DNA from: a virus
Taxonomy: Duplodnaviria > Heunggongvirae > Uroviricota > Caudoviricetes
Length of the DNA: 5,125 bases
Virus record (IMG/VR): IMGVR_UViG_2698536628_000011
Strand: one strand, 5' to 3'
Shown here: positions 1 through 5,125 of the stretch, one piece after another
How the letters are laid out: every line of letters starts with the position of its first letter
Numbering within the stretch: the first letter of the stretch is position 1
Translations under genes and position numbers: made by a program
Notes under the pieces: model-generated
Databases searched by the model: none
What the model was told of the DNA's origin: nothing
The model's input: only the letters and a program-made list of their open reading frames with translations

Positions 1-563
1 CATGCGTTAGTTTCTCCACAGACACAAAACGCCACGACGCCCGGAGCTGCACACTCGCGGGCGTCACTCTTTTCTGGAGCGCAAAAGATTTTGTAGACCA
101 GTGCTGCATGCTCCTGGAGCTTCGAAATTGACAGATACAACTCATCATTAATTGCTGTCTGCTCGTGTGGCTCCACGACCCCATCTTCGATTGCCGAACG
201 AATCTGCTTTGAGTAATTCCCGATCTGTTCGATGACTTCCAGCAGGCGCTGGTTTATATCGGCGTTCTCTACTTCCTCAATTTCAGGAAGCGATACGAAC
301 ACCCCACCAGCAGACTGTGCGACAGCATCCGCAATGTAGTGAGTGCCAGCCGCGCGCTGTAAAACCATTGCCCATCCCAGCGGGAAAATCTGATCGCCAT
401 CGGCACGAAGGCGGTTAAATAATGCGTTCTCTGTTACATCCAGCCAGTCAGCTGCTTCAGCGTAACCACCCGGCAACGCTGCGATAGTTTTTCTGACAGC
501 TTTCACGTACCACTCAGGCTGTTTTTCTACTTTCCAGTGATACTTACCCACGGTTAGCCTCAT
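1..563 (-). CDS. Partial CDS (N-terminal ~187 codons; C-terminus beyond window edge): phage early-region protein, possibly YdaT-like (CII functional analogue)
   Basis: Minus-strand frame runs from ATG (complement of 561-563) to position 1 with no in-frame stop, checked codon by codon. It is absent from the supplied ORF track because it runs off the window. Translation begins MRLTVGKYHWKVEKQPEWYVKAVRKTIAALPGGYAEAADWLDV. It sits directly downstream of the Cro-like gene on the same strand, where cII/YdaT-type genes sit in lambdoid phages. No clear Shine-Dalgarno upstream. Family assignment is from memory of architecture, not a search. Confidence 0.6.
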   Translation of the reverse strand, partial: MRLTVGKYHWKVEKQPEWYVKAVRKTIAALPGGYAEAADWLDVTENALFNRLRADGDQIFPLGWAMVLQRAAGTHYIADAVAQSAGGVFVSLPEIEEVENADINQRLLEVIEQIGNYSKQIRSAIEDGVVEPHEQTAINDELYLSISKLQEHAALVYKIFCAPEKSDARECAAPGVVAFCVCGETNA

Positions 564-594
564 CGTTCTGTGGTTAAAAATTGAAGGTGTTCTG

Positions 595-795
595 TTAATC
601 TTTCGGATAGATATCCGGTCTTAAGTCAGATTTCGTAATTGCACCTGACGTGCATTGCTCAAGTTTTTTAGCCAGCACAAAACTGGCTTTTTTATAACCA
701 TTGAAAACCAGCCGTAAGTAGCCTGGTGTTGAGCCAACTTTTCCGGCCAACTCGCCCTGCTGTTCTTTGGTTAAAGAGTCCCAATACGCTTTCAT
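595..795 (-). CDS. Cro-like small DNA-binding regulator (YdaS/Cro family), 66 aa
   Basis: Track ORF 595..819 (74 aa). I prefer the internal ATG at 795-793 because GGAGG (complement of 805-809) lies 10 nt upstream of it, whereas the 819 start has no Shine-Dalgarno. Product MKAYWDSLTKEQQGELAGKVGSTPGYLRLVFNGYKKASFVLAKKLEQCTSGAITKSDL has the size and HTH-like character of Cro proteins and is divergent from the repressor gene. Confidence 0.75.
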   Translation of the reverse strand: MKAYWDSLTKEQQGELAGKVGSTPGYLRLVFNGYKKASFVLAKKLEQCTSGAITKSDLRPDIYPKD

Positions 796-885
796 ACAAT
801 ATGTACCTCCAATATACATATTACATGATTAATATGAACCTTCAAGATACTTGTACCTTATCGGTACAAAGGTTTTAATTTCTTT
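796..885. promoter_or_regulatory. Divergent promoter/operator region between Cro-like and CI-like genes (OR-like)
   Basis: 90-bp AT-rich intergenic region. Palindrome TTGTACC-ttatc-GGTACAA at 851-869 (7 of 9 pairs symmetric). Second imperfect palindrome ATGTAcctccaataTACAT at 801-819. Candidate rightward promoter TTGTAC (851-856), 17 bp, TTTAAT (874-879) would start transcription at or near the ATG at 886, giving a leaderless repressor mRNA as for lambda PRM. Candidate leftward promoter on the minus strand TTGAAG (845-840), 16 bp, TAATAT (823-818), upstream of the Cro-like Shine-Dalgarno. Confidence 0.5.
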
Positions 886-1560
886 ATGAAAACAGTCCAT
901 GACATCCGGCGGTCTAACGCCAGAAAACTGAGAGATGGTGTTGGCGGGAATTCTTCCTTTGCCACCATGATTGATCGCGAGCCAACCCAGACCAGCAGGT
1001 TTATGGGAGATGGTGCTACTAAAAATATCGGTGACAGCATGGCACGGCACATCGAAAAATGTTTCGACCTGCCTGTCGGATGGCTTGATCAAGAACACCA
1101 GACCACGAACATCACAAAAAAACCTGATGTTTCAATCACTAACAAACAAATAACGTTAGTCCCTGTCATATCATGGGTACAGGCCGGAGCATGGAAAGAA
1201 GTTGGCTATTCTGAGGTTGATTTGAGCACAGCAGAAACTTATCCCTGCCCTGTACCCTGTGGCGAAATGACTTATATCTTGCGGGTGATTGGTGATTCAA
1301 TGATTGATGAGTACCGCCCGGGAGACATGATTTTTGTTGATCCCGAAGTCCCTGCCTGCCACGGTGACGACGTTATTGCATTGATGCACGATACAGGCGA
1401 AACCACCTTCAAGCGATTGATAGAAGATGGAACACAGCGTTATCTCAAAGCATTAAACCCAAACTGGCCTGAGCCTTACATTAAGATTAACGGTAATTGC
1501 TCTATAATTGGTACAGTAATTTTCTCAGGAAAACCAAGAAGATACAAAATAAAGGCCTAA
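886..1560 (+). CDS. CI-like prophage repressor, LexA/S24 peptidase family (autocleavable), 224 aa
   Basis: Track ORF 886..1560. C-terminal domain carries the S24 signature: Ala100-Gly101 (nt 1183-1188, WVQAGAW) as candidate cleavage site, Ser138 in GDSM (nt 1297-1299), Lys176 in FKRL (nt 1411-1413). Ser-to-Lys spacing of 38 residues is as in LexA and lambda CI. No Shine-Dalgarno upstream, consistent with leaderless translation. Followed by an intrinsic terminator. Confidence 0.9.
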   Translation: MKTVHDIRRSNARKLRDGVGGNSSFATMIDREPTQTSRFMGDGATKNIGDSMARHIEKCFDLPVGWLDQEHQTTNITKKPDVSITNKQITLVPVISWVQAGAWKEVGYSEVDLSTAETYPCPVPCGEMTYILRVIGDSMIDEYRPGDMIFVDPEVPACHGDDVIALMHDTGETTFKRLIEDGTQRYLKALNPNWPEPYIKINGNCSIIGTVIFSGKPRRYKIKA

Positions 1561-1571
1561 TCAATATTTAT

Positions 1572-1595
1572 AACCTGCTTCGGCAGGTTTTTTTA
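1572..1595 (+). terminator. Rho-independent terminator of the repressor gene
   Basis: Stem CCTGC (1574-1578) / GCAGG (1583-1587) with loop TTCG, extendable by A:T pairs, then a run of 7 T (1588-1594), 12 nt after the repressor stop codon. Confidence 0.7.
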
Positions 1596-1598
1596 TAC

Positions 1599-1627
1599 TT
1601 GACAATGTACCCTTGAGATACATAATG
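1599..1627 (+). promoter_or_regulatory. Near-consensus sigma70 promoter pointing rightward, away from the repressor gene (PL-like)
   Basis: TTGACA at 1599-1604 (6/6 consensus), 16-bp spacer, CATAAT at 1621-1626 (5/6 to TATAAT). Predicted start near 1633-1634. Sits immediately after the repressor terminator. Confidence 0.6.
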
Positions 1628-1632
1628 TATCT
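1616..1632. promoter_or_regulatory. Perfect 17-bp palindrome overlapping the -10 element and predicted start: candidate operator
   Basis: AGATACAT-A-ATGTATCT at 1616-1632, perfect dyad around the central A. Shares ATGTA/TACAT arms with the palindromes in 796-885 but in a different arrangement. Confidence 0.5.
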
Positions 1633-1633
1633 A

Positions 1634-2090
1634 AAAGAAACATGCCGCAGGCAAGATTAAACAAAATTTGGTTGTAACACGGCGTATGGCACATGCGTCG
1701 TTAGCGGTCTGGGGACGTTAAAGGGGACAATCCACTCCTTGCTCGGGCAAAAAAACCAGGTAGCCGGAATGTGCAAGTCAATGATGATGCTGATAAGACG
1801 CCTAACCAGCGCGGCGATCCGGTTTGACGCCTGGGAAGAGACCAGGGTGCAACGATGAGGGCATTTATGGAACCGCGACAAAGTGTGGTGCCGTAACTTG
1901 CTAAGTGCTCTCAGCGTTGTGGTAATCCGCGAAATGGCGCGGCGGTAAGTATGGCGGGGTTACTCTTTCCCCGTTGAGGACACCGGATTGTCAGGTTGAC
2001 CATACGCCTGAGTGACAACCCCACCACAACAGCCACTGCTTTGGCGGTACCAGTTTGTACACTTGCTTCCGGCTGGTACCGCTCTTTTTA
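1634..2090 (+). ncRNA. Candidate ~450-nt noncoding transcript or long structured leader
   Basis: Bounded by the promoter at 1599-1627 and a hairpin plus T-tract at 2044-2090. All three plus frames are broken by frequent stops between 1640 and 1980; the longest ATG-initiated frames are about 11-30 codons and lack a Shine-Dalgarno. Local hairpins at about 1829-1845, 1925-1940 and 1954-1972. No Rfam-type family recognised by eye. Could be a decayed pseudogene instead. Confidence 0.3.
2044..2090 (+). terminator. Terminator-like hairpin with U-rich tail (candidate 3' end of the noncoding unit, or an early terminator)
   Basis: 10-bp GC-rich inverted repeat GCGGTACCAG (2044-2053) / CTGGTACCGC (2073-2082) with a 19-nt loop, followed by TCTTTTTA (2083-2090). 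The loop is larger than in canonical terminators. Confidence 0.4.
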
Positions 2091-2159
2091 CAAAACAGAG
2101 AAGAGCATCACCGGACGACGGGCTCATAACCCAATCCAGCCGGGCGGCTGCCACCGCAG

Positions 2160-2285
2160 NNNNNNNNNNNNNNNNNNNNNNNNNNNNNNNNNNNNNNNNN
2201 NNNNNNNNNNNNNNNNNNNNNNNNNNNNNNNNNNNNNNNNNNNNNNNNNNNNNNNNNNNNNNNNNNNNNNNNNNNNNNNNNNNNN
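2160..2285. other. Run of 126 N (assembly gap or masked sequence)
   Basis: Positions 2160-2285 are all n. Nothing can be called here, and any ORF crossing it is not interpretable. Confidence 1.
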
Positions 2286-2455
2286 TATGTCAATCGCGGT
2301 GGTCGACTGACTATTCTGCAGGAAGACCAGGGACAATTACTGACTCTTGCCGGTGAACCTGACGGAAAACTCCGCGCAGCAGGTCATTAATATCGTTCTT
2401 AATTAACTGATTATTTATCTCATCACTGAATATCTTTATATAGTGAGGACTTATT

Positions 2456-3280
2456 ATGTCTCAGAACTTAGACGCAACCGCAATTAATCAAATCCATGCC
2501 CTTATTTCTGCTCAGGGTGTTAATGAAATTATCAGTAATATTGGTGCCGATGCTGTGGCATTGCCTGAGAATTTCCGCATTCATGATCTGGAAAAATTTA
2601 ATTTAAATCGCTTCCGTTTCCGTGGTGCGCTTTCCACTGCCAGCATCGATGACTTTACCCGTTATTCTAAAGATCTTGCAGATGAAGGCACCCGCTGCTT
2701 TATCGATGCCGATAATATGCGAGCCGTCAGTGTGCTTAACCTGGGTACTATTGATGAACCAGGTCACGCAGATAACACCGCCACCCTCAAACTGAAAAAG
2801 ACAGCACCGTTTTCTGCTCTGTTGTCTGTTAATGGCGAGCGTAACTCCCAGAAGTCACTGGCAGAATGGATTGAAGACTGGGCCGACTACCTTGTGGGCT
2901 TTGATGCTAATGGTGACACCATTCAGGCAACCAAAGCGGCTGCGGCAGTCCGTAAAATCACAATTGAAGCAAACCAGACCGCTGATTTTGAAGACAATGA
3001 CTTCAGCGGCAAACGCTCCCTGATGGAGTCTGTCGAAGCGAAGACCAAAGACATTATGCCAGTGGCATTTGAATTTAAATGCGTTCCGTTTGAAGGCCTG
3101 AAAGAACGTCCGTTTAAATTACGCCTCAGCATTATCACTGGCGATCGTCCTGTACTGGTTCTGCGCATTATTCAGCTGGAAGCGATGCAGGAAGAAATGG
3201 CTAACGAATTTCGTGATCTGCTTGTTGAGAAATTCAAAGACAGCAAAGTAGAAACCTTTATTGGTACTTTCACCGCCTGA
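2456..3280 (+). CDS. yfdQ: YfdQ-like prophage protein (DUF-type, function unknown), 274 aa
   Basis: Track ORF 2456..3280. Shine-Dalgarno GAGGA at 2445-2449, 6 nt before the ATG. Length and N-terminus ([21 protein letters not shown]) match my recollection of E. coli CPS-53 prophage YfdQ; this is recollection, not a search. AT-rich candidate promoter region directly upstream (about 2400-2440). Confidence 0.85.
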
Positions 3281-3292
3281 TTTCATTACTGC

Positions 3293-3314
3293 AAATGCCC
3301 CTGCGGGGGCATTT
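3293..3314 (+). terminator. Intergenic stem-loop between the yfdQ-like and yfdR-like genes (partial terminator or attenuator, or RNA processing site)
   Basis: Perfect 9-bp stem AAATGCCCC (3293-3301) / GGGGCATTT (3306-3314) with loop TGCG, starting 13 nt after the stop codon. The downstream tract (ATGGAAAC) is only weakly U-rich, so termination is probably partial. Confidence 0.4.
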
Positions 3315-3408
3315 ATGGAAACGTAATTAACTCAATAATCACCGGATGGTGAGAGCTTCCTTTTAGCAGAATTCAGCGCGGTGCAGCGCATATAAAGTGG
3401 AGAACGAA

Positions 3409-3945
3409 ATGTCATTTATTAAAACTTTTTCCGGGAAGCATTTTTATTATGACAAGATAAATAAAGACGACATCGTGATTAACGATATCGCAGTTTCCCT
3501 TTCAAATATCTGTCGCTTTGCAGGACATCTTTCACACTTCTACAGTGTCGCCCAGCATGCGGTGCTTTGCAGCCAGCTGGTGCCGCAGGAATTTGCTTTT
3601 GAAGCGTTAATGCATGATGCAACAGAAGCATATTGCCAGGACATCCCCGCGCCACTGAAACGACTTCTTCCTGACTATAAACGGATGGAAGAAAAAATAG
3701 ACGCCGTAATCCGTGAGAAATACGGGTTACCTCCTGTTATGAGCACGCCAGTGAAATATGCCGATCTCATCATGCTGGCAACCGAACGCCGCGATCTCGG
3801 ACTTGATGATGGCTCTTTCTGGCCTGTATTGGAAGGTATCCCGGCAACAGAGATGTTCAAAGTGATTCCACTGGCACCGGGCCATGCCTACGGGATGTTT
3901 ATGGAACGCTTCAACGAGTTATCGGAATTACGCAAATGTGCATAA
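3409..3945 (+). CDS. yfdR: HD-domain 5'-deoxynucleotidase, YfdR-like, 178 aa
   Basis: Track ORF 3397..3945 begins at a GTG. I prefer ATG at 3409 because GGAGA (3399-3403) lies 5 nt upstream, giving 178 aa starting MSFIKTFSGKHFYYDK. HD signature present: His40, His50 and the His69-Asp70 pair in ALMHDATEAY (nt 3613-3618). Confidence 0.85.
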   Translation: MSFIKTFSGKHFYYDKINKDDIVINDIAVSLSNICRFAGHLSHFYSVAQHAVLCSQLVPQEFAFEALMHDATEAYCQDIPAPLKRLLPDYKRMEEKIDAVIREKYGLPPVMSTPVKYADLIMLATERRDLGLDDGSFWPVLEGIPATEMFKVIPLAPGHAYGMFMERFNELSELRKCA

Positions 3946-4814
3946 CTCATGTAGTTAGTTTTTCTGGCGGGAGAACATCTGCATATCTTGTTCACCTGAT
4001 GGAAGAACAAAGAAAGGCTGGCAATAACGTCTGCTACATCTTTATGGATACCGGTTGCGAACATCCGCTGACATACCGCTTTATTCGGGAGGTTTTGAAG
4101 TTCTGGGGCATACCGCTAACTGTGTTGCAGGTCGATATAAATCCAGAGCTTGGGCAGCCAAATGGTTATACGGAATGGGAACCAAAGGATATTCAGACGC
4201 GAATGCCGGTGCTTAAACCGTTTATGGACATGGTTAAAAAGTACGGTACGCCATACATCGGCGGCGCATTCTGTACTGACAGGCTAAAACTCACCCCTTT
4301 CACGAAATATTGCGATGACCATTTTGGGCGAGGGAATTACATCACATGGCTCGGTATTCGTGCGGACGAACCCCGTAGGCTGAAACCGAAACCTGGCGTC
4401 CGGTATCTTGCCGAGCTGTCAGATTTTGATAAGTCGGATGTTATCCGGTGGTGGCAAAAACAACCTTTTGATTTGCAAATCCCGGAGCACCTCGGGAACT
4501 GTGTTTTTTGCATCAAAAAGTCAACGCAAAAGCTGGGGCTTGCATGTAAAGACGAACCTGGTCTGATGCGGGTTTTTAATGAACTGGTTACAGGCAAACA
4601 CGTCAGGGATGGTCATCGCAGAACAGGTAAAGACGTTATGTACCGTGGTCACCTGACGCTTGACGGGATTGCCAGAATGTATGCCGACAGCGACTACAGA
4701 AGTTTGTATCAGGCGATGGTGCTGGCCAAGCGGTTTGATACTGGTTCGTGTTCCGAATCATGTGAAATCTGGGGTGACCAATTGGAGTTGAAATTCGAAG
4801 AGGTCGTGGCATGA
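3936..4814 (+). CDS. PAPS-reductase-like PP-loop (adenine-nucleotide alpha-hydrolase superfamily) protein, 292 aa
   Basis: Track ORF 3936..4814. N-terminal PP-loop motif SFSGGRTS (residues 8-15, nt 3957-3980). Cysteine pairs C189-x2-C192 (nt 4500-4511) and C272-x3-C276 near the C-terminus. The start overlaps the end of the yfdR-like gene by 10 nt, suggesting translational coupling. Confidence 0.85.
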   Translation: MCITHVVSFSGGRTSAYLVHLMEEQRKAGNNVCYIFMDTGCEHPLTYRFIREVLKFWGIPLTVLQVDINPELGQPNGYTEWEPKDIQTRMPVLKPFMDMVKKYGTPYIGGAFCTDRLKLTPFTKYCDDHFGRGNYITWLGIRADEPRRLKPKPGVRYLAELSDFDKSDVIRWWQKQPFDLQIPEHLGNCVFCIKKSTQKLGLACKDEPGLMRVFNELVTGKHVRDGHRRTGKDVMYRGHLTLDGIARMYADSDYRSLYQAMVLAKRFDTGSCSESCEIWGDQLELKFEEVVA

Positions 4815-5014
4815 CAATCGTAAAAACCCATACCGGTACCGTGATCACCAAAGATGGCCCGCAGGTAAAAAAATTGCACCAAACAGAGCGGATGTGGGTC
4901 GTTGGCAAAAACGAGTTTTACCACAAAGAAACTGGACGCCGCCATTTTGCAGAAAATACGCGCCGCCGACTGCTGTTAGACACCATCAAGCCTATCGAGG
5001 TGAAGCATGTTTAA
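4811..5014 (+). CDS. Small hypothetical protein, 67 aa
   Basis: Track ORF 4811..5014. ATGA start/stop overlap with the preceding gene (4811-4814) and AAGAGGT Shine-Dalgarno at 4799-4805. Basic, lysine/arginine-rich product. No family recognised. Confidence 0.65.
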   Translation: MTIVKTHTGTVITKDGPQVKKLHQTERMWVVGKNEFYHKETGRRHFAENTRRRLLLDTIKPIEVKHV

Positions 5015-5125
5015 ACAGAACGAAAAAGCTATCGCTCAAATTGCTGATTATATCCCGCGTGCGTGCCGGGGTATGCAGTTGCAGGAAGCCAAAGCGCGCC
5101 TGGAGAAAAAAATTGCGCTCTATAT
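5007..5125 (+). CDS. Partial CDS (N-terminal 39 codons, continues beyond window end): hypothetical protein
   Basis: ATG at 5007-5009 preceded by GAGGTG (4997-5002). Overlaps the stop of the upstream ORF by 8 nt (5007-5014). Frame is open to the window end, translating MFKQNEKAIAQIADYIPRACRGMQLQEAKARLEKKIALY. Confidence 0.5.
   Translation, partial: MFKQNEKAIAQIADYIPRACRGMQLQEAKARLEKKIALY

Follow-up and report, generated by a model that had tools for sequence, protein, structure and literature searches.

A covarying RNA domain in the probable untranslated leader of an early-left operon of lambdoid prophages

What fills the stretch between the repressor gene and the early operon of a lambdoid prophage when no protein seems to be encoded there? 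We addressed this for a window of 5,125 nucleotides (the whole stretch of DNA that was analyzed, from a Caudoviricetes record of IMG/VR), in which a sequence-only reading had described a noncoding unit running from a promoter to a terminator. The stretch most likely forms the 5′ untranslated portion of an early-left (PL-type) operon in a lambdoid prophage of the e14/cdtI/mEp460 type, and it is made up of portable RNA modules. These are a leader, a domain that we call A1, a stem (A2), a cargo (module B), and a terminator hairpin, which together span ~455 nt without a credible gene (Table 1). Judged by covariation, the unit is a structured RNA.

Table 1. Coordinates of the unit, its parts, and the neighboring genes in the window
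Feature	Coordinates	Strand	Details
cI-like repressor gene	886..1560		Peptidase_S24 domain present
Intrinsic terminator of the repressor gene	1572..1596	+	hairpin 1572-1589, 7 pairs, then T run
PL-type sigma-70 promoter	1599..1626	+	TTGACA-16 nt-CATAAT; 11/12 matches
Operator	1605..1623	.	ATGTACC-N7-TACAT, within the -35/-10 spacer
5′ leader segment	1633..1678	+	3′-most 13 nt (AUUUGGUUGUAAC) common to P1, there directly after tRNA-Ile2
A1, conserved pseudoknotted RNA domain	1679..1853	+	covariance model 126.9 bits
A1 helix P1	1680-1684/1696-1700		
A1 helix P2	1704-1711/1757-1764		
A1 helix S1	1799-1801/1809-1811		consensus fourth pair 1798/1812 is A-C in the window
A1 helix S2	1804-1807/1821-1824		
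A1 helix P6	1830-1834/1842-1846		
A1 candidate pseudoknot PK1	1689-1694 with 1769-1774		H-type
A2 stem	1854..1915	+	5′ strand 1854-1865 (GAUGAGGGCAUU), 3′ strand 1903-1915 (AAGUGCUCUCAGC); encloses a hypervariable insert
Module B, cloverleaf-like cargo	1916..2030	+	closed by GUUGUGGU (1916-1923) with ACCACAAC (2023-2030)
Linker and DicF-class terminator hairpin	2031..2089	+	stem 2044-2053 (GCGGTACCAG) with 2073-2082 (CTGGTACCGC), 10 bp, then C and TTTTT; U tract 2085-2089
Module C, visible 5′ half	2085..2159	+	~20-bp covarying stem that includes the U tract; 3′ half masked
N mask	2160..2285	.	325 nt when unmasked (identical O26:H11 prophage; phages Ayreon and cdtI)
yfdP, 3′ end	2286..2390	+	first early-left operon gene; RefSeq annotation of locus L130
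yfdQ	2456..3280		downstream of yfdP
yfdR	3397..3945		downstream of yfdQ

Promoter, operator, and coding capacity of the unit

The promoter following the repressor terminator, described from the letters alone as near-consensus, held up. It was the top promoter-like site in a scan of the window, lies 10 nt from the repressor-gene terminator, and occupies the position at which the record of phage Ayreon annotates a promoter. The same type of scan found no sigma-70-like site within 1627-2090. The operator in its spacer has a single other exact copy, at 801-819, in the region that separates the divergent cro-like and cI-like genes. Two exact sites compare with 0.01 expected by chance, and none of 200 shuffles matched the observed count. 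Since the operator lies inside the promoter and is present above chance, we regard the promoter as PL-like and not as a chance match to the consensus. Transcription would start near 1633. The operator, together with a cI-type repressor gene found directly upstream of A1 in 41 of 67 diverse contexts, also bears out the proposal that this is a discrete noncoding unit in the position of a PL leader.

The absence of a credible ORF was likewise confirmed. ORFs within 1633-2090 encode 33-74 aa, two longer frames start inside the unit and enter the N mask, and none of the five ORFs scanned (39-74 aa) matched Pfam. A frameshifted or unrecognised protein-coding gene could nonetheless be argued for, as database records annotate short hypothetical ORFs here and one of them, a minus-strand ORF (1960..2154), matches phrog_3651 (function unknown). 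The record of phage cdtI gives this frame as a hypothetical protein of 151 aa, antisense to yfdP. However, the annotated ORFs disagree between near-identical phages, with the mEp460 version of the 1960..2154 frame shortened to 47 aa; moreover, many indels among A1 homologs are not multiples of three, and the substitutions in A1 track base pairing and not codons. We rejected a decayed protein gene, since the scanned ORFs lack Pfam matches and the PHROG match traces to conflicting hypothetical annotations, and we consider the chance that any protein gene accounts for the region to be negligible.

The N mask had raised the idea that the unit is the RNA part of an RNA-protein system whose partner lies in the gap. 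In unmasked relatives, the hidden stretch consists of the 3′ arm of module C, the yfdP ribosome-binding site, and ~258 nt from the start of yfdP. Moreover, no protein family recurs next to A1 in its various contexts, where the commonest real neighbors are immunity genes. The idea of a hidden partner was thus not borne out. YfdP has no Pfam domain and matches phrog_204 (function unknown).

Structure and spread of the A1 domain

Homologs of A1 were sought with GGTAGCCGGAATGTGCAAG as bait. Across 45 divergent phage homologs, 97.7% of cells were paired, and 17 of the 30 pairs showed compensatory change. None of 500 shuffles matched the observed values, and slid controls paired only 27-45%. Covariation, here and in A2, agrees with the earlier suggestion of a structured noncoding RNA. 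The 3′ strand of PK1 belonged to the bait; no covariation was seen for PK1 in the homolog alignment, and it is listed as a candidate. Invariant unpaired stretches outside the bait comprise AGCGGUC, GGCGAU, and a GGCACAU loop. A closing helix between the A1 flanks (P0) was considered and rejected, as cognate duplexes (-3.6 kcal/mol) were no better than non-cognate ones (-4.3 kcal/mol).

A1 is widespread. It occurs in 1261 of 5426 complete E. coli genomes (about a quarter), at 95-99% identity across more than 1200 of them, and in more than 240 IMG/VR contigs (a lower bound from two scans). Its homologs form 105 clusters below 93% identity and are recognizable in several enterobacterial genera. 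Each prophage carries one copy, on the PL side only. A strong promoter places its -10 element 6-53 nt upstream of A1 in 31 of 209 contexts, compared with none of 209 on the opposite strand, and a terminator-like hairpin lies 3′ of A1 in 158 of these contexts, compared with 70 on the antisense strand. In many units, an ORF begins 10-40 nt past the terminator.

The domain is also found outside the setting of the window. In P1, A1 lies between tRNA-Ile2 and ban, whose promoter is known to be repressor-controlled, and it is accompanied there by neither A2 nor cargo. Positions 1-50000 of P1 contain no second copy. At the P1-type locus L004, the other weak matches are only module C-like and cargo-like segments after trnT. 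In epsilon15-like phages, A1 precedes tRNA-Arg, with a spacing of 167 nt in phiV10, where the tRNA is followed by a DicF-class terminator hairpin. Units of the epsilon15 type end in two terminators and look like self-contained morons.

The sequence-only reading had recognized no known RNA family in the unit. This stands for A1, which corresponds to none of the 4227 families of Rfam 15: no family was reported for the window at E<=1, and for 1627-2159 a cutoff of E<=10 yielded only a chance CRISPR-DR match. It does not stand for the 3′ ~175 nt, which are related to DicF and sRNA-17 (see below). Searches of the literature by sequence string found the A1 and hairpin sequences in no searchable paper, and the recently described prophage small RNAs svsR, HnrS, and Pas either belong to other loci or have nothing tying them to this one. 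Several deposited phage records call hypothetical proteins on the unit RNA, and the RefSeq records examined leave A1 unannotated.

Cargo, terminator, and kinship with prophage small RNAs

The A2 stem is present in the minimum-energy fold. Its cognate strands pair at -16.0 kcal/mol versus -11.4 kcal/mol for non-cognate strands, with compensatory alleles present, and we consider it a candidate RNase III-type processing stem. Module B is predicted to form a four-way junction. Its closing stem shows covariation against the GUUGUGGC/GCUGCAAC version found at Qin-type loci, and the module shares ~90% identity with the sequence that immediately precedes DicF in dicBF operons. Elsewhere, the same slot holds tRNA-Arg(UCU) (36 of 209 contexts, in epsilon15-like phages), a tRNA with an insertion, STnc100, or the cargo of sRNA-17.

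These occupants raise the question of whether decayed phage tRNA genes and their spacers make up the region, a graveyard in which the terminator alone matters and the rest drifts. P1 and epsilon15-like phages have genuine tRNAs at these slots or next to them. The inserts of A2 in other phages contain T-arm-like hairpins, and module C encloses an anticodon-arm look-alike (GGG-CUCAUAA-CCC). Also compatible with decay, ARAGORN found no tRNA or tmRNA in the window or in locus L001, and the Rfam tRNA model (RF00005) had no match in the window. However, compensatory changes preserve the helices of A1, A2, the module B closing stem, and module C; A1 stays 95-99% identical in more than 1200 E. coli genomes and is recognizable across genera; and a sister allele yields a stable RNA. 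We regard a tRNA graveyard as very improbable.

The hairpin and T-tract that had been taken to end the unit were confirmed, with an energy of -21.2 kcal/mol. A simple terminator scan misses this hairpin because its 19-nt loop exceeds the 8-nt limit of the scan. It is a strong terminator that lies 61 nt before the mask and, in unmasked relatives, ~120 nt before the yfdP start. Moreover, 58 hairpin alleles found after A1 or module B have the form UUGGCGGU...ACCGCC-U(4-5), and both this hairpin and canonical DicF are among them; in the window, it begins with UUGGCGGU, is closed by ACCGCC, and has the 3′ arm GGUACCGC-UCUUUUU.

The relation to DicF is one of position and partial sequence. In L008 and dozens of IMG/VR loci, DicF comes directly after module B; in the window, its position is taken by the terminator hairpin, which has the same 5′ arm (UUUGGCGGUAxCAGUUU) and U tract but a different loop and 3′ arm. 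The 19-nt 5′ region of DicF (UUAUCAAUUUUCUGGUGAC), which is single-stranded and used for target pairing (UUUCUGGUGAC), is absent and shows as a gap relative to the Qin-type sequence. The Rfam DicF model (RF00039; 52 nt, gathering threshold 48 bits) drew no match from the window at E<=1 or from 1627-2159 at E<=10, while in the same search the canonical DicF copy of L008 scored 76.7 bits. Both RNAs belong to a lambdoid prophage early-left operon with a repressor-controlled promoter; ydfABC precedes Qin-type DicF, whereas A1 and A2 precede the window unit. An apparent degenerate A1 upstream of DicF in Qin-type operons was a likeness by eye and was rejected, as the A1 model found nothing in 95 loci.

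DicF also exists as a 190-nt species, whose 5′ end is generated by RNase III 137 nt upstream of DicF (PMC10448788; also Faubladier 1990, RF00039). This end falls at the start of module B. The 3′ ~175 nt of the unit (1916-2089) is the positional homolog of the 190-nt species, and a comparably long RNA, starting at the cargo closing stem, would be expected here.

A second relative is sRNA-17 of E. coli K1 RS218, from an mEp460-type prophage. This RNA was mapped as 193 nt by RACE and Northern blotting (Sun et al. 2020, PMC7719688), starts with GTTGTGG, and accumulates as a terminated RNA in lysogens (PMC7719688). We located it through the supplement of that paper, as our E. coli collection does not include the RS218 genome. 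Its 3′ end is the window's terminator hairpin, identical in sequence, and the supplement classes the genome of the window (AP010953.1) as carrying a "degenerative sRNA-17" (PMC7719688). The 3′ ~60 nt listed there for AP010953.1 (caccacaacagccactgctttggcggtaccag...ctggtaccgc) lie at 2022-2082. The full-length 193-nt sequence is absent from the window, as the cargo interior differs. Both alleles share the cI-type repressor/yfdP locus, the A1 and A2 leader, the closing-stem ends, the linker, and the hairpin, but the ~110-nt interiors are unrelated, with GUGAAUGCGCAGGCUGAUGCG... in sRNA-17 and module B in the window. Sun et al. propose that sRNA-17 has its own ArcA-bound promoter and does not arise by processing, and they report that its replacement raised yfdP ~95-fold (PMC7719688); this rise may reflect the inserted CmR cassette instead of loss of the terminator. 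The upstream A1 domain and the relation to DicF are not described in that paper (PMC7719688).

A third RNA fits the same pattern. In another phage (L203), a match to STnc100 (RF02076), an enterobacterial small RNA, at gathering score fills the cargo-plus-terminator slot behind A1 and A2. Like the window unit, STnc100 has a closing stem, branches, and a terminator hairpin; the window itself has no STnc100 match.

We consider it fairly probable that the unit is an early-left leader that is processed to a ~175-nt small RNA and whose terminator gates yfdP-yfdQ-yfdR. When repressor leaves the operator overlapping the promoter, transcription would begin near 1633, and RNA polymerase would pass A1, A2, cargo B, and the DicF-class hairpin with its U tract. 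Some transcripts would stop at the hairpin and others would proceed into yfdP-yfdQ-yfdR. Processing at the A2 base and the cargo closing stem, the place that corresponds to the RNase III site of DicF-190 and the mapped 5′ end of sRNA-17, would yield a small RNA of ~175 nt (about 1916-2089). The freed RNA would be built like DicF-190, sRNA-17, and STnc100, with closing stem, branches, and terminator hairpin. The terminator, joined by the module C stem in read-through RNA, would part the small RNA from the mRNA and gate the early-left genes. A1 would be a 5′ leader domain common to untranslated phage cargoes, both tRNAs and small RNAs. Where transcription starts, how the RNA is processed, and whether the ~175-nt product is stable are extrapolated from sister loci.

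Possible roles of A1 and comparison with known systems

What might A1 do at the head of such a leader? Our preferred reading, held tentatively, is that A1 works in cis, through the polymerase or the nascent RNA, to sustain elongation across a long untranslated leader that contains a terminator. Its single copy on the PL side, the moron-like units of the epsilon15 type, and the lack of resemblance to put speak against an elongation role.

A stronger version, which we think unlikely, is that the main function of the unit lies in A1 as a put-like processive antiterminator RNA, which would fold on the nascent PL transcript and bind RNA polymerase, so that neither Rho nor the DicF-class terminator stops it. 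Induction would then switch on the early-left genes of a phage that lacks N, and the small RNA would be cut from the read-through transcript. The put RNA of HK022 is ~70 nt long, folds into two stem-loops and a triplex, acts in cis, and suppresses terminators through the beta′ zinc-binding domain without needing a phage protein. As with putL and nutL, the window unit lies just after the repressor-controlled early-left promoter and before the terminators and early genes; the frequent cI-type gene upstream of A1 and the promoter within 6-53 nt fit this position. A strong intrinsic terminator separates PL from the first gene, no N-like gene is apparent downstream, YfdP has no Pfam domain, an ORF begins shortly past the terminator in many units, and the long duplex of module C could free a small RNA from read-through RNA. 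The P1 copy between a tRNA and ban also fits. However, A1 (~175 nt, five helices, and a candidate pseudoknot) is unlike put in size and architecture, and it is present once per prophage, in contrast to nut and put sites, which are found beside both early promoters. In addition, sRNA-17 accumulates as a terminated RNA of 193 nt in lysogens, and A1 is present in epsilon15-type units that end in two terminators. Homology to HK022 put was rejected on the grounds of size, architecture, and the HK022 immunity region (L372), in which the A1 model had no match at E<=1 and no sequence similarity was found.

Slightly less probable still is that A1 is an independent RNA (a protein decoy, a ligand sensor, or a self-processing RNA) that is merely co-transcribed, so that the unit gives two products. 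Invariant unpaired stretches combined with covarying helices and a candidate H-type pseudoknot are typical of tertiary folds. The downstream partners of A1 vary, the P1 copy stands without A2 or cargo, and cleavage at A2 and the closing stem would free a separate fragment. However, no partner protein is conserved nearby, and A1 matches no known ribozyme or riboswitch model.

Returning to the cis-acting reading, we think it possible, albeit with some doubt, that A1 represents a new class of phage cis-acting RNA, polymerase-modifying (by processive antitermination or anti-Rho action) or otherwise functional through a tertiary fold, that is the common leader of modular cassettes of enterobacterial phages in which DicF, STnc100, and sRNA-17 are alternative cargoes. 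These cassettes would then constitute a single, hitherto unnoticed kind of phage RNA gene, carried by about a quarter of complete E. coli genomes, by P1, and by epsilon15-like phages. The order of such a cassette might be promoter, A1, A2, exchangeable cargo (tRNA, STnc100, sRNA-17, or pre-DicF module), and DicF-class terminator. DicF, STnc100, and sRNA-17 have each been studied separately, and this locus shows one common modular build. A1, a domain without description in databases or searchable papers, stands at its head in many phages and is also present upstream of ban in the classic model phage P1. Should A1 modify transcription, put would no longer be the only kind of antiterminator RNA that works without a protein, and early-left expression in N-less lambdoid prophages of pathogenic E. 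coli (O26, O157 Stx2c phages, and the cdtI phage) would be explained. Should A1 instead be a functional RNA in its own right, the E. coli pangenome contains a widespread RNA that is new to description.

As an elongation element, A1 would resemble nut and put in function without being homologous to them, a comparison that we draw with caution. In lambda, nutL acts with N, and a nut site of this type has a boxA and a boxB hairpin ahead of an N gene with an arginine-rich motif. In the window, the first gene is yfdP, and no N-like gene is apparent. Helix P6 (stem CCUGG/CCAGG, loop GAAGAGA) is only loosely boxB-like, and no boxA was seen by eye. GOLLD and ROOL are phage-borne structured RNAs of unknown function that are often found near tRNA genes; A1 is much smaller, occurs in phages of Enterobacteriaceae, and matches neither Rfam model. 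Phage tRNA units, namely trnI-ban of P1 and the tRNA-Arg(UCU) units of epsilon15 and phiV10, contain A1 itself, and the window has module B in the place of their tRNA.

A probable repressor-controlled leader in a prophage immunity region

The window covers the immunity region of a lambdoid prophage. From 1560 to 2159 it matches a prophage of E. coli O26:H11 strain 11368 at 100% identity; over the same stretch, identity is 97.5-99% with phages cdtI, Ayreon, and 2H10 and with a series of Stx2c phages. Comparison with the O26:H11 prophage and phages Ayreon and cdtI revealed that the N run replaces 325 nt (L130 3801-4125; L001 4101-4425). Since the mask is shorter than the real stretch, coordinates to its right differ by 199 nt from those of the actual locus. 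The masked part contains the 3′ arm of module C (the element following the terminator), the yfdP ribosome-binding site, and the first ~258 nt of yfdP. The sequence-only reading had raised, as one option, an RNA-protein system with a partner in or beyond the N gap. A partner in the gap is not supported: the gap conceals the beginning of yfdP, and the contexts of the A1 module have no protein family in common. RefSeq annotates no RNA gene at the locus. Elsewhere in the same prophage, a C4 antisense RNA (83.6 bits) and an isrK RNA (67 bits) occur at L130 1096-1284 on the minus strand, inside or adjoining a Rha-family regulator gene ~360-545 nt left of window position 1 and thus outside the window.

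Features of the locus (window positions unless a comparison locus, L, is named)
Feature	Position	Strand	Remarks
cro-like gene	595..819	minus	
cI-like repressor gene	886..1560		Peptidase_S24 domain
Sigma-70-type promoter	1599-1626		TTGACA-16-CATAAT; 11/12 matches, top site of window
A1	1679-1853		
A2	1854-1915		after A1; stem around hypervariable insert
Cargo B and terminator hairpin	1916-2089		
Module C, visible 5′ half	2085-2159		full element L001 4026-4125, ~95 nt
N run (mask)	2160-2285		126 N
yfdQ-, yfdR-, and PAPS-reductase-like genes	right of N run		
Hypothetical-protein annotations on the unit	L001 3680-3799, 3901-4095; L002 3901-4356; L005 1462-1830, 1872-2015		

The near-consensus promoter noted after the repressor gene carries an operator, ATGTACC-N7-TACAT, within its spacer (1605-1623). 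The sole other exact copy in the window (801-819) lies between the divergent cro and cI genes. Since 0.01 exact copies are expected by chance and one is inside the spacer, the promoter is repressor-controlled and PL-type. A consensus scan found no internal promoter-like sites within the unit. Two perfect repeats were also present. Between the cro-like and cI-like genes, the palindrome TTGTACC-N5-GGTACAA (851-869), flagged by the terminator scan, provides another operator-like motif, and the inverted repeat GATACAT-A-ATGTATC (1617-1631) overlaps the -10 hexamer and inferred start site.

The unit was described as ~450 nt with no credible ORF, and our scan agrees. None of the short ORFs scanned matched Pfam, and the single PHROG match (phrog_3651) fell on a minus-strand frame, annotated in cdtI as a hypothetical antisense to yfdP and truncated in mEp460. 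Deposited phage genomes carry conflicting "hypothetical proteins" on both strands of the unit, and at least one PHROG family, phrog_3651, arose from these annotations.

The predicted 10-bp hairpin and T-tract at the end of the unit were also found: the stem pairs 2044-2053 with 2073-2082, followed by C and T5 (-21.2 kcal/mol). The consensus scan missed this terminator only because its loop is 19 nt. Overall, the observation of a promoter-to-terminator noncoding unit stands.

The A1 domain

Using a sensitive BLAST search, we found individual parts of the unit in other phages, independently of one another, so the unit is modular. Two scans matched the 19-22-nt core of A1 (GGTAGCCGGAATGTGCAAG) in at least 240 IMG/VR contigs, and the core is also found in prophages of Kosakonia, Citrobacter, Klebsiella, Kluyvera, Phytobacter, Superficieibacter, and Erwinia. 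A1 homologs form 105 clusters at <93% identity. Window-type A1 occurs in 1261 of 5426 complete E. coli genomes, with no annotated feature beneath it among the 14 matches listed.

We tested structure on an alignment of the window with 44 homologs of <90% identity. The A1 structure comprises P1, P2, P6 (capped by a GAAGAGA loop), and helices S1 and S2, which together make an H-type pseudoknot. Pairing was maintained in 97.7% of cells, compared to 27-45% in slid controls, and both sides changed in 17 of 30 pairs. There were 88 compensatory cells versus 19.3 ± 5.8 after shuffling, and 0 of 500 shuffles reached 88. PK1, in which a loop would pair with a strand (GCACAU with AUGUGC), is also compatible; it is unproven, since it is invariant and its 3′ strand belonged to the search bait. 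The covariance model from this alignment scored the window at 126.9 bits. A1 had no match in Rfam 15 and was not found in the sequence-searchable literature. The earlier view that the unit is not a known RNA family holds for its 5′ third, a robustly supported, widespread structured RNA domain that is present in P1 and absent from Rfam 15. It does not hold for the 3′ third, which adds a new allele to an established type of prophage small RNA locus and has already been glimpsed in published work. The finding is genuine, with a known and a new part, and any role assigned to the latter is putative.

In most lineages (41 of 67 diverse contexts), A1 is just downstream of a cI-type repressor gene. 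Where a strong promoter can be recognized (31 of 209 contexts, versus 0 of 209 for the opposite strand), its -10 element ends 6-53 nt ahead of P1, and a terminator-like hairpin occurs 90-800 nt downstream in 158 of 209 sense contexts versus 70 of 209 antisense. In P1-type phages, A1 lies directly 3′ of tRNA-Ile2(CAU) and 5′ of ban, while in epsilon15/phiV10-type phages it lies 167 nt upstream of tRNA-Arg(UCU). Pure decay of tRNA genes is an unlikely origin for A1 because of the covariation. At one locus, L144, short hairpins that have GGAAAGAC loops and resemble P6 are repeated five or more times, from ~70 nt before to ~600 nt after the A1 start; repeated sites for an RNA-binding protein would fit this arrangement.

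A1 occupies the position of nutL/putL, near the start site and upstream of an untranslated, terminator-containing RNA whatever the cargo, without an N-like gene downstream. These features make a cis-acting role in elongation or antitermination conceivable, and we hold it tentatively, as A1 has no likeness to put, is present in a single copy per prophage, also occurs in moron-like epsilon15 units, and has a sister small RNA (sRNA-17 of E. coli K1) that accumulates in terminated form. Most of the remaining likelihood is shared by two readings of A1: a functional RNA in its own right, or a scaffold for processing and stability.

Cargo, terminator, and known small RNAs

The A2 stem pairs GAUGAGGGCAUU with AAGUGCUCUCAGC (cognate strands -16.0 kcal/mol, non-cognate -11.4) and has compensatory alleles such as UAGCUCAC/GUGAGCUA and AAAAGGCG/CGCCGUUU; in some phages its insert contains T-arm-like hairpins. 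After trnA-trnT, and without A1, P1 carries an A2-like 10-bp stem around a hairpin and a canonical T arm (GAGGGTTCGAATCCCTAC; L004 620-1000). Cargo-like units closed by GTTGTGATGAAG/CTTCACAAC follow this stem, and the region also holds sequence resembling the sRNA-17 cargo.

Cargo B is predicted to fold into a cloverleaf-like four-way junction. Its closing stem (GUUGUGGU with ACCACAAC) covaries with the Qin-type form GUUGUGGC/GCUGCAAC. In other phages, the slot behind A1/A2 is filled differently: phiV10-type phages have a genuine tRNA-Arg there, L164 (1077-1203) a 127-nt tRNA that contains an insertion and has a CAU-type anticodon loop, L203 (1769-1983) an STnc100 match at gathering score (47.7 bits), and mEp460-type prophages a distinct ~110-nt insert. 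The window hairpin is one of 58 alleles (UUGGCGGU...ACCGCC-U(4-5)) that follow A1 or module B units and include canonical DicF. In many A1 units, an ORF starts 10-40 nt after the terminator.

Module C directly follows the U tract, which its ~20-bp covarying stem takes into the 5′ strand, and encloses an anticodon-arm look-alike, GGG-CUCAUAA-CCC. Its duplex is plausibly an RNase III site for read-through transcripts; DicF 3′ ends form by termination and by RNase III (Faubladier and colleagues; PMC10448788). Module C also follows trnT in P1, and in Klebsiella phage RCIP0098 a 51-nt part matching 2096-2146 immediately follows a tRNA-Arg located downstream of the Q gene.

In our working model, the operator-bearing promoter would fire upon induction and a ~455-nt leader would be transcribed. 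The hairpin would end part of the transcripts, with others continuing into yfdP-yfdQ-yfdR, and a cut at the junction of A2 and the closing stem would release a ~175-nt small RNA built like DicF-190, sRNA-17, and STnc100. That the terminator gates yfdP-yfdQ-yfdR is suggested indirectly: replacing sRNA-17 increased yfdP ~95-fold and also raised yfdR (PMC7719688). As the mutant carries a CmR cassette, transcription running out of the cassette could instead account for the yfdP increase. Further indirect support comes from the terminator-like hairpins downstream of A1 in 158 of 209 sense contexts and from the ORFs that begin shortly after the terminator in many units.

We did not find a common leader-and-slot architecture linking DicF, sRNA-17, STnc100, and phage tRNA units stated in the literature searched. 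The mEp460-type allele is sRNA-17, 193 nt by 5′/3′ RACE and northern blotting, which starts with GTTGTGGTGAATG and ends exactly with the window's terminator hairpin; the window's genome (AP010953.1) is in the supplement as "degenerative sRNA-17", with only the last ~60 nt in common (PMC7719688). In canonical dicBF operons, module B is immediately 5′ of DicF (76.7 bits in L008). RNase III generates the 5′ end of the 190-nt DicF species, 137 nt upstream of DicF, and RNase E makes the 53-nt form (Faubladier 1990; PMC10448788); the RNase III end coincides with the module B start. The window allele lacks the 19-nt 5′ region of DicF and does not pass the Rfam DicF model (RF00039) at any threshold tried. 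Judged by that model, the window hairpin is not DicF itself; judged by its position and architecture, it is a DicF-class relative.

Follow-up and report, generated by a model that had tools for sequence, protein, structure and literature searches.

The window, by which we mean the whole 5,125-nucleotide stretch of viral DNA analysed here, is best interpreted as the promoter-distal part of the pL (early-left) operon of an SfV/CPS-53/ST64B-type lambdoid prophage and as a mosaic of separately inherited pieces rather than one pathway, a reading to which we assign a probability of about 0.6. It is a patchwork of known genes and not a new three-enzyme pathway, and this type of prophage is common in E. 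coli. The evidence consists of gene identities, linkage statistics, residue conservation, and the published genetics of DnaA and of the escape from Dnd. Positions 2286-5125 are 100% identical to a prophage of E. coli O26:H11 str. 11368 (locus L001), in which the genes of the window already carry RefSeq annotation. Some part of the stretch is present in 3131 of 5426 complete E. coli genomes (58%) and the entire stretch in 272 of the 5426; the same early-left arm is also found in Shiga-toxin phages. Because the genes are so common, any real function would matter to the way in which many prophages seize or protect their hosts. A sequence-only reading had described three ORFs, which were recovered on the plus strand at the same places, and had rightly named them as encoding a YfdQ-like protein, an HD protein, and a PAPS-reductase-like PP-loop protein.

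Early-left position of the operon

The early-left position that the sequence-only reading proposed for these genes is borne out by the region upstream. A gene for a cI-like repressor of the LexA family with an S24 peptidase domain (ymfK in RefSeq; 886-1560, plus strand; PF00717, E = 1.5e-26) is followed by an intrinsic-terminator-like hairpin with a T-run (1572-1589, plus strand; L001 13074-13091 in the terminator scan) and by a pL-like sigma-70 promoter, TTGACA-16-CATAAT (1599-1626, plus strand), which matches the consensus at 11 of 12 positions and is the top site in 5.5 kb. A cro-like YdaS/HTH gene (595-819, minus strand; weak match to Pfam YdaS_toxin/HTH_3, ymfT in RefSeq) is divergent and marks the pR side of the immunity region. 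An integrase gene lies 2-5 kb downstream in L001. Judged from its sequence, the operon is a lambdoid early-left one: it is co-directional with and 3' of the cI-like repressor gene, has its own predicted promoter, and leads towards xis/int. The site at 1599-1626 probably acts as a promoter and is presumed to be the start of the early-left operon.

A run of 126 Ns at 2160-2285 replaces 325 real bases, which correspond to L001 13662-13986 according to blastn of the window against L001. As read from L001, it covers the 3' part of a leader RNA, a ribosome-binding site, and 258 bases from the start of yfdP.

The yfdP-yfdQ cassette

The first gene of the operon is yfdP, which the sequence-only reading missed, its start being hidden under the N-run. 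The gene encodes 120 aa (Pfam PF27127 'YfdP'; RefSeq yfdP, L001 13729-14091), and its 3' end is visible at 2286-2390 on the plus strand. In L001 a gap of 65 nt separates it from yfdQ on the same strand, so that the two genes form a cassette. YfdQ (DUF2303; 274 aa; 2456-3280, plus strand) belongs to PF10065, which it matches over residues 7-272 of 274 (E = 1.4e-91; 306.9 bits against a cut-off of 26.6), and to phrog_210 (E = 1.2e-119). The family comprises about 1,700 clusters at 50% identity (1,715 representatives), all of about 270 aa, and no fusion was found among the best 150 of these 1,715 representatives. The yfdP gene is directly upstream of yfdQ in 72 of the 74 species loci. The pair is also present in distant Vibrio, Pseudomonas, and Xanthomonas phages and in metagenome contigs, and these distant pairs adjoin genes for SSB, an RNase T/DEDD exonuclease, and Erf/YqaJ. 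We read yfdP-yfdQ as an obligate two-gene phage cassette, which usually heads an early operon or is surrounded by genes for SSB, a DEDD exonuclease, and recombinases. Since yfdPQ occurs without yfdR in 23% of the loci and in most of the distant phages, the core cassette must have a function that is independent of YfdR.

YfdQ also matches PDB entry 9o7m, 'YfdQ protein' (E = 1.5e-44), which contains 36 chains and is 94.6% identical to YfdQ of Xanthomonas phage Tabio. A literature search found no paper describing this entry, and the predicted models of YfdQ and YfdP gave no informative fold match for either protein. Because a homologue was solved as a 36-chain entry, YfdQ probably forms a large homo-oligomer. 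The pair does not vary across about 1,700 protein clusters, and a 36-chain structure entry exists, which makes yfdP-yfdQ a better unit of study than the three-gene module. The 128-nt spacer between yfdQ and yfdR contains a GC-rich hairpin, AAATGCCCC-TGCG-GGGGCATTT (3293-3314, plus strand; read from the sequence), which is without a T-run and was not flagged by the terminator scan.

It is possible, albeit unlikely, that yfdP-yfdQ, with or without yfdR, serves mainly in counter-defence as a decoy, sponge, or nuclease inhibitor, and that DnaA is affected as a by-product of over-expression. The pair is often first in the early operon, which is the usual anti-defence site, and its neighbors include methylases, NinC, and other variable cargo; an assembly of 36 chains would suit a sponge or cage. 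Deletion of yfdQRST leaves initiation unchanged (PMC4776307). In the Vibrio phages, the pair falls within a 5.7-kb region that differs between phages that escape a host retron and those that do not, but the retron escape mutations mapped to an exonuclease and not to yfdPQ (10.1101/2021.05.05.442762). This role is also opposed by the lack of a PADLOC match or of a match to any known anti-defence fold for yfdPQ, and by a conservation of gene order and sequence that far exceeds that of typical anti-defence cargo.

The pair could also be an unrecognised recombination or replication accessory, such as an ssDNA-binding or DNA-end-protecting protein that works with SSB and an exonuclease, which we consider rather improbable. 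In ArgO145 and in phages of Vibrio, Pseudomonas, and Xanthomonas, it adjoins genes for SSB and for DEDD, YqaJ, Erf, or RecT proteins; annealing proteins are typically large ring or filament oligomers, which agrees with the 36 chains of 9o7m; and ΔyfdQ strains are reported to be sensitive to MMS and H2O2, as cited in PMC4776307. However, the pair co-occurs with complete Rec modules, and a recombinase role was judged unlikely by the authors of PMC12315714.

YfdR and the initiation of host replication

The yfdR ORF spans 3397/3409-3945 on the plus strand; with the RefSeq start, the ATG at 3409, it encodes an HD-domain phosphohydrolase of 178 aa that is known as a DnaA-binding protein. The presence of the H...HD...D metal-binding motif places YfdR in the HD-domain phosphohydrolase superfamily at the level of sequence. 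Its matches to PF12917 and PF13023 are below threshold, and it matches a structural-genomics HD protein (PDB 2gz4) with an E value of 1.9e-13. Residues H50, H69, D70, E73, D78, and D119 are each at least 98% conserved among 93 distinct homologues. YfdR falls into phrog_318 (E = 4.5e-110), which is annotated as deoxyribonucleoside 5'-monophosphate phosphatase.

YfdR shares a conserved H...HD...D metal site and catalytic Glu with E. coli YfbR. Unlike YfbR, it scores below the cut-offs of the Pfam YfbR-like family (PF12917, 24.2 bits against 25.9) and of the NCBIfam equivalog (NF003009, the PRK03826 equivalog; 19.9 against 122) and has an additional DnaA-binding activity; by curated cut-offs, it is not a YfbR-type 5'-deoxynucleotidase. 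YfdR is reported to bind nucleotides with far less affinity than YfbR does (Zimmerman 2008, as related in PMC4776307). The co-occurrence of the genes beyond this lineage, which the sequence-only reading expected, holds for yfdQ and yfdR, as yfdR follows yfdQ in 57 of the 74 species loci, and largely fails for the PP-loop gene. Among enterobacterial prophages, yfdR accompanies yfdPQ in about three quarters, with its metal-binding and catalytic residues under strong purifying selection.

What the sequence-only reading stated on DnaA and initiation agrees with the literature. YfdR, as the K-12 allele, binds domain I of DnaA at Phe46 and competes with DiaA and DnaB, and over-expressed yfdQRST inhibits initiation (PMC4776307). 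More precisely, the block of oriC initiation is caused by multicopy yfdQ and yfdR with one small downstream gene (yfdS or yfdT), and yfdP is dispensable for it in K-12 (PMC4776307). The block was seen under multicopy over-expression in K-12; deletion of yfdQRST left initiation unaffected, and the authors allow that an artefact is possible (PMC4776307). The window does not carry the full yfdQ-yfdR-yfdS-yfdT cluster of Noguchi and Katayama (2016): yfdS is absent, and the sole trace of yfdT in the O26 prophage is a DUF551 pseudogene outside the window (L001 17275-17400) that retains the first 42 YfdT residues at 81% identity. We also considered whether K-12 YfdS is the PP-loop enzyme and found it to be an unrelated Ea22/DUF551-type protein of 120 aa. 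As YfdS is unrelated to the PP-loop protein, the published data on DnaA and replication cover only yfdQ and yfdR here. [quoted passage not shown]

The NinC-family protein and its neighbors

The PP-loop gene (3936-4814, plus strand), whose start overlaps the yfdR stop by 10 bases, encodes a protein of 292 aa with a PAPS-reductase fold. It belongs to the family of lambda NinC (nin region ORF-290), with which it shares 78.7% identity over residues 2-292 and the same PP-loop and cysteine motifs. Residues 5-72 match PF01507 (PAPS_reduct) and include the PP-loop SFSGGRTS; the invariant elements are SxSGGRxS, DTGxEH, CxxC (C189 and C192), and a C-terminal C..C. An assignment to CysH, the assimilatory PAPS/APS reductase, was rejected on the grounds that the PF01507 match is restricted to residues 5-72, that NF002537 scores 19.4 bits against 154, and that the C-terminus reads GSCSESCE and is without the catalytic ECGLH motif. 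The PP-loop is a canonical SGGxxS, a position at which a CysH structure aligns SSSFGIQ. This canonical loop points to an ATP-pyrophosphatase (adenylating) and away from a PAPS reductase, and the conserved cysteines may serve as ligands of an Fe-S cluster or of zinc. Natural fusions of the NinC-like domain to Dam methylases (P0203, P0207, P0238, and P0239) suggest an action on DNA. NinC is non-essential in lambda, and no paper characterising its function was found in the literature.

Two small ORFs follow on the plus strand, and the start of each overlaps the preceding stop: one of 67 aa (4811-5014; phrog_1226, E = 1.9e-42), which co-occurs with NinC in window-type and ArgO145-type contexts, and the first 39 codons of one of 79 aa that runs off the end of the window (5007-5125; phrog_1344, E = 8.7e-52; RefSeq L001 16708-16947). 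The NinC-like gene and these two ORFs make up a block of optional cargo that begins precisely where yfdR stops. NinC is found directly after yfdR in none of the 74 species loci and in 7 of 80 E. coli viral contigs with a 99-100% identical yfdQ, in which yfdP-yfdQ-yfdR is constant. In at least 70 of 80 viral contigs, however, the window-type NinC allele (at least 94% identity) follows yfdPQ, and in 11 of those the yfdQ lineage is only 52% identical to that of the window; some functional tie to NinC may therefore exist. Lambda ninC lies between ninB and ninD in the pR operon, whereas the copy in the window lies in the pL operon after yfdR; in lambda, Salmonella phage Oslo, and Vibrio phage 44E38.1, NinC is located in the nin region or adjoins NinG.

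The counts from the species loci and from the near-identical E. coli contigs, together with the usual home of NinC in the nin region of the pR operon, do not support the proposal of the sequence-only reading that YfdQ, the HD nucleotidase, and the PP-loop enzyme act as one module, in which, for example, YfdR would dephosphorylate or reshape a nucleotide pool and the PP-loop enzyme would then modify phage DNA with the product. The 10-base overlap and the overlaps of the next two ORFs are compatible with translational coupling, but in K-12 the gene behind the same overlap of stop and start is unrelated; the window-type NinC allele comes after yfdPQ(R) in nearly every case, across two divergent yfdPQ lineages, but in ArgO145 the gene between yfdQ and NinC encodes a 147-aa protein without a Pfam domain and is not yfdR. 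Although YfdR has a weak PHROG match to a dATP triphosphohydrolase family, and in other phages DNA-modification genes come with HD hydrolases that remove the canonical nucleotides, lambda has NinC without yfdQ or yfdR and Vibrio phage 44E38.1 carries both families on opposite genome arms, which leaves a common module very unlikely.

In the mosaic reading, NinC is to be considered by itself, and here the resemblance to SspD and DndC noted from the sequence proved real. The top match in the defence library is SspD (PADLOC, E = 2.9e-15; residues 5-148 against profile positions 2-121 of 277), and DndC is matched with an E value of about 5e-4 (PADLOC). The protein shares with DndC and SspD the PAPS-reductase fold, an intact PP-loop, and conserved cysteines, but the matches cover only its N-terminal half and are far under the curated cut-offs. 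It is not a DndC (TIGR03183, 14.8 bits against 290.4), and the 30-kb neighborhood contains no dnd genes and none of the partner genes dndA/B/D/E or sspA/B/C. By sequence, the protein probably has a fold related to SspD without being a member of an Ssp system.

The NinC-like protein also has a homologue among the anti-Dnd PAPS-domain proteins of phages (Piel et al. 2022), namely p0018 of Vibrio phage 44E38.1, annotated as 'Dam methyltransferase with PAPS reductase domain' (P0203), whose PAPS domain shows 56% identity across 96% of the window protein. Like the gene in the window, p0018 is a phage accessory gene, and its phage also carries the yfdP-yfdQ pair. It differs in carrying the domain as a fusion with a Dam methylase, in adjoining NinG on the genome arm opposite the yfdP-yfdQ pair, and in following a DUF6475 gene that was transferred along with it, whereas the window protein stands alone. 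The p0018 cassette lets the Vibrio phage escape host Dnd (Piel et al. 2022; preprint 10.1101/2021.05.05.442762); as tested, it consisted of two genes, with the PAPS domain fused to the methylase (10.1101/2021.05.05.442762). By analogy with this cassette, the NinC-like protein would work independently as a counter-defence enzyme against phosphorothioate-based immunity. Lambda genetics makes it easy to test NinC against Dnd and Ssp systems.

A conserved leader RNA

A conserved structured leader RNA was recognised upstream of yfdP by covariation. Its 5' part lies at 2084-2159 on the plus strand, the remainder being under the N-run, and its 5' strand overlaps a boxA-like sequence, CGCTCTTTTTACAA, at 2080-2093. 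The covariation analysis found 10-12 pairs with compensatory changes; 97.5% of the cells were paired, compared with at most 57.5% when the partners were slid. The covariance model matched once per locus, always immediately 5' of yfdP, and an Rfam search matched no family. The prophage carrying the leader is without an annotated N homologue, and the leader RNA is a small separate lead on terminator readthrough in N-less lambdoid phages.

A more far-reaching joint reading may be offered tentatively, with the odds against it. YfdP and YfdQ would form a widespread obligate early complex around a very large YfdQ oligomer, with a new mode of action on host initiation or defence, to which YfdR, as a catalytically active HD protein, would add DnaA targeting in enterobacterial phages; NinC would be a DNA-directed PP-loop enzyme that blinds phosphorothioate-sensing immunity; and the three-way-junction RNA would be a cis-acting leader of a new class, used by lambdoid phages that have no N as a processive antiterminator or as an element under the control of RNase III.

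Comparison with known systems

The leader RNA resembles the nutL/N-leader of lambda and the put elements of HK022 in its location, in cis between pL and the first gene, and in its boxA-like sequence. A put-like mechanism has been proposed for the related phage LLS (PMC12315714). The structure is different: the leader is a three-way junction closed by a 22-bp helix rather than a pair of adjacent stem-loops. It is also unlike nutL and put in that each prophage region has just one, at a distance of about 480 nt from the promoter. Its covariance model had no match in the early region of HK022.

A close relative of the protein-coding part is the cryptic prophage CPS-53 (KpLE1) of K-12, in which YfdP, YfdQ, and YfdR are 99%, 98%, and 99% identical to those of the window and have the same order and spacing. 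The repressor and the promoter have been lost from CPS-53, as has most of the leader. Its homology to the window ends precisely with the stop codon of yfdR, beyond which K-12 has yfdS (Ea22/DUF551 type) and yfdT and the window has the NinC-family gene and the two small ORFs.

Organization of the early region

A cI-like S24 repressor gene (886-1560, plus strand) and a cro-like gene that diverges from it (595-819) are accompanied by three long plus-strand ORFs (2456-3280, 3397/3409-3945, and 3936-4814), which are followed by two short overlapping ORFs. The first long ORF matched DUF2303 in Pfam (E 1.4e-91), the second gave sub-threshold Pfam matches to HD-domain families, and the third matched the N-terminal third of PAPS_reduct and carries the PP-loop SFSGGRTS. 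The three ORFs are present as the sequence-only reading described them, and the facts it gave are right. The DNA has already been annotated: window 2286-5125 matches the E. coli O26:H11 str. 11368 chromosome at 100% identity, and RefSeq there names the genes yfdP, yfdQ, yfdR, "phosphoadenosine phosphosulfate reductase family protein," and hypothetical proteins. In that genome, the genes from yfdP to the small ORFs sit in a lambdoid prophage, with the integrase on one side and the immunity region on the other. Of 5426 complete E. coli genomes, 3131 contain some part of the stretch and 272 contain all of it.

Comparison with the O26:H11 prophage region (L001) revealed that the run of 126 N at window 2160-2285 stands for 325 real bases, and window coordinates 3' of the run differ by 199 bases from positions in the real sequence. 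The masked bases comprise the 3' part of a leader RNA, the ribosome-binding site, and bases 1-258 of yfdP, which encodes 120 aa and ends at window 2390. Directly after the repressor terminator lies a promoter-like site (window 1599-1626) with 11 of 12 consensus matches. With this pL-like site and the masked yfdP, the operon order is therefore pL, a leader of ~600 nt, yfdP, yfdQ, yfdR, the PP-loop gene, orf67, orf79, and an Ea22-like gene, towards int. The 128-nt spacer between yfdQ and yfdR contains a GC-rich hairpin without a T-run (window 3293-3314); in most other enterobacterial loci, the distance from the end of yfdQ to the start of yfdR is ~60-145 nt.

Conservation of the yfdP-yfdQ pair

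It has been proposed in the sequence-only reading that yfdQ, the HD nucleotidase gene, and the PP-loop gene form one module. We retrieved three sets of loci and scored their gene content by tblastn. The first set consisted of 80 viral contigs with a yfdQ 99-100% identical to that of the window; all 80 carried yfdP-yfdQ-yfdR, but only 7 carried the PP-loop gene. The second set comprised 74 loci from different species, mostly Enterobacterales together with some Pseudomonas, Alcanivorax, Limnohabitans, Hydrogenophaga, and Methylibium. Here, yfdP was immediately 5' of yfdQ in 72 loci and yfdR came after yfdQ in 57, whereas tblastn placed the PP-loop gene downstream in none of the 74; in 2 loci, it was ~7 kb away on the opposite strand. 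The co-occurrence predicted for the three genes thus holds for yfdR after yfdQ and largely fails for the PP-loop gene, and the three-gene module is unsupported.

The third set consisted of 80 contigs selected for the window-type PP-loop allele (at least 94% identity). The allele was downstream of yfdPQ in at least 70 of them, including 11 with yfdPQ of the type found in phage ArgO145, in which YfdQ is just 52% identical to that of the window. In these ArgO145-type contigs, a different 147-aa gene occupies the place of yfdR; in phage ArgO145 this is gp22 (L162 6899-7342), which has no Pfam domain and fills the slot between yfdQ and NinC. In ArgO145-type Stx phages, yfdP-yfdQ follows SSB within a full Gam/RecT/Exo/SSB module.

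The YfdP-YfdQ pair was also found in Vibrio phages 44E38.1 and VvAW1, Pseudomonas phage pAN, and Xanthomonas phage Tabio, as well as in five of six distant metagenomic representatives, the sixth being a short contig that begins at the YfdQ gene and whose upstream region is unreadable. The usual neighbors of the pair in distant phages are genes for SSB, a DEDD/RNase T exonuclease, or an Erf/YqaJ recombinase. Clustered at 50% identity, the YfdQ family comprises 1,715 representatives; each is ~270 aa long, and no domain fusion was seen among the best 150 of them. The unit is therefore yfdP-yfdQ, to which yfdR is a frequent enterobacterial addition. As optional cargo, the PP-loop gene has landed repeatedly at this site in E. 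coli.

The junction at the yfdR stop codon

The YfdP, YfdQ, and YfdR proteins of K-12 are 99%, 98%, and 99% identical to those of the window, respectively. The yfdR stop codon (window 3936-3945; L002 11512-11521), which is overlapped by the ATG of the next gene, is the exact point at which homology between the window and the K-12 cryptic prophage CPS-53 breaks off, and the same joint leads to unrelated genes in different prophages. The overlapping stop and start are therefore a clean mosaic boundary, which provides no evidence of coupling to NinC. The K-12 YfdS, an Ea22/DUF551-type protein of 120 aa, was considered as a remnant of the PP-loop gene and rejected: the proteins are unrelated, and the homology is over at the yfdR stop. 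The immunity region (window 1-1560) carries e14-type gene names (ymfL, ymfT, and ymfK), and the early-left arm (window 2286-3945) is of the CPS-53/SfV type; their adjacency is a further sign of lambdoid mosaicism inside the 5-kb window.

A NinC-family PP-loop protein

A tblastn search of phage genomes showed that the window PP-loop protein is 78.7% identical to NinC of phage lambda, whose gene is located in the pR operon between ninB and ninD. Lambda NinC is non-essential, and our literature searches on NinC returned non-essentiality data and no functional study. A second homologue of the window protein, with 56% identity over 96% of the length of the latter, is the N-terminal domain of Vibrio phage 44E38.1 p0018, a gene product annotated as "Dam methyltransferase with PAPS reductase domain." Piel et al. 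(preprint 10.1101/2021.05.05.442762) reported that moving p0018 and its neighbor p0019 into a sensitive phage allowed growth on a host with a Dnd system, and a 2026 paper cites this work as a case of a phage PAPS reductase promoting Dnd evasion.

In the PADLOC library of defence systems, the best match of the PP-loop protein was SspD (E 2.9e-15, N-terminal half only), followed by BrxP and DndC; it fell short of the curated CysH and DndC models by a wide margin. Invariant in 22 homologues are SxSGGRxS, DTGxEH, W.G.R.DE, C113, C126, GNCxFC, and a C-terminal C..CE. Because the PP-loop is canonical and the ECGLH motif is missing, we infer that the protein is probably an adenylating enzyme like DndC and SspD and not a reductase of sulfate assimilation. 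NinC-family domains are naturally fused to Dam-type N6-adenine methyltransferases (PF01507 plus PF05869) in p0018 (P0203) and in the proteins P0207, P0238, and P0239, which suggests that the enzyme acts on DNA. In the O26 prophage, a phage Dam gene is also present on its own, in the pR operon (L001 8174-8827).

YfdR, YfdQ, and YfdP

Because the K-12 alleles are 98-99% identical to those of the window, the findings of Noguchi and Katayama (PMC4776307) extend to the yfdQ and yfdR genes present here. In their study, initiation at oriC was blocked by multicopy yfdQ and yfdR together with one small downstream gene, and yfdP was dispensable. Purified YfdR bound DnaA in a Phe46-dependent manner and competed moderately with DiaA and DnaB. 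Initiation was unchanged when the cluster was deleted, and the authors concede that over-expression may mislead. The nucleotide binding of YfdR was reported to be much weaker than that of YfbR (PMC4776307). Among 93 distinct YfdR homologues (38-100% identity), conservation is 98% or higher at every one of the positions H50, H69, D70, E73, D78, and D119; catalysis by YfdR is therefore under selection despite the weak nucleotide binding.

A relative of YfdQ has been solved (PDB 9o7m, "YfdQ protein"; E 1.5e-44; 36 chains of one sequence) and is 94.6% identical to YfdQ of Xanthomonas phage Tabio (L161 5004-5828); our literature search found no paper describing it, and it was not returned by the fold-library searches. 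The structure prediction suggested in the sequence-only reading yielded AlphaFold models of YfdQ (pLDDT 74) and YfdP (pLDDT 78) with no informative fold match. Profile-profile comparison found no relationship between YfdP and YfdQ, no PDB chain, 9o7m included, was detectably similar to YfdP, and PADLOC gave zero matches for YfdP, YfdQ, and YfdR.

A structured leader RNA upstream of yfdP

The DNA directly 5' of yfdP (~105-130 nt) is 80-93% identical across genera, whereas the YfdP proteins there are only ~55-75% identical. On the plus strand (window 2084-2159, the rest under the N-run; L001 13586-13689), covariation and a covariance model identify a structured leader RNA, in which a 22-bp helix closes an inner pair of hairpins, and the length of one of the two varies. 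Compensatory changes were found in 12 of 31 RNAalifold pairs. In a trimmed alignment, 97.5% of cells were paired, compared with at most 57.5% when the partners were slid, and 10 pairs had changed on both sides; the observed values were reached by none of 500 shuffles. The covariance model found a single copy per locus, always at the same position and strand, with 90-120 bits, and weaker matches in Serratia, Yersinia, and Proteus. It found nothing credible in the early region of HK022, which carries put RNA, and Rfam has no family matching the window or the unmasked leader.

A boxA-like sequence, CGCTCTTTTTACAA (window 2080-2093), shares bases with the 5' strand of the long helix. No N homologue is annotated in the O26:H11 prophage region, and the related phage LLS has likewise been reported without one. 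Because of this overlap and the lack of an annotated N, the leader RNA could be a putative antitermination signal or RNase III-type leader signal. The pL-like promoter is separated from the structured element by a GC-rich leader of ~450 nt (window 1627-2083; L001 13129-13585) with no convincing ORF; its conserved blocks include 37-38 nt that are 97% identical in Kosakonia and 277 nt that are 75% identical in Erwinia.

A probable mosaic of two parts

Earlier records already cover the DNA and its gene names, as well as the yfdP/Q/R cluster (PMC12315714) and NinC. The window-type NinC allele is highly linked to yfdPQ in E. coli, and for this reason a functional tie between NinC and yfdPQ retains a small probability. 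The best reading of the stretch is a mosaic of a conserved yfdPQ(R) set and an independent NinC cargo block. Experiments connect the yfdPQ(R) set with DnaA and host initiation only; the closest tested relative of the NinC block is a member of an anti-Dnd cassette.

Follow-up and report, generated by a model that had tools for sequence, protein, structure and literature searches.

Which reaction is catalysed by the product of the ninC-like gene in the stretch of phage DNA analysed here (5,125 nucleotides, hereafter the window; Caudoviricetes, IMG/VR record IMGVR_UViG_2698536628_000011), and does this reaction belong to sulfur assimilation? The question reaches beyond a single locus: ever since the lambda genome was sequenced, its ORF ninC has lacked an explanation, the family is very common, and in viromes its members are routinely mislabelled as "auxiliary metabolic genes" of sulfur assimilation. 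The evidence described below, which is comparative throughout, points to DNA-directed sulfur or adenylation chemistry for counter-defence and not to sulfur assimilation.

The gene (3936..4814, plus strand) was defined from the list of open reading frames and its translation; it starts with ATG and encodes 292 amino acids plus a stop, and its product is a PP-loop protein of the PAPS-reductase/DndC/SspD-like type. The DNA of the gene is 100% identical to prophage DNA of E. coli O26:H11 (NC_013361.1), in which RefSeq gives the same 879-nt CDS (WP_000335005.1) and assigns its product to the PAPS reductase family. With NinC of lambda imm434 the protein shares 78.7% of its amino acids over its full length (residues 2-292), and it matches the PHROG 424 profile (E 7e-94, residues 5-291) as well as Pfam PAPS_reduct (PF01507, E 9.3e-9), a similarity to family profiles far beyond chance; 5050 homologues were found at E<1e-5. 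The signature of the family, consisting of the PP-loop, DTG.EHP.T, C113, NCxxC and a CxxxC in the tail, is complete in the protein and is invariant or nearly so across the homologue alignments. The protein belongs to the PP-loop ATP pyrophosphatase superfamily: its fold is of the Rossmann-like alpha/beta type (AF2 model, mean pLDDT 86.8), and near the N-terminus strand 1 is followed by a loop of the SGGxD[ST] type. Structure matches in BFVD were either unnamed proteins or proteins labelled "PAPS reductase". The ORF thus encodes an intact, stand-alone member of about 290 amino acids of the phage lambda NinC family. The first-pass annotation had correctly described a PP-loop protein with two pairs of cysteines but did not recognise that it belongs to this long-known family. 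The gene itself is already known; it is an ordinary catalogued copy that adds nothing beyond RefSeq. In lambda, ninC is non-essential (PMC10695390), and an established function of NinC was not found in the accessible literature.

The gene is part of a prophage early operon, in which it lies between yfdR and ead/Ea22-like genes. The upstream gene yfdR (3397..3945, plus strand), encoding an HD-domain 5'-deoxynucleotidase, overlaps the start of the ninC-like gene by 10 nt with its stop end, and a downstream ORF of 67 amino acids (4811..5014, plus strand; PHROG 1226) shares its first 4 nt (ATGA) with the stop end of the ninC-like gene. Further upstream, a near-consensus sigma-70 promoter (TTGACA-16-CATAAT) was predicted on the plus strand at 1599..1626, just downstream of the cI/LexA-like ymfK; a terminator-like hairpin precedes it at 1572-1589 and the genes that follow it are co-oriented up to the integrase. 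Judged from this arrangement, it is probably the pL-type early promoter of a yfdP-yfdQ-yfdR-ninC-like operon. A role of YfdR as conserved partner was rejected, since of this pair Stx phages have only the ninC-like gene, their match to the window beginning at position 3934, and the K-12 prophage CPS-53 has the unrelated yfdS at this place. An Rfam search of the window revealed no RNA element. RefSeq has no annotation for the minus-strand ORFs at the gene (4337-4597, 4636-4908 and 4709-4945), which were regarded as chance occurrences.

To define the conserved residues, 54 diverse homologues with identities down to 28% were aligned. The translation confirmed the PP-loop SFSGGRTS at residues 8-15 (3957..3980, plus strand), in which S10, G12 and S15 show no variation and the conservation of G11 and T14 is at least 90%. 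The near absence of an N-terminal extension, which had been remarked on before, is real: homologues begin with MINVVSFSGGRTS or MHQVVSFSGG and RefSeq places the start at the same codon. In hhalign the loop aligned with the degenerate loops of CysH (SSSFGIQA) and APS reductase (SFSGAEDV), but it is closer than these to the ATP-using form. It has no canonical Asp (SGGRTS versus SGGxDS), and therefore ATP pyrophosphatase activity is not guaranteed; the corresponding loop of PptA from Vibrio phage vB_VhaP_VH-5, a distant NinC relative (profile E 4.5e-6) of solved structure (PDB 21fy), for which a literature search found no publication, reads SCGAPS. A putative nucleotide-binding motif, DTGCEHPLT (residues 38-46; 4047..4073, plus strand), is common to (P)APS reductases as DTG..(F/H)PET; its counterparts in the alignments are DTGylfPETY in CysH and DTGrLHPETY in APS reductase. 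Of its residues, G40 and E42 do not vary, T39 and T46 are conserved to at least 90%, and among closer relatives D38 and H43 are invariant as well. The third motif, GIRADEPRR (residues 140-148; 4353..4379, plus strand), corresponds to the loop rich in Arg of (P)APS reductases, GxRRxQSxxR, and aligned with GqRrdQS of APS reductase; G140, R142, D144, E145 and R148 are invariant, as is K118. The alignment with CysH and APS reductase covered residues 3-146 only.

Ten cysteines are present in the translation (residues 2, 33, 41, 113, 126, 189, 192, 204, 272 and 276). Both pairs that the first-pass annotation had singled out, C189-x2-C192 and C272-x3-C276, are present and conserved, with C189, C272 and C276 invariant and C192 at least 90% conserved among the 54 homologues, but a fifth cysteine, C113, was missed and the pairs are not equivalent. 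C113 (4272..4274, plus strand) is part of the motif FCTDRLKLTP (CT.R.K..P) and is invariant in both homologue alignments. It aligned (hhalign, probability 96.7%) with a cysteine of Pseudomonas APS reductase, the first in ECCGIRKIEPL and an Fe-S ligand in that enzyme, only one Cys being present at this site of the NinC-like protein; its counterpart in PptA lies in CTTQLK. The C189-V-F-C192 pair (4500..4511, plus strand) is located in the folded core of the AF2 model within GNCVFCIKK, of which N188, C189 and K195 are invariant and which aligns with NNCVGCVKG of PptA. That it corresponds to the Fe-S motif SIGCEPCTR of APS reductase is suggested by the motif alone: the C-terminal halves of the two proteins gave no significant alignment (hhalign probability 0.25%), and a pairwise local alignment was no better than shuffles, 493 of 2000 scoring as high. 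C272-SES-C276, on the other hand, lies in a disordered C-terminal tail (residues 266-292; 4731..4811, plus strand; pLDDT <50 for 266-276 and 278-292) that contains GSCSESCEIW; PptA ends with ECSLVC. A downstream CxxxC was found in 114 of the 132 cluster representatives that have NCxxC, the remainder being truncated or CxxxxC-type variants.

Genes of the NinC family are non-essential accessory genes of early operons in temperate and lytic phages and of conjugative plasmids. They were found in Stx-converting phages, in hundreds of vibriophages, among them V. crassostreae phages of the collection of Piel et al. 2022, and on Acinetobacter conjugative plasmids; a 1.8-kb region holding the ninC-like gene matched 3096 of 5426 complete E. 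coli genomes. An association with DNA methyltransferases recurs. Fusions of the family domain were seen with Dam (PF05869), which may stand at either end, and with a D12 methyltransferase (PF02086), and at 14 of 60 diverse IMG/VR viral loci a methyltransferase is fused (9 Dam fusions) or immediately adjacent (5 loci with Dam, C5 or MT-A70). In phage Oslo a Dam gene overlaps the ninC start, at locus L088 an MT-A70 gene overlaps the stop of the ninC-family gene, and on the Acinetobacter plasmids an orphan N-6 methylase is encoded two genes away. At the 60 viral loci other neighbours serve replication and recombination, for example NinB, DnaB and NinG. The association with methyltransferases, seen at about a quarter of the loci, could also come about simply because anti-restriction genes gather in a single hotspot.

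The best match among defence families was SspD (PADLOC, E 2.9e-15), which covered profile positions 2-121 of 277 and only the N-terminal half of the NinC-like protein; PptA matched the same profile at positions 7-202. Weaker PADLOC matches were BrxP (1.4e-4) and DndC (4.6e-4), and with the NCBIfam DndC model (TIGR03183; E 0.0097) the protein reached 14.8 bits, far below the cutoff of 290.4. Because SspD is the best defence match and DNA methyltransferases are fused in both orders or encoded next door, a nucleic acid is favoured as substrate, and the same suggestion of the first-pass annotation is strengthened by these data.

We tentatively propose, with confidence slightly short of even, that NinC-family proteins are stand-alone, ATP-dependent sulfur-transfer enzymes which work on DNA and which phages and plasmids use for counter-defence. 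The N-terminal Rossmann-like domain would bind ATP via the SGGRTS loop and DTG.EHP.T, and the enzyme would adenylate an oxygen on a nucleic acid, most likely a backbone phosphate of DNA, as in phosphorothioation of the DndC/SspD/TdpC type. C113, C189 and C192 may hold a [4Fe-4S] cluster, less likely Zn, beside the active site, comparable to APS reductase, TtuA, NcsA and LarE. The flexible tail with C272 and C276 could reach into the active site, in the manner of the catalytic cysteine in the tail of PAPS reductase, and there deliver sulfur as a persulfide or resolve a covalent intermediate. The resulting mark would be an epigenetic counter-defence that shields incoming or replicating DNA of the mobile element from Dnd/Ssp-type or restriction systems, and the orphan DNA methyltransferase that often acts beside NinC, or is fused to it, may supply DNA targeting. 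A role against Dnd has support at second hand: two articles (PMC13551039; PMC10945359) credit Piel et al. 2022 with a PAPS reductase of a vibriophage that counteracts Dnd.

One point against the proposal is that the known phosphorothioation writers depend on a P-loop NTPase as partner (DndD, SspC or BrxC) as well as on a subunit for DNA recognition (PMC12914056). Neither an NTPase of the DndD/SspC/BrxC type nor a DNA-recognition or nicking subunit is encoded in the 20-kb prophage context, and no NTPase partner, recognition or nicking subunit or sulfur donor was found among the 25 commonest of the 46 Pfam families matched by immediate neighbours at the 60 viral loci; none of the linked genes encodes a cysteine desulfurase. 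NinC-family proteins might each write a sulfur-containing mark on DNA, phosphorothioate-type or new, as a single, self-sufficient polypeptide that works without a DndD/SspC-type ATPase and sometimes borrows a fused or adjacent methyltransferase for targeting; this stronger form of the proposal we regard as doubtful, with a modest chance of being right. A further point against the proposal is that, in the decades for which lambda DNA has been in use, no phage-specified sulfur modification is known to have been reported.

Two alternatives are each rather unlikely, and to the same degree. The first leaves DNA out: NinC would modify RNA, for example as a [4Fe-4S] tRNA thiolase like TtcA, TtuA or NcsA that tunes translation, or would act on a free nucleotide as a nucleotide-pool enzyme together with YfdR. 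The fusions and adjacent genes argue against this, since they involve DNA methyltransferases of four families, as does the closest profile, that of the DNA-modifying SspD; adjacency to yfdR is not conserved, and a Pfam search of the protein did not detect THUMP, the TilS C-terminal domain or the MnmA barrel. The second keeps DNA as substrate and a PP-loop enzyme acting on it, but with chemistry that does not involve sulfur, for example amidation, transfer of another group or adenylation alone; the cysteines would make up a Zn site of structural importance and a tail with a redox or regulatory function. It is consistent with structural neighbours that include the non-sulfur PP-loop enzymes TilS, GMP and NAD synthetases, QueC and Cap9, with the lack of a linked sulfur-donor gene, and with CxxC plus a distal Cys being also a common Zn pattern, e.g. 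in QueC. A function like that of QueC in 7-deazaguanine synthesis was itself rejected, since the structural match is weak and no queD, queE, folE, tgt or dpdA is linked.

A third possibility, more improbable still, is that NinC acts as a decoy or competitor, a DndC/SspD mimic which binds the host's Dnd or Ssp partners or the sulfur donor and disables defence without modifying phage DNA. The protein is indeed homologous to the DndC/SspD subunit of those very systems and comes without partner genes of its own, and the anti-Dnd role credited to Piel et al. 2022 would fit here too. NinC is not mentioned in the re-appraisal of Dnd (PMC10853773). However, the PP-loop, DTG.E, the Arg loop and the cysteines are conserved down to 28% identity, which suggests selection for enzymatic activity and argues against a decoy. 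The family is also abundant in hosts without Dnd or Ssp, as the frequency among E. coli genomes given above illustrates, and the fusions to methyltransferases that look active suggest that the two act on DNA together.

Finally, a true assimilatory (P)APS reductase that serves as auxiliary metabolic gene, reducing APS or PAPS to sulfite and boosting host cysteine during infection, is very improbable: the Pfam PAPS_reduct match, the APS and PAPS reductases as top PDB matches in sequence and structure, the alignment of C113 with an Fe-S ligand and a Cys-bearing flexible tail that recalls the catalytic tail of CysH stand against a score of 19.4 bits with the NCBIfam CysH equivalog (NF002537; cutoff 154), a profile alignment that ends at residue 146 with C-terminal halves that cannot be aligned, a PP-loop closer to the ATP-using form, a tail without the catalytic ECG[LI]H motif with which CysH and APS reductase end (KRECGLHEG and KECGLHAGN), neighbours that are DNA methyltransferases and replication or recombination genes, with no cys genes at the loci examined, and a cysH already present in E. 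coli. K-12 cysH adjoins cysI, and a cysJIH or cysDN context was not found around the ninC-like gene in its early operon. The first-pass annotation, which had argued against sulfate assimilation, was right in this respect.

If the proposed DNA-directed counter-defence is true, the way in which such genes are counted in virome studies changes and a widespread anti-Dnd/Ssp or anti-restriction mechanism is added. If, beyond that, the proteins are single-polypeptide writers, an epigenetic mark for counter-defence would have been overlooked in lambda itself, in Stx phages and in prophages carried by more than half of the sequenced E. coli.

Among known systems, lambda NinC (nin-region ORF-290; PHROG 424) has the same size, PP-loop and five cysteines as the protein described here. 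The gene positions differ: in lambda, ninC is flanked by ninB and ninD within the pR operon, whereas in the window and in Stx phages the gene is located in the early-left arm between repressor and integrase. APS reductase of P. aeruginosa (PDB 2goy) and CysH superpose with about 160 of the 292 residues and have a different genomic context. TtuA, NcsA and LarE, the [4Fe-4S]-dependent PP-loop sulfur transferases, belong to other sub-families with other Cys motifs and RNA or cofactor substrates and do not have the tail Cys pair. DndC and BrxP are members of the same PAPS-reductase-like PP-loop branch but are longer (about 450-480 and about 780 amino acids, respectively, versus 292) and depend on DndD/DndE or BrxC, which are missing around the ninC-like gene. 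SspD, the PAPS-reductase-like ATP pyrophosphatase of single-strand phosphorothioation by SspABCD, is of similar length (277 model positions), but it is encoded in host defence islands, whereas NinC is phage- or plasmid-encoded without sspA, sspB or sspC as neighbours. PptA is shorter (250 amino acids) but carries the same signature as the NinC-like protein, with EEHP in addition to the SCGAPS, CTTQLK, NNCVGCVKG and C-terminal ECSLVC segments, and is likewise the product of a phage early-region gene.

The ninC-like gene (3936-4814, plus strand) starts with ATG and encodes a protein of 292 amino acids. Translation placed the PP-loop SFSGGRTS at residues 8-15 (3957-3980, plus strand) and cysteines at residues 2, 33, 41, 113, 126, 189, 192, 204, 272 and 276; the first-pass annotation had thus described the ORF, the loop and the cysteine positions accurately. 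The nearly absent N-terminal extension that it remarked on is genuine, since homologues in the alignment of relatives start with MINVVSFSGGRTS or similar and an identical CDS is annotated in RefSeq. The only Pfam match was PAPS_reduct (residues 5-72, E 9.3e-9), and PHROG 424 (E 7e-94) and PHROG 33262 (E 5e-91), both labelled "phosphoadenosine phosphosulfate reductase", matched the protein end to end. Genes annotated as NinC in Stx-converting phages share 92.6% DNA identity with this gene, and NinC of lambda imm434, encoded between ninB and ninD, shares 78.7% protein identity. By these identities, the protein is assigned to the lambda NinC family, whose gene has been known since the lambda sequence and is dispensable in lambda (PMC10695390). 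Since this copy, although intact, is already annotated and its family is both very common and long known, it is not novel in itself; what remains of interest is the biochemistry of the NinC family, which is directly testable by lambda genetics.

Bases 3300-5125 recur with 100% identity in prophages of E. coli O26:H11 strain 11368 and of many other EHEC genomes, and a match to them was found in 3096 of 5426 complete E. coli genomes. The annotated context is a lambdoid, CPS-53-like prophage with the cro-like ymfT on the minus strand and, on the plus strand, ymfK (cI/LexA-like repressor), yfdP, yfdQ, yfdR, the ninC-like gene, small ORFs, ead/Ea22-like genes and the integrase, an order which places the ninC-like gene in the early-left arm. 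Directly after ymfK come a terminator-like hairpin (1572-1589, plus strand) and then a near-consensus sigma-70 promoter (TTGACA-16-CATAAT, 1599-1626, plus strand), which together are the probable site of the pL-type early promoter for a yfdP-yfdQ-yfdR-ninC-like operon. A run of 126 N (2160-2285) lies inside yfdP (approximately 2028-2390), as placed by comparison with NC_013361.1. Upstream of the ninC-like gene, yfdQ (2456-3280; DUF2303, PHROG 210, E 1.4e-91) and yfdR (3397-3945; an HD-domain 5'-deoxynucleotidase with a strong PHROG 318 score, below Pfam cutoffs) matched no PADLOC defence model. The start of the ninC-like gene overlaps the stop of yfdR by 10 nt and its own stop overlaps a 67-aa ORF (4811-5014, plus strand; PHROG 1226, no assigned function) by 4 nt (ATGA), through which that ORF is translationally coupled. 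In Stx phages, similarity begins only at the first base of the ninC-like gene (from 3934 onward) and runs to the end of the window, so that the 67-aa ORF accompanies the gene, and in K-12 CPS-53 (7512-7874 of locus L174) the slot behind yfdR, likewise with a 10-nt overlap, is taken by the unrelated yfdS and yfdT. Judged by these comparisons the gene is a mosaic cassette; yfdR as a conserved neighbour is ruled out by the Stx phages and by K-12 CPS-53, which has yfdS instead.

Among 38 relatives with at least 51% identity, C113, C126, C189, C192 and C276 were invariant and C272 was at least 90% conserved. Across 54 relatives down to 28% identity, S10, G12, S15, G40, E42, C113, K118, G140, R142, D144, E145, R148, N188, C189, K195, C272 and C276 were invariant and C192 was at least 90% conserved. 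The downstream CxxxC was present in 114 of the 132 cluster representatives bearing NCxxC, the others being truncated or having CxxxxC-type variants. Conservation in all three sets bears out the two pairs, C189/C192 and C272/C276, to which the first-pass annotation had drawn attention, but a fifth invariant cysteine, C113, had been overlooked. The family loop SGGRTS has Thr where the canonical SGGxD[ST] has Asp, and PptA of a Vibrio phage has SCGAPS; as read from these motifs, the family as a whole deviates systematically from the loops of classical ATP pyrophosphatases.

Fusions to DNA adenine methyltransferases were found in 6 of 150 cluster representatives (five Dam, PF05869; one D12, PF02086), with the Dam domain at either end. 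In a survey of 60 diverse IMG/VR loci, each carrying the gene in full and with its flanking ORFs called, nine had Dam fusions and five more an adjoining DNA methyltransferase (one Dam, three C5, one MT-A70), giving 14 of 60 with a methyltransferase fused or immediately adjacent. Coding overlaps occur too: of a Dam-like gene with the ninC start in Salmonella phage Oslo, and of an MT-A70 gene with the stop in a prophage (L088). Further neighbours were replication/recombination genes, among them NinB, DnaB, pol A, YqaJ and NinG; neither a cysteine desulfurase nor a DndD/SspC-like ATPase was among the 25 commonest neighbour families of the 60 loci. Relatives also reside on conjugative elements, namely a Photobacterium F-type T4SS element (L090, 4001-4939) and 138 Acinetobacter MOBF/MPF_F plasmids. 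In the Acinetobacter plasmid examined, pOCUAc19-1 (5983-6756 and 7997-8773 of locus L093), the gene belongs to an array of small accessory ORFs that all point one way, with an orphan N-6 DNA methylase two genes off; the array also holds an H-NS and a thermonuclease gene and resembles an anti-defence or leading region.

The reading best supported is that of a stand-alone enzyme, related to DndC and SspD, that would use ATP and have a counter-defence role. With ATP it would adenylate an oxygen of a nucleic acid, most plausibly of a DNA backbone phosphate; a metal site formed by C113, C189 and C192, probably a [4Fe-4S] cluster, together with a mobile tail carrying C272/C276, would then transfer sulfur or resolve a covalent intermediate. 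For phages and plasmids this would be an early-expressed epigenetic counter-defence. Against this reading stand the lack of partner NTPase or DNA-recognition subunits and the PP-loop without the canonical Asp, and lambda DNA is not known to carry such a mark. Furthermore, only about a quarter of the loci show the methyltransferase association, which could be explained by hotspot co-location. Two papers (PMC13551039 and PMC10945359) credit Piel et al. (Nat Microbiol 2022) with showing that a vibriophage PAPS reductase helps the phage to evade host Dnd, which makes this evidence second-hand; the V. crassostreae phages of that collection encode clear NinC-family members, Dam fusions included. The broader proposal of the first-pass annotation, chemistry on a nucleotide or nucleic acid rather than sulfate assimilation, survives, since the cysteines are conserved and the protein does not group with assimilatory PAPS reductases of the ordinary kind. 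RNA or a nucleotide as substrate is a rival reading.

For comparison with (P)APS reductases, Pseudomonas APS reductase genes and E. coli cysH were used. Profile-profile alignment of the NinC family with APS reductase gave a probability of 96.7%, over residues 3-146 only, and with CysH alone 91.9%. The loop SGGRTS aligned with the degenerate loops of CysH (SSSFGIQA) and APS reductase (SFSGAEDV), and C113 (FCTDRLKLTP) with the first cysteine of ECCGIRKIEPL of APS reductase, a motif reported to provide two ligands of its [4Fe-4S] cluster (Kopriva 2002; Chartron 2006). GNCVFCIKK resembles SIGCEPCTR of APS reductase by motif; hhalign of the C-terminal halves gave a probability of 0.25% and pairwise scores no better than shuffles. 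Since homology of the two motifs could not be shown, the Fe-S site is putative. A rival reading has the enzyme carry out DNA chemistry that does not involve sulfur, with Zn in a structural site. The best defence-system profile match was SspD (E 2.9e-15, positions 2-121 of 277); BrxP and DndC were weak. Against the NCBIfam DndC model (TIGR03183) the protein scored 14.8 bits, below the cutoff of 290.4. Nor can it be classed as DndC or SspD, because their partner genes are missing and known phosphorothioation systems depend on a P-loop NTPase (PMC12914056). A further rival is a decoy of Dnd/Ssp for which catalysis would be irrelevant. A true (P)APS reductase serving as auxiliary metabolic gene is unlikely, as the score against the NCBIfam CysH equivalog (19.4 bits) is below the cutoff of 154 and the catalytic ECGLH motif is not present in the protein, placing it outside the ordinary assimilatory PAPS reductases.

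A PDB sequence search retrieved chain 21fy_C, "PptA", with E 0.86 for the protein alone and 4.5e-6 for the family profile. By tblastn, pptA (250 aa) was located at 3995-4747 of the Vibrio phage vB_VhaP_VH-5 locus (L002), directly following the RNA polymerase gene. A literature search found no publication on PptA or PDB 21fy; others appear to be pursuing the family already (PDB 21fy; Piel 2022). PptA aligns with positions 7-202 of the SspD profile and shares with NinC a signature of PP-loop (SCGAPS), EEHP, CT..K (CTTQLK), NCxxC (NNCVGCVKG) and C-terminal CxxxC (ECSLVC).
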